Source: Gammaproteobacteria bacterium (GTDB lineage: Bacteria; Pseudomonadota; Gammaproteobacteria; DSM-16500). From it: DNA of 64,000 nt. The stretch lies in NCBI GenBank assembly GCA_041690995.1, contig JBEPVM010000001.1:9183-73182 (forward strand), in the 5' to 3' direction. Of this stretch, positions 1 through 64,000 are shown piece by piece. Position 1 is the stretch's first letter. Every line of letters starts with the position of its first letter. A model generated the notes under the pieces. The model was given only the letters and a program-made list of their open reading frames with translations, made no database searches and was not told the origin of the DNA. The position numbers and the translations under genes were made by a program.

Positions 1-616
1 ATCCGTATGTTAATAACCATTTCACAGCTGTTTTTGGGCCTACTTGCGGAACACCTGGAATATTATCAGATGTATCACCTACCAAGGCTAGATAATCAAT
101 CACTTGCTCAGGTGAAATTCCCATTTTTTCTTTAACGGCTGTTGAATCAAGCACTGTATTGTTCATTGTATTCACTAACGTAATATGCTGATCGACTAAT
201 TGCATCAAATCTTTATCGCTGGTAGAAATAATTACTTCTTGTTGTTGCTTCGCAGCAGCTTTCGCGATAGTGCCAATGACATCATCTGCTTCTACGCCTT
301 CTACCATAATTAAAGGTAATCCTAAAACACGAACTAATTGATGCAAAGGCTCGATTTGTAAAATGAGTTCATCTGGCATCGCTTTTCGATGCGCTTTGTA
401 AGGCTCATAGAGTTCCTCTCTAAATGTTTTTCCTTTGGTATCAAAAACAACAGCGATAAATTCAGGGTCATACTGTGTTAATAAACTACGGAGCATATTA
501 ATAACGCCATAAATAGCGCCTGTGGGAAATCCTTTCGAATTGGATAAGGATGGCATTGCATGAAAGGCTCTATATAAGTAAGAAGAACCATCAACTAATA
601 TAAGGGGTTTTGGCAT
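1..616 (-). CDS. polA: DNA polymerase I, N-terminal 5'-3' exonuclease domain (partial, runs off window start)
   Basis: Own reverse-strand translation from ATG at 616-614 gives [22 protein letters not shown]...[22 protein letters not shown]...[12 protein letters not shown]...[24 protein letters not shown], the FEN-like 5' nuclease signature of Pol I. It is absent from the ORF track because there is no stop inside the window. Confidence 0.85.
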
Positions 617-631
617 ATTATTATTTCCTTG

Positions 632-806
632 GCAGAGCCTGTCGCCCCGCAAAAAACCTGAATGATCCCCAGAAAATAAAAGGTTACCTAGTTGATAAAA
701 TGAAAATATATCACTTTTCAGAAATAGCAGAGCCTGTCACCCCGCAAAAAACGCACTCATGTTTGTGACAAAAATACAGACGTGTATTCGCGTTTTTGTG
801 CGGGGT
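632..806. repeat. 26-nt direct repeat (632-657 and 727-752, 25/26 identical); the second copy forms a long-loop hairpin with 790-806
   Basis: GCAGAGCCTGTC(G/A)CCCCGCAAAAAAC occurs twice. ACCCCGCAAAAAACGC (739-754) is nearly complementary to GCGTTTTTGTGCGGGGT (790-806). Read directly from the sequence, in the polA-mnmE intergenic region. Confidence 0.6.
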
Positions 807-860
807 CTGGTGGGTACTTAAGTAGAACAAAAAAACAATCTTAAATCAACTTAAAATAGA

Positions 861-1025
861 GAGAATGTTTATTTAACTGTGTCGTTCCCGCGAAGGCGGG
901 AACCCATTTTGCCCTGTAGCTAAACTGATCTTAGTAAAATAATCTCCATTACTAAAGCAGGTTTAATGACACGTCAGAATGGGTTCCCGCCTTCGCGGGA
1001 ATGACACAGTTAAATAAACATTCTC
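861..1025. mobile_element. MITE-like palindromic element, copy 1 (165 bp, 46-bp terminal inverted repeats, 8-bp target site duplication AAAATAGA)
   Basis: The left TIR GAGAATGTTTATTTAACTGTGTCGTTCCCGCGAAGGCGGGAACCCA (861-906) matches the reverse complement of 980-1025 with 1 mismatch. AAAATAGA is present at 853-860 and 1026-1033. There is no coding capacity. Related copies lie at 12554-12684 and 36430-36594. Confidence 0.75.
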
Positions 1026-1159
1026 AAAATAGAGGTCTTTCTTTTGAGGATTTATACTCGCGCTAGCATCGCCCCATACCGATTTTTCCATTTTTTTATG
1101 GTTTTTTTCTCTAGTTCATATATAGTGTGTTGTGTACGCACTATATTTAACATAGAATC

Positions 1160-2551
1160 TCATTTCCCTACACAAAAAGTTGAAAAAATTTTCCCTAATA
1201 AATCATCTGTCGTAAAAATTCCTGTTATTTCACTTAATGCGAGCTGCGCTTGACGTAATTCTTCAGCAAATAATTCGACTGCATGATAGATTTCTAATTG
1301 CTGCAGTCCATTTTGTAAAAAAGTTGCTGCGCGTTTTAAAGCATCTAAATGTCTACGTCTTGCAGAAAATACACCTTCTTGCGTAGTTTGTAAACCAACA
1401 CACGTTTTTATATAATTTCTTAATAATTCAATTCCACTTCCATTTTTAGCAGATAATGAAATTTCTGTATACCCATTTTTTTTAATGAGTTCTTTTTTTT
1501 CTTGTGTTAAATCTATTTTATTACGAATGATAATAATAGCTGCATGATCCGGTATTTTTTTAAGAAAATAATTGAGATTAATTTCAGTTAAGTTATTTGA
1601 AGCATCTGTCACGAATAATATTAAATCTGCATTAGCTATTTCCGTATGCGCACGTCTAATGCCTTCTTGTTCTATGACGTCTGCGCTTTCACGCAATCCT
1701 GCTGTATCTATAATATGTATAGGCATACCATCAATTATAATTTGTTCTCTTAATAGATCCCGAGTTGTACCGGGTATATCCGTGACGATGGCAATATCTT
1801 TCTCGCTTAAACGGTTCAGTAAACTCGATTTACCCACATTAGGTAATCCTGTAATAACAGCTGTAATACCCTCTCGTAATAAACTACCTTGTCTAGCATT
1901 TTTTTGTATTGTTTCAAGTAATTCTATTGCGTTGTTTAAATTGATTTCTATTTGTGGATGACTGAGAAAATTAATTTCTTCCTCAGAAAAATCAATGGCT
2001 GCTTCAACATAAGTACGTAGAAAAGTAATTATTTCAACTAACTGATGAATTTTTTTAGAAAATTCGCCTTGCAAAGAACGCATCGCAGCCCGAGCCGCTT
2101 GTTCAGATGAAGCATCAATTAAATCAGCAATGGCTTCTGCCTGGACTAAATCAATTTTATTATTTAAAAAAGCACGTTCGCTAAATTCACCTGGTTTAGC
2201 TAATCGAGCCCCTAAATTTAAAATTCGGTGAATCAGACAGGTTGCAATAGCAGAACCGCCATGCGCATGAAGTTCTAAAACATCTTCGCCTGTAAAAGAA
2301 TGCGGCCCTGGAAAATAAAGCGCAATCCCTTGGTCAATAATCGTATTATCAACATCTAAAAAAGAAGTATAAACGGCATAACGAGGGCGTAATTTCTTTC
2401 CTGATCTATTTCCTAATAGATCTCCTAATATATGGCCTGAAATTTTTTTTACTAACTTTCCGGAGAGACGGATGATAGCAACACCACCACGTCCTGGTGG
2501 TGTTGCAAGAGCAACGATAGTATCTGCGGGGTCATCCTGTCTAAAGTGCAT
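1160..2551 (-). CDS. mnmE: tRNA modification GTPase MnmE (TrmE)
   Basis: 463 aa. It has the N-terminal [22 protein letters not shown]-domain motifs [12 protein letters not shown] / DTAGLR / NKIDL, and the C-terminal FCVGK tail typical of MnmE. It sits downstream of yidC as in most bacteria. Confidence 0.95.
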
Positions 2552-4254
2552 TATTTTAGTTTTTTATTTTTCCCATTTTTTATTTGTGGTTGATTAACAC
2601 TCCGCATAATAAACCACTGCTGTAAAAATGACAGAGTATTATTCACAAACCAATATAACATGAGTCCTGCAGGAAAATTCATAAACAATGCCGTAAAGAC
2701 GATAGGCATTAACATCATTATTTTCGCTTGCATGGGATCAGGCGGTGGTGGGTTTAATCGTTGTTGTAAAAACATAGATAATCCCATTAATACAGGCAAC
2801 ACATAAAAGGGGTCTTTCACAGATAAGTCATGAATCCAAAAGATAAAAGGAGCCTGACGTAATTGTACGCTTTCAATAAGTACCCAATAAAGCCCTATGA
2901 AAACTGGGATTTGCACTAAAATAGGCAAACAGCCACTCATTGGATTTACTTTTTCTTTTTTATAAAGTTCTATGGTAGCTTGTGTAAATTTCTGTTTATC
3001 ATCACCGTAACGTTCTTTGAGTGAGGCAATTTGAGGTTGTAATTTTTTCATGCCATTCATTGAACGATAACTTTTTGCAGACAAATGATAAAACATTAAT
3101 TTTATAATTAAAGTGACAATGACAATAGACCAGCCCCAATTACCTATAATATTATAGATATGTTGCATCATCCAAAAAATAATACCTGAAATAAACCAAA
3201 ACCAACCATAATCAATCGTGAGCTTTAAGCCAGGCGCAGCGTGCTCTAAATAATCCGCAATAGCAGGCCCCGTATAAAGTTTAGCGTGTGTTGTAATTGT
3301 TTCACCCGGTTGTACACTGATTTTTGGGCTAATCATACCGATGGTATATAACCCATCTTGTGTGACATGAGAAAAATACTGTAGTGATTGTGTGTTTTCT
3401 GGCACCCAGGCACTCACAAAATAATGTTGGATCATGGCAGCCCAACCACCTGTGATAGTTTGGTCTATATTTTTTTCTTTCATGGAATTAAAAGAAATTT
3501 TTTGAAATCGTTTATCAGAGCTTGATATAGCTGCGCCAAAATAAGTAGCTGTTGTGCTTAAACGGTTTTGATGAGCTTCGAGTAAATCCTTGCGTAATAA
3601 TTGTAAATAAAGATTACTATCCCAGGGTTGCGATGACTGATTATTAATTTGATAATCAACGCCAATTTCATATTGGTTACGTTGAAAAGTAAAAGTTTTA
3701 GTAATTTTAACGCCTTGTGCATTTTGCCAATATAATTTTACTTGTAAATTTGATTGATCAGGCACAAGACTATAGTTTTTTTGTTCTGTGACATAAACTG
3801 CCTGGCCTCTAGTCGTATCAGGCCCATTAGGATTCAGTAATCCGCTTTGCGCTAAATACTGCGTATTAGGTAAATTATTCAATAATAAAAAAGGCTGAGA
3901 AGAATGTAATTCAGCAGGGTAATTCAGTAATTTTATTTGAGTGATATTGCCACCCACTGTATCAATATCTGCTTCGAGTGTGTCTGTTGTGACATGAATA
4001 ATATTTTGGGCAGGCTTTATATTTTTTGCAGCTGCAATAACAGGCACTGTCGTATTAGAATTCGTTTGTGATGTTGTATTAGGAATGTAATTATTTGAGT
4101 TATTAATAATATTATTAGAAAAAATCGGGTTAGATGCAGGTAAAGTTGTTGCACTTGTATGTTCTTTTTCCCACGCTTGATAAAGAAGTAATAAAACAGA
4201 GACTAACGCACCATATAAAGCAATTCTAAAAATATCAAGTAATTTAGTTAACAT
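2551..4254 (-). CDS. yidC: membrane protein insertase YidC
   Basis: 567 aa. It has an N-terminal TM, a large periplasmic domain, a conserved C-terminal multi-TM core ([19 protein letters not shown]...) and a basic tail. Synteny is rpmH-rnpA-yidD-yidC-mnmE. Confidence 0.95.
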
Positions 4255-4257
4255 AAG

Positions 4258-4485
4258 TTATTTTTCCGGTACAGGATCAACACCACCTTGACCCCAAGGA
4301 TGGCAACGTAAAATTCGACATACTGCTAAATAACTTCCCTGTAAAATACCATGAGATTTGATCGCTTCAGTCGAGTATTCAGAACAGGAAGGATAAAAAC
4401 GACAACAATGGCCTAATAAGGGACTTATTAGATATTGATAAGTTTTTAAAATCATTATCAGACTGTTGTTAATAATTTTTTCCAT
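4258..4485 (-). CDS. yidD: membrane protein insertion efficiency factor YidD
   Basis: 75 aa with [27 protein letters not shown]...[12 protein letters not shown]. It overlaps the rnpA 3' end by 28 nt, as is usual. Confidence 0.9.
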
Positions 4486-4799
4486 AATTGATCTATTCCT
4501 TCGCGTAATTTTTTTTTGCTTAATTTGTCACATTGTTGGCGAGCAATAACAACAATATCTAATCCTTTTAAAAACTCCTGGTTTTGACTAAAACTATTTC
4601 GTATCACTCGTTTTATTCGATTTCTCATCACAGCACTATTGACCGCACGTTTTCCTATAACAAGCCCTAGTCTAGCGTGGAGTTTTTGGTTTGACTTAGA
4701 CAAAACCAGCAAGTGTTTTTGACTTGTTTTTTTAGATTTATCAAACAGTGATTTATATTCTGTTTTGCTTACTAATCTATGGCTTCGAGGAAAACTCAC
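4458..4799 (-). CDS. rnpA: ribonuclease P protein component
   Basis: 113-aa basic protein with [26 protein letters not shown], directly downstream of rpmH. Confidence 0.9.
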
Positions 4800-4818
4800 A
4801 ATTAACTCAGTAAAATTT

Positions 4819-4953
4819 TTATACAGTTAATTGTTTTCTACCTTTCGCACGACGTCTGCTTAATACAGCACGACCATCTTTAGTAGCCATACGTGCTCTG
4901 AAACCATGCGTTCTTTTTCGTTTAAGTGTGCTGGGTTGGTAGGTTCTTTTCAT
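4819..4953 (-). CDS. rpmH: 50S ribosomal protein L34
   Basis: Own translation (44 aa, too short for the ORF track): [44 protein letters not shown]. Confidence 0.9.
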
Positions 4954-5090
4954 TGGAGTTTCCAGTTATTTATTAAAACAAATATAAGGTCGGTAATAAT
5001 AGGGGGCATCAGTATTATTGTCAAATAGTAATTTATGGCCGTTTTAGGTTTATTGAGTAAGATGTCAAATAGGTATGGAAATTTTGCCAA

Positions 5091-5299
5091 TATAATTAAT
5101 ATAAGCTTTTATATATTTTCTATATTTTGTAGCTATTATTTATATAGGAAGGATTTTCTGTGGAAAACTTGTTATTTTTAAATTTATTCATAGCGTTATA
5201 GATGTATTAGTCTGTGGATAATAATGGTGATAGTTGTGTTGGAATTGGTATGAAACAGGATAAAAATAGGCGGGCCTTGATTTTTTAAGGTTATGCACA
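5091..5299. other. DnaA-box cluster plus AT-rich tract (oriC-like or DnaA-regulated region) between rpmH and folC
   Basis: The boxes are TGTGGAAAA (5159-5167, = TTTTCCACA), TGTGGATAA (5213-5221, perfect TTATCCACA) and TTATGCACA (5291-5299, fits TTATNCACA). A nearly pure A/T run lies at 5091-5150. Flanking genes diverge. Confidence 0.35.
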
Positions 5300-5341
5300 G
5301 AGAATTCAGAACTTTATTAGGTGTTGTGAACAGGCTATCAA

Positions 5342-6577
5342 GTGATGAGAACTCTAAAAGAATGGCTTGAAACGATTAAATCAGCACATCCTCAGGAAAT
5401 TGATTTGAGTTTGGAACGAACCAGGGAGGTCGCGAAGAGGTTAGGAATAGTGGATTCAGGGTGTCCACTTGTCACCGTAGCGGGTACGAATGGCAAAGGG
5501 TCATGTGTGGCAGGCATTGAGGTAATCATGCTGTCAGCAGGCTATAAAGTGGGTGCTTTTACAACGCCTTTTTTATTTCGTTATAATGAACAAGTGCGTT
5601 TGCAAGGCCAACCTGTCGCAGATGGCTTGTTGTGTGATGCGTTTGAACAGGTGGCGAATGCCTGTGGTCAAATAACATTAACTTTATTTGAATTTGGCAC
5701 CCTGGCGGCGATGGTTATTTTTAAGGAAGCAAACCTTGATATTTGGGTTTTAGAAGTAGGAATGGGCGGACGTTGGGATGCGGTTAATATTTTGGATGCG
5801 GATGTTGCTGTCGTTTCAAGTATTGATATTGATCATGCCGCTTGGCTAGGAAATACGCGTGACGCGATTGCGTATGAAAAGGCGGGTATTTTTCGTCCCC
5901 ACCAACCAGCTGTTTATGGTGATTTTGATCCACCGTCATCACTTATCCAGTATGCAGACACACTTAAAACACCCTTATTTTTTCAAGGGAAACAATTTGG
6001 ATTTTCTAAAAAAAATGAGACCTGGGACTGGTGGGGTTTGCAGTCAATTTATTTAGATAATTTACCTCTTCCTCATTTAACCTTACAAAATATGTCTACC
6101 GTGTTAATGGTCATTGAATTATTACAAAAAAAATTACCTGTATCCCAAAGAGCAATAGAGTCAGCTTTGAAAACAGTGACATTACCAGGCCGTCTTCAAA
6201 TGATACCAGGAACTGTCACACAAATTTTAGATGTCTCTCATAATCCCTCTGCTGTAGAATTATTAGCGAATTATTTGAAAGAAAATCCATATCTCGGTAA
6301 AACGTATGCCGTTTTTTCAATGTTATCAGATAAAGATATTGTAGCGACATTGCAAGTGATTCGCGATTTAATAGACGTTTGGCATGTTGCGCCATTGAAG
6401 AATGAACGCACTGCATCACAAGAATTGTTAGTTTCTTGTTTTAGGAAAATAAATTTAGATAATGTTATTTTTCATTCATCCATAAAAGATGCGCATGAAA
6501 TGGCTATGCAACACGCAGAGGCGAATAGCCGCGTGGTGGTGTTTGGGTCGTTTCATGCGGTGGCGGAGGTGCAATAA
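5342..6577 (+). CDS. folC: bifunctional folylpolyglutamate synthase / dihydrofolate synthase
   Basis: 411 aa with a Mur-ligase type P-loop VAGTNGKGS and FolC-like layout. The start is GTG 5342 or ATG 5345. Confidence 0.9.
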   Translation: MMRTLKEWLETIKSAHPQEIDLSLERTREVAKRLGIVDSGCPLVTVAGTNGKGSCVAGIEVIMLSAGYKVGAFTTPFLFRYNEQVRLQGQPVADGLLCDAFEQVANACGQITLTLFEFGTLAAMVIFKEANLDIWVLEVGMGGRWDAVNILDADVAVVSSIDIDHAAWLGNTRDAIAYEKAGIFRPHQPAVYGDFDPPSSLIQYADTLKTPLFFQGKQFGFSKKNETWDWWGLQSIYLDNLPLPHLTLQNMSTVLMVIELLQKKLPVSQRAIESALKTVTLPGRLQMIPGTVTQILDVSHNPSAVELLANYLKENPYLGKTYAVFSMLSDKDIVATLQVIRDLIDVWHVAPLKNERTASQELLVSCFRKINLDNVIFHSSIKDAHEMAMQHAEANSRVVVFGSFHAVAEVQ

Positions 6578-6661
6578 TAATAAAAGCCGATAATATGTTT
6601 GTAATGTTCTAATTATATGCTATATTAAACGTATACGATGTATACTTTAACAGGTAAAATT

Positions 6662-6946
6662 ATGGCACACTCAAGTCACTTATCACATCCAGCTGTTACC
6701 TTAAGCGTCAGGATTCCCTCCGATGCTCGTGACCAACTGGAAGAATTAGCAAATGCTACAGGGCATACGAAATCATTTCTAGCGGCTGAAGCGATAGAAT
6801 ACTATCTAATGACCCAGAGCTGGCAAGTACAAGCTATTGAGAAATCTATCAAAAAAGCCAATAGTAAAAAAGCTGAATTTATTGATCACTCCAAAATTTC
6901 TGATTGGTTGAATAGTTGGGGAAGAAAAAAAGAACGGGATATTTAA
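6662..6946 (+). CDS. ribbon-helix-helix (CopG/ParD-type) antitoxin
   Basis: The RHH segment is VTLSVRIPSDARDQLEELANATGHTKSFLAAEAIEYYL. The stop abuts the start of the ParE-like toxin (TAAATG at 6944-6949). The track ORF starts at 6638; ATG 6662 (MAHSS...) is more likely. Confidence 0.75.
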   Translation: MAHSSHLSHPAVTLSVRIPSDARDQLEELANATGHTKSFLAAEAIEYYLMTQSWQVQAIEKSIKKANSKKAEFIDHSKISDWLNSWGRKKERDI

Positions 6947-7225
6947 ATGATAATCAAATGGTTAGATGATGCTGTTCATGATTTACGGTCATTACATCAA
7001 TACATTACTCTCGAAAATCCTTCAGCAGCGAATCGAATAGCCAGGCGTATACTAAATGCTGTGAATCTTTTGACTGAACAGCCAGGAATGGGGAGACGGG
7101 GTAGAGTGCATAATACAAGAGAACTGGTCGTATCAGGAACTCCATATATAATTCCGTATCGAGTCAAAAATAAAAATATTGAAATACTGCGAGTATTTCA
7201 CGGGGCAATGGAATGGCCAGAATAA
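6947..7225 (+). CDS. ParE/RelE-family type II toxin
   Basis: 92 aa with ...AVHDLRSLHQYITLENPSAANRIARRILNAV..LTEQPGMGRRGR...YIIPYRV.NKNIEILRVFHG, a typical ParE pattern. Confidence 0.8.
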   Translation: MIIKWLDDAVHDLRSLHQYITLENPSAANRIARRILNAVNLLTEQPGMGRRGRVHNTRELVVSGTPYIIPYRVKNKNIEILRVFHGAMEWPE

Positions 7226-8001
7226 ATTTCTGCACATTGTACAGTATGTTTTAAATGTGTTTGATTTAAAGTACCTGTGATAACACTGGTCACACCAGGT
7301 TCTCTAAAAATAAAATCCATCGCCACTTGCACAGGATCATCCTCAGCAATTTTCTGTAAATGACCGCTTGCGAAGGCTTTTTTAATAAAAACGCCTTTAT
7401 TTTTTTGATAGGCATGAGCGATCACAGATTGCTCTTCCTTTTGAATAGGGTTATAAGTCACCATGACAATATCCGCGTGCTCGACTGCTAAAAGGCCGCC
7501 TTCTATTGTTTTAGTTGACATGCCAAATGCGCGTACAAGACCTGATTTTTTCATTTCAGCAAGCGTAGAAAAAACAGATTCCTCTTCAATAATATTTTTA
7601 TCCTCGCCATTTGAATGCACTAACACGATATCCAAGTAATCCGTTTGTAAACGCCGTAAACTACGCTCAATACTTTTTCGCGTATGCTCGGCAGAAAAAC
7701 AAAAAGAAGATTCGCCATTTACAAATTCCTCTCCTACTTTAGTGCAGAGTACCCAATCATGGCGTTGATTTTTGATGAGCTTACCTAATCGTTCTTCGCT
7801 AGTGCCATAAGCAGGTGCTGTATCTAATAAATTAATCCCTGATTCTTGCGCACAATTTAATAATGTGAGAATAGTATCATCGCTTGGCAAAGAAAATGCC
7901 TCAGGGTAATTTATTTTTGTATTGCGGCCAAATTTAACCGTACCTAAACCTAATCGGCTCACTACAATTCCAGTAATGCCTAACATTATTTTTTGTATCA
8001 T
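7198..8001 (-). CDS. aldo/keto reductase family oxidoreductase
   Basis: It carries SRLGLGTVKFGRN, LDTAPAYGTSEERLG and DYLDIVLVHS. The track ORF extends to 8061, but that would overlap tamA, so the MIQKIMLGITG start at 8001 is more plausible. The 3' end overlaps the convergent ParE-like gene by 28 nt. Confidence 0.8.
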   Translation of the reverse strand: MIQKIMLGITGIVVSRLGLGTVKFGRNTKINYPEAFSLPSDDTILTLLNCAQESGINLLDTAPAYGTSEERLGKLIKNQRHDWVLCTKVGEEFVNGESSFCFSAEHTRKSIERSLRRLQTDYLDIVLVHSNGEDKNIIEEESVFSTLAEMKKSGLVRAFGMSTKTIEGGLLAVEHADIVMVTYNPIQKEEQSVIAHAYQKNKGVFIKKAFASGHLQKIAEDDPVQVAMDFIFREPGVTSVITGTLNQTHLKHTVQCAEIYSGHSIAP

Positions 8002-8055
8002 ATACCCATTACACCCCAAGATGTGATATTTTAACATCTCACGAGGAAATAAAAA

Positions 8056-9771
8056 ATGCAATATTTAAACCGTTTTATTTTTCTATTCTTTTTTTATTTC
8101 TTACTCAGCTCGTTGTCTTTTGCAAGAGAGAATTTACGCATTATTATTTCTGGCATTTCTGGAGACACCTTAAAAAATGCGCAACATGTTCTTTTGATTG
8201 AAAAAAAATCGTATGATAATAATTTTACGAGTGATAATATAAAAAAATTCTATAACCGTACGCCCGCCATTATTCACAATGCGCTTAAGCCTTACGGCTA
8301 CTTTAAAGCTGATATTTATTCCACTCTCTCTCATCGAACGGGCATTTGGACAGCACAGTTTCACGTCCATCCTGGACCGCCGCTACTGATTGCCCATATT
8401 GATTTAGAGGTGACAGGATCTGGAAAAGATAACTCCGTGATTCAAGAATTTATTCATCATTTTCTTCTCAAACCAGGCGATGTCTTATTAACACCACGTT
8501 ATGAAGAAGCCAAAATAGCTTTTTTCGAAGTGGTCAATAACCAGGGTTATTTAAAAGCCATGTTAATTAAAAAAGAAGTGCGCATTAATTTGGCTAAAAA
8601 TACAGCCGTTATTATTTTGTATATGGATACCGGACAACGCTATTATTTCGGCTCACTCAATTTTGTCAAAAGTACTTTTGCGCCAGGTTTTTTACAACGG
8701 TTTACGCAATTTTCTGCTGGCGAACCTTTTTCCAGTCAAAAAGTATTGAAATTTCAGCAGGATTTAAGCAATAGTCGTTATTTCCGTGAAGTCTCTGTCA
8801 TTCCAGAGTTTAATCATATAGAAGATTCTAAAGTACCTACGACAATCCAAGTCACTGCTTACCAAGGAAAACAATATAAATTAGGAGTAGGTTATGGGAC
8901 ATTTACAGGGCCACGTTTATTGGCAGGCATGAATTGGCGAGATATTGGCGATGCAGGCCAACAACTCATAGCACTTGCAAAATTATCGCCGGTATTAAAG
9001 GGATTGGCTGTCAAATATTTTATACCGGGATTTAATCCGCTTACTGATGAGTACACGTTGGGTGCTAACGTGCAAGAATTGAGGGTGCAAAATGGCAATA
9101 GCTTTTCTGAATCACTCAGTGGAGCTTATGTAAAAATGCTAGGCGACTGGCAGCATTCACTCTCGCTTAATTTGCTTAATGAACGATATACTTTCAACAA
9201 TCAACCCCGCAGAAATAGCCATGAACTCTACCCTGCTTATACTGCTTCTCATATCGTTACTGACAATAGTGTCGATGCACACTTTGGAAGAATGATTAGT
9301 TTTACTTTACAAGGTGCGAATGAAAAATTATTTTCAACAACGAGCTTTATGCAAAGCGAACTGAAAGTGAAATTTATTTTCAGCCCGACCCCTCCCAGCC
9401 GTATTATTTTACGGGGAGATTTAGGCTATACTGTGGTCAATGACATTAATCAATTACCGTTGACATTACAATACCTGGCAGGCGGACCCAACAGCGTTCG
9501 TGGCTATAACTATGGTAGCATTGGGCCAGGCCGATATTTGGAAATAGCCAGTGCTGAATATCAGCATCGTATTGTGGATAATCTCTATGGCGCATTATTT
9601 TATGATGTGGGCACAGCAACCAATAAATTTAACCAAGGGTTTCAACGGGGGGATGGTTTTGGTTTTGTTTATATATCGCCTATCGGCCCTGTGCAAATTT
9701 ATTTGGCACGTGCCGAATCAAAATCTTGGAAACCTAAAAGTATCCTATTTAATATAGGAGCTGATTTCTGA
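8056..9771 (+). CDS. tamA: translocation and assembly module outer-membrane subunit TamA (Omp85 family)
   Basis: 571 aa with a signal peptide, POTRA-like N-terminal region and beta-barrel with C-terminal ...FNIGADF (terminal Phe). It is followed by a TamB-like gene with a 1-nt overlap. Confidence 0.8.
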   Translation: MQYLNRFIFLFFFYFLLSSLSFARENLRIIISGISGDTLKNAQHVLLIEKKSYDNNFTSDNIKKFYNRTPAIIHNALKPYGYFKADIYSTLSHRTGIWTAQFHVHPGPPLLIAHIDLEVTGSGKDNSVIQEFIHHFLLKPGDVLLTPRYEEAKIAFFEVVNNQGYLKAMLIKKEVRINLAKNTAVIILYMDTGQRYYFGSLNFVKSTFAPGFLQRFTQFSAGEPFSSQKVLKFQQDLSNSRYFREVSVIPEFNHIEDSKVPTTIQVTAYQGKQYKLGVGYGTFTGPRLLAGMNWRDIGDAGQQLIALAKLSPVLKGLAVKYFIPGFNPLTDEYTLGANVQELRVQNGNSFSESLSGAYVKMLGDWQHSLSLNLLNERYTFNNQPRRNSHELYPAYTASHIVTDNSVDAHFGRMISFTLQGANEKLFSTTSFMQSELKVKFIFSPTPPSRIILRGDLGYTVVNDINQLPLTLQYLAGGPNSVRGYNYGSIGPGRYLEIASAEYQHRIVDNLYGALFYDVGTATNKFNQGFQRGDGFGFVYISPIGPVQIYLARAESKSWKPKSILFNIGADF

Positions 9772-11969
9772 TGCGTTTTTTTATTAAATATTTGTTGATT
9801 ATTGTTTTTGCCAGCCTGGTCACAGCCGCTTATTTAGCATGCTGTACGACTCGAGGATTACGATTTGACTTGCAGTATATTATGCAGCTTCTGCCTGGAA
9901 AATTAAAAATAGAAAAAATCAGTGGCACTTTATTAGCTGGATTTTCTTTACAAGGTATTTCCTACCAAACAAAAGAAGAGAAAATAAATTTGCAATCAAT
10001 CACGACAAGCTGGTATCCCAAACAACTTCTTTATGGAAAATTAGTGATTGATTCACTTTTATTAGAGAAACCACAAATCACTTTTTTTGATGAAAACTCA
10101 ACATCCAGCGATATTACTTTAGATGATTTTGAATTCTTACGTCACATAACAGTGCGTCATTTAGTCATTCATCAACTCAATATCAAAAAATCAGGCATGA
10201 AATTTAATTTAACGGGCGAATTGAAAAATAAATGGGATTTTCACTGGCAACTCAGCATTCCAACCTGTCATATTTTTTATAATGGTTGCTCAGGCTCTTT
10301 TATAGGCTCAGGTAGTGTCAAAGGTGAACGATCATGTCCACTTTTTAACGTGGCAATGCGAGGCGATCGTCTAAAAATAGCCGAAGAAAAAATTAACAGA
10401 CTCGTTGGTGAAGCACATATTGGTGGAATACAATCAAAAATAAATTCATCCATTCATCTGATTGCTACACAGTTAGAAATAGAAAATCATCCCATTAAGA
10501 AAATAGATTTAACAATTTTGGGTAAAGCTGCTTATAAAAAACATACTCTTTCGGCTCAATCGCAAGTCTTGATTGCACAGCAGCCCGTTTTATTTTTGAA
10601 TGCCAATTTGCCTGATTTTTCAGACTTTACCAATTCAAGACAACCCTTAACTGCTGTGCTTAAATTAAATTTTATAAATTTGGATGCATTACATAATGTG
10701 GTTCCTGAAATCGAGCATCCTCAAGGCATCTTAAAGGGAATTATTAATATAAATGGAACAATTGCCAAACCTGAAATAACAGGAACAGTTTATTTGACGC
10801 AAGGACAATTGACTATCCCTGCATTAGGGATTCATCCTAAAGAAATGACGATGGAAGCGATACTCAAAAAGAATATCCTAACGGTGAATGGCAGTTTGCA
10901 TTCAGGAAAAGGAACAGCGCAAATACAAGGGAATATTGATTTAAACAAACCAGATTTTCCAGCCACATTCGTTTTACAAGGAAATAATCTTAACGCTGTT
11001 GATTTACCGAAGTTTAAAGTGATACTTTCACCCCACTTAAAAATAAACCTTGTTTACCCACAGGTGCAATTACAAGGCAAGATTTTTATTCCGGAAGCCG
11101 CGATCAAACTGAAAGATTTTATCAACACTGTCACATTGCCAGAGGAAACTGTATTCGTTGGTCAATCTGAAACTAAAAAATTATCTTTTCTCTCGGGAGC
11201 AGATATAAAAGTTGAAGTTGATTTAGGGCAGAACATTTTCTTTACTTATAAAGAGCTTGAAACTTATTTAAAAGGAAAATTACTCATTACTCAAATGCCA
11301 AATAGCCCTCCTACTGGAACGGGTGAAATAACGGCTATCCATGGAAAGTATTCTATTTATGGACAAGATCTGGTAATAAAAACAGGTCGGCTTATTTTTG
11401 CAGGGAATGTGCTTACTGATCCTGGGCTACAAATTGAAGCGACTCGCAAAGTAAAAGACATGAATCCAGCGAGCGATATTGCATCCATGCCCTCTCTTGA
11501 TAATGATATTAATACCGAGACAACTGTCGGCATCCGCATTCTAGGCACCTTAAATAACCCGCAAATTACATTATTCTCTATCCCTATAGGCTTAACACAA
11601 GCCCAAATCTTGTCCTCTCTAGGCGGCGAAGGTTCTGCATTCATAGGCGCTTTATCGGCTTTAAGTCCAGGTGTATCAAATGCAGGCGGTTTAATGAATA
11701 AGTTCACAAAAATGTTAGGAACCACAGAAATCAATATTGCTTCTGTACAAACATTTGATACCGCTACTAATCAAATGCAATCAACGCCTTCTTTTGTCGT
11801 AGGCAAGAAAATTTCTCAGAAATTATCATTACATTACAGTATCGGAATTTTTAATCCTGTTTCTGTTTTGAATGTGCGTTATCAATTAAACAAGCACTGG
11901 GCAATTCAATCAGAAACCAGCACTATTGATAATGGCGCAGATATTTTGTATGGATTTGAAAGACCTTAA
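9771..11969 (+). CDS. tamB: translocation and assembly module subunit TamB (DUF490), short form
   Basis: 732 aa with an N-terminal signal-anchor, a long beta-rich body and a C-terminal DUF490-like end ...LSLHYSIGIFNPVSVLNVRYQLNKHWAIQSETS. It is paired with tamA. Confidence 0.7.
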   Translation: MRFFIKYLLIIVFASLVTAAYLACCTTRGLRFDLQYIMQLLPGKLKIEKISGTLLAGFSLQGISYQTKEEKINLQSITTSWYPKQLLYGKLVIDSLLLEKPQITFFDENSTSSDITLDDFEFLRHITVRHLVIHQLNIKKSGMKFNLTGELKNKWDFHWQLSIPTCHIFYNGCSGSFIGSGSVKGERSCPLFNVAMRGDRLKIAEEKINRLVGEAHIGGIQSKINSSIHLIATQLEIENHPIKKIDLTILGKAAYKKHTLSAQSQVLIAQQPVLFLNANLPDFSDFTNSRQPLTAVLKLNFINLDALHNVVPEIEHPQGILKGIININGTIAKPEITGTVYLTQGQLTIPALGIHPKEMTMEAILKKNILTVNGSLHSGKGTAQIQGNIDLNKPDFPATFVLQGNNLNAVDLPKFKVILSPHLKINLVYPQVQLQGKIFIPEAAIKLKDFINTVTLPEETVFVGQSETKKLSFLSGADIKVEVDLGQNIFFTYKELETYLKGKLLITQMPNSPPTGTGEITAIHGKYSIYGQDLVIKTGRLIFAGNVLTDPGLQIEATRKVKDMNPASDIASMPSLDNDINTETTVGIRILGTLNNPQITLFSIPIGLTQAQILSSLGGEGSAFIGALSALSPGVSNAGGLMNKFTKMLGTTEINIASVQTFDTATNQMQSTPSFVVGKKISQKLSLHYSIGIFNPVSVLNVRYQLNKHWAIQSETSTIDNGADILYGFERP

Positions 11970-12024
11970 AAAATGACTTAATAGTAACCTCTATTTTTTT
12001 AATATTTTTAACAGAATAAATCCT

Positions 12025-12052
12025 CTTGAAATTTTACATTCTGACCCTATCT
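12025..12052 (+). promoter_or_regulatory. sigma-32 type heat-shock promoter upstream of hsp20
   Basis: CTTGAAA (12025-12031), a 13-nt spacer, then CCCTATCT (12045-12052), compared with the consensus CTTGAAA-N13-15-CCCCATNT. It lies 40 nt upstream of the ATG, with AGGAGAG as SD. Confidence 0.55.
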
Positions 12053-12092
12053 TATAATTAGGTTAATTAAATTTCATATAGGAGAGATTACT

Positions 12093-12530
12093 ATGTTAAT
12101 ACGTCATAATCCGTTTATGGTACTGAATGAAATTAATAAATTATTTGATGACAAGCTGGAATTTTCAGAGAGAGATGATTCAGCCGTAGAAAGCGGCGAT
12201 TGGTTGCCATCGGTTGATATTAAGGAAGAACCGACTCGGTTTCTGTTAGATATGGATGTGCCAGGCGTTGAGTCAGGAAAAATTGAAGTATCCATGGAAA
12301 ATAATATATTAACAATTAAAGGGCAGCGTGATGATGTCCAAAAAGAAGAGAAGAAAAATTATCATCGTATTGAAAGAGTGAGGGGTTCTTTTTATCGACG
12401 TTTTGCTTTGCCTGATACAGCCGATTCTGAAGATATTCAAGCAAAAACAAAACAAGGTGTACTGGAAGTTATCATTAATAAAAAGAAAAGACCTGAATCT
12501 CAGAAAATCAAAATTCAGGTTGAAGAATAA
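12093..12530 (+). CDS. small heat shock protein, Hsp20/alpha-crystallin family (IbpA-like)
   Basis: 145 aa. The alpha-crystallin domain reads WLPSVDIKEE...FLLDMDVPGV...ILTIKGQR...ERVRGSFYRRFALPD...GVLEVII. Confidence 0.9.
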   Translation: MLIRHNPFMVLNEINKLFDDKLEFSERDDSAVESGDWLPSVDIKEEPTRFLLDMDVPGVESGKIEVSMENNILTIKGQRDDVQKEEKKNYHRIERVRGSFYRRFALPDTADSEDIQAKTKQGVLEVIINKKKRPESQKIKIQVEE

Positions 12531-12553
12531 AGGCAAATTTACCTACGAAAGCT

Positions 12554-12684
12554 TGTCATTCCCGCGAAGGCGGGAACCTATTCTGACGCGTAGCTAAACT
12601 GGCCTTAGTAAAAAATTTCCACTTGCTAAGGCAGGTTTAGTTGCACGTCAGAATGGGTTCCCGCCTTCGCGGGAATGACACAGT
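12554..12684. repeat. MITE/REP-like element, copy 2 (core-only, lacks the outer ~20 bp of each TIR)
   Basis: TGTCATTCCCGCGAAGGCGGGAACC ... GGTTCCCGCCTTCGCGGGAATGACA with an internal sequence related to copies 1 and 3. It starts 24 nt after the hsp20 stop. Confidence 0.7.
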
Positions 12685-12736
12685 AGTGATGTATTAAGGA
12701 CATAGTTAAACGAACGTTTTCCTTTTTATTAATATT

Positions 12737-13939
12737 TTATGGCAACAATTGATCCCATATAGGCTGAGCGAGCAGGGGAGCTGGCCACGCATTGAATTCG
12801 CGTTTATTGATAGCAGTAGGCTGAATAGAAAAGTGTGTTAAATAGCGTAATATTTCATTGGCGAGCAGTGGCGCAAATGCCAATTTAATAGGCCATGCGA
12901 CCAGTATATTTCCAATCTCTTGTACAGAACACGTATCAGGGCGCGTGTGATTAGGCTGCAAATTCTCCGCGCGATCAATATAAAAACTCGCAAATTCCGC
13001 ATCAGAAAAATCTAGCCAGGGGAATAATTCTTTTAATTCTTCTTTCGCCTTAAGAATTTGATTTTCGGAAGATAATTTAACGCCTTCTTCAGCAATCTGC
13101 CCGCCTAAATACCAAATACATTTTCCATCTTGCGCTTGATGAGTGGTAATCGTTAATCGAGGCGTTGCGCTTAACCCTAAACAATGGGCATACACAGGAT
13201 CGGTAAAATGATGTTTAACAATCACCATGTGCAAAGGTCTACGTTGTGCACCAATCGCATGATGTTTTAATTTTTTTAATAGCAATTCATTGCCACTGCC
13301 CGCAGTAAAAATAAATTTTTTAGCATTCACTTTTAATGTGTTCGATGCAGATTGAATGGTAAGTGATCTGAGATAATCATTTTCATCTACTTCAAGCTGG
13401 CTTTCTTCCATCGGATCTATTTTAAAAATCACCTCTTGATGCGGGCATATCAATTCACGCAATAGAGCATGTACATCTATGACAGTTTCATCTAACGAAT
13501 AGACTTGGCCTTTAAATTGGGGATGTTGAAAGATAGCAGGAAAATCTTTTTTATCTAATGACTTCGTATGGCTTTTTAAAGCAAGCCCCGCAAAAATTCC
13601 CGCCATTTTTGTGACAAGCGACCCTGTTGACCACAGATATTGTTGTTTTGATAAAATAGGCACTTTCGATAAATCAATTTCGCCTTGTCCTTCCAGGCAG
13701 GCTTTCCATACAGAAGGCATTTTAGCAATGGCCTGTGCTGCGGGCGTTAACTGCCCAGACAATGCGTATTTCATCCCACCATGAATAATCCCTTGGGCTT
13801 TATGGGTTTGCACACCGCCTAATGTGCCTGATTCTAATAAAATAACGGAAGCGTTTAATTGCCTTAAGCGATTTAACAACCATAACCCTGCAATGCCACC
13901 CCCGATGATAACGAAATCAAAGTGAGCATCGATAGACAT
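12737..13939 (-). CDS. FAD-dependent oxidoreductase (glycerol-3-phosphate oxidase/dehydrogenase-like)
   Basis: 400 aa. The N-terminal Rossmann dinucleotide motif is DFVIIGGGIAGLWLLNRL, followed by GIIHGGMKYAL. Confidence 0.65.
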   Translation of the reverse strand: MSIDAHFDFVIIGGGIAGLWLLNRLRQLNASVILLESGTLGGVQTHKAQGIIHGGMKYALSGQLTPAAQAIAKMPSVWKACLEGQGEIDLSKVPILSKQQYLWSTGSLVTKMAGIFAGLALKSHTKSLDKKDFPAIFQHPQFKGQVYSLDETVIDVHALLRELICPHQEVIFKIDPMEESQLEVDENDYLRSLTIQSASNTLKVNAKKFIFTAGSGNELLLKKLKHHAIGAQRRPLHMVIVKHHFTDPVYAHCLGLSATPRLTITTHQAQDGKCIWYLGGQIAEEGVKLSSENQILKAKEELKELFPWLDFSDAEFASFYIDRAENLQPNHTRPDTCSVQEIGNILVAWPIKLAFAPLLANEILRYLTHFSIQPTAINKREFNAWPAPLLAQPIWDQLLP

Positions 13940-13951
13940 AATCCATTGTCC

Positions 13952-14221
13952 TCAAATAATTTCTTTAGTGGATTCTTTAATGACTTCTAATAGATAAATC
14001 CGCCGATGGTCGCTATGCAATACTTTAAAGAAAAAATTTCCAATCACGATAGATTCACCTTGTTTAGGCAAATGTCCTATACGGTGCATGATTAAATCAC
14101 CCATCGTATCTACAGTTTCATCATTGATCTCTGTATCAAAGTATTCATTAAAATCATCTACTGAAATGCTTGCTTTAACAGTATAAGAACCTGTTTGATT
14201 TTTTTCGATTTCATCGTCCAT
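13952..14221 (-). CDS. stand-alone CorC_HlyC (transporter-associated) domain protein; CorC/YbeX lacking its CBS pair
   Basis: 89 aa with ...YTVKASISVDDFNEYFDTEI..ETVDTMGDLIMHRIGHLPKQGESIVIGNFFFKVLHSDHRRIYLLEV, which matches only the C-terminal domain of CorC. It starts 18 nt after the ybeY stop, where full-length ybeX normally sits. Confidence 0.65.
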   Translation of the reverse strand: MDDEIEKNQTGSYTVKASISVDDFNEYFDTEINDETVDTMGDLIMHRIGHLPKQGESIVIGNFFFKVLHSDHRRIYLLEVIKESTKEII

Positions 14222-14239
14222 TTTACTTCTCTTGACTAT

Positions 14240-14701
14240 TTAATAGGGGTTTGAAAAACCCAACGATTCTAACACAGTGATCTCTAAAGATTCCATGATA
14301 ATAGCATCTGCTTCTACTTCATGATCGTAACCTAATAAATGTAAAATGCCATGCGTCACGATATGCGCCCAATGCGCAATGGGTTTTTTTTCCTGCGCGA
14401 TGGCTTCTTGATTAACAACATCCGCGCAGATGACTATATCACCTAGCAATAAAGGTTTTTTTTTTATATTGATAGTTATATTTTCGGAATCATAAGGAAA
14501 GGATAATACATTCGTCACGCCTTCTTTATGACGATATTGAGTGTTAAGTTTTATCATTTCTAAGGGATCAACAATTCGGATAGTTATTTCAACATCCTCT
14601 GTTGTTTGATTTTTTAATACTTTTTTCGCCCATTTTCTTAATTGCCCTGCCGCAGGCATTGTATTCTTAGGTACCGCACACTGAATAAAAATATGATGCA
14701 T
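14240..14701 (-). CDS. ybeY: rRNA maturation endoribonuclease YbeY
   Basis: 153 aa with the zinc motif HGILHLLGYDHE. Confidence 0.9.
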   Translation of the reverse strand: MHHIFIQCAVPKNTMPAAGQLRKWAKKVLKNQTTEDVEITIRIVDPLEMIKLNTQYRHKEGVTNVLSFPYDSENITINIKKKPLLLGDIVICADVVNQEAIAQEKKPIAHWAHIVTHGILHLLGYDHEVEADAIIMESLEITVLESLGFSNPY

Positions 14702-14917
14702 TATGTTGTGTCACCAGACGATTTTTAGTGCTGGCGATTATAGCTGAGGCAAGAGGATATAGCTAAGAGATATAACGCGCCTGCATTAACCACGCTGTTA
14801 GTTGTTGCGAATAAGCGATCCTGTTGGTTGATTAATGCTCTATTTAGCTCAAATTTGCGCTTACACTTGCTCTTGATATTAATATAATTTACGCGCGAAA
14901 ATCATAAGAAATATATT

Positions 14918-15499
14918 TTATTTAATTGACTGCTCGACCATGTAAACTAACTCTGTAATGGATTTAATCGCACCAGACTCTGAATATTCAATTTTTTTAG
15001 TTTTACTATTCCAGATCATAACTCCGAACCGATGCTCAAGAATGACTCCGTCTAGGAGTCTTGCTATTCTAGTTAAATCTTTATCTGCGTCCAGTATAAC
15101 AGAAAAATCTTTGCTTACCGTGTTGTCAACATTAATCAATATCCCGAATTTACACTTAGAAACTAAACAGTATCCAATCAGTTGACTCAGATCCTTTAAC
15201 CCCAATCTCTTAATTTTTTTAACTTCAAAAATAATGATTTCAAAAGCGCCGTTTTCCAAGTTTTCGACTAGTATTGATATGTCAAGACGTAATCTATGGA
15301 CTGATTTCCCAAAATGATTCAATGCATGACCCGCATCATATCCGTTCACGATTAATGTTCGTATAGTCGAACCGATCTCTCCAATTAACGCCTTTACAGC
15401 AAACTTATCGGATGATGTTAAGTTGGCGCGAAATATTTGAATTAACACCTCGGCTATTTCATCATAATAATCGACTTCTAACCTGTTTTTATCTTTCAT
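14918..15499 (-). CDS. PD-(D/E)xK-fold nuclease candidate (putative restriction endonuclease component)
   Basis: The D...E-x-K pattern is HRLRLDISILVEN...AFEIIIFEVKKIK, followed by a helix LKDLSQLIGYCL and a strand KFGILINV. The start at 15499 gives an ATGA overlap with the upstream ORF stop; the track ORF extends to 15523. Confidence 0.5.
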   Translation of the reverse strand: MKDKNRLEVDYYDEIAEVLIQIFRANLTSSDKFAVKALIGEIGSTIRTLIVNGYDAGHALNHFGKSVHRLRLDISILVENLENGAFEIIIFEVKKIKRLGLKDLSQLIGYCLVSKCKFGILINVDNTVSKDFSVILDADKDLTRIARLLDGVILEHRFGVMIWNSKTKKIEYSESGAIKSITELVYMVEQSIK

Positions 15500-16884
15500 T
15501 TTCTTTTTTCCAATATTATGCATTCTTCAAACATAGGCTGCCTCACTCGCAGTCTTACGCCATCTTTACTTATTAATTTTTCATTAAAATCATCATTAAC
15601 ATAACCCACTAAGCATGAAAAAAAATCCCCCTCGATTAACAAGCAGGTGCCTCTATTAGGCAATCCCACTTTTATCTTCAGTTTCTTTATTTCGTCTATG
15701 TTTTCATTTATTAAATCATTATAATTACCTAATACTCGTTTTCCCTTTATCTTGCTCTTGGTGGTTGCGGCATAAATATAAGCAATTCCTTGCATGATTT
15801 GATTTATGGGGAATCCATCTGATTTAGCGAGCCCAGACAAAAGAGCGTTTCTATCTTTCTTAAATATATCTGCCAAGAAGTCGATATCACAGCCGATAAA
15901 TTTATATTTCGTCTTGCGCAAGTATTCTTCTTTTTCAACAATAGCGTTAATTTCATCCTTATCCCCCTTACTAAGAATAGTGAAGGGACAAACATATTTT
16001 TTGAAATCATTTATGCTTTTAATCTTGCCATTTGATAGGCCTATTCCAAATAATTCGGCGAGATGAGTATAGTGAATAAAGTGCAAACCACGAATATAAG
16101 GCGGCAGCCAGTCACTATCCTCGTCAATATGTAGCGTGGTTCTTCCTTCTATTTTCGTCTCCTTACCAACCACTGTATTCGGCTGATCCTGCAATTCCTT
16201 ATTTTCCTCAGCGGACAGTTTTTTTGCCTGAAAAACAAAACCGCCTTTTAGTAGATAATCATCTAGCGCGACCCTGATTTTAAAACCTTTTTTCCACGCA
16301 CGATAATATCGATCGGTTCCACTATGTTGATTTGGATGATTCCATAAAATTTGGTCTGGAATACAACCCATTTTTAATAAAAGTCTAGCTACGCTAGAAA
16401 CAAGAGCGAAGTTCTTTCCTTTAAACTCCAGGGAAACGACTTGAAAATCATGAGTGAATCATCTATGAGTAGCAGCCAGACTTCCAACCGTATCGACAAG
16501 TCCCGAGATAAACGATCTAATCATCTCTTTGTTTGTGAATGCATGTTCAAGCTTTTCTAGATTAGCGCACTCTCTAAATTCGCCGCTATGACTTAAATTT
16601 AAATCGCTTAAATCTTCTTGTAATTGCCGGCTAATATTATTAAAAATAATTTTCCATGCGGAATCAATTTTGTAGAAAACGTCAATATCATATTGAAGCT
16701 TCCATAATGGCTTAATTCTTTTCAATATATCTTCGGCTATATTGCCACCTCTCTGAGGGTTGAGTTTTAAATCGCCCCATTTTTTATAAGGGAGAACAAT
16801 TTGAAGACCTCCAGACTTTAATATGCCTCCCCCGATCAGCAGACCCATTAGATAACATTTTTCTGTATTTAAGTGTGTAATCAT
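15496..16884 (-). pseudogene. single ~462-codon reading frame interrupted by one in-frame TGA (16459-16461); N-terminal part has two degenerate LAGLIDADG-like motifs; putative DNA-recognition/restriction subunit
   Basis: Track ORFs 16459..16884 and 15496..16371 share a frame. The 87 nt between them translate without a stop (FTHDFQVVSLEFKGKNFALVSSVARLLLK). The motifs are YLMGLLIGGG and FISGLVDTVGS, about 110 aa apart. The start lies 2 nt after the methyltransferase stop. Confidence 0.5.
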
Positions 16885-16886
16885 AG

Positions 16887-17924
16887 TTAATTTTTAAAAT
16901 ATTGTTCTCTTATCGACTTGGCTATATGAAAAGCAAGTCGCACAGGTACGGCGTTACCTATCATTTTGTATTTTTGACTAACAGAAGCGCCAATAAATTT
17001 AAAATCATCTGGGAAACTTTGAAATCTTGCTATTTCTCGCACCGAATACCTTCTATTTTCCGTTGGATGAACAATCCCCGAATTCTCTGGAGTAGATGCG
17101 GCCGTTATGGTTCCCATAATCTCGCCGAAAGAGAATCTTCGATAAAAATTAGGGGATCTATATTTTTTCATTTCATTTTTAATTTTAATAAGCCGAGGAG
17201 GTAAGTGCTTTTCTGGCACGTTTTTCCACGAGCCTCCTGCTGGAATATGCTCAATTATTTTTTTTGATTGGGGCGATAATTCCCAAACTTCGTGTTTCTC
17301 GCCTTTGGGCGGCTTTTTATTTATGACGCCTCCTACCGTTAATTCATCTTTATTATGAATAGGTGCGGGAAACACAAAACCCTTATCGATATCCTTTCTA
17401 ACGCCGACCATTACAACACGGTGCCTGTTTTGTGGAACACCATAATCGGCGGCATTTACAAGCTTGTAATAAAATGCGTACCCGATTTTTTTTAATTCGT
17501 ACTCCATCCTTTCTGGCATTTTCCTGCCTTCGTTATCTTTTGCGCTAAGAAATCCGCGAACATTTTCTAATAAAACGATTTTCGGTTTTTTTATCTTTAA
17601 AATTTGCAATACATGTTCAAATAAAGTTCCTCTGTCATCATTCACTGACTGTCTCTTTCCAGCGTTAGAAAATGGTTGGCATGGAATTCCTGCAAGCACA
17701 ATATCTGATGCGGGCAAGCTACGTTTATTTATTGTAGTTATATCTTTAATCTCAATCGGCCCAACATTTGTCTCGTAAGTTTCTTTTACTGACCGCTCAA
17801 TATCATTGGCATAAATAATATCGAATCCGGCAAGATGAAAACCAAAATCCAAACCACCGCAGCCAGAGAATAAACCGATAGCTTTGGGGTTGTTTTTTTC
17901 ATTTTTTTTCATTTTTGAATCCAT
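16887..17924 (-). CDS. DNA (cytosine-5)-methyltransferase
   Basis: 345 aa with all diagnostic motifs: I FSGCGGLDFGF, IV GIPCQPFS, VI LLENVRGF, VIII QNRHRV, IX REIARFQSFPDDF, X GNAVP. Confidence 0.92.
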   Translation of the reverse strand: MDSKMKKNEKNNPKAIGLFSGCGGLDFGFHLAGFDIIYANDIERSVKETYETNVGPIEIKDITTINKRSLPASDIVLAGIPCQPFSNAGKRQSVNDDRGTLFEHVLQILKIKKPKIVLLENVRGFLSAKDNEGRKMPERMEYELKKIGYAFYYKLVNAADYGVPQNRHRVVMVGVRKDIDKGFVFPAPIHNKDELTVGGVINKKPPKGEKHEVWELSPQSKKIIEHIPAGGSWKNVPEKHLPPRLIKIKNEMKKYRSPNFYRRFSFGEIMGTITAASTPENSGIVHPTENRRYSVREIARFQSFPDDFKFIGASVSQKYKMIGNAVPVRLAFHIAKSIREQYFKN

Positions 17925-18168
17925 AATAATGAGGCCTTTATTTAAAAATGAATATACTATTAGAAGTTTTGATAATCATGCCATTCCTCATAGGTTCTCG
18001 GTTATGATACTAATGATTCCAGAAGTGGAGGAGTGAAAAAAGGCGCCACTGCTTAAGATGGAGAAATACCAGTATCCAATTATGCATGTGGCGATTCTAT
18101 TTTCCAAGAATTTTTTGACAAGTAATATTGGAGAATGAGCAAACTGCATGCTTGCACCAACCACATTA

Positions 18169-18191
18169 TTATCCACAGAAACTGTGGATAA
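18169..18191. promoter_or_regulatory. perfect palindrome made of two convergent consensus DnaA boxes
   Basis: TTATCCACAG-AAA-CTGTGGATAA has 10-bp arms and a 3-nt spacer. Each arm contains TTATCCACA. It lies about 245 nt upstream of the methyltransferase start and downstream of epmB. Confidence 0.5.
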
Positions 18192-18353
18192 CAATGTGAT
18201 TAACTCTATTAAAACCTGAGGAAAAAATAAAAAATGATTCACATAAGGGTTTCCCCTTAGAGGGAGTAATCATTGTGAAATCAATCTGTTATAACGTATT
18301 TAAAAAAATTATTTTCCTGTGATTTTGAAAGAGTGATTGGCCATGCACGAGAT

Positions 18354-19361
18354 TTAGCCTGTGTAGAAATCTGAAAACATCTTAGTGAGTTTTGCAGGCG
18401 CGCCTGGCTGTTCAGAGACTAGCTTGGGAACAAGATAGCCTGGCAATTGTTGTGCCATTTGCCAATGCAACGCCTGGGCTGTTTTTAATGCCATATCAAA
18501 ATGTGCTGCCCCTTGGACTTTATCAAGCAGATTCAAATAATAAGGCATAATTCCCGCAGAAAATAATGCTTCGCTTAAATGAATTAATATCTCTGCGTGA
18601 TCATTCACCCCTTTTAAAATAACAGATTGATTCAGCAATGTAATACCTGCTTTTGATAAAGACTTCATCGCATCAGTCACTGATTGATTGATTTCCTGCG
18701 GATGATTGCAATGCGTAACCAAAACAGGTTTAAGCCTGGAACCTGAAAACCAGGTGATAAATTCTGGCGTGATCCGTTCAGGCAAGAGGATAGGCATTCG
18801 GCTGTGAATACGTAATCGTTTGAGATGAGGAATTTTGCCGAGTTTTTGCGTAAAATCCGCTAGAAAATCATCATTCATGACTAAAGGATCACCCCCACTT
18901 AAAATCACTTCTGTAATCGTTTTGTCTTGCGCGATATAGGCAAAGGCTTGCGCCCAACCCGCAGTGCCGGGGTTGTTTTTAGCATACGGAAAACTACGTC
19001 TAAAACAATAACGACAATGAACACCACAAGCCCCTGCTAAAATAAGCAATACACGGCCGTGATATTTGTGTAATAACCCTGGAATAGGATTTGTTTTTGC
19101 TTCATCTAACGCATCTTGCGTGAAACCTGGGATAACATCATGTTCATCGCCTATCGGTAACACTTGGCGCAACAAAGGATCAGCCTGATTTCCTTTTTGC
19201 ATGCGGGCAATAAATCCACGTGGGACTTTTAGCGGAAAAAGCGCTGCGGCTGCTTTCGCCTGGTCAAGCAAGCTCACATCAAGTTCAAGCAATTCTAATA
19301 GCTCGCGGGGGTCAGTCACCGCTTCAATTAAAGCGGCCTGCCAATGGCTTTTGGTTGTCAT
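18354..19361 (-). CDS. epmB: EF-P beta-lysylation protein EpmB (lysine 2,3-aminomutase-like radical SAM enzyme)
   Basis: 335 aa with the radical-SAM cluster motif CGVHCRYCFRR. It is divergent from efp as in E. coli (yjeK-efp). Confidence 0.9.
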   Translation of the reverse strand: MTTKSHWQAALIEAVTDPRELLELLELDVSLLDQAKAAAALFPLKVPRGFIARMQKGNQADPLLRQVLPIGDEHDVIPGFTQDALDEAKTNPIPGLLHKYHGRVLLILAGACGVHCRYCFRRSFPYAKNNPGTAGWAQAFAYIAQDKTITEVILSGGDPLVMNDDFLADFTQKLGKIPHLKRLRIHSRMPILLPERITPEFITWFSGSRLKPVLVTHCNHPQEINQSVTDAMKSLSKAGITLLNQSVILKGVNDHAEILIHLSEALFSAGIMPYYLNLLDKVQGAAHFDMALKTAQALHWQMAQQLPGYLVPKLVSEQPGAPAKLTKMFSDFYTG

Positions 19362-19441
19362 AAGTAATTTTTTATTTTTTATCTTTTGATTATTGAACAG
19401 AGAACGCTATTATATAGCAAAATCTATTCAAGGGGAAAAGA

Positions 19442-20014
19442 ATGGCTGTTTATACAACAAATGAAATTCGCGGTGGTATGAAAATTATTGTCGATAATGA
19501 CCCTTGCGTCATTTTAGAGAATGAATTTGTTAAACCAGGGAAAGGCCAGGCGTTTAATCGTATTAAATACCGTAACTTAAAAACAGGCCGGGTGGTTGAG
19601 CGTACCTATAAATCAGGCGAGAACCTGGAAGCGGCGGATGTTTCTGAAGTTGAAGCACAGTATCTCTATAACGATGGCACGCATTCGCACTTTATGGTGC
19701 AAGATACTTTTGAGCAATTTGTCATGACGGATGCTGAGATGGGCGATGCTAAACAATGGATTAAAGAACAAGCTATCTGCATGTTAATGTTATGGAATGG
19801 CACGCCGCTTGGAGTGACACCGCCTAATTTTGTGATTTTAAAAATTATTGAAACAGATCCAGGCATACGTGGCGATACCTCGGGCGGAGGGGGCAAGCCT
19901 GCTAAATTAGAAACAGGCGCTGTCGTGCGTGTACCTTTGTTTGTGCAAACAGGCGAGTTTATTAAAGTTGATACGCGTACAGGGGTCTATGTCTCGAGAG
20001 CAAAAGAAGAATAA
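19442..20014 (+). CDS. efp: translation elongation factor P
   Basis: 190 aa starting [50 protein letters not shown], with the modified-lysine loop KPGKGQA. Confidence 0.95.
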
Positions 20015-20017
20015 AGA

Positions 20018-20992
20018 ATGACAGCTACAAACGAAGAGTGGAGACCAACCGCTTCGATTGCCCTATTGGTTCAACGTGCCCAGATCATACATCGTATCCG
20101 TGCGTTTTTTGAAGCACGTCACGTGATAGAAGTGGAAACGCCCATTTTATCGCATGCAACGGTGACCAATCCGCACATCATGAGCATAGAAGCTTATTTT
20201 AAAAAAATAGGCTCAACAGAAAACGAAGTGTGTTATCTGCAAACATCCCCTGAATATGCAATGAAACGTTTATTAGCGGCAGGGATGGGGTCTATTTTTC
20301 AGATCACTAAATCTTTCCGTCAAGGTGAGATAGGAAGATTACATAACCCCGAGTTTAGTATGCTGGAATGGTATCGTGTGGGGTTTGATCATCATCAATT
20401 AATGGATGAACTGAGTGAATTGTTACTCGCATTACAATTCCCTCAAGCGGAGCGTATGAGCGTTGCTCAAGTTTATCAATCTTTTTTGGGAATCAATCCG
20501 CACAGCGCGACTATTTCTGAATTAAAAGACTGTGCGGCGCAATATATCCAACCGCTACCCGGGTTGCCAGAAGATAAAAACAGTTATTTAGATTTATTAT
20601 TTACGCATTGTATTGAACCATCTTTAGGTTTTAATGTGCCTCTTTTTATTTATGATTTTCCAGTGTCTCAAGCAAGTTTGGCAAAAATTCGTCAGGAAAA
20701 CCCGCCTGTCGCGTCTCGTTTTGAACTCTATTTCAAGGGGATAGAATTGGCAAACGGCTTTCATGAGCTACAAGATGCAAATGAACAGAGACATCGGTTC
20801 AAAAAAGAATTAGACTATCGTATAAAACATAATATAGCCAATGTTCCTATTGACGAGCATTTATTGAGCGCCTTGAGTCACGGCTTGCCTGATTGCTCAG
20901 GAGTGGCATTAGGCTTGGATCGGCTTGTGATGTTGGCTTTAGGGCAGGAAGCGATTTCAAAGGTATTAAGCTTTGCGTTTTTAAATGCTTAG
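20018..20992 (+). CDS. epmA: EF-P--(R)-beta-lysine ligase EpmA (PoxA/GenX, truncated LysRS paralog)
   Basis: 324 aa with a class II aaRS core (FRQGEIGRLHNPEFSMLEWY, ELANGFHEL, GVALGLDRLVML) and no anticodon-binding domain. It sits 3 nt after efp. Confidence 0.9.
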   Translation: MTATNEEWRPTASIALLVQRAQIIHRIRAFFEARHVIEVETPILSHATVTNPHIMSIEAYFKKIGSTENEVCYLQTSPEYAMKRLLAAGMGSIFQITKSFRQGEIGRLHNPEFSMLEWYRVGFDHHQLMDELSELLLALQFPQAERMSVAQVYQSFLGINPHSATISELKDCAAQYIQPLPGLPEDKNSYLDLLFTHCIEPSLGFNVPLFIYDFPVSQASLAKIRQENPPVASRFELYFKGIELANGFHELQDANEQRHRFKKELDYRIKHNIANVPIDEHLLSALSHGLPDCSGVALGLDRLVMLALGQEAISKVLSFAFLNA

Positions 20993-21120
20993 TATAACCT
21001 GTTGATTATATTCTTTAATTTAAAAAACCAGGATGGCTATATTTATTATAAAAGCTAAAATCGCTTGTTTTTTGCCCATTTTTAAAGCATAATAGGTTTT
21101 TTTGTGAAAAGGTTACTTAC

Positions 21121-22032
21121 ATGACTATAGATGCCCCGCTACATGAGTCAGCAATCGATGATGATAATCATGACAATAATACACAAACGCACAGGCCTTT
21201 TGAACAAACCTCAACTCTAGGGAGTAGAATATTAAACGCAATAGGCAGCTTTGTCGGTGAAGGTGGTGGTACTATCGGTAGCGCATTTCACCTTTCGCCG
21301 ATGCTGCGCCTTTGCCCGCCATTCGCCTATTTTTGTTATGCCTTCGCAGAATTTTTGAGGGGCATTTGCTATCTAATATTGTTATGTGTTCCATCTTTTA
21401 CATATAGCCGATCTGAACTTCGGAGTCTTTCTTCCTTAATAGCCGGAGCTATTGCTCATTTCACTGTTACCACATGTTATGTGTTAACAGCACTGATATT
21501 TCTTGGGGTACTAGGCACTCCTCCTCTTGGATGGGTATTAGCTGCAGTGGGAACAAGTATGGGCTGGGCAAAAAACGATATAGGAAATGAAGGATGTTAC
21601 TCTGGTTTATTGGTCGCAGTTGGCATGATTATACTGGCTGTCAATGCTTTTGTTTTTTCACCGATTCTTTTGCCTTCTCTCGGTATGTCCTATATTGCTG
21701 CTGCGGGTTATGCTTGTATGGTTCCGAGTCTTCTGAAGGGCGTTGCATCGGCTGTAGAAATAGTCTGCTCTTTAGGGAAAAAATTATATCAATGTTATTG
21801 TAGGCCTCAGTCCGCTAGCGATCTTTTGATAGAACAATTATCACCACCACCATCAAAATCACCGAACAGTCCATCGCTTTGTCGAGTACCTTCGCAATCC
21901 TCAACATCTTCTACTACCAATGACCCCACCCACTATGGTAATCTCATGCGTCCATTACCATCAGATGTATCCCTTGATCCGTTCTCTGAAAGCGGGACGG
22001 TAAAGGAAATGGGTAGTCTGAGTTCTAAGTAA
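21121..22032 (+). CDS. hypothetical polytopic membrane protein with acidic N-terminus and Ser/Pro-rich C-terminal tail
   Basis: 303 aa with several hydrophobic segments between about aa 60 and 220. The tail reads ...SPPPSKSPNSPSLCRVPSQSSTSSTTNDP.... I do not recognise a family. Confidence 0.5.
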   Translation: MTIDAPLHESAIDDDNHDNNTQTHRPFEQTSTLGSRILNAIGSFVGEGGGTIGSAFHLSPMLRLCPPFAYFCYAFAEFLRGICYLILLCVPSFTYSRSELRSLSSLIAGAIAHFTVTTCYVLTALIFLGVLGTPPLGWVLAAVGTSMGWAKNDIGNEGCYSGLLVAVGMIILAVNAFVFSPILLPSLGMSYIAAAGYACMVPSLLKGVASAVEIVCSLGKKLYQCYCRPQSASDLLIEQLSPPPSKSPNSPSLCRVPSQSSTSSTTNDPTHYGNLMRPLPSDVSLDPFSESGTVKEMGSLSSK

Positions 22033-22046
22033 TTAAACAAGAAGAT

Positions 22047-22481
22047 ATGCAAAAATCTAAAATACTCATCATCTGGTCCAATTATTATGAAGTTCTTGCA
22101 GAGCAGCAGCTCGAAAGTTGCGTACAACTTTTAAAACAATCTCATTATGATTACGTCATAGAAACTGTCAAAGCGGGCACGTATGAAATACCTGCCGTGA
22201 TAAAACACTATCATCAGCATCAACCTTTTGAGGGTTATATTCCCTTAAGTTTATTACTCAAAGGCGAGACAGATCAATACGAATTTATCTGGGACCATAT
22301 TAAAGAATGCTTTATTCGATTCACGATGGAAGGTCTCGCCATAGGCAATGGGATTATTTCTGCTTCCACGATGGCGCTATTAAAATCCAGAGTTGAAAAT
22401 GGTGAACGTGTTAAAGAAGCATTTAATGCGGTGGATTATTTAATAAAATTAAAAAAGAAGATGCTGAATAACATACCGTAA
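22047..22481 (+). CDS. lumazine synthase (RibH) family protein, divergent
   Basis: 144 aa. KILIIWSNYYEVLAEQQLESC, VKAGTYEIPAVIK and LLLKGETDQYEFIWDHI align by eye with the RibH segments ARFNxxI, VPGAFEIPLVAK and AVIRGATPHFDYVA. Confidence 0.55.
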   Translation: MQKSKILIIWSNYYEVLAEQQLESCVQLLKQSHYDYVIETVKAGTYEIPAVIKHYHQHQPFEGYIPLSLLLKGETDQYEFIWDHIKECFIRFTMEGLAIGNGIISASTMALLKSRVENGERVKEAFNAVDYLIKLKKKMLNNIP

Positions 22482-22491
22482 TATTCCCTTT

Positions 22492-22566
22492 TTTCCGTTA
22501 CGTTAAGCACTGTTACGTTAAACACCGTTACGGTAATTACCGTAACGGTGTTTAACGTAACGGAAA
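22492..22566. terminator. long GC-poor hairpin between convergent ribH-like and suhB genes (probable bidirectional terminator)
   Basis: TTTCCGTTACGTTAA[GCACTGTTACGTTAA]ACACCGTTACGGTAA / TTACCGTAACGGTGTTTAACGTAACGGAAA forms 30-bp complementary arms. The left arm carries a 15-nt internal duplication. T-rich and A-rich flanks are present. Confidence 0.6.
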
Positions 22567-22621
22567 GAACCATTATTCTATGTTAAGCAGTATATTTGCA
22601 ATCGCGTAGACGAAACTATTC

Positions 22622-23419
22622 TTATAAAACAGAAGAAAAATGTGGTTTAATTTTTTTTAATAATAATTTTACTATTTTTGGATTGCCTGTGATGATATCC
22701 CCACTTTCTAAATAATTATCGCCGCCATCCATATCAAAAACTAATCCACCTGCTTCTTTAATCAGTAAGATTCCTGCAGCAATGTCCCATATTTTCAACC
22801 CTTTCTCCCAAAAACCATCCAGTCGTCCACAAGCGACATACGCTAAATCAAGAGTGGCAGCACCTGGGCGGCGAATGTCACCACATAAAGGAATCATGGT
22901 TTTCATCATATCTAAATAAGCAGTGAGATGAGGTGCAGAGTGGCGGCTTGTAAAACCTGTTGCGAATAGACAATCCTCAAGTTGAGTGCGTGTGCTGACT
23001 CGAATACGCTTGTCATTGAGTCTTGCGCCTTTGCCGCGACTTGCGGTAAATAATTCTTGACGTAATGGGTCGTAGATTACGCCGTGTTCGATTTTGCCTC
23101 TGTAACGAATGCCAATAGACACTGCAAATTGCGGAAAGCCATGAATAAAATTACGCGTGCCGTCAATAGGGTCAATAATCCACGTGTACTCTTTGCCGAT
23201 GGTTTCGCCACTTTCCTCTCCTATAATGCCGTGTTGAGGATGCGCTTTGCGGATAATGGCAATAATTTCTTGCTCTGCTTGTCGGTCAATATCTGTGACA
23301 TAATCATTAGGTTTTTTTTGGCTGACTTGAATAGTATCAGGGCGATCAAGCGCTCGAATGATAACATTCCCTGCGGCGCGAGCGGCTTTAACAGCGATAT
23401 TGAGTATAGGGTCGCGCAT
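22622..23419 (-). CDS. suhB: inositol monophosphatase family protein SuhB
   Basis: 265 aa with motifs IIGEESG, WIIDPIDGT and WDIAAG. Confidence 0.9.
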   Translation of the reverse strand: MRDPILNIAVKAARAAGNVIIRALDRPDTIQVSQKKPNDYVTDIDRQAEQEIIAIIRKAHPQHGIIGEESGETIGKEYTWIIDPIDGTRNFIHGFPQFAVSIGIRYRGKIEHGVIYDPLRQELFTASRGKGARLNDKRIRVSTRTQLEDCLFATGFTSRHSAPHLTAYLDMMKTMIPLCGDIRRPGAATLDLAYVACGRLDGFWEKGLKIWDIAAGILLIKEAGGLVFDMDGGDNYLESGDIITGNPKIVKLLLKKIKPHFSSVL

Positions 23420-23526
23420 AATTTAATCAAAACACTCGTGCTTGTGAAAAAGAGCAAGAAAAACTTCGGCTAGCATAACAAATTTTCTGTAAGATGCCAC
23501 GGGATAGTTTTAATAGGAAAAAATGA

Positions 23527-24237
23527 ATGTTAGACAATATTCGCATTGTATTAGTCAATACCTCACACCCAGGAAATATTGGTGCGGCTGCGCGCGCCAT
23601 GAAAACGATGGGTCTAAAAACGCTCTATCTGGTGGCGCCTCACGCTTTCCCGCATGATAAAGCCAACGAAATGGCAGTCGGTGCATCTGATCTATTAGAT
23701 AACGCGGTTGTCGTAAATGAGTTAGCAGAAGCCATCGCAGATTGCGGTTTGGTGGTGGGGGCAAGCGCGCGTTCACGTACGATTCCCTGGCCAATGTTAA
23801 CGCCTCGCGCATTTGCTGAAAAAGCAATCCCTGAAGCCATTCATCATAAAATCGCGGTGGTTTTGGGGCGGGAACAATCAGGGTTAACAAATGAAGAACT
23901 CCATTGCTGTCATTTTCATTTACAAATTCCTTGCCATCCTGATTATACTTCTTTAAATGTTGCCGCAGCCGTGCAGGTTATTGCGTATGAACTCTATATA
24001 GCGAACCTGGATAAGGATGTGCCTGAAATACGGGACTATGAGTATGCCACTGCGGAAAGCATGCAAAATTTTTATGAACATTTGGAACGTGTATTAATTG
24101 ACATTGATTTTTTAAATATAAAAGCACCTCGACAGCTAATGACGCGTTTACAACGCCTGTTTAATCGCGCTAGACTGGACGCCATGGAAATTAATATCTT
24201 ACGCGGGATTCTAGGGGCAGTGGAGAAAAAGAAATAG
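23527..24237 (+). CDS. trmJ: tRNA (cytidine/uridine-2'-O)-methyltransferase TrmJ (SpoU/TrmH class)
   Basis: 236 aa with IRIVLVNTSHPGNIGAAARAMKTMG and GREQSGLTNEEL...LNVAAAVQV. It is divergent from suhB as in E. coli. Confidence 0.8.
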   Translation: MLDNIRIVLVNTSHPGNIGAAARAMKTMGLKTLYLVAPHAFPHDKANEMAVGASDLLDNAVVVNELAEAIADCGLVVGASARSRTIPWPMLTPRAFAEKAIPEAIHHKIAVVLGREQSGLTNEELHCCHFHLQIPCHPDYTSLNVAAAVQVIAYELYIANLDKDVPEIRDYEYATAESMQNFYEHLERVLIDIDFLNIKAPRQLMTRLQRLFNRARLDAMEINILRGILGAVEKKK

Positions 24238-25766
24238 TGTTTATAAAGAAAAATGCAACGACTTTTTATATTTTTATAACGTCTATTATTTTAATCACGT
24301 GGCTTGCCTATTTTGTTCAAACAAAGATTCTTTTTTCGCCTGATGTCGGATATTTACTGCTTGCTGCTGATCAAATGCTGGCGGGCGGGCATTATGCCAA
24401 AGCATTTTTTGAAACAAATCCACCCATGATTTTATATTTATATTTTCCCGTCTGTTTATTAGCCAAGCATGCCGCTATTACTATTTTTACTGCTTTACGT
24501 TTATATATCATATCCCTTAGTCTTATTTCGGCGGCGCTAAATTTTTTTTTATTAAAAAAATTAATGAAAGAGCAAGATAAGATACTCATTTATTTTTTAT
24601 TTTATACGTTACTTTTAACAATGTTATTTTTGCCTTTATTTGTTTTTGGACAGCGAGAGCATGTATTATTGATAGTAATGTTGCCGTATTTGTTTTCCGC
24701 AGCGCTGGCATTAGAAAAAAAATCGATTCCTCAATCACTTGCATTGCTCATTGGTCTTCTTGCGGGGGTTGGTTTTGCTATTAAGCCATTTTTTTTAGCC
24801 GTACCTTTTTTAATTGAGCTTTATTTTATAGTAAAGCAGCGTTCTCTATTTGCCTGGGTTAGAACCGAATCTATCGTTATTCTTTTCGTGTTAGTGAGTT
24901 ATGGTGTTTCTCTCTTCATGTTCCAGCCAGAGTATATTCACATCATAACACCGTTGCTCTTTCATTATTATTTTCCCACCACTCGAGATCCTTGGAGTGC
25001 TCTCCTTACATTACCGAATGTATTATTTTGCTTATCCATGATAATAAGCTACTGTTTTATTCATCAATATGATCGTTATCCTACATTAGGCAGAGTATTA
25101 TTTTTAGCATTGATAGGGATGGCTATTGCATTTTTAATTCCTCAAACACCCTGGTATTATCATGTATTGCCTGCTTTTGGTTTAAGTATTTTATTATTAG
25201 CGCACTTGGCAGGACAAATCATATCGGGGTTTTTGAGTATCTTTCTGGCATCACTAGCAGGAATAATATTATTGTTTTTGCCTTTTAATAACTGTTATCA
25301 ACTGCTGAATTATATTCATCAACTTAAAAAACAGGTTCCCAGTACTCAAATCAACGCTTATTTTAGCCAGCATCAGATTCCTCAAGCGCATCGCTCTATC
25401 ACGTGCTTTGGAGTTAAAACGCTCGATTGTTTTCCATTGGTTTATTTAACGAATAGTCATTATGGTTCGCGGTATCCTGCTTTCTGGTGGTTTGTCGGAT
25501 TACGCACGTTAGAGAAAAATGGCCAACTTGTTGCTCAAATTCAAAATAAAAATTATTTTATTAATATTATTGCGGATGATTTGACACGGGACCATACTCA
25601 ATTAGTCTTGATTAACGAAAAAGCATTTAAAGAGATTGAAAACAAGCAATTTGATATAGTACATTATTTATCAGAGAATAAGAAGTTTCGCGAGGCTTGG
25701 CGTCATTATCACTATGTAATGACGGTGTATCCTTATAAAATTTATCAGTTGAAAGGGATCTTTTGA
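24237..25766 (+). CDS. polytopic membrane protein, GT-C fold (ArnT/PMT-like) glycosyltransferase candidate
   Basis: 509 aa with about 11-13 hydrophobic helices and then a soluble C-terminal domain. An Asp-containing first loop (SPDVGYLLLAADQM) is present. The GTG start overlaps the trmJ stop by 1 nt. It is paired with a polyprenol-phosphate GT2 gene. Confidence 0.45.
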   Translation: MFIKKNATTFYIFITSIILITWLAYFVQTKILFSPDVGYLLLAADQMLAGGHYAKAFFETNPPMILYLYFPVCLLAKHAAITIFTALRLYIISLSLISAALNFFLLKKLMKEQDKILIYFLFYTLLLTMLFLPLFVFGQREHVLLIVMLPYLFSAALALEKKSIPQSLALLIGLLAGVGFAIKPFFLAVPFLIELYFIVKQRSLFAWVRTESIVILFVLVSYGVSLFMFQPEYIHIITPLLFHYYFPTTRDPWSALLTLPNVLFCLSMIISYCFIHQYDRYPTLGRVLFLALIGMAIAFLIPQTPWYYHVLPAFGLSILLLAHLAGQIISGFLSIFLASLAGIILLFLPFNNCYQLLNYIHQLKKQVPSTQINAYFSQHQIPQAHRSITCFGVKTLDCFPLVYLTNSHYGSRYPAFWWFVGLRTLEKNGQLVAQIQNKNYFINIIADDLTRDHTQLVLINEKAFKEIENKQFDIVHYLSENKKFREAWRHYHYVMTVYPYKIYQLKGIF

Positions 25767-25800
25767 AAAAGGCTCTTCTCAAAAAGACTAGGGAAACAGA

Positions 25801-26514
25801 ATGGATACTAATTTTTCGATTATCATACCGACTTTTCAAGAAGCAAAAAACATTCCACTGCTAATTAAACGAATTGCAGGCGTTGATTTTGGTACACGCC
25901 ATTTTGAAGTGATTCTTTCGGATGATAATAGCCAGGATGGAACAGATGAAGTGGTGCAAGCGCTAACGCCTCACTATCCCTGGTTGCGTTTATTAAAACG
26001 TCAAGGTAAAAAAGATTTAAGTCAATCTGTTATAGATGGCATCCGGGAAGCGCAATATCCTATTTGTATTACGTTAGATGCTGATTTAAGCCATCCACCC
26101 GAAAAAATTCCTGAAATGTTAGAAGCCTTGGAAAAACCTAACGTAGATTTAGTGATTGGCTCGCGTTATATTACAGGGGGTAGTAGTGATGTGCTTTGGC
26201 CTTTGTCTCGTCGATTGCTTTCTCATGCTGCTGCTTTGCTCGCGCGTTTATTGCTTGCAGTGCCTGCAAAAGATCCTTTATCAGGTTATTTAGTTTTTAG
26301 AAAAAAAACATTTTTTTCAGGTGCGCCTTTAGAACCGATTGGTTGGAAATTAGGTCTTGAATTTATTGTTAAGTGTCGCTGTAAAAATATCACAGAAATT
26401 CCTATTTATTTTTCAGAGCGTGTAATAGGCGTCAGTAAAGTGAATATGGCAGTGGGGATTAACTATATCAAACATCTTCAACGGTTAATCTGGTTTAAAA
26501 TGTTCGCGTCATGA
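25801..26514 (+). CDS. GT2 polyprenol-phosphate glycosyltransferase (Dpm1/ArnC-like)
   Basis: 237 aa with [45 protein letters not shown] and DLVIGSRY. Confidence 0.8.
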
Positions 26515-27656
26515 AATTACCAGTTTATTTAGATTATGCTGCAACGACACCTGTTGATCCGCGTGTTGCTGACAAAATGCTACGTTACCTTACATTCGAT
26601 GGCCATTATGGTAATCCAGCTTCTATGCATCCTTATGGCCAAACGGCTAAAAAAGCAGTGGATGATGCACGTGCTCAAATCGCTGAATTAATCTATGCTG
26701 AGCCTTCCGAAATTATTTGGACGTCAGGTGCCACAGAAGCAAATAATTTAGCGTTAAAAGGTGCGGCCATGCTGCATCAGCGCAAAGGTAAACATATTAT
26801 TACTTTAAAAACAGAGCATCCCTCTGTACTCGATTGTTGTCAAGAATTAGAAAAAAAAGGATTTTCAGTGACCTATCTTTCACCCAAAAAAAATGGATTG
26901 ATAGATATTGATGAATTCGCTGCTGCCTTGCGAGAAGACACTATACTGGTTTCAATCATGCATATTAATAATGAAATTGGCGTCATTCAAGATATTAATG
27001 CGATTGCAAATCTCACTGCGAGTCGCGGTATTTTATTTCATGTGGATGCAGCGCAAAGCGCTGGAAAAATTCCACTGAATATGCAAAAAATGCCTGTCGA
27101 TCTTTTATCAGTTTGTGCGCATAAAATTTATGGACCCAAAGGGATAGGGGCGTTATATCTACGACGGAAACCCCGAGTGCGTGTTGCGCCACAAATACAC
27201 GGCGGCGGACAAGAGCAAGGCATGCGTTCCGGCACGTTACCTGTTCATCAAATTGTAGGCATGGGAGAAGCCTTTGCTATCGCCAAACAGGAAATGCAGA
27301 CGGATTACACTAAACTTTTTGAACTACGGCAGCAATTTTGGCAAGGCATTGAAAAATTAAATATCATAAAAACCAATACAGATTTTTTAAATTCTTTTCC
27401 TGGCATTCTCAATATTCGTTTCTCGGATATTCCTGCGCATACATTATTAAATGCACTGCCAGACATTGCGTTTTCTGTTGGCTCCGCCTGCCACAATAGC
27501 AACGAGCCTTCACCTGTTCTGCGCGCAATAGGCTTAACAGCAGAAGAAGCATTAAGTTCGGCGCGTTTTTCACTCGGTCGTTTTACGACAGAGGAAGAAA
27601 TTAACTTTGCTGCGTGGCAGATTAATGAGGTATTAATCAGTATTAAAATTAGATAA
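26511..27656 (+). CDS. cysteine desulfurase (NifS/IscS family, PLP-dependent)
   Basis: 381 aa with [14 protein letters not shown], the PLP lysine region [17 protein letters not shown], and the active-site Cys region VGSACHN. It has an ATGA overlap with the GT2 gene. No iscR/iscU/iscA follows. Confidence 0.85.
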
Positions 27657-36908: not shown

Positions 36909-37379
36909 ATGTTTAAATATATTTCCGCATTTTTATTGCTGACTGTTTCTGCTAATGTGGTTGCTTCTAGTAAAATGCTCGCTAACTATGAAGACGTCGT
37001 AAAAGCCATTAGCCATGGTGAACGTTTGCAAGCCGTGGCTAACTTTAACACGTGCTTGCCAGCAGCCGATGATCCTATTCAATTAGGTACAATCACTTTC
37101 GAGCATTTTCTTGTTTACAGCGCAGAAAAAAATGGCAAAAAAATGGATGTCATCGGCACATCGAATACTATTCTCCTTCATAAGAATAACGAGGGCTATC
37201 AATTTGAATATGTTAAGGCACGTATTTTTTCTGACAATTCAGTAGAAATTTTTCAGCAATATTTAAACCCCAAAAATTATTCTCCTTTCAAAAAAGGCTC
37301 TTCTTTTACATGTCGTTTAAACAATAAAAAAGACTCGTTAGATGGAGTGGCTTTCTATGTTATCAGCAGTGGAATGTAA
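36909..37379 (+). CDS. hypothetical secreted protein
   Basis: The signal peptide MFKYISAFLLLTVSANVVASS starts from ATG 36909, with AGAGGG as SD. The track ORF begins earlier at 36852. Confidence 0.5.
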   Translation: MFKYISAFLLLTVSANVVASSKMLANYEDVVKAISHGERLQAVANFNTCLPAADDPIQLGTITFEHFLVYSAEKNGKKMDVIGTSNTILLHKNNEGYQFEYVKARIFSDNSVEIFQQYLNPKNYSPFKKGSSFTCRLNNKKDSLDGVAFYVISSGM

Positions 37380-37473
37380 GCCAGTAGAAATGTATTACCA
37401 GAAAACGCCGAAGAAGAAATCAGGATGGTGATATAATTTGAAGTCGCCGAGTAGAGGAAATAGAATAAAGAGC

Positions 37474-38889
37474 ATGGATATTAATCAAATAACCGCGATT
37501 GTCCAGCAGGGTGAATCACATAATATCGAATTTAAAAAGTCTACTGCTCAATTGAAATCAGCGTTTGAAACAGCTTGTGCATTTTTAAATGGACAGGGTG
37601 GTGTCGTATTAATGGGTGTTTCTGATAAGGGTAAAATAATCGGTCAGAGTGTCACAGACAATACCCGTCAAGAAATTGCGAGAGAGATTAAAAAAATTGA
37701 ACCCTCTGTATTTATTGATGTTGATTATGCTCCTATTGAAAATAATAAATTTATTATTGTGCTTGAAGTAAGTATCGGCCACCATGCCCCGTATATTTAT
37801 GCTGGTCGTCCTTATGAGCGTATTCAGTCATCAACAGTATCGATGTCGCAGCATCTTTATGAGCAATTACTGGTTCGTCGCGGGCAGTTAAATCATACTT
37901 GGGAAGAGCAACCTGCTCAAGGCTACGGATTAGATTTACTTGATCATGAAGAGATTCGGCGTACTATTAAAGAGGGCGTGGATAATCATAGAATTAGCGT
38001 TGAAGTGCTTCAATATGATATCAAACAGATATTAAGTAATTTTAATTTATTAAGAGATAACCAGTTAATCAATGCGGCAGTTGTTCTGTATGCCAAAGAT
38101 GTTTTACCAAATTACGCCCATTGTATGATAAGAATGGCTAGATTTATGGGTGTTGATAAGTCGGGTGATTTTATGGATAACCAGCGCGTGTATGGTAATG
38201 CTTTTCATTTAATGTTGGCAGCCCATGAATTTGCTCGGCGCCATCTTCCTATTGCCAGTTTTTTTGAGCCAGGAAAAATGCAGCGCATCGATCAGCCTGC
38301 TGTCCCACCCCTTGCATTAAGAGAAGCATTACTTAATGCAATTGCACATAGGGATTATACAAACCGTTCTGCATCGCTCGCTTTATCTATTTTTGATGAT
38401 AGATTGGAAATATGGAGTAATGGTGAACTTACACGGGAGCTTACTATTGATGATTTAAGAAAAGCACATCAGTCCTACCCTCGAAATGAAAAAATGGCGA
38501 CTGTTTTCTATAAAAGAGGTTGGGTTGAAGGATGGGGAACGGGAACAGTACGTATGCTTGGGTATTGTCAAAAAAACGGCACGCCTGATCCAGAGTTTAT
38601 AGAATACTCAGGTGGATTTGCAGTCGTTTTTCATTTTAAAGAACCCATGGGAGAGATTTTAAAACCAGTCAAAAATTTACTACTTGAATTAACGCCTCGC
38701 CAAAAGAAGATTATTGAAATTCTTAATTCAGAGGAAGAAATGAAAATAAAAGACATTATTCAACGAATTAAAGAGCCACCAGCAGAAAGAACCCTGCGTG
38801 ATGATTTAGCTGTTCTTAAGAAAAAAGGGTTTATCCAATCGAGCGGACATGCTCGTACAACAACGTGGTTTATTATTAAAAAAACTTGA
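37474..38889 (+). CDS. AlbA_2 (Schlafen-like 'divergent AAA') domain protein with HATPase_c_4-like middle region and C-terminal wHTH; paralog 1
   Basis: It starts MDINQITAIVQQGESHNIEFKKSTAQLKSAFETACAFLNGQGGVVLMGVSDKGKIIGQ. The middle region reads LREALLNAIAHRDYTNRSASLALSIFDDRLEIWSNG. The C-terminus is LTPRQKKIIEIL...IKDII. It is about 60% identical by eye to 57095..58519. Confidence 0.75.
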   Translation: MDINQITAIVQQGESHNIEFKKSTAQLKSAFETACAFLNGQGGVVLMGVSDKGKIIGQSVTDNTRQEIAREIKKIEPSVFIDVDYAPIENNKFIIVLEVSIGHHAPYIYAGRPYERIQSSTVSMSQHLYEQLLVRRGQLNHTWEEQPAQGYGLDLLDHEEIRRTIKEGVDNHRISVEVLQYDIKQILSNFNLLRDNQLINAAVVLYAKDVLPNYAHCMIRMARFMGVDKSGDFMDNQRVYGNAFHLMLAAHEFARRHLPIASFFEPGKMQRIDQPAVPPLALREALLNAIAHRDYTNRSASLALSIFDDRLEIWSNGELTRELTIDDLRKAHQSYPRNEKMATVFYKRGWVEGWGTGTVRMLGYCQKNGTPDPEFIEYSGGFAVVFHFKEPMGEILKPVKNLLLELTPRQKKIIEILNSEEEMKIKDIIQRIKEPPAERTLRDDLAVLKKKGFIQSSGHARTTTWFIIKKT

Positions 38890-38937
38890 GGCGGTTTGCG
38901 GCGGTTTGCAGCGGTTTGCGGCGGTTTGCGGCGGTTT
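38890..38937. repeat. tandem repeat, 10-nt unit (G/A)GCGGTTTGC x ~5
   Basis: GGCGGTTTGC GGCGGTTTGC AGCGGTTTGC GGCGGTTTGC GGCGGTTT starts 1 nt after the stop of paralog 1. Confidence 0.85.
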
Positions 38938-38949
38938 ATATCCATCATC

Positions 38950-40164
38950 TTATGGGGTTGGGGATTTAGCCAGCCTCGGCAAATCCCCGTGATGACCCAC
39001 AGCATAACTCGCTAGCCAATTCTTAATAAATGGAAAATGATTTGTCATCGTTAAACCCAAATGACGAATATGTTGTAATGATTTTTTATCGCTGGCGAAT
39101 AAACGTTTTAATCCTTCAATGAAAGCCAGCATCAGAAGCGTATCGCTTTTACGCCAACGTTCGTATCGGCGTAATGTAGATAAGCTTGCAAAATCACGAT
39201 TTTTTTTGTGTGCATCAATAATCACTTCTGCCAATGTTGCAGCATCCAGTAATCCTAAATTAACACCTTGACCTGCCAAGGGATGAATCGTGTGTGCTGC
39301 ATCGCCTATGAGGGCTAAACGCGATTTTACATATTTTTTCGCATGGCGCATACGTAATGGAAAAGAATGACGTGGGGTAGCTGTTATAATAGTTCCTAAT
39401 TTATTTTCAAACTCAGCACTGATTATTTTAGAAAAAGTATCATCGTCTAATGACAATAAATACGCGGCATAATCAGGCACCGCAGACCAAACGATTGAAC
39501 AATGATGTGGATCATCTAAAGGCAAAAATGCCAAGGGCCCTTGTGGTAAAAATCGCTGCCAGGCGGTTGCCTGATGTGAAAGTGCTGTTTTGACAGTGGC
39601 TACAATCGCCGTGTGTTCATAATCCCATTCTGTTAATTCAATCTTCGCACATCTGCGCACCCAAGACTCTGCGCCATCTGCTGCAATCAGTAATTTTGTG
39701 GAGAATGTTTTATTATCCTCTGTGATTAATTCTATAGAATCTGATTTTTCTTGCATCGTATTGATTTGAAGAGGACAGAGAAAATCTATATTTTTATAAT
39801 CCTGGAAATGCGCTAATAAACTTGAGCGAATCACGCTATCTTCAATAATATAACCTAGAAATATCTCATCTAACGATGAAGCATCAAAATGAATTTCGCC
39901 TTTGCTGATTGCATCCCATACGTGCATATCAGAATAACCACGCACTCGTTTTGATTGAATGGATTCCCAACAATGTAAATTTTGAAAAATAGTTTTAGAG
40001 GTGAGAGAAAGAGCGCTAACGCGATGATCATATTGTTTCGGGCTATTCGTAAAAACAGGTAAGCTTTTCTCAATAATGCCTATTTTTAAAGATGTTTCAC
40101 GAGCGAGTGCTAACGCTGTTGTTGCGCCGACAATGCCACTACCTATAATAATAATGTCGTACAT
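38950..40164 (-). CDS. FAD-dependent ubiquinone-biosynthesis hydroxylase (UbiH/UbiF/VisC/COQ6 family)
   Basis: 404 aa with YDIIIIGSGIVGATTALALA, LLIAADGAESWVR and LIGDAAHTIHPLAGQGVNLG. Confidence 0.8.
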   Translation of the reverse strand: MYDIIIIGSGIVGATTALALARETSLKIGIIEKSLPVFTNSPKQYDHRVSALSLTSKTIFQNLHCWESIQSKRVRGYSDMHVWDAISKGEIHFDASSLDEIFLGYIIEDSVIRSSLLAHFQDYKNIDFLCPLQINTMQEKSDSIELITEDNKTFSTKLLIAADGAESWVRRCAKIELTEWDYEHTAIVATVKTALSHQATAWQRFLPQGPLAFLPLDDPHHCSIVWSAVPDYAAYLLSLDDDTFSKIISAEFENKLGTIITATPRHSFPLRMRHAKKYVKSRLALIGDAAHTIHPLAGQGVNLGLLDAATLAEVIIDAHKKNRDFASLSTLRRYERWRKSDTLLMLAFIEGLKRLFASDKKSLQHIRHLGLTMTNHFPFIKNWLASYAVGHHGDLPRLAKSPTP

Positions 40165-40183
40165 ATAGTGTTTTTACTTTTTA

Positions 40184-41560
40184 TTAAAACGGCAAAACCA
40201 ACTCTGGCTTTACGGATAACAATAATTCACGAAATGCTTCTTGAATTCTTAATAATACTTTTTCACTCTCTGCTTCAAAACGCAAGACCAGGCAAGGGGT
40301 CGTGTTCGATGATCGTATCAACCCCCATCCATCTGAGAAATTCACCCGCAAACCATCAATCGTAATATGTTCAGCCAAATTAAAATTTGCTTGTTTAATT
40401 ATTTTTTCCATCAAAGATATTTTTTCATGTTCATCCACATCAATTTTTAATTCTGGCGTATTGATACTATCAGGAATCGCATCAAATAATTCACCGCATG
40501 TTTGCTCTGCATCTGCCAAAATCTTTAATAAACGCACACCTGCGTAAATCGCATCATCAAATCCATACCATTGATCTTTAAAAAAGAGATGGCCACTCAT
40601 CTCGCCTGCCAGCGCTGCCTGAACTTCTGCTGATTTAGATTTAATCAGCGAATGCCCTGTTTTCCACATCACAGGTTCACCGTGATGATCACGAATAAAT
40701 TTTGCTAAATGGTGAGTACATTTCACATCATAAATAATTTTCGCGCCTGGAAGACGGGAAAGCACTTCTTTTGAAAATAGCATTAACTGGCGATCAGGCC
40801 ATATCACATCACCCCGATCTGTCACCACCCCCAACCGATCACCATCACCATCAAACGCTAAACCGACATCCGATTGCGTTTTTTTGACAGTCGTAATTAA
40901 ATCTTGCAAGTTTTTTAATTGGCTTGGATCAGGATGATGATTAGGAAAACGTCCATCGACATCACAAAATAACTCATGGACTTCACAGCCTAATTGCCGA
41001 AATAATGCGGGTGCAACAGCACCTGCAATGCCATTGCCACAATCAATAACCACTTTCAATGGCCGTGCTAGTTTAAAATCACGCACGATATGTGTTATAT
41101 ATCGCTGAGTAATTTCCAGAGTAGTTAATTTTCCCGAACCTGACAGGAAATTATTTTCTATGATACGGTGATAGATATTTTTAATTTCTGCATCCGCCAG
41201 TGTCTGGCCGTTGATCATCATTTTTAAGCCATTATAATTTGACGGATTATGGCTACCTGTTAACATCACGCCTGATCGAGTTTCTGAAACATGCGCAGCA
41301 TAATAAAGTAATGGCGTTGGCACCATTCCCAAATCAATGACATCGCAGCCTGTGGCTAATACACCGTTACATAAAGCAGAGACTAATGATGGCCCTGACA
41401 AACGACCATCCCGCCCGACTACTATAGAATGCTCGCCTTTTTCGATGACTAACGAACCCAACACCTGACCTATCGCATACACGCTTTCTTCCGTCAGCGT
41501 GTCACCCACGATACCGCGAATATCATAAGCACGAAAAATAGAAAAATCTATTGAGGCCAT
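40184..41560 (-). CDS. phosphomannomutase/phosphoglucomutase (AlgC/ManB type)
   Basis: 458 aa with active-site TGSHNP, metal loop FDGDGDR and sugar loop GEMSGH. Confidence 0.9.
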   Translation of the reverse strand: MASIDFSIFRAYDIRGIVGDTLTEESVYAIGQVLGSLVIEKGEHSIVVGRDGRLSGPSLVSALCNGVLATGCDVIDLGMVPTPLLYYAAHVSETRSGVMLTGSHNPSNYNGLKMMINGQTLADAEIKNIYHRIIENNFLSGSGKLTTLEITQRYITHIVRDFKLARPLKVVIDCGNGIAGAVAPALFRQLGCEVHELFCDVDGRFPNHHPDPSQLKNLQDLITTVKKTQSDVGLAFDGDGDRLGVVTDRGDVIWPDRQLMLFSKEVLSRLPGAKIIYDVKCTHHLAKFIRDHHGEPVMWKTGHSLIKSKSAEVQAALAGEMSGHLFFKDQWYGFDDAIYAGVRLLKILADAEQTCGELFDAIPDSINTPELKIDVDEHEKISLMEKIIKQANFNLAEHITIDGLRVNFSDGWGLIRSSNTTPCLVLRFEAESEKVLLRIQEAFRELLLSVKPELVLPF

Positions 41561-41562
41561 TG

Positions 41563-42021
41563 TTATTGTTTTCCTGAAGAACCAAATCCACCCACACCGC
41601 GTGCTGTCTCATTGAATTCATCCACAATAGATAAATTAACACGCGCGATCGGTAAAAAAACTAATTGAGCAATACGATCACCAGGCTCTATCGTATATTT
41701 ATCTTGACTACGATTCCAGCAGGAAATCATTAAAGGCCCTTGATAATCCGCATCAATCAACCCGACAAGATTCCCTAATACGATCCCGTGCTTATGTCCT
41801 AGACCTGAGCGAGGTAAAATAACTGCCGCGAGATGGGGGTCGCCGATATGGATTGCAATTCCTGTTGGAATAAGACGTGTTTCATTCGGTTGCAAAATAA
41901 GCGCGTCATCTAAACAAGCGCGCAGATCCATACCCGCCGAATCGGATGTTTCATAACGCGGTAAAGGATAATCTGTACCTATACGTTTATCTAAAATTTT
42001 AACTTGAATATCTTGCAGCAT
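41563..42021 (-). CDS. dut: dUTP diphosphatase
   Basis: 152 aa with [30 protein letters not shown] and a C-terminal GGFGSSG. Confidence 0.95.
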
Positions 42022-43225
42022 CCGCGTTACTCCTGAAAAAATGAAGATTTAAAAATGCGATTAATTCGCGAGCTAATTTCTGTTTAGACATTTTTGCAAA
42101 CTCGTGTTGCTGATCTTTCCACACTACTGTGACTGCATTATCGTCACTGCCCATCCCAACCCCATCACCTACTTTATTTGCAATAATCATATCTAATTTT
42201 TTATTCGTTAATTTAGCTTTGGCATTGGCTATGACATTTTCTGTTTCTGCAGAAAACCCCACCACAAATGGTTTTTTCTTTAACAAGGCAACACTTGAAA
42301 CAATATCGGGATTACGTTCTAACTCAAGCATGAATGTCTCGGCTGTTTTTGGGATTTTCTGTGGGGATATTTTTTTACAGGAATAATCACCCACTGCTGC
42401 TACACTTAAAAATAAATCACAATCAGCAACGTGCGACATCACAGCAGAGAACATCTCTTTCGCAGTAGTGACAGAAATTTTTTTCGTATGTAAAGGTGTA
42501 GGTAAAGCAACAGGGCCACTGATTAATACTACATGAGCACCTGCCTCTGTTGCCGCCTCTGCTAACGCATAACCCATTTTTCCTGAGCTTGCATTGGTAA
42601 TAAATCGAATAGGGTCAATGAATTCATGCGTAGGCCCTGCTGTAATCATTATGTTCTTCCCATGCAAACAACCTGTTTGAAATAACGCGATGACTTTATC
42701 TACTAATTCGATAGGCTCTAGCATTCGCCCAAAACCCATATCTCCACATGCTTGGCTACCTTCTGCGGGTCCGAAAATATGAATGCCTTTTGCTTGTACT
42801 GCTTGAACATTTGCTTGTGTGGCTATATTATTCCACATGCTTTGATTCATAGCGGGTGCTAAAGCGATAGGTGCTTTTGTCACAAGACACAATGTCGTCA
42901 AAAGATCAGAAGCTTCGCCCTGCAATAATCTTGCCATACAATCCGCACTGGCTGGCGCAATCAAAATGACGTCTGCCCATCGCCCAAGCTCAATATGACC
43001 CATCGCCGCTTCTGCTTTTAAATCAAATAAGTCGTCATGCACAGGATTGCCAGAAACCGCTTGCATCGTTAAAGGAGTTATAAACTGTTTGGCATTGTGG
43101 GTCATGACAACGCGCACTTCTGCACCTGCTTCACGTAGCCGCCGTACCAAATCCGCACTTTTATACGCTGCAATACCGCCTGTCACACCTAAAAGGATTT
43201 GTTTGTGTAACAAATGCTGCTTCAT
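41999..43225 (-). CDS. coaBC: bifunctional phosphopantothenoylcysteine decarboxylase / phosphopantothenate-cysteine ligase
   Basis: 408 aa with [17 protein letters not shown] and [23 protein letters not shown]. It shows dfp-dut synteny. Confidence 0.95.
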
Positions 43226-43258
43226 CTGACCATCCTAATCACTCACGGAGATTTTATA

Positions 43259-43933
43259 ATGAAAATTGCTCATTGGCCTGTGGCCGAACGCCCACGAGAA
43301 AAATTATTACGCTATGGTGTGCAAAATATATCAGATGCTGAGCTATTGGCAATATTTATTTGTACAGGAACTCGTGGCAAGACAGCGCTCGATATTGGCC
43401 GCGAGCTATTAAATGAGTATGGAGGGTTAAAAAAGATAATAGATTCAGAGCCAGAACAGCTTTTCAAAAAGAAAGGGTTTGGCAAAGCAAAATATGCCAC
43501 ATTGAAAGCAGCCATTGAATTGGGCCGTCGCTACCTGGAAGCAGATCTTCCCGAAGGCGAAATTTTGTCCAATAGCTATCTCACCAAGCGGTTTTTAGCG
43601 AATCGTCTTCAAGATTACCCACACGAAGTTTTTGGCTGCTTATTTTTAGATAATCAGAATCGGATGATATGTTTTGAAGAAATGTTCCATGGCACTATTA
43701 ACCAAGCGAACATCTATCCCCGAGAACTCGTAAAACGCGGCTTAAAGCATAACGCCGCGAAAGTAATCTTGGCGCATAACCATCCCTCAGGCAACCCTAC
43801 CCCTAGCCAGGCGGATCGAGAAGTTACCCAATTATTACAACAAACCTTGGCGTTGGTGGCTATTCAGTTGATAGACCATATCGTGATAGGCAATAACCGA
43901 ACCCTCTCTTTTGCGGAAACAGGGTTGCTTTGA
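43259..43933 (+). CDS. radC: RadC-family JAB-domain protein (UPF0758)
   Basis: MKIAHWPVAERPREKLL..., HhH region, JAMM-like HNHPSGNPTPSQAD. The start at ATG 43259 has an ACGGAG SD; the track ORF begins at 43214. Confidence 0.85.
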   Translation: MKIAHWPVAERPREKLLRYGVQNISDAELLAIFICTGTRGKTALDIGRELLNEYGGLKKIIDSEPEQLFKKKGFGKAKYATLKAAIELGRRYLEADLPEGEILSNSYLTKRFLANRLQDYPHEVFGCLFLDNQNRMICFEEMFHGTINQANIYPRELVKRGLKHNAAKVILAHNHPSGNPTPSQADREVTQLLQQTLALVAIQLIDHIVIGNNRTLSFAETGLL

Positions 43934-44038
43934 CCGTTTTAATGATTGCTTTCTAATATGAATCCTGATATAAATCGCGGCTTGGCTGAATGATAGAACA
44001 ATTAAATTGGAACAATCAGATTAAAAATCGGAGAATAT

Positions 44039-44287
44039 ATGTCCAGAGTGTGTCAGGTAACAGGAAAGCGTCCAATGTCAGGGAATAATGTATCCCACGC
44101 TAACAATAAAACGAGACGTCGTTTTCTTCCCAATCTTCAGAAACATCGTTTTTGGTCAGAAATCAAAAAGTGTTTTGTAACATTGCGCGTTAGCACTAAG
44201 GGAATGCGTATTATTGATAGAGATGGCATTGATCAAGTGTTAAAGAATATTAAAGAACGCGAAGCAACAGAAGGTAGGGCGTCCTAA
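44039..44287 (+). CDS. rpmB: 50S ribosomal protein L28
   Basis: [34 protein letters not shown]... Confidence 0.9.
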
Positions 44288-44481
44288 TGCGCGATAAAAT
44301 TAAAATGGTTTCGACTGGTTTGACAAAAGAAGGCAAAAAAACGGGTACGTTTCGTACTACTACCAAAAATAAAAAGACTTCTACTGAAAAACGCAAACAA
44401 AAACACTTTGATAAACGCGCCTATAACTCAGAATCTGGCAAATCAGGGATGCATGTGCTGTTTGAAGAAGGGAAGATATAA
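44287..44481 (+). CDS. rpmG: 50S ribosomal protein L33 (divergent, with two short insertions)
   Basis: MRDKIKMVS...TFRTTTKNKKT..EK...K.FDKR aligns with L33 [32 protein letters not shown]. It is 64 aa, with a TAATG overlap with rpmB. Confidence 0.7.
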   Translation: MRDKIKMVSTGLTKEGKKTGTFRTTTKNKKTSTEKRKQKHFDKRAYNSESGKSGMHVLFEEGKI

Positions 44482-44594
44482 CATGTTGATTTTAATATAT
44501 TTTACTCCATGTTTAAAATGTTAATAGCGTTTTCACGAAAAACTTTTTATAATAAAATTAATGTGTAAAGACAAATAACCAGGGGACATAACCA

Positions 44595-44837
44595 ATGGCT
44601 ATACATACATTTAATGCAATAACCTATTCAAATAAACTGGCAAATGCAGGACTTGATAAAAAAATAGCCGATGTCCAGGCAGAAGAATTGTCTAATATAA
44701 TAAATAATGATCTTGTCACTAAACATTATTTTAGAGAACATTTAGACAATAGGCTTAATGCGCTACTGTTAAGAATTGGCGGAATGTTAGTCGCAGCTGT
44801 TGGAATTCTTTTCGTCCTTCTTAAATACCATTCTTGA
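44595..44837 (+). CDS. DUF1640-like coiled-coil protein with C-terminal TM anchor
   Basis: 80 aa with FNAITYSNKLANAGLDKKIADVQAEEL...DLVTKHYFREHL and then the TM LLRIGGMLVAAVGILFVLL. This resembles the DUF1640 pattern from memory. Confidence 0.5.
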   Translation: MAIHTFNAITYSNKLANAGLDKKIADVQAEELSNIINNDLVTKHYFREHLDNRLNALLLRIGGMLVAAVGILFVLLKYHS

Positions 44838-44866
44838 TCGTGTGGCTTTTGTAAAAGATATTTTAT

Positions 44867-45109
44867 TCACCTTATCTTAACAAGCAACAACAAAACTTCC
44901 TGCTCTTCTATTTTATAAATCAGACGTAATACATTAGCGGTTTCACTATAGAGACCCGTCATCCCATTAATTTTATTCGCGCCAGGGGGGCGTGGATTAA
45001 CAGATAGTGCTTCAGCTAATTTAATCACTATTTTTTTTTGTTTAACGGGTAACTGTTTAATTTGTTGTGCAGCCGTTGGTGAAATTTTTATATGGTAAGG
45101 GTTTGACAC
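44867..45109 (-). CDS. RelE/ParE-family type II toxin
   Basis: 80 aa with YHIKISPTAAQQIKQLPVKQKKIVIKLAEALSVNPRPPGANKI.GMTGLY....VLRLIYKIEEQEVLLLLVKI. It is downstream of a Phd/YefM gene. Confidence 0.75.
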   Translation of the reverse strand: MSNPYHIKISPTAAQQIKQLPVKQKKIVIKLAEALSVNPRPPGANKINGMTGLYSETANVLRLIYKIEEQEVLLLLVKIR

Positions 45110-45112
45110 GGT

Positions 45113-45385
45113 TTATACGCCTATATCTTCTCTCAATTGATCTAAAGTCATTGTTCCAACGCTGCGCACTTCTTTTAACACATTGATTGCATCGCGTAGA
45201 TCATGTCTGTCTTGTGTTTCCTGTAATAATATCAAATCTTCCAGAGGAACAATCGCGGCTATTTCTTTGCCACGACGAGTTAATATCACTCTTTCTTTAC
45301 TATGTACTACACGGTTAATTAAATCTGTAAATTGTTCCTTTGCATCCAGCGTATTCAAAACAGTAATTGCCATATAAAATTCCAT
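45113..45385 (-). CDS. Phd/YefM-family antitoxin
   Basis: It has MAITVLNTLDAKEQFTDLINRVVHSKERVILTRRGKEIAAIVPLEDL. The start is either 45385 or 45373. Confidence 0.8.
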   Translation of the reverse strand: MEFYMAITVLNTLDAKEQFTDLINRVVHSKERVILTRRGKEIAAIVPLEDLILLQETQDRHDLRDAINVLKEVRSVGTMTLDQLREDIGV

Positions 45386-45448
45386 TTATTGTAGCAGTTT
45401 ATCAAAAATCACAGAACACACAAATTTATGCGCTCTGTCATCATTCAA

Positions 45449-46525
45449 TTACGCGTCCTTTTCCATTGACGCGGTGTACTTACCAACAGCAGCCAAGCTA
45501 TTTAATTTGGCTCTACGATGAAAAGCAGTTTGTGCAGCGACAATATTTTTTGAGTTGCCTTGCCACAGTTTCAAAGGGTATTCTTGTAAAGCACGCGCAT
45601 AAGAATAACTGAGATTCCATGGTTGGTACAGCGCAAATTGATTGATAGCATTTAAATTAGCGGTTGCTTCTTCTGAAGATTGTCCACCAGACAGAAAATT
45701 AATCGTGGGAACAGCAGCAGGGACTGTACGGCGCAACACTGTCAAGGTCGCCTGTGCAACTTGTTCCGCAGTTGCCTTAACGGAGCATTTCTTGCCATTA
45801 ATGACCATACTGGGTTTTAAAATCATATATTCTAATTTAACTTTGTGCTTAAATAATGCTTTAAAAACACTATGTAATACCCGTTCAGTAATCTCAGCAC
45901 AACGCTCAATTGTATGATCACTATCAATTAAAATTTCTGGCTCCACAATCGGAACAATGCCATTGACTTGGCAAATGGCCGCATAGCGCGCTAAACCTTC
46001 CGCATTGGTTTTTATAGCCAACATACTGGGTGTATTCGCCGAAATAGCATAAACAGCACGCCATTTCGCAAAACAAGCGCCTTTCGCTTTATAAGCCACC
46101 AGCCTTTCTGCCAGGCCATCTAACCCTTGCGTGACTTGTTCGTCTGCCGTATTGGCCAAGTTAACCAAACCTTTATCTACTTTGATACCCGGCAAGATGC
46201 CCAGGCTTTTTAATTTTTCTGGAAAGGGCGTACCATCCAGCGTTTTTTGTGAGAGAGTTTCTTCAAATAAAATAACCCCAGCAATATATTCACTTAAGGC
46301 AGGTGTCGTCATTAACATATCACGATAAGCACGACGTGTTTCTTCTGTGGACTCAATAGAAATATCTGCAAAACGCTTTGTGATAGTCGGAGAGCTTTCA
46401 TCTGCCGCCAGAATGCCTTTGCCTTTTACCGCTATTTTTTGAATTGTTGCTTCTAATTCTTGTCTATTCGTCATAATACCCATTCCGCTTTCTTCATATT
46501 TGATAGTGGGAAAAAAGGGTAGCAT
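45449..46525 (-). CDS. fructose-bisphosphate aldolase, class I
   Basis: KGKGILAADESSPTITKRF, GILPGIKVDKG and the Schiff-base Lys region MILKPSMV are present. The true start is probably internal (MGIMTNRQ at 46483 or MTNRQ at 46474). Confidence 0.85.
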   Translation of the reverse strand: MLPFFPTIKYEESGMGIMTNRQELEATIQKIAVKGKGILAADESSPTITKRFADISIESTEETRRAYRDMLMTTPALSEYIAGVILFEETLSQKTLDGTPFPEKLKSLGILPGIKVDKGLVNLANTADEQVTQGLDGLAERLVAYKAKGACFAKWRAVYAISANTPSMLAIKTNAEGLARYAAICQVNGIVPIVEPEILIDSDHTIERCAEITERVLHSVFKALFKHKVKLEYMILKPSMVINGKKCSVKATAEQVAQATLTVLRRTVPAAVPTINFLSGGQSSEEATANLNAINQFALYQPWNLSYSYARALQEYPLKLWQGNSKNIVAAQTAFHRRAKLNSLAAVGKYTASMEKDA

Positions 46526-46576
46526 AAATTTTTTTTTAGAGCGATAGAAATTATGCTATCAATATAAAAAACAAGT

Positions 46577-48079
46577 CTAATACGACTTCGCAAAAATAAC
46601 CCGCTGGGCGCTTTTCTCTCCGCTAAAAATACAGGTTCCAGGCAGTGGATGAGTCATGGATGGAATACACCGAATCGTTACATTCAGGTCTTGTTTTATT
46701 TTTGCCTCGATTTCTACATCGCCATTCCAATGCACAGAAGCGAAACCACCTTCTGATTTTGTAAAAAATTCATAAAAATCGGTTTTATTATTGATTTCCT
46801 GTGTGTGTTGTTGCTGAAAATCACGTGCGCGTTGCAATAATTTTTGTTGCATTTCATCGAGTTTGGCTGCAACTGTCGCGAGAAATTCTGCGCGGCTTTG
46901 CGTGTAACGTTCTTTGTATTCTTGATCGCGACGCCCTACAAATACCGTGTTATTTTGGCATTCTTTCTGGCCTATTTCGAGACGAATAGGGACGCCTTTT
47001 TTTACCCAGCCCCAGGCTTTTTCGCCACCCGTCAGTTCGCGGGTATCTATTTCAACGACTAAACGTTTATCGTCATAATAAATTTGTCGTAATTCTTGCA
47101 TCAATTGTTCACAATATCCCAAAATTTCCGCACGTTGTTCTTCTTTATGCAAAATAGGTAAAAGGACAATATGAGTAGGCGCTAATTTAGGCGGTAGTAC
47201 TAACCCATTATCATCACTGTGTGTCATGATAAGCCCGCCAATTAAACGTGTGGAGACGCCCCACGAGGTTGTATAAGCGAACTCTTCTTGACCCTGCGCG
47301 CTTAAAAATTTTATGTTAAATGCGCGCGCAAAATTTTGTCCTAGAAAATGAGAAGTGCCTGCCTGTAACGCTTTTTTATCTTGCATCATGGCTTCAATGC
47401 AATACGTGTTCATTGCGCCAGGAAAACGCTCACTCGCCGTTTTTTCTCCTTTAATAACAGGCATGGCCATATAATCTTCCGCAAATCGTGCATAGAGATC
47501 AAAAATTTTCAATGTTTCGTTTTGCGCCTCTTCTGGAGTGGAATGCGCCGTATGGCCTTCTTGCCATAAGAATTCTGAAGTACGTAAAAATAGGCGTGTG
47601 CGCATTTCCCAACGCATGACATTGACCCATTGATTGATTAATAATGGCAAATCTCTATACGATTGTATCCAGCGTGAAAATGCTTCGCCGATAATAGTCT
47701 CCGAGGTTGGGCGAATAATATAAGGTTCTTCTAAAGGGCTGGCAGGCACTAATTTGCCTGTTTCATCGTGTGTCAAACGACAATGAGTGACAACCGCGCA
47801 TTCCTTCGCAAAACCTGTGACCTGTTCTGCTTCTTTTTCCAAAAAGCTGGCGGGAATCAGCAATGGGAAATACATATTTTTATGACCCGTTGCTTTTAAT
47901 TGTTCATCAATAGCGCGTTGCATATTTTCCCATAGCGCGTAGCCCCACGGCTTAATTGTCATGCAGCCACGCACAGGCGAGACTTCAGCAAGATCTGCTG
48001 CTTTTATCACTTGCTGATACCATTCGGGATAATCTTCTGCGCGTGTCGGGGTAATCGCTGTCTTGGTATTTTTTATCAT
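46577..48079 (-). CDS. proS: proline--tRNA ligase, archaeal/eukaryotic-like type (no INS editing domain, C-terminal extension ending in Tyr)
   Basis: It starts MIKNTKTAITPTRAEDYPEWYQQVIKAADLAE.SPVRGCMTIKPWGYALWE. It has class IIa motifs and is about 500 aa, ending ...IFAKSY. The start is set at ATG 48079; the track ORF begins at 48136. Confidence 0.9.
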   Translation of the reverse strand: MIKNTKTAITPTRAEDYPEWYQQVIKAADLAEVSPVRGCMTIKPWGYALWENMQRAIDEQLKATGHKNMYFPLLIPASFLEKEAEQVTGFAKECAVVTHCRLTHDETGKLVPASPLEEPYIIRPTSETIIGEAFSRWIQSYRDLPLLINQWVNVMRWEMRTRLFLRTSEFLWQEGHTAHSTPEEAQNETLKIFDLYARFAEDYMAMPVIKGEKTASERFPGAMNTYCIEAMMQDKKALQAGTSHFLGQNFARAFNIKFLSAQGQEEFAYTTSWGVSTRLIGGLIMTHSDDNGLVLPPKLAPTHIVLLPILHKEEQRAEILGYCEQLMQELRQIYYDDKRLVVEIDTRELTGGEKAWGWVKKGVPIRLEIGQKECQNNTVFVGRRDQEYKERYTQSRAEFLATVAAKLDEMQQKLLQRARDFQQQHTQEINNKTDFYEFFTKSEGGFASVHWNGDVEIEAKIKQDLNVTIRCIPSMTHPLPGTCIFSGEKSAQRVIFAKSY

Positions 48080-48225
48080 TTTATTAAACCTTGAATGAGG
48101 CTGAATCAGGGGAGTATAAACTAAATAAGCGGACATAAAAATGGGGGCTTGACCTCAGTAATGAGAATTGATTTAGCCTATTCCCTTTTGTTCTCAAAAA
48201 TTCCCCATGAAGAAAAAAGTGTCTT

Positions 48226-49200
48226 GTGTTAGGATACTGCAATTTGAGAAATAAGATAAAAAAGGTAGCAAAGACTGTGAATAAACTCGTACGATTTGAT
48301 TGGGCCATTAAAAATATCTTACGCCAAAAAGCTAACTTTGGCATTTTAGAAGGGTTTTTATCGGAATTATTACAAGAACCTGTCTATATCCAGTCTTTGC
48401 TGGAAAGTGAATCGAACAGTGAACAAGCGTCTGAAAAGTTCAATCGGGTTGACTTGTTGGTAGAAACTCAAAAAAAACAAAAAATCATTATCGAAGTCCA
48501 AACCGCGAGTGAATGGGATTATTGGCACCGCATTTTATTCGGTACGTCTAAAGTAGTGACAGAGTATATTGAAAAAGGCCAACCTTATAGCGCAATCCCT
48601 AAAGTGATTTCAGTGAGTATTTTATTATTTAATTTAGGCCAGGGTACCGATTATTTATACAAAGGAGAGACGGAGTTTAAAGGGTTACGCACCCACGAAA
48701 GCTTGGTCTTTAGCGAGAACGATAAAAAAGCCTACTTAAATTTGGATTATCATCGCCCGCAAGATATTTATCCCACGTATTATCTGATTCAACTCAAGCG
48801 ATTTAAAAATATTATTCAAACGGGCTTTGACGAATGGGTGTATTTATTGAAAAACGAAGCAGTGCAAGAAGGATTTAAGGCGAAAGGCATTGATCTTGCC
48901 AAGCAGAGGATGGATGTGCTGCGGTTATCAGAAAAAGAAAGGCGGGCTTATGACAGTTACATGGAGGATTTGAGCTTAGAAGCCAGTTTGATTCAGACGC
49001 GCGAAGTAGAACTTGCAGTAGCGCAGGCGTTAGGGATAGAAAAAGGTAAGGCGGAAGGGATAAAAGAAGGTATTGATCAAGGAGCAGAAAGTAAAGCCAA
49101 AGAAATAGCTCTTCGTATGTTATTAAAAAATACGCCTACTCCTTTAATTGTAGACATGACAGGCTTGACGTTGGATGAAATTGCTGAGTTGAAGAAGTAA
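48226..49200 (+). CDS. Rpn/YhgA-like PD-(D/E)xK recombination-promoting nuclease / putative transposase family protein
   Basis: It has VRFDWAIKNILRQKANFGILEGFLSELL, RVDLLVETQKKQKIIIEVQ (D...E-x-Q) and PKVISVSILLFNL. A likely GTG start lies near 48277. Confidence 0.7.
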   Translation: MLGYCNLRNKIKKVAKTVNKLVRFDWAIKNILRQKANFGILEGFLSELLQEPVYIQSLLESESNSEQASEKFNRVDLLVETQKKQKIIIEVQTASEWDYWHRILFGTSKVVTEYIEKGQPYSAIPKVISVSILLFNLGQGTDYLYKGETEFKGLRTHESLVFSENDKKAYLNLDYHRPQDIYPTYYLIQLKRFKNIIQTGFDEWVYLLKNEAVQEGFKAKGIDLAKQRMDVLRLSEKERRAYDSYMEDLSLEASLIQTREVELAVAQALGIEKGKAEGIKEGIDQGAESKAKEIALRMLLKNTPTPLIVDMTGLTLDEIAELKK

Positions 49201-49206
49201 TCTAAA

Positions 49207-49240
49207 GTGGATTAGACGCATTTTTTGCATCGTAATCCAC
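49207..49240. terminator. hairpin between convergent genes (probable bidirectional terminator)
   Basis: GTGGATTAGACGCA-TTTTTT-GCATCGTAATCCAC is an imperfect ~14-bp stem with a T-run loop. Confidence 0.45.
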
Positions 49241-49252
49241 CCACTTATCGAA

Positions 49253-49459
49253 CTAATGTTTGCTGACTTCGTTACCGAGAAGAGCGCCGCCAACAGCGCC
49301 AATCGCCGCCCCGACTGGCGAGCCGCCAGTCACAGCACCACCGACTAGACCCCCTGCCGCACCACCCCCTATAATACCTGTTGCTTGTTTTTGTCCTGTG
49401 GAGCATGCAGTGAGTAAACCTGTTGTTATAATCATGCTGATCGCTATCAATTTTTTCAT
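49253..49459 (-). CDS. glycine-zipper lipoprotein (17-kDa surface antigen / SlyB-like)
   Basis: MKKLIAISMIITTGLLTAC provides the lipobox LTAC. It is followed by GIIGGGAAGGLVGGAVTGGSPVGAAIGAVGGALLG. The start is ATG 49459. Confidence 0.7.
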   Translation of the reverse strand: MKKLIAISMIITTGLLTACSTGQKQATGIIGGGAAGGLVGGAVTGGSPVGAAIGAVGGALLGNEVSKH

Positions 49460-49513
49460 GGCATCTTTTCTCCTGTATTGAAAATCTTGCACAGCTATTT
49501 TAGCAGATTTTCC

Positions 49514-50365
49514 CTAGCAAAGAGGGGAGACACGGTATTGCCCCTGGCCATGAAGGCTTAACGTCTTCCATAACCAAGGTAAATACTCAAGAATTTGAGT
49601 GTCAAGCTGCCAAGGCGGATTGATAATAGCCATTCCGCAACCATTTAAGTGTTGGGCGCTATCTTCAGGATAAATACTGAGTTCCGTAATTAAAGTAGGG
49701 CATTGAACCACTTTTTTTAAAGCACAATGAAGTTTATCTATTATTAACCTGTTTTTAATAGGATACCATAGCGCATAAACACCCGTTGCAAACTGTTTTA
49801 ATAGGGTAGATAGCGTAGGAATCAAGCCATCTAACTCATTGGGTTTCTCATAAGGCGGGTCAATTAAAATTAAGCCACGGCGCTCTTTAGGCGGTAAAAA
49901 AGCTTTTAAGCCTTGATAACCATTCAATAAATGCACGTTAATACGTTTACTATCAGCAAAATAATTTTTCAATAATTGATATTCTTGAGGATGTAATTCT
50001 GTCAGTATCATCCGATCTTGTTCTCGTAAAAAATAACGCATGATATCAGGTGAGCCGGGATAATAACGTAAGATAGGCATCTCCGAATGAGTTAAATGCG
50101 CATTTACCATCTGTATGCAATTAAGATATTGCTTAATGAGCGCAGGCGGTTTTTTTATCTGAAATAATTGACTAATACCCCCTTGAAATTCTTTGCTTTT
50201 TTGTGCTTCTTCCGAAAATAGATCATAATAGCCTGCTCCCGCATGCGTATCTAAATAACAAATAGCAGTCTCTTTGCGTTGCAATGCTTGAATCAGAGAA
50301 ACTAGAATACTATGTTTAAAAACATCTGTAAAACTACCCGCGTGATAACTATGACGATAATTCAT
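49514..50365 (-). CDS. rlmJ: 23S rRNA (adenine2030-N6)-methyltransferase RlmJ
   Basis: MNYRHSYHAGSFTDVFKHSIL, LRYYPGSP, LILIDPPYE, YALWYP and NPPW match E. coli RlmJ segment by segment. Confidence 0.85.
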   Translation of the reverse strand: MNYRHSYHAGSFTDVFKHSILVSLIQALQRKETAICYLDTHAGAGYYDLFSEEAQKSKEFQGGISQLFQIKKPPALIKQYLNCIQMVNAHLTHSEMPILRYYPGSPDIMRYFLREQDRMILTELHPQEYQLLKNYFADSKRINVHLLNGYQGLKAFLPPKERRGLILIDPPYEKPNELDGLIPTLSTLLKQFATGVYALWYPIKNRLIIDKLHCALKKVVQCPTLITELSIYPEDSAQHLNGCGMAIINPPWQLDTQILEYLPWLWKTLSLHGQGQYRVSPLC

Positions 50366-50372
50366 ATCAGTA

Positions 50373-51185
50373 TCAGTCCCACAATGGATAATGCTCTAAA
50401 TTGATCGCATCACCAAAAAATGTTTTTGTCCCCGTTACGAATGACTCTGTGTAATCGGACACATAAAAATGTTGTGTTCCTTTGCCTGTTATATTTAATA
50501 AGTGATGTTCTTCTAAATGTTTTTTCACCGATTGCGCAATAATAGGGGAAGGGTCAATAATTTCTATTGTATGCTTAAAATAAGCCGAAATTTTCTCTTT
50601 AACAACGGGATAATGTGTGCAAGCAAGAATGAGAGCATCTAAATTTTTTAAACTGGCATGTGATAAATACTCATCGAGCAGACTATCAATCACTTTATTA
50701 TTGCCGAACTCCTCAATAGCTGAGGCTAACAAATTAGTCGCAAGGGAGACGAGATCAATATGACAATTTAGTTTGTCAATTTTCTTCTTATATATATTAG
50801 AATTCACTGTTTGGCGCGTACCAATTAAACCAATGTGCTTGTGCGCATGATGCGCGTGAATATGATGCATCATCGGGTCAATGACATTGATGACTATTGC
50901 ACGGTTCGCAACATATTCTTTCACCAATTCATAAGCGGCAGAGGTTGCGGAATAACAGGCAATCACGATGAGTTTACAATGCTGTTTTAGTAACATATCC
51001 GCTATTTTAATGGAATACGCTTGAATAGCGCTGGTGGATTTATCACCGTAGGGCAGGTGAGCGGTATCCCCAAAGTAAATGATATTTTCACTGGGTAAAT
51101 GGCTCACAATGGCGCGGGCAACAGTGAGGCCGCCGATGCCACTATCAAATATCCCAATCGGTCGTGTTGCAGAGAGTTTTGTCAT
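50373..51185 (-). CDS. murI: glutamate racemase
   Basis: IGIFDSGIGGLTV, IVIACYSAT and LILACTHYP are present. Confidence 0.9.
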   Translation of the reverse strand: MTKLSATRPIGIFDSGIGGLTVARAIVSHLPSENIIYFGDTAHLPYGDKSTSAIQAYSIKIADMLLKQHCKLIVIACYSATSAAYELVKEYVANRAIVINVIDPMMHHIHAHHAHKHIGLIGTRQTVNSNIYKKKIDKLNCHIDLVSLATNLLASAIEEFGNNKVIDSLLDEYLSHASLKNLDALILACTHYPVVKEKISAYFKHTIEIIDPSPIIAQSVKKHLEEHHLLNITGKGTQHFYVSDYTESFVTGTKTFFGDAINLEHYPLWD

Positions 51186-51208
51186 AGAGATATATCATAG
51201 CGAAGAAT

Positions 51209-51940
51209 TCAGTCTGTATATACAAATTGCTGTGCTTCTTCAAATTCTTCTGGCGTATTGATCTCCAATGTTGCATGTTCGGTGAGGCAAACTCGAATTT
51301 TAAACCCATTTTCTAATACACGTAATTGCTCTAATGACTCAATTTTTTCGAGTGGGGTTTGATCAAATGTTTTATAGGTCATTAAAAAATCACGGGTAAA
51401 CGCGTAAAGACCTATATGATGATAAACAGGCGCATTTTTTTGATGAGCACGAAAATAAGGAATAGGTGAGCGCGAAAAATAAAGCGCATTATAGTAGGCA
51501 TCTACAATCACTTTAACAGCACCTGGCGAAGTATAGTTAACATTCATATCCAAAGGACGAGCTAACGTGGTCATCTCAGGTAATTCACCTGCAAGATAAG
51601 GAGAAACAAGCTGTTCTAGCATACGTGGTCTAATAAAAGGTTCATCGCCTTGTAAGTTAATCACGATATCCGCATCGGGGTATTGTTCTGCAACAGCCGC
51701 CACGCGATCCGTTCCTGTCTGAATGTTTGGATCAGTCATGACAGTTTTTCCACCCACATTTTGAATAACCTGAGCGATTTCTTCGTCATCCGTTGCCACA
51801 ACGACATCAGAAATTACATTACATCGCTTTGCATTTTCATAAGTCCACTGAATCATGGGTTTGCCTTGTATGGCCAATAAAGGCTTGCGCGCTAGACGAG
51901 TCGAACGGATCCGGCTTGGAATAACACAAAGAATATTCAA
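51209..51940 (-). CDS. kdsB: 3-deoxy-manno-octulosonate cytidylyltransferase (CMP-KDO synthetase)
   Basis: VIPSRIRSTRLARKPL, VVVATDDEEI, NLQGDEPF and EQLRVLENG are present. Confidence 0.9.
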   Translation of the reverse strand: MNILCVIPSRIRSTRLARKPLLAIQGKPMIQWTYENAKRCNVISDVVVATDDEEIAQVIQNVGGKTVMTDPNIQTGTDRVAAVAEQYPDADIVINLQGDEPFIRPRMLEQLVSPYLAGELPEMTTLARPLDMNVNYTSPGAVKVIVDAYYNALYFSRSPIPYFRAHQKNAPVYHHIGLYAFTRDFLMTYKTFDQTPLEKIESLEQLRVLENGFKIRVCLTEHATLEINTPEEFEEAQQFVYTD

Positions 51941-52008
51941 GAGACAAACCTCTATAAAGTAGAAAATTTGCCCATTCTAAATGAAGTGACTGCAAAAAAA
52001 AAGAAATA

Positions 52009-53394
52009 TCAGTCATTATCCCCTTTTTTTTCTTTTATCTCACTCGGCGCAATCATAATGCACCCTCGCACAAATCGAGCATCGCCAGCAAATTTAGCGC
52101 CGCTTGCTTTATATTTTAAATTATCATAATCAAATCTATTATCCGCCTCAGCAATTTCATGAGATGGTTTTACAATATGATGACGATCAGATTTATTATG
52201 AAAATAATGAAATTTTACGTCATGCGCCATTTGACTAATCACCGTATCGAAACAAATACTATCTTTTCGTGAAAGCTCTTCAATATAAATTCGCATAATA
52301 TATTCTAATTCCCGCATCTCAAATAAAGTGCTCGATACTTTTCGTGATTTGGGTGAAAAAACGTGTGTAGAAGGGTTTTGCAAGGAATAATAGATAGGTA
52401 ATCGATCTGTCTCAAAATTAAAATGAGTGGGCTGCATGATAGTAGGCAAATATGTTTTTAATCCATAAGATTCCACAAATGCTTTTTGTAATGCCTCGAC
52501 GGGTAGCCCATCATCCGCGCTTGTTGGCGCATAACCAGGTGCAGCGCCTAATGCGGTGACAAATAAATGGCGTGCAGTATCTGCTAAATAAGGATTAGGT
52601 TTTAGATTACGTTTTTTTTGAAACATTGAAAAAGCAAAATCATGGCTAAAATAACTTCTTCTATATTCCGTATAAGACCAAGCTAATTCATAAAAATATA
52701 TTTTTAAATTTAACCACGCTTTATCCGAATAAAGCTTGTTAATCCATTTTTCTGAAAAATAAATGATACAGGAATTCCAGTTACAATCCGTTAATCCACT
52801 GTTAATAATCTCCTTAAAAACATGCCAATGTTCATACAGAGATTTGGGCGGCGGGTTTTGTACATTGAAATCTCTCTGCAAATTAGAATGATGGGTGTTA
52901 CAACCAATATTAGGCAACATAAAGGCTGATCTGACACCTGACGTTGCCGTTAGAATTCCTTTGGCAGCATAAAAACGGCTGCTTTTTTTATTAAGGGTGG
53001 ACGAGAAAGGAAAAAACATGCCAGGAGAATAAACTAACCAAGGAATACTAATACTTTCATCTTTTAAATCTATAAAATATTCTAATTGTTTCTCAAGTAC
53101 CATACCCAAAGGAGCGCTATCCATCCCATAACCTAAATGCTTAATAATATCTTTGGGAAGGGTTGGATCGGAGAGCCTATTATATCCACCCCATTTTCCA
53201 GGAATAAATAAACTTTGAATATCCCCGATCAAATCTCCATAAGGATAATAAGCCAAATAAAGTGGAAATGTTGAATCAGGATTGAGTTCATCTATAATTT
53301 TCGCAAAGGTGGGTTCTACTTTTTTGACTCGATCACGTATATCTGCCCAATATACTTTGACTAACCCTTTGCCCTCGTCTATTTCAGTTACCAT
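52009..53394 (-). CDS. hypothetical protein (461 aa, soluble, no recognised domain)
   Basis: It is a long uninterrupted ORF with ordinary composition. I recognise no motif. Confidence 0.5.
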   Translation of the reverse strand: MVTEIDEGKGLVKVYWADIRDRVKKVEPTFAKIIDELNPDSTFPLYLAYYPYGDLIGDIQSLFIPGKWGGYNRLSDPTLPKDIIKHLGYGMDSAPLGMVLEKQLEYFIDLKDESISIPWLVYSPGMFFPFSSTLNKKSSRFYAAKGILTATSGVRSAFMLPNIGCNTHHSNLQRDFNVQNPPPKSLYEHWHVFKEIINSGLTDCNWNSCIIYFSEKWINKLYSDKAWLNLKIYFYELAWSYTEYRRSYFSHDFAFSMFQKKRNLKPNPYLADTARHLFVTALGAAPGYAPTSADDGLPVEALQKAFVESYGLKTYLPTIMQPTHFNFETDRLPIYYSLQNPSTHVFSPKSRKVSSTLFEMRELEYIMRIYIEELSRKDSICFDTVISQMAHDVKFHYFHNKSDRHHIVKPSHEIAEADNRFDYDNLKYKASGAKFAGDARFVRGCIMIAPSEIKEKKGDND

Positions 53395-53784
53395 GCCACC
53401 ACCGATATGATTATTATTATGCTTTAAAATTTATACCCTAATTTATTAAATAAAAATTAGAACGATGAAAAGTAGAACGCAGTTTGGCCTACCAAAAGAA
53501 AAAATTCAATGATGAGATAGGCGCTCAATTGGATGGAATAGCATGTTTCGTGGGATTTCGAAGTAATATTGAATAGAAAAGATTATGTAAGAGAGAGCGA
53601 AATACTATGCCAGCTATGCAGGCATGATGTCAATTAATGGCTGCAGCCCGTCATATACCTACATTATTTGTAAGATATATCTTACGCAAACTATAGCACA
53701 TTAGCCGCATCAATTAAAACCAAAAATATATATACTGCTACAAAATTAATCTTTTCTGAAACCCTAAAATGAGGATATTTAATA

Positions 53785-53988
53785 ATGAAGAATACAAAGG
53801 CAGTAGAAGAAGAATTGTTGCGCGTTCAAAAAGATATTCATTTTTATTTAGGACGAATCACGCGGCTACATGCGTCACTCAAACAAGAGGAAGAAAAACT
53901 CTATTTCCGATTACAACGAGAAAAAACTTTAAAAATTTCTTTAGATAAATACGGTAGACAACACGATGAATATCATGAAGAAATTTAA
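53785..53988 (+). CDS. small coiled-coil hypothetical protein
   Basis: 67 aa, with a GAGGA SD about 11 nt upstream. A 16-bp perfect palindrome GTAAGATATATCTTAC lies at 53671-53686 upstream. Confidence 0.35.
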   Translation: MKNTKAVEEELLRVQKDIHFYLGRITRLHASLKQEEEKLYFRLQREKTLKISLDKYGRQHDEYHEEI

Positions 53989-54041
53989 TAATCGAATACA
54001 GGCGGGTCAGCTATTAGCCGAATGGCTGACCGCTTATCAAA

Positions 54042-54218
54042 TTAGAAATTTTCCCACAGCGTTTTAACCCGTTTAACCTTCTCATCGGGATTATCACGCA
54101 AAGAATAAATACGTACGTATTTTTCTTGTTCTTTCTGCTGAGAAAGCGAGAGAGAGGGATGCTGCTTATCGAAATTTTGCAAATCTTGATCAATTTCACT
54201 TACGTAATTTTTAAACAC
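54042..54218 (-). CDS. small hypothetical protein (58 aa) not in the ORF track
   Basis: Own translation from GTG 54218, preceded by AAGGAG 7 nt upstream: VFKNYVSEIDQDLQNFDKQHPSLSLSQQKEQEKYVRIYSLRDNPDEKVKRVKTLWENF. Its composition is more protein-like than the overlapping track ORF 54014..54199. Confidence 0.4.
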   Translation of the reverse strand: MFKNYVSEIDQDLQNFDKQHPSLSLSQQKEQEKYVRIYSLRDNPDEKVKRVKTLWENF

Positions 54219-54326
54219 AGCACGTCTCCTTATTTTCTATGTCTGGCAAATGATAGCATATTCATTTACGGACGTAGTTAATTTTAGTAAGCTCGTTAAC
54301 TGGCTTATGAGAGAGTTGGTTAAAAA

Positions 54327-55799
54327 ATGAAATGTTGGCGGGTTATTATTTTATTAGCCTTGGTTTGTGGCATAGTGGGTAGCGCCATACAGACAAGCGC
54401 TTACGCTTATTCTGCTCCCATCTATGGGAAACAAAATCTGATAGCGACACTCAATCAGCTAACTCGAGGAACGGACGCGGGTGCTGACGTGGGTATTCAA
54501 ATCAAATCTATGAGTTCGGGTGAAGTGCTATTCAGCAAAAACGCACAAGACTTATTAATACCCGCGAGCGTTATGAAAATTCTCACCGCAGAAGCTGCTT
54601 TGCTTTATTTGGGGCCTAATTATACTTTTCCTACTCGCTTATCCACTGATGCATCTCAAATTAAAGGGGGTGTCATTAAGGGTAATGTTTATTTAATTCA
54701 TAGTGGCGACCCTTCTTTAACGTATATGGATTTAACAGATTTATTAATCATTTTAAAATCCCAGCATATCCAAGAAATTACAGGTAACGTGTATATTGAT
54801 ACCACAGCTTATGATCAAGCTAATTTCGGTCCGGGTTGGATATGGCATGACAAACAATATTGTTATGCAGCGCCGATTAACGCGAGCATCATCAACCATA
54901 ATTGTTTGTCATTTAAAATTGCCCCGGCAAAGGTAGCAGGACATCGAGCCAGCATTATACCCAACCCCCATTATTATTATTCTGGCATTGAAAATTCTGT
55001 CATAACGAATAAACCCAAACGTTTTCATCCCTGTTATATGCAGCTTACCCATACAGCGCGCGGTATCTCTATTAGCGGTTGTATCCCTAAAGGTCATTAC
55101 GCATCAGGCGCAACCACCGTCATTCAAGATATTCTCGGTTATAATAAATCGCTGATGCATTGGTTATTTAGGCGTTATGGTATCCAAGTTAACGGCAATA
55201 TTATCCCTGGTTCTGCGCCCGGTGCTTTACATGTTATTGCAGTCCATCAATCTAAGCCTTTATATTTGCTTGTCAAAGAAATGTTAAAAAAATCCGATAA
55301 TGTGATCGCAGGTTCTTTATTTAAAAAGATGGGAGAACTTTATTCCAAGCAACCAGGCAGTTGGAAAAATGGCAGTGAAGCAGTCAAACAAATTCTAGCT
55401 CAAAAAGCAGATGTGAATGCCTCACAACTGACTATTCTGGATGGCTCAGGATTATCCTCAGAGAATCGTATTAAACCCGCACAAATGATGCAAGTGTTGA
55501 ATTTTGCTTTTCATCATTCACAAACAAACGAGCAATTTATTTCTGCGCTGCCCATTGCTGGCGTAGACGGTACGTTAAAACATCGCTTATATAACGTAGC
55601 AAGAAGAGTATACGCTAAAACAGGCACTATATCAGGCGTTACTTCCCTTGCGGGCTATGCTATTAACAAAAATAAGGAACCACTTGCTTTTGTCATTATT
55701 GTCAATAGGCGCCATGGCAATATTTGGAAATATCGTAAAATGGAAGATGATATTGTGACAGCATTAGCAAATTATAGAACCTCCAGCTATTCTCCCTAA
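54327..55799 (+). CDS. dacB: D-alanyl-D-alanine carboxypeptidase/endopeptidase (PBP4, DacB)
   Basis: It has a signal peptide, SxxK ASVMKILT, SxN KKSDNVIAG and KTG AKTGTISGV. Confidence 0.85.
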   Translation: MKCWRVIILLALVCGIVGSAIQTSAYAYSAPIYGKQNLIATLNQLTRGTDAGADVGIQIKSMSSGEVLFSKNAQDLLIPASVMKILTAEAALLYLGPNYTFPTRLSTDASQIKGGVIKGNVYLIHSGDPSLTYMDLTDLLIILKSQHIQEITGNVYIDTTAYDQANFGPGWIWHDKQYCYAAPINASIINHNCLSFKIAPAKVAGHRASIIPNPHYYYSGIENSVITNKPKRFHPCYMQLTHTARGISISGCIPKGHYASGATTVIQDILGYNKSLMHWLFRRYGIQVNGNIIPGSAPGALHVIAVHQSKPLYLLVKEMLKKSDNVIAGSLFKKMGELYSKQPGSWKNGSEAVKQILAQKADVNASQLTILDGSGLSSENRIKPAQMMQVLNFAFHHSQTNEQFISALPIAGVDGTLKHRLYNVARRVYAKTGTISGVTSLAGYAINKNKEPLAFVIIVNRRHGNIWKYRKMEDDIVTALANYRTSSYSP

Positions 55800-55802
55800 A
55801 AT

Positions 55803-56834
55803 ATGAATGAAATAGAAACTAAAAGGCTTGTCTTAAATAGTTTTAAAAAACACGAGAATTCTATTAAAAGTAGTAATAGGTTAGAGGATATTGAAATTTT
55901 GGCGCAACGTAGCAACGATAATATCCACACGGTTGTCTATGAAATAAATGGTCAAGGAAAAAATAATAGTAAGGATATGCTATATGAAATATCTTTTTTT
56001 AAAAAAGATGAGTTTCAAAATTTCGAATATTCATACAAGTATGATCTATCTCAGTTATCTGAAAAATATTGTTCTATGCAAGAAAATGAATTATGTATCA
56101 GGCAGATTGGCGATAGAGTATTACATTGTGAAGCTAAACCTGTTACTGATTTTACATCCGATCCAGAAAATGAAATAAATAAGCAAATCACTTTACTTAA
56201 AAATGTATTATCTAAAACGGGTGGTGTGGGCATTGCCGCGAACCAATGTCTACAACTCGATCAACCCTTAAAAATAATATTAGTCGGCATTGATTATCAA
56301 AACCAGGAACATTTGATTAAAGCAATTTCACGTTACCCCTCACTGTTGTTCCCAGAGCTGCAAGTTTATATTAACCCTATGATTATAGATATAAGTCATG
56401 AGTATGATGTTTTTCCAGAAGGATGTTTAAGTGTAACAGGCGTATTGCGTGCGCTCGTCCTAAGACCTATAACTGTAACCATTCGTTATCAAGATAGAGG
56501 GGGGCATTTTCATGAGGAACAATTCAGTGGGATGGATGCTCGTATCATGCTGCATGAAATGGATCATATTCAAAATGGTAAAGTGTATATTCAGCGAATT
56601 ATAGAAGAACTCTCTCATGACCAACTCACTCAGATGAAAAAAATAGTTTCTAAAAGTCTGCCAGACTCAAAAAAAAATCCAATAATGAATGCGTTTCTAT
56701 CACCATTCATTGTTTTTAAGCGAGACCAAGGCAATAAATTGATTTTTGATGAGGGCGAGCTGGCAGAAACATTAAAAAAGATGCCTGCTATTGTGCTGCA
56801 TGGCATCCATAATGAATTAATGAATGAACTGTGA
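55803..56834 (+). CDS. peptide deformylase-family protein with ~100-aa N-terminal and ~80-aa C-terminal extensions
   Basis: The Def motifs are GGVGIAANQC (motif 1), PEGCLSV (motif 2) and LHEMDHIQNG (motif 3, HExxH). It is 343 aa against about 170 aa for a canonical Def. Confidence 0.75.
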   Translation: MNEIETKRLVLNSFKKHENSIKSSNRLEDIEILAQRSNDNIHTVVYEINGQGKNNSKDMLYEISFFKKDEFQNFEYSYKYDLSQLSEKYCSMQENELCIRQIGDRVLHCEAKPVTDFTSDPENEINKQITLLKNVLSKTGGVGIAANQCLQLDQPLKIILVGIDYQNQEHLIKAISRYPSLLFPELQVYINPMIIDISHEYDVFPEGCLSVTGVLRALVLRPITVTIRYQDRGGHFHEEQFSGMDARIMLHEMDHIQNGKVYIQRIIEELSHDQLTQMKKIVSKSLPDSKKNPIMNAFLSPFIVFKRDQGNKLIFDEGELAETLKKMPAIVLHGIHNELMNEL

Positions 56835-56849
56835 AAACGTATAGAGCAT
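56756..56849. repeat. 94-bp direct repeat, copy A (3' end of def-like gene)
   Basis: It aligns without gaps to 58650-58743 at roughly 80% identity (77/94 by my count). Confidence 0.7.
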
Positions 56850-57094
56850 GTGTGATATATAAATTAATGTTAAAAAAATAATTTTTCCCCCCGAAAAAAT
56901 ACAAGTAATTGGTTGATTATATTGAAAAGTTAGCGTTTTATGAGCAATATCCATTAACTGAGAGGAGTAGGTTTATAGGAGAAATTAGAGAGACGACTGG
57001 AATGTTAAATTAACATTTCACATAGAATAATATATTCGCATTTCGCTAGTATATATCTGTTTGTAATGTACAAAAGTATTAAAGGTGGTGTTTA

Positions 57095-58519
57095 GTGGAT
57101 ATTAATCAAGTCATGGTGCTGATACAGCAGGGTGAGTCACATCACTTGGAATTTAAAAGATCTACCGCTCAGTTAAAAGCAGCTTTTGAAACGGTTTGTG
57201 CGTTTTTAAATGGGCAAGGTGGTATTATATTAATCGGCGTTTCTGATAATGGTCAAATAAGCGGTCAAGATGTCACAGATAACACTCGCCAGGAAATTGC
57301 ACGTGAAATAAATAAGATTGAGCCATCAGCGTCAATTGAGATATTTTATTTGCTGGTAAATCATAAAAAATATGTGATTGTTATTGAAGTTGCCCCCAAT
57401 AACCATGCACCTTATACGTATGATGGACGTGCTTTTGAACGTAATCAATCAACTACCCATAGGATGACGCAGCATGGCTATGAGCAATTGTTAGTTGAAC
57501 GTGGGCAATTAAATCATTCGTGGGAAGAGTCAATTGCCACTAGCTATGCGATTGATGATCTTGACCTTAATGAAATTCGCTTAGCTGTTAAGCAAGGTAT
57601 TGCTGCTGGACGTGTTCCAGCGACTGCGGATAATGAAACGATAGAAGGTATTTTAAAGAGTTGGAATCTTATGGAAAATGGAAGAATTAATAATGCGGCG
57701 GTCGTTTTATTTGCTAAAAATATATTGCCTCGCTACCCTCAATGTCATTTAAAATTAGGGCGATTTAGAGGAATAGATATGCTGGGAGATTTTATTGATA
57801 ATAAAGAATTTTTTGGTAACGCCTTTAAAATGCTTGAAGAAGCGAATAGTTTTATCGCTCGCCACCTACCGATCGCTAGTTTTTTTGAACAGGATCGTTT
57901 TGAACGGATTGATAAACCGGCTTTGCCTACATTAGCTGTACGCGAAGCATTGATAAATGCAATTTGTCATCGTGATTATTCAAATCGAGCATCCTCAATT
58001 ACATTAGCTATTTTTGATGATCGTATGGAGATATGGAATAGCGGAAAGTTACCTGCTAATTTAAAAATAGCTGATTTAAGAAAAAAGCATAAGTCAGAAT
58101 CCAGAAATAAAATTATCGCAAAAGTTTTTTACGACAGAAAATATTTCGATGGATGGGGCACAGGAATTATTAAAATTTTTGATTTATGTCGTGCAAATGA
58201 CGTGCCTGATCCAGAATATGAGGAGTATTCTGGAGGAGTTGAAATTCGTTTTAAATTTAGGGAGTCAATAGGTACTCCAAAAAAATCTGAGCTTGTGTTC
58301 TCCGAATATCCGTTAAGTATTCGCCAAAGAAATATCTTAAAAATTCTGATGGCAGGCACAAAAATGACTGTTGGAGAAATTACAAAAAGTATGGAAAATC
58401 CACCTTCACCACGTACAGTAGGGGATGATCTATCGTTTTTAAAAGAATCAGGATTAGTGAAACTTGAAGGTGTAGGCCGCGGAGCCAAGTGGTTTGCTGA
58501 ATCAAAGCAGAAAAAATAA
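57095..58519 (+). CDS. AlbA_2 (Schlafen-like) / HATPase_c_4-like / wHTH protein; paralog 2
   Basis: GTG start. It reads DINQVMVLIQQGESHHLEFKRSTAQLKAAFETVCAFLNGQGGIILIGVSDNGQISGQ, then VREALINAICHRDYSNRASSITLAIFDDRMEIWNSG, with the C-terminus LSIRQRNILKIL...VGEIT. Confidence 0.75.
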   Translation: MDINQVMVLIQQGESHHLEFKRSTAQLKAAFETVCAFLNGQGGIILIGVSDNGQISGQDVTDNTRQEIAREINKIEPSASIEIFYLLVNHKKYVIVIEVAPNNHAPYTYDGRAFERNQSTTHRMTQHGYEQLLVERGQLNHSWEESIATSYAIDDLDLNEIRLAVKQGIAAGRVPATADNETIEGILKSWNLMENGRINNAAVVLFAKNILPRYPQCHLKLGRFRGIDMLGDFIDNKEFFGNAFKMLEEANSFIARHLPIASFFEQDRFERIDKPALPTLAVREALINAICHRDYSNRASSITLAIFDDRMEIWNSGKLPANLKIADLRKKHKSESRNKIIAKVFYDRKYFDGWGTGIIKIFDLCRANDVPDPEYEEYSGGVEIRFKFRESIGTPKKSELVFSEYPLSIRQRNILKILMAGTKMTVGEITKSMENPPSPRTVGDDLSFLKESGLVKLEGVGRGAKWFAESKQKK

Positions 58520-58520
58520 A

Positions 58521-58559
58521 GGGGCGGTAATGGGGCGGTAATGGGGCGGTAATGGGGCA
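58521..58559. repeat. tandem repeat, 11-nt unit GGGGCGGTAAT x 3.5
   Basis: GGGGCGGTAAT GGGGCGGTAAT GGGGCGGTAAT GGGGCA begins 2 nt after the stop of paralog 2. Confidence 0.85.
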
Positions 58560-58649
58560 GAACATTAATAACAGCATGATTTTATTGGGGTTTTAAATTT
58601 CGGTAAAATAGGGTCTGGCGGGGAGGGAAACCAGGGAAATATTAAGACT

Positions 58650-58743
58650 CGAGCTGATAGAAACATTAAAAAAGATGCCTGCTATTGCATTACAAGCTGT
58701 CCATAACGAGTTAATTAATGAATTGAAAAAACGTATAGAACAT
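58650..58743. repeat. 94-bp direct repeat, copy B (pseudo 3' end of def-like gene, overlaps ubiB 3' end)
   Basis: It translates in + frame as ...LELIETLKKMPAIALQAVHNELINELKKRIEHS*. Copy A encodes GELAETLKKMPAIVLHGIHNELMNEL*. Confidence 0.7.
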
Positions 58744-60295
58744 AGTTAAGAGTGATAACACCCAATAGCCCACTACTAAGACCAAACAAAAAATAACCCA
58801 AACCAAAACTTCTTTTAGAGTTATCAGAACGCTGTGGTTTCTTAATTAATCTCATTTCTTCCTGATATTTTTTTGTTTGAGTCAATACTTCATAAATTAA
58901 CTCAGGCATTTCGGGTAACTTCTCAGACCAATACGGTAAATTTTCACGTATTCGGCAAAAGAATGCTTTTACTCCAATTTGTTTTTTAAGCCATTTTTCC
59001 AAGAAAGGCGCTGCAGTTGCCCAAAGGTCCAGCTCAGGATAAATTTGTCTCCCAACACCTTCGACATTCAGTAATGTTTTTTGTAACAAAATAAGCTGCG
59101 GTTGAATATTAATATTAAAATGATGCGCTGTTTGAAATAGCCGTAATAACAATTGCCCAAAAGAAATATCTTTTAATGGCCGTTCAAAAATAGGTTCACA
59201 GACGGCGCGAATAGCCCCTGCAAATTGATCAACACGTGTATCGTAAGATAACCATCCTGATGCCAAATGCAATTCTGCCACACGTTGATAATCCCGCTTA
59301 AAAAAAGCTAGCATATTCTCAGCCAAATAACGCTGATCTTTTGTGCTGAGCGAACCCGCAATACCAAAATCCACAGCTATATATTGTGGATTTTCTAAGT
59401 GATGAGGCGAAACAAAAATATTACCCGGATGCATATCGGCATGAAAAAAACTATCGCGAAACACTTGCGTGAAAAAAATTTCAATGCCTGTTTCCGCAAG
59501 TTTTTTCATATTAATGCCAGCGTTTTTCAACGCAGTAATATTATTTACAGGAATCCCATGTATACGTTCCATCACCAGTATAGTAGTCCGGCAATAATTC
59601 CAGTAAATTTCAGGAATATAAAGTTGATCTGAATTTTTAAAATTTCGCCGTAATTGCGAAGCGTTCGCGCCTTCTCGCATTAAATCGAGTTCTTCATGCA
59701 ATGTATAAGTGATCTCTTCAACAATTTCCTTAGCCTTAAACTGACGCCCGCGAGCCCAGTAATGATCTGCGAGACGTGCGATTATTCTTAACAAATCCAA
59801 ATCACGTTCGATAATTTTCCTAATATTAGGACGAAGTACCTTAATAACAACAGAACGATTATCCAATAAAGTAGCCGCATGGACTTGCGCGATAGAAGCC
59901 GAAGCCAGTGCGTGATTATCAAATTCAGAAAAAATATCAGATATAGGCGCGCCTAAGGCTGCTTCAATTATTTTTTTTGCTTCTATACTCGAAAAAGGCG
60001 GCACTTGATCTTGTAATTTTGCTAGCTCCTCTGCAATATCCTCTGGCAATAAATCACGCCGCGTTGAAAGAATTTGCCCCGCTTTAATGAAAATCGGACC
60101 CAGATTTTCTAATGCAAGGCGAATACGTACCCCTCGCGTCATTTTATTTTTTAATAACCAATACCAAGGATTAAAATATTTAAAAAATCTAAACGGATAA
60201 AACCAGGACGTTTGAAAGATAATTTCATCTAAATTATACCGCATTAAAATAAAATTAATGCGAATTAAACGGAATAATCGCTTAAAGTAGTTCAT
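58715..60295 (-). CDS. ubiB: ubiquinone biosynthesis regulatory protein kinase UbiB (AarF/ABC1 family)
   Basis: 526 aa with LGPIFIKAGQILSTRRDLLP, ASIAQVH, HADMHPGNIF and two C-terminal TM helices. Confidence 0.92.
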   Translation of the reverse strand: MNYFKRLFRLIRINFILMRYNLDEIIFQTSWFYPFRFFKYFNPWYWLLKNKMTRGVRIRLALENLGPIFIKAGQILSTRRDLLPEDIAEELAKLQDQVPPFSSIEAKKIIEAALGAPISDIFSEFDNHALASASIAQVHAATLLDNRSVVIKVLRPNIRKIIERDLDLLRIIARLADHYWARGRQFKAKEIVEEITYTLHEELDLMREGANASQLRRNFKNSDQLYIPEIYWNYCRTTILVMERIHGIPVNNITALKNAGINMKKLAETGIEIFFTQVFRDSFFHADMHPGNIFVSPHHLENPQYIAVDFGIAGSLSTKDQRYLAENMLAFFKRDYQRVAELHLASGWLSYDTRVDQFAGAIRAVCEPIFERPLKDISFGQLLLRLFQTAHHFNINIQPQLILLQKTLLNVEGVGRQIYPELDLWATAAPFLEKWLKKQIGVKAFFCRIRENLPYWSEKLPEMPELIYEVLTQTKKYQEEMRLIKKPQRSDNSKRSFGLGYFLFGLSSGLLGVITLNYVLYVFSIH

Positions 60296-60918
60296 TTCTT
60301 ATCTCTACTTATTTTTTCAGATAATTTTTGTATTCTCGCCTCTAACCGATCTGTGTCCATACGCAATTCATCCACATCACTATAAAAATCACACAATGCT
60401 TCACTGGGCGGAAATAAATTAGCTTCTTCATGCACATACTCATCAATATTTTCTGTCAATGTTGTACAGATACGCTTCCCAAATTGTTTAATTTTCCTTG
60501 TAAAACGGACTAATTGATGAGACCCAATATCACCCAACCCACGTGATAGATACTCTTCCCAATCAATTTCCAACTCATCAAAAAGCGCTATCACTTGCTG
60601 CCCTAATTCTAAATTGCCCTCAATAACAATGCTATTATCAGAAAAAAATTGTTTTCTATTATCCTGCGCCAAAGCGATATGTAACAGCGATAACGGCGTA
60701 CCTTTAATAGTCGTATGCGGCTCAGAAAAATGGTCTGTTTTTAACAAAATATCTGATTCAGTAAACTGAAGTTGAACGGGATGTCCCCCCAATTCAATCG
60801 TGACTATTTTTCCATTTAATTTTAATAAACGCTGCCGAGATTCAGGATCTAAAGCAAGATAAGCATTGATTGCTTTAGGCAAATATTCTTCTATAAATTT
60901 ATTTATTATGGAGTACAT
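60292..60918 (-). CDS. ubiJ: ubiquinone biosynthesis accessory factor UbiJ (SCP2 domain)
   Basis: 208 aa. It sits between ubiE and ubiB with 4-nt and 1-nt overlaps. The N-terminal region is SCP2-like. Confidence 0.75.
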   Translation of the reverse strand: MYSIINKFIEEYLPKAINAYLALDPESRQRLLKLNGKIVTIELGGHPVQLQFTESDILLKTDHFSEPHTTIKGTPLSLLHIALAQDNRKQFFSDNSIVIEGNLELGQQVIALFDELEIDWEEYLSRGLGDIGSHQLVRFTRKIKQFGKRICTTLTENIDEYVHEEANLFPPSEALCDFYSDVDELRMDTDRLEARIQKLSEKISRDKK

Positions 60919-61688
60919 TAATATTTAAATCCTATATGCAGTGCGACAATACCACCTGCTAAATTATGATATTCAACATCTTCAAAAGCACATTCTTCTA
61001 ATAAATTTTTTAAAGCTATTTGGTCAGGATGCATGCGAATAGATTCAACCAAATATTGATAACTTCTTTCATCATTCGCAATCCACCCGCCTAATTTTGG
61101 AATCAACTTAAACGAATACGCATCATATAGAGCATCCAGCAACGGTTGCGTGGGTTTAGAAAATTCCAATACCAATAACTTCCCACCAGGCTTTAACACG
61201 CGATACATAGAATGCAACGCAGCCGTTTTATCCGTGACATTTCGCAGCCCAAAAGCAATAGAAATACAATCAAAATAACCCGATGGAAATGGCAACTGCT
61301 CCGCATCTGCTTGCACAAAACCAACATTGCCCACAATACCTTGATTTAATAAATGTTCGCGGCCTTGTTGCAGCATTTTTTCATTAATATCCGCCAATAC
61401 AACCCGACCTTCGTTTCCCACTTTTTTAGCAAATTGAGCCGCTAAATCGCCTGTTCCACCGGCTATATCCAAGATAATTTGTCCTGGAAGTATATGACTT
61501 TTTGCAATAGTAAATTTTTTCCATAAACGATGCAGCCCTAATGACATGACATCATTCATGAGATCATATTGATTGGCAACTGAGTGAAACACTTCAGCCA
61601 CACGCTGAGCTTTTTCTTGTATAGGGATTTCTGTAAAACCAAAATGCGTGTGAGATTCATCAAGAGGTTTTTTTATCATTGGCGACAC
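60918..61688 (-). CDS. ubiE: ubiquinone/menaquinone biosynthesis C-methyltransferase UbiE
   Basis: [32 protein letters not shown], the SAM motif [12 protein letters not shown], and FGLRNVTDK are present. Confidence 0.92.
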
Positions 61689-62497
61689 AACCGAAAATTG
61701 TCAGGCATTGTACCCTTGTCAGTAGAACGATACGGATTAATATCCAAACCCCCACGACGTGTATAACGCGCATAAACAGATAATTTTTGTGGTTTGCAAT
61801 GTTCCATGATATCTAAAAACATTCTTTCAACACATTGTTCACCAAATTCAGTATGGTCACGAAAAGAAATAATATATTTTAATAAACTATCATGCAGAAT
61901 TTTTTTCCCCCTATAACAAATTTGCACGCTACCCCAATCAGGTTGGCCTGTGATCAAACAATTCGATTTTAATAAATTCGAATATAAAATCTCAGAAATA
62001 ATTTCCGTCTGCGTTTGCAATAAATCAGGCTTAACAAGATAAGTATCACACGCAATATCAAGCTCATCTAAGCAAATACCACTAAAAACATCTGTTTTTA
62101 TAGATTTAAATGTATCCACCGATAATACAGTGACTTGCACAGGAGCTTGTATAACGTCTCCCAAGTCTCTCTGTAAAATATTAACCAATTCATTAATGCT
62201 TGAAACACGCGTATTATTAAAAGAATTGAGATAGAGTTTAAATGATTTCGCTTCAATAAGATGAGGTGATTCACAAGGAAAAATAAATTCAGCTAACGCA
62301 ACAATAGGCTTTCCTTTACTATTTAACCAAGAAAGTTCATAAGCATTCCAAATATCCACACCTGTAAAAGGCAAAGAATTTGTTAAGTTAAGTTTAGATC
62401 GATTCATTTGACGCGTGATAGGAAATAATAATTCTTTTTTATACTGCGAAATATAAGCTGTTTTTTTACCAAGAGGCGCACCTTCGAGTGCATTCAT
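61676..62497 (-). CDS. queF: NADPH-dependent 7-cyano-7-deazaguanine reductase, two-domain (type II) QueF
   Basis: 273 aa with [14 protein letters not shown], the catalytic Cys [16 protein letters not shown], and [17 protein letters not shown]. It is colinear with E. coli QueF. Confidence 0.9.
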
Positions 62498-63285
62498 ACC
62501 ACCAGCTCCTCTATTCTTTTCGCTTCATCGACCCTTTGTAATATTTCCCCTGCAAGCGTTAAATAAGCCACAGCGCCTTGTGATTTCTCGTCATATTGAA
62601 AAATACCCATTCCATGACTGGGCGCTTCTGCTAAACGTACATTACGTGGAATCACAGTGCGATAGATACGATCAGGAAAATGCTGAAGTAATTGCGTTGA
62701 TACATCTAACGCCAGACGATTACGCCCATCGTACATCGTTCGCAATAAACCTTCGATATATAAGGCAGGATTAATAGTTGTTTGAATTTGTTTAATGGTG
62801 CTTAATAACCCTGTTAAACCCTCCAATGCAAAATATTCACATTGAATAGGAATCAAAACAGAATGCGCCGCCGCCAATGCATTGACTGTCAAAATATTCA
62901 GTGAAGGCGGGCAGTCAATAAAAACATAATCATAATTTGCAACGATAGGAGCAATCACTTGTTTTAGTTGTAATTCACGTTGCGTCATTTGCAATAATTG
63001 CATTTCAGCTACAATGAGTTCATGATTCGTTGGCAATACATCATAGCCGCCAGAAGCTGGCACGATAGCAGATGTCACTTCTACTTTATTTAATAAAACA
63101 TCCTGCAATGCAGAAACGAAATGATCTTTATCAATACCGCTTCCTACCGTTGCATTACCTTGCGGATCTAAATCAATCAGCAATACCTTGCGTTTCATCA
63201 TCGCAAAAGCCGCCGCAAGATTAATACTGGTTGTCGTTTTAGCGACCCCGCCTTTCTGATTCACAATCGCAATTGTTTTACCCAT
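62494..63285 (-). CDS. parA: ParA/Soj chromosome partitioning ATPase
   Basis: It has the deviant Walker A IAIVNQKGGVAKTTTSINLA and LIDLDPQGNAT. It is downstream of rsmG. No parB follows. Confidence 0.88.
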   Translation of the reverse strand: MGKTIAIVNQKGGVAKTTTSINLAAAFAMMKRKVLLIDLDPQGNATVGSGIDKDHFVSALQDVLLNKVEVTSAIVPASGGYDVLPTNHELIVAEMQLLQMTQRELQLKQVIAPIVANYDYVFIDCPPSLNILTVNALAAAHSVLIPIQCEYFALEGLTGLLSTIKQIQTTINPALYIEGLLRTMYDGRNRLALDVSTQLLQHFPDRIYRTVIPRNVRLAEAPSHGMGIFQYDEKSQGAVAYLTLAGEILQRVDEAKRIEELVV

Positions 63286-63937
63286 GCTCTATCCCTTTTT
63301 TGGGGTCCTTTGCCAAACAAACTAAATGTCGCTCCGCCTTCATTCCATGAATTATTAATTTATGCACTGCAACCAATTTGAATCTTAAAGGTATTTCTTG
63401 GATTTCCTGCTCAGGATAAATACCCTTCATTGCTAGAAATAGGCTATCAGTTGTTGCTAAATGTTGTGTTGTTTCTAACATTACCTGAATAGATGCAAAA
63501 GCGCGAGAAAGAATGCTATCAAATTTTCCCATTGGATGATAATCCTCGCAACGGGCATGAATAATTTCAACATTGTTAAGTTTTAACTCATGCACCACTT
63601 GAGTTAAAAAACGAATTTTCTTGTTATTGCTATCTATTAGCGTAAATAATTTTTTAGGATAGAACAAAGCAAGAGGAATCCCAGGTAACCCAGCGCCCGT
63701 TCCGACATCTATTATTTTTTCGCCTTTTAAATAAGGATGAATAGACAAGCTATCCAAAATATGCAAAAAAATCATTTTTTCCGGCTCAGTAATATTTGTT
63801 AAATTTACTACTTTATTCCATTGTGTTAATAAATCCAAATAACGAATCAATTGCTCTGGTATCCCAAACGACAAAGTATATTGGTTAGCGTTTAATACAT
63901 CATGTAAGAAACCCAAATGTCTAAGCATCATACACAC
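63278..63937 (-). CDS. rsmG: 16S rRNA (guanine527-N7)-methyltransferase RsmG (GidB)
   Basis: It has IIDVGTGAGLPGIPLAL and shows mnmG-rsmG-parA synteny. The start may be one of the internal Met codons (MLRHLG...). Confidence 0.88.
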   Translation of the reverse strand: MCMMLRHLGFLHDVLNANQYTLSFGIPEQLIRYLDLLTQWNKVVNLTNITEPEKMIFLHILDSLSIHPYLKGEKIIDVGTGAGLPGIPLALFYPKKLFTLIDSNNKKIRFLTQVVHELKLNNVEIIHARCEDYHPMGKFDSILSRAFASIQVMLETTQHLATTDSLFLAMKGIYPEQEIQEIPLRFKLVAVHKLIIHGMKAERHLVCLAKDPKKGIEHG

Positions 63938-63940
63938 TTC

Positions 63941-64000
63941 CTATTTTCTGTCTTTCTTTAAGTGTACTAACAAAAGAGAAATAGCCGCAGGCGTGACACC
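63941..64000 (-). CDS. mnmG: tRNA uridine 5-carboxymethylaminomethyl modification enzyme MnmG (GidA), C-terminal 19 codons only
   Basis: Own translation of the minus strand gives GVTPAAISLLLVHLKKDRK*, the conserved GidA C-terminus. The ORF enters from beyond the window end. Confidence 0.75.
   Translation of the reverse strand, partial: GVTPAAISLLLVHLKKDRK

Follow-up and report, generated by a model that had tools for sequence, protein, structure and literature searches.

A candidate Type II-like restriction-modification cassette pairing a degenerate LAGLIDADG-fold protein with a separate PD-(D/E)xK nuclease

Layout of the cassette and its methyltransferase

Within positions 14918-17924 of the window, by which we mean the whole 64,000-nucleotide stretch of DNA that was analysed, three genes lie on the minus strand: one for a C5-cytosine DNA methyltransferase (16887..17924; 345 aa), a 462-codon gene (15496..16884) and one for a 193-aa protein (14918..15499). 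The first and the third are apparently intact, and the middle one, here called the large-subunit gene and assigned to the LAGLIDADG fold from its homologues and from AF2 and Foldseek comparisons, carries one nonsense codon. The tight, operon-like packing described by the sequence-only reading was found again in every detail. The methyltransferase stop TAA (16887-16889) is followed 2 nt further on by the large-subunit ATG (16882-16884), the large-subunit frame runs through 141 codons, a single in-frame TGA (codon 142; 16459..16461, minus strand) and another 320 codons to its final TGA (15496-15498), and this stop overlaps the start of the small open reading frame as ATGA (15496-15499). Counted from the ATG of the overlap the small protein has 193 aa, which equals the length of its homologues, and the 201-aa version (start 15523) is probably too long. 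The G+C content of the cassette is slightly under that of its flanks, no convincing direct or inverted repeats were found around it as island borders, and a scan of the cassette for promoters and terminators gave a signal no higher than background.

That the first gene encodes an unambiguous C5-methyltransferase is borne out by the presence of FSGCGG, PCQPFS, ENV, QNRHR and GNAVP, by full-length agreement with PF00145 (E 6e-81) and by a match to TIGR00675 (E 3e-72); the PADLOC model for Type II methyltransferases also matches, at E 1.5e-102. With catalytic motifs I, IV, VI, VIII and X all in place, the enzyme is of the complete kind that is expected in a Type II restriction-modification (R-M) system. 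Among solved structures those of M.HaeIII and M.HhaI come nearest, and the idea of reading a target sequence from this likeness was dropped, as the match is limited to the catalytic core.

Fold and conservation of the large and small proteins

The large-subunit gene has 123 homologues, nearly all of them uninterrupted and 455-468 aa long (the family length is given here as ~455-470 aa). At E<=1e-10 the family comprises ~190 clusters at 50% identity, whose current annotation is 'hypothetical protein' only. The window protein is colinear with its homologues, reaches up to 60% identity with them and keeps all invariant residues. Many family members come from human- and animal-gut bacteria. PHROGs and tblastn searches of phage and plasmid collections returned no match, and in those sets the family gives no sign of being carried by phages or plasmids. 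When the joined large subunit was compared with Pfam, NCBIfam, PADLOC and PDB sequences, nothing significant was found, whether the query was the one sequence or a profile. The joined frame matches no known restriction enzyme or curated family, yet it has the LAGLIDADG fold that had been suspected by eye, as comparison of structures indicates. The AF2 model of homologue P0001, which is 60% identical to the window protein, is of high quality (pLDDT 94.9, pTM 0.92) and displays LAGLIDADG topology over residues 7-213; its top 47 Foldseek matches in the PDB are all LAGLIDADG proteins, I-DmoI, I-Tsp061I, PI-SceI and WhiA among them, and the best viral matches (BFVD) are inteins and free LAGLIDADG endonucleases.

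It is very improbable that this fold call is an artefact, with the cassette an ordinary R-M system, the middle protein an alpha/beta protein of unrelated origin and role and the small protein a conventional homodimeric Type IIP enzyme. In its favour, support for LAGLIDADG at the sequence level, although consistent, is weak and sub-threshold: among 70 family members no Pfam LAGLIDADG match is significant, PF05204 (intein homing endonuclease) appears below threshold at motif 2 in 14/70 (best E 0.002) and PF14528 in 1/70. The query-normalised TM is 0.25-0.35, a value that is low because only half of the large subunit aligns, and 193 aa would suffice for a complete Type IIP enzyme. These points are to be set against the uniformity of the best PDB matches (47/47) and of all the best viral ones, against a target-normalised TM of ~0.55-0.64 over the whole I-DmoI and I-Tsp061I chains at probability 1.00, and against the linkage and conservation of the middle protein, which are as tight as those of the other two over two subfamilies.

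Both LAGLIDADG-like motifs were located on the minus strand, YLMGLLIGGG (residues 11-20; 16825..16854) in modelled helix 7-19 and FISGLVDTVGS (residues 125-135; 16480..16512) in modelled helix 119-133, and their distance of 114 residues agrees with the spacing of about 110 claimed for them. In I-DmoI the metal-binding acidic residues at the penultimate motif positions are D20 and E117 (PMC3384342). The window protein has Gly and Val at position 8 of its two motifs, and the loss noticed there extends to the whole family: in an alignment of 70 members (69 for motif 1), over which all residue counts were taken, the canonical acidic position of motif 1 is Gly in 68/69 sequences, position 8 of motif 2 is Ile in 49/70 and Val in 21/70, and an acidic residue at either position occurs in 0/70.

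These substitutions suggest that the large subunit would bind DNA without cutting it. This binding-only claim is insecure, as the sequence alignment also shows an invariant polar set (D131, S151, E153, D177/Q178, N182-H183-P184-N185, K199, K202, R204, H252 and R265) from which an active site of non-canonical type could be built. The large subunit might then be a strand-specific nickase with such a site, the small subunit cutting the other strand in the manner of Type IIT enzymes, a reading that we consider unlikely. The invariant D131, E153, D177, H183, K199, K202 and H252-x-D-E-N cluster in or just after the second LAGLIDADG domain would suit it, and even a distant short-form subfamily, described below, mostly retains acidic residues where D131 and E153 stand. 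However, by motif alignment with the I-CreI sequence the invariant Asp131 lies at position 6 of motif 2, which is conserved and non-catalytic in canonical enzymes, and both canonical metal ligands are absent in 70/70 sequences. Known heterodimeric Type II enzymes do act in the way this reading supposes (PMC4081073).

The C-terminal region of the large subunit (residues ~230-462) makes up about half of the protein, and in the family alignment this half is without conserved acidic residues. It had no place in the reasoning of the sequence-only reading. It does not represent a second, degenerate small nuclease that would serve as a pseudo-dimer partner: the hhalign probability is 0.7%, and no PDB match was obtained.

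For the small protein 80 homologues of ~190 aa were collected. The suggestion that it is a PD-(D/E)xK nuclease held up: PF13366 (PDDEXK_3) scores 23.0 bits against a cut-off of 22, and the AF2 model (pLDDT 94.2) adopts the PD-(D/E)xK, restriction-endonuclease-like fold, with PaqCI as the top Foldseek match and EcoT38I, EndoMS/NucS, MunI and MspJI also among the best. Its profile found nothing among PDB sequences, and the fold comparison alone was informative. The frame contains RLDISILV and IIIFEVKK, and its predicted catalytic core (15170..15283, minus strand) holds D73 (15281-15283), E92-x-K94 (15218-15226) and Q106-x3-Y110 (15170-15184). The D...ExK residues, together with Q106 and Y110, are invariant over 44 sequences and are retained in a clade-B partner of only 30% identity. 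It is most likely the small subunit that performs cleavage.

Distribution and decay of the cassette

The order methyltransferase, large, small recurs in ~78/84 loci, with all three genes on one strand and the stop of one usually overlapping the start of the next. Homologous three-gene cassettes thus co-occur in other genomes, as the sequence-only reading had asked to be checked, and their linkage to a methyltransferase is almost constant. A chance arrangement is excluded by three homologue-rich genes that keep this adjacency, strand and order in so many loci. The loci span >10 bacterial and archaeal phyla, their hosts including CPR bacteria, Proteobacteria, Firmicutes, Bacteroidota, Verrucomicrobia, Spirochaetes, Melainabacteria and methanogenic archaea. 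The same division into two clades is seen in the methyltransferase, large and small proteins, with a correlation between MT-MID identities (Spearman 0.45, p 5e-5). At locus L004 the large and small pair accompanies an N4/N6-type methyltransferase, and a short-form sister subfamily, with large proteins of 285-317 aa that have Arg in motif 1 and small proteins of 160-168 aa, lies behind PF01555 N6_N4 methyltransferases; the linkage of the pair to a methyltransferase persists although the class of methyltransferase switches. A PD-(D/E)xK gene in a methyltransferase operon, again as in a Type II R-M system, is present both in these ~78/84 loci and in the N4/N6 sister subfamily. At other loci the cassette has mobile or defence genes as neighbours (recombinases, Prim-Pol, AbiEii, prophage genes), and the flanking genes vary between loci, which leaves no fixed homing site. 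The cassette is distributed patchily and horizontally, unlike a conserved housekeeping locus. The two near-identical large-subunit genes at locus L086 are not different subunits; they stem from a tandem duplication or from an artefact of assembly.

In the window the nonsense codon falls on the second Arg of a conserved S-H-R-R-F segment, a position that is Arg in 61, His in 8 and Asn in 1 of the 70 members. Going by this alignment the lesion is probably a change from CGA to TGA, a single C>T substitution, and in the model it would sit inside the DNA-binding hairpin of the second LAGLIDADG domain. Recoding of the TGA as selenocysteine, Trp or Gly was rejected, the aligned residue being Arg and never Cys; furthermore, the same gene terminates at TGA, and TGA is therefore a stop codon in this organism. 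Read from its sequence, the window copy of the large-subunit gene is a pseudogene, and the lesion appears to be recent. Since the large subunit is inactivated by the nonsense codon, restriction is presumably dead in this genome, and the locus would be a decayed R-M system that has left behind a probably active solitary m5C methyltransferase. Such decay is the usual pattern for restriction genes. Four independent lesions of the large gene were found, each time with intact methyltransferase and small genes: the nonsense codon in the window, IS insertions at L079, and probable frameshifts, with the gene in two frames, at L080 and L084. That only the large gene is lost, and repeatedly, is consistent with a toxic activity.

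The same loss speaks against another reading, that the two downstream genes are an accessory module of the methyltransferase, either a WhiA- or controller-like regulator with a Vsr- or NucS-like nuclease for the repair of m5C deamination, or a mobility module. WhiA, a degenerate LAGLIDADG transcription factor, is among the structural matches of the large subunit and EndoMS/NucS among those of the small protein, and C5-methyltransferases are often accompanied by Vsr. Yet N4/N6 methyltransferases accompany the pair just as closely, which is a misfit for m5C-specific repair, Pfam and NCBIfam searches gave no HTH or Vsr family match, and the variable flanks, with no fixed homing site, do not suit a mobility module. 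All in all we regard the accessory reading as distinctly improbable.

The proposed split restriction enzyme and known systems

With moderate confidence we read the cassette as a three-gene, Type II-like R-M system in which the restriction enzyme is split over two polypeptides. The large subunit would be a monomeric, double-motif LAGLIDADG scaffold that has lost the metal-binding acidic residues in both motifs and gained a C-terminal region of ~230 residues; most likely it would read the target via its beta-sheet saddle and recruit or position the small subunit. The small subunit, a putative stand-alone PD-(D/E)xK nuclease, would most likely be the cutter, and the C5-methyltransferase would shield host DNA at the same sites. 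We infer that the subunits take these roles, form a complex and cleave in a methylation-sensitive manner. Some considerations speak against a split enzyme. The usual target of a LAGLIDADG scaffold is 14-40 bp long and that of methyltransferases like M.HaeIII and M.HhaI 4-6 bp, and the matching of the two specificities would call for an explanation. WhiA shows that a degenerate LAGLIDADG domain can give up DNA binding completely (PMC3384342).

A literature search for LAGLIDADG proteins that take part in R-M or defence found no such description. The catalogued folds of Type II restriction enzymes number five (PD-(D/E)xK, HNH, GIY-YIG, PLD and half-pipe), and two standard surveys of these enzymes are without any mention of LAGLIDADG (PMC2441816, PMC4081073). 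The earlier claim of a possible undescribed R-M architecture largely holds: the gene arrangement, the folds, the conservation, the linkage to a methyltransferase and the absence of a precedent in the literature searched all support it, with the qualification that the copy in the window is a pseudogene. On balance, and by a slight inclination only, we take the cassette for the first R-M family in which the target is recognised by a non-catalytic LAGLIDADG scaffold acting with a separate PD-(D/E)xK nuclease, a horizontally spread family of at least two subfamilies (m5C or N4/N6). The HNH, GIY-YIG and PD-(D/E)xK families of homing endonucleases are already linked to R-M systems. If the proposal is true, LAGLIDADG would have been recruited into restriction like them, and a sixth fold would be added to the Type II restriction enzymes. 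The cassette would be a natural split version of a 'meganuclease binder + FokI-like cutter', and such a meganuclease-type binder with a detachable nuclease would be of interest to enzyme engineering and for finding new specificities. It would also raise the question of how a scaffold suited to 14-40 bp is matched to a short methyltransferase site.

Compared with the LAGLIDADG homing endonucleases I-DmoI, I-Tsp061I and PI-SceI, the cassette protein shares the fold and differs in most other respects. It is without both catalytic acidic residues in 70/70 members and without a significant Pfam match, it lies outside any intron or intein and at no fixed homing site, it has the extra C-terminal region, and it is encoded between a methyltransferase and a small nuclease in ~78/84 loci. 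WhiA/DUF199 resembles it as a LAGLIDADG scaffold of bacteria that is catalytically degenerate and has been turned to a host function, with a structural match at E ~2e-4; Foldseek places the large subunit near 3hyi and 8dy7. In the WhiA of T. maritima the two acidic positions are Arg and Gly (PMC3384342), and the short-form relatives of the cassette likewise have Arg in motif 1. However, the large subunit has no WhiA or HTH family match in Pfam and NCBIfam, its gene context differs, and its patchy horizontal spread contrasts with the conserved housekeeping locus of WhiA.

For the small subunit the best match in structure is to the Type IIS enzyme PaqCI, and it is a modest one (E ~1e-3, TM 0.43-0.47). 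This match, made with the predicted model, is consistent with a nuclease module that needs a separate recognition module. PaqCI has its nuclease and recognition domains fused in one protein, whereas the cassette nuclease is a separate polypeptide.

The Type IIT/IIS heterodimers BspD6I/BstNBI, BtsI and BsrDI consist of a large recognition and nicking subunit and a small catalytic subunit (PMC4081073). They have no sequence similarity to the large and small proteins of the cassette, which gave no PDB sequence matches. Their large subunit also differs from that of the cassette, which has a LAGLIDADG fold in its N-terminal half and shows no recognisable PD-(D/E)xK site of its own, its C-terminal half being unrelated to the small nuclease by hhalign (0.7%). 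The overlapping stops and starts of the cassette are compatible with a heterodimer of this kind, and both have adjacent, methyltransferase-linked genes that pair a large recognition subunit with a small (~160-190 aa) PD-(D/E)xK subunit (PMC4081073), the recognition role being the proposed one in the cassette.

Gene layout and the interrupted middle gene

Three closely packed reading frames lie on the minus strand of the window between positions 14918 and 17924. The first (16887-17924, minus strand) encodes a C5-cytosine DNA methyltransferase of 345 aa, in which the motifs checked (I, IV, VI, VIII and X) are all present and which matches PF00145 (E 6e-81), TIGR00675 (E 3e-72) and the PADLOC Type II methyltransferase model (E 1.5e-102). 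The middle, or large-subunit, gene (15496-16884, minus strand) begins with an ATG 2 nt past the methyltransferase TAA and runs for 462 codons, of which only codon 142 (16459-16461, minus strand) is an in-frame stop, TGA; its terminal TGA overlaps the start of the small gene (14918-15499, minus strand; a 193-aa PD-(D/E)xK ORF) as ATGA. Re-reading the sequence confirmed every detail of this layout as described in the sequence-only reading, as well as its two LAGLIDADG-like strings, YLMGLLIGGG and FISGLVDTVGS, which lie in the middle frame at a spacing of 114 residues.

The joined translation of the middle gene retrieved 123 proteins, nearly all of 455-468 aa, uninterrupted and 33-61% identical to it; no Pfam domain is present in any of them, and those few with a name are called "hypothetical protein". 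When a profile of the family was run against 1.84 billion representative proteins, 260 clusters scored E<=1e-3, and 189 of them reached E<=1e-10. The window protein aligns with its homologues colinearly over the full length and retains every invariant residue, and the stop at codon 142 aligns with the second Arg in a conserved segment, S-H-R-R-F (Arg in 61/70, His in 8/70, Asn in 1/70). One transition, CGA>TGA, is the simplest explanation, and the lesion appears recent. As the same gene terminates at TGA, recoding of codon 142 is not at issue. The window copy is a pseudogene, apparently inactivated recently, of a real, conserved family; this makes it less important to function locally but leaves the family as interesting as before.

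Two further features flank the genes. Between the methyltransferase gene and epmB lies a near-perfect 20-nt inverted repeat (18159-18201), AACCACATTATTATCCACAG / CTGTGGATAACAATGTGATT, with a 3-nt spacer; it includes TTATCCACA, the consensus DnaA box, twice in inverted orientation, and may serve as a regulatory operator or to titrate DnaA. Downstream of ybeY (13952-14221) full-length corC/ybeX is absent, and only an 89-aa ORF corresponding to the CorC_HlyC C-terminal domain is found; an independent contig, L094, is arranged alike, and the ORF represents a truncated gene or else a domain encoded on its own.

Predicted folds of the two downstream proteins

An AlphaFold2 model of P0001, a 60%-identical homologue of the large protein, was built from a 70-sequence alignment (pLDDT 94.9, pTM 0.92), and each of its LAGLIDADG repeats starts with one of the two motifs. 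The best 47 Foldseek matches in the PDB are all LAGLIDADG proteins. Among them, the TliVMA and PI-SceI intein homing-endonuclease domains, I-Tsp061I and I-DmoI match with E 1e-5 to 3e-6, at probability 1.00 and a target-normalised TM of 0.55-0.64, and WhiA at E ~2e-4. Matches in BFVD are of the same kind, namely viral proteins with inteins and LAGLIDADG endonucleases that are free-standing, and PF05204 appears below threshold at motif 2 in 14/70 members. The canonical metal-binding position, the penultimate residue of each motif (PMC3384342), is occupied by Gly in 68/69 sequences in the first motif and by Ile or Val in 70/70 in the second. Because of these structural matches, the PF05204 hits and the residues at the metal position, we regard the large protein as a predicted LAGLIDADG scaffold whose canonical active site is missing family-wide, as the sequence-only reading had proposed for the window copy; that the fold call is an artefact is less likely.

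Nothing aligns with residues ~230-462 of the large protein, which gave no hit in Pfam or PDB profile searches and hold no conserved acidic residues, and comparison with the small nuclease ruled out that they are a diverged copy of it. In one of the two clades, clade B, alignment columns 240-300 (P0001 residues ~240-285) contain conserved Cys/His residues, C-P-x ... C-V-H-P ... H-x2-H-x-C-x4-C, a pattern that suggests a zinc-binding element; in the clade of the window protein these cysteines are lost and the invariant H252 and R265 are kept.

For the small protein we found 80 homologues of ~190 aa, many sharing a contig with a large-subunit homologue, and D73, E92, K94, Q106 and Y110 are invariant. 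The model of the window protein (pLDDT 94.2) best matches the Type IIS enzyme PaqCI (E ~1e-3, TM 0.43-0.47), followed by EcoT38I, EndoMS/NucS, MunI, MspJI and Can2, and PF13366 (PDDEXK_3) scores just over gathering. These best matches are restriction-type PD-(D/E)xK nucleases, the fold anticipated from its D...ExK pattern.

Linkage to methyltransferases and decay

Profiles of the three proteins were searched against the ORFs of 84 loci, 4 obtained by exact protein look-up and 80 by a scan of GTDB species genomes. In about 78/84 the methyltransferase, large and small genes are adjacent, in that order and on one strand, so that the suspected cassette does recur in other genomes; the exceptions are mostly contig ends. 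Bacterial hosts include Paceibacterota, Saccharimonadia, Alpha-, Gamma- and Deltaproteobacteria, many gut Clostridia, Bacteroidota, Akkermansia, Brachyspira and Melainabacteria, and archaeal hosts are Methanocorpusculum and Methanimicrococcus, a patchy, horizontal distribution as expected for R-M systems. The same two clades recur in all three proteins, and methyltransferase and large-protein identities correlate (Spearman 0.45, p 5e-5).

The large and small pair is linked to a methyltransferase even where the methyltransferase class differs. A distant subfamily of short forms, with 285-317-aa LAGLIDADG-like proteins (L085, L087-L089, L093, and L090-L092), lacks the C-terminal region, and its motif 1 ends G-R-G; the order is a PF01555 N6_N4 methyltransferase (where the upstream gene is readable), the LAGLIDADG-like protein and a 160-168-aa ORF, which in L085, the only locus checked, matches the small nuclease and keeps the D...ExK...QxxxY core. 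Because the pair also accompanies N4/N6 methyltransferases, a function that depends on m5C chemistry, for instance repair of deamination, is disfavored; this linkage argues for a restriction module able to combine with any protective methyltransferase. Non-restriction roles for the two downstream proteins are, on the whole, less likely.

In other genomes the cassette sits beside, among others, recombinase and Prim-Pol genes (L001), AbiEii (L086) and prophage genes (L004). At L004:4607-7972 a full-length pair lacks a C5-methyltransferase, an N4/N6-type methyltransferase of 445 aa lies upstream in divergent orientation instead, and the locus adjoins prophage-like lysozyme and capsid genes. Beside AbiEii (L086:1741-4642, GCA_025997455.1) two 440-aa large-subunit copies stand in tandem and differ by a single residue, the result of a tandem duplication or else an artefact of assembly. 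In an uncultured Clostridia genome (L068:4843-7398) methyltransferase and LAGLIDADG-like protein share one uninterrupted frame, with a linker of ~35 residues between them. They may be naturally fused, which, if real, would further tie the two functions together.

Besides the window, three loci are broken. In a gammaproteobacterial MAG (L079:5959-10391) the large gene is in pieces around ~3 kb of inserted DNA (IS insertions) coding for a mutator-type transposase of 388 aa and an ORF of 410 aa, and in L080 and L084 it is divided over two frames, probably owing to frameshifts. Methyltransferase and small gene are intact in all four. Restriction genes are familiar victims of such inactivation. The large gene makes up ~46% of the coding length, so that 4/4 lesions in it have a chance of about 0.05, which is only suggestive.

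Proposed mechanism and comparison with known systems

The evidence best supports, with moderate confidence, reading the cassette as a Type II-like R-M system whose restriction activity would be divided over two proteins. Its large subunit, derived from LAGLIDADG, would read DNA; the conserved basic residues H140, R141, R142, K199, K202 and R204 of this subunit sit within or beside the beta strands predicted for the second LAGLIDADG repeat, the region that in homing endonucleases forms the DNA-contacting sheet. The large subunit would form a complex with the small PD-(D/E)xK nuclease, recruiting it perhaps through the C-terminal region missing from the short forms, and the small subunit would cut, in a methylation-sensitive manner, while the methyltransferase shields the host. 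The main rival, a less likely one, is an R-M system in which the large subunit is itself a nickase, with a non-canonical site drawn from the invariant D131, E153, D177, H183 or H252; it would be analogous to BspD6I or BtsI, which pair a large recognition-plus-nicking subunit with a small catalytic one (PMC4081073).

The sequence-only reading held that LAGLIDADG is absent from described Type II folds, in agreement with two standard surveys, which list five folds and do not contain the word (PMC2441816, PMC4081073). The review of host relatives of homing endonucleases gives WhiA as the bacterial LAGLIDADG relative and, in its available part, names no LAGLIDADG restriction enzyme (PMC3384342). 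Full-text searches of openly accessible literature returned no LAGLIDADG protein in R-M or defense systems, and a prior description is possible. Folds, conservation and linkage support the sequence-only interpretation of the cassette as an R-M system, in which the recognition fold would be new and the nuclease split. Neither catalytic residues, family models nor genetic context place the large protein among active homing endonucleases, and it therefore falls outside that family; since it has no HTH domain, it is not WhiA. In function the heterodimeric Type IIT/IIS enzymes come closest to the cassette; in structure, monomeric LAGLIDADG homing endonucleases and WhiA are closest to the large subunit and the Type IIS enzyme PaqCI to the small one.
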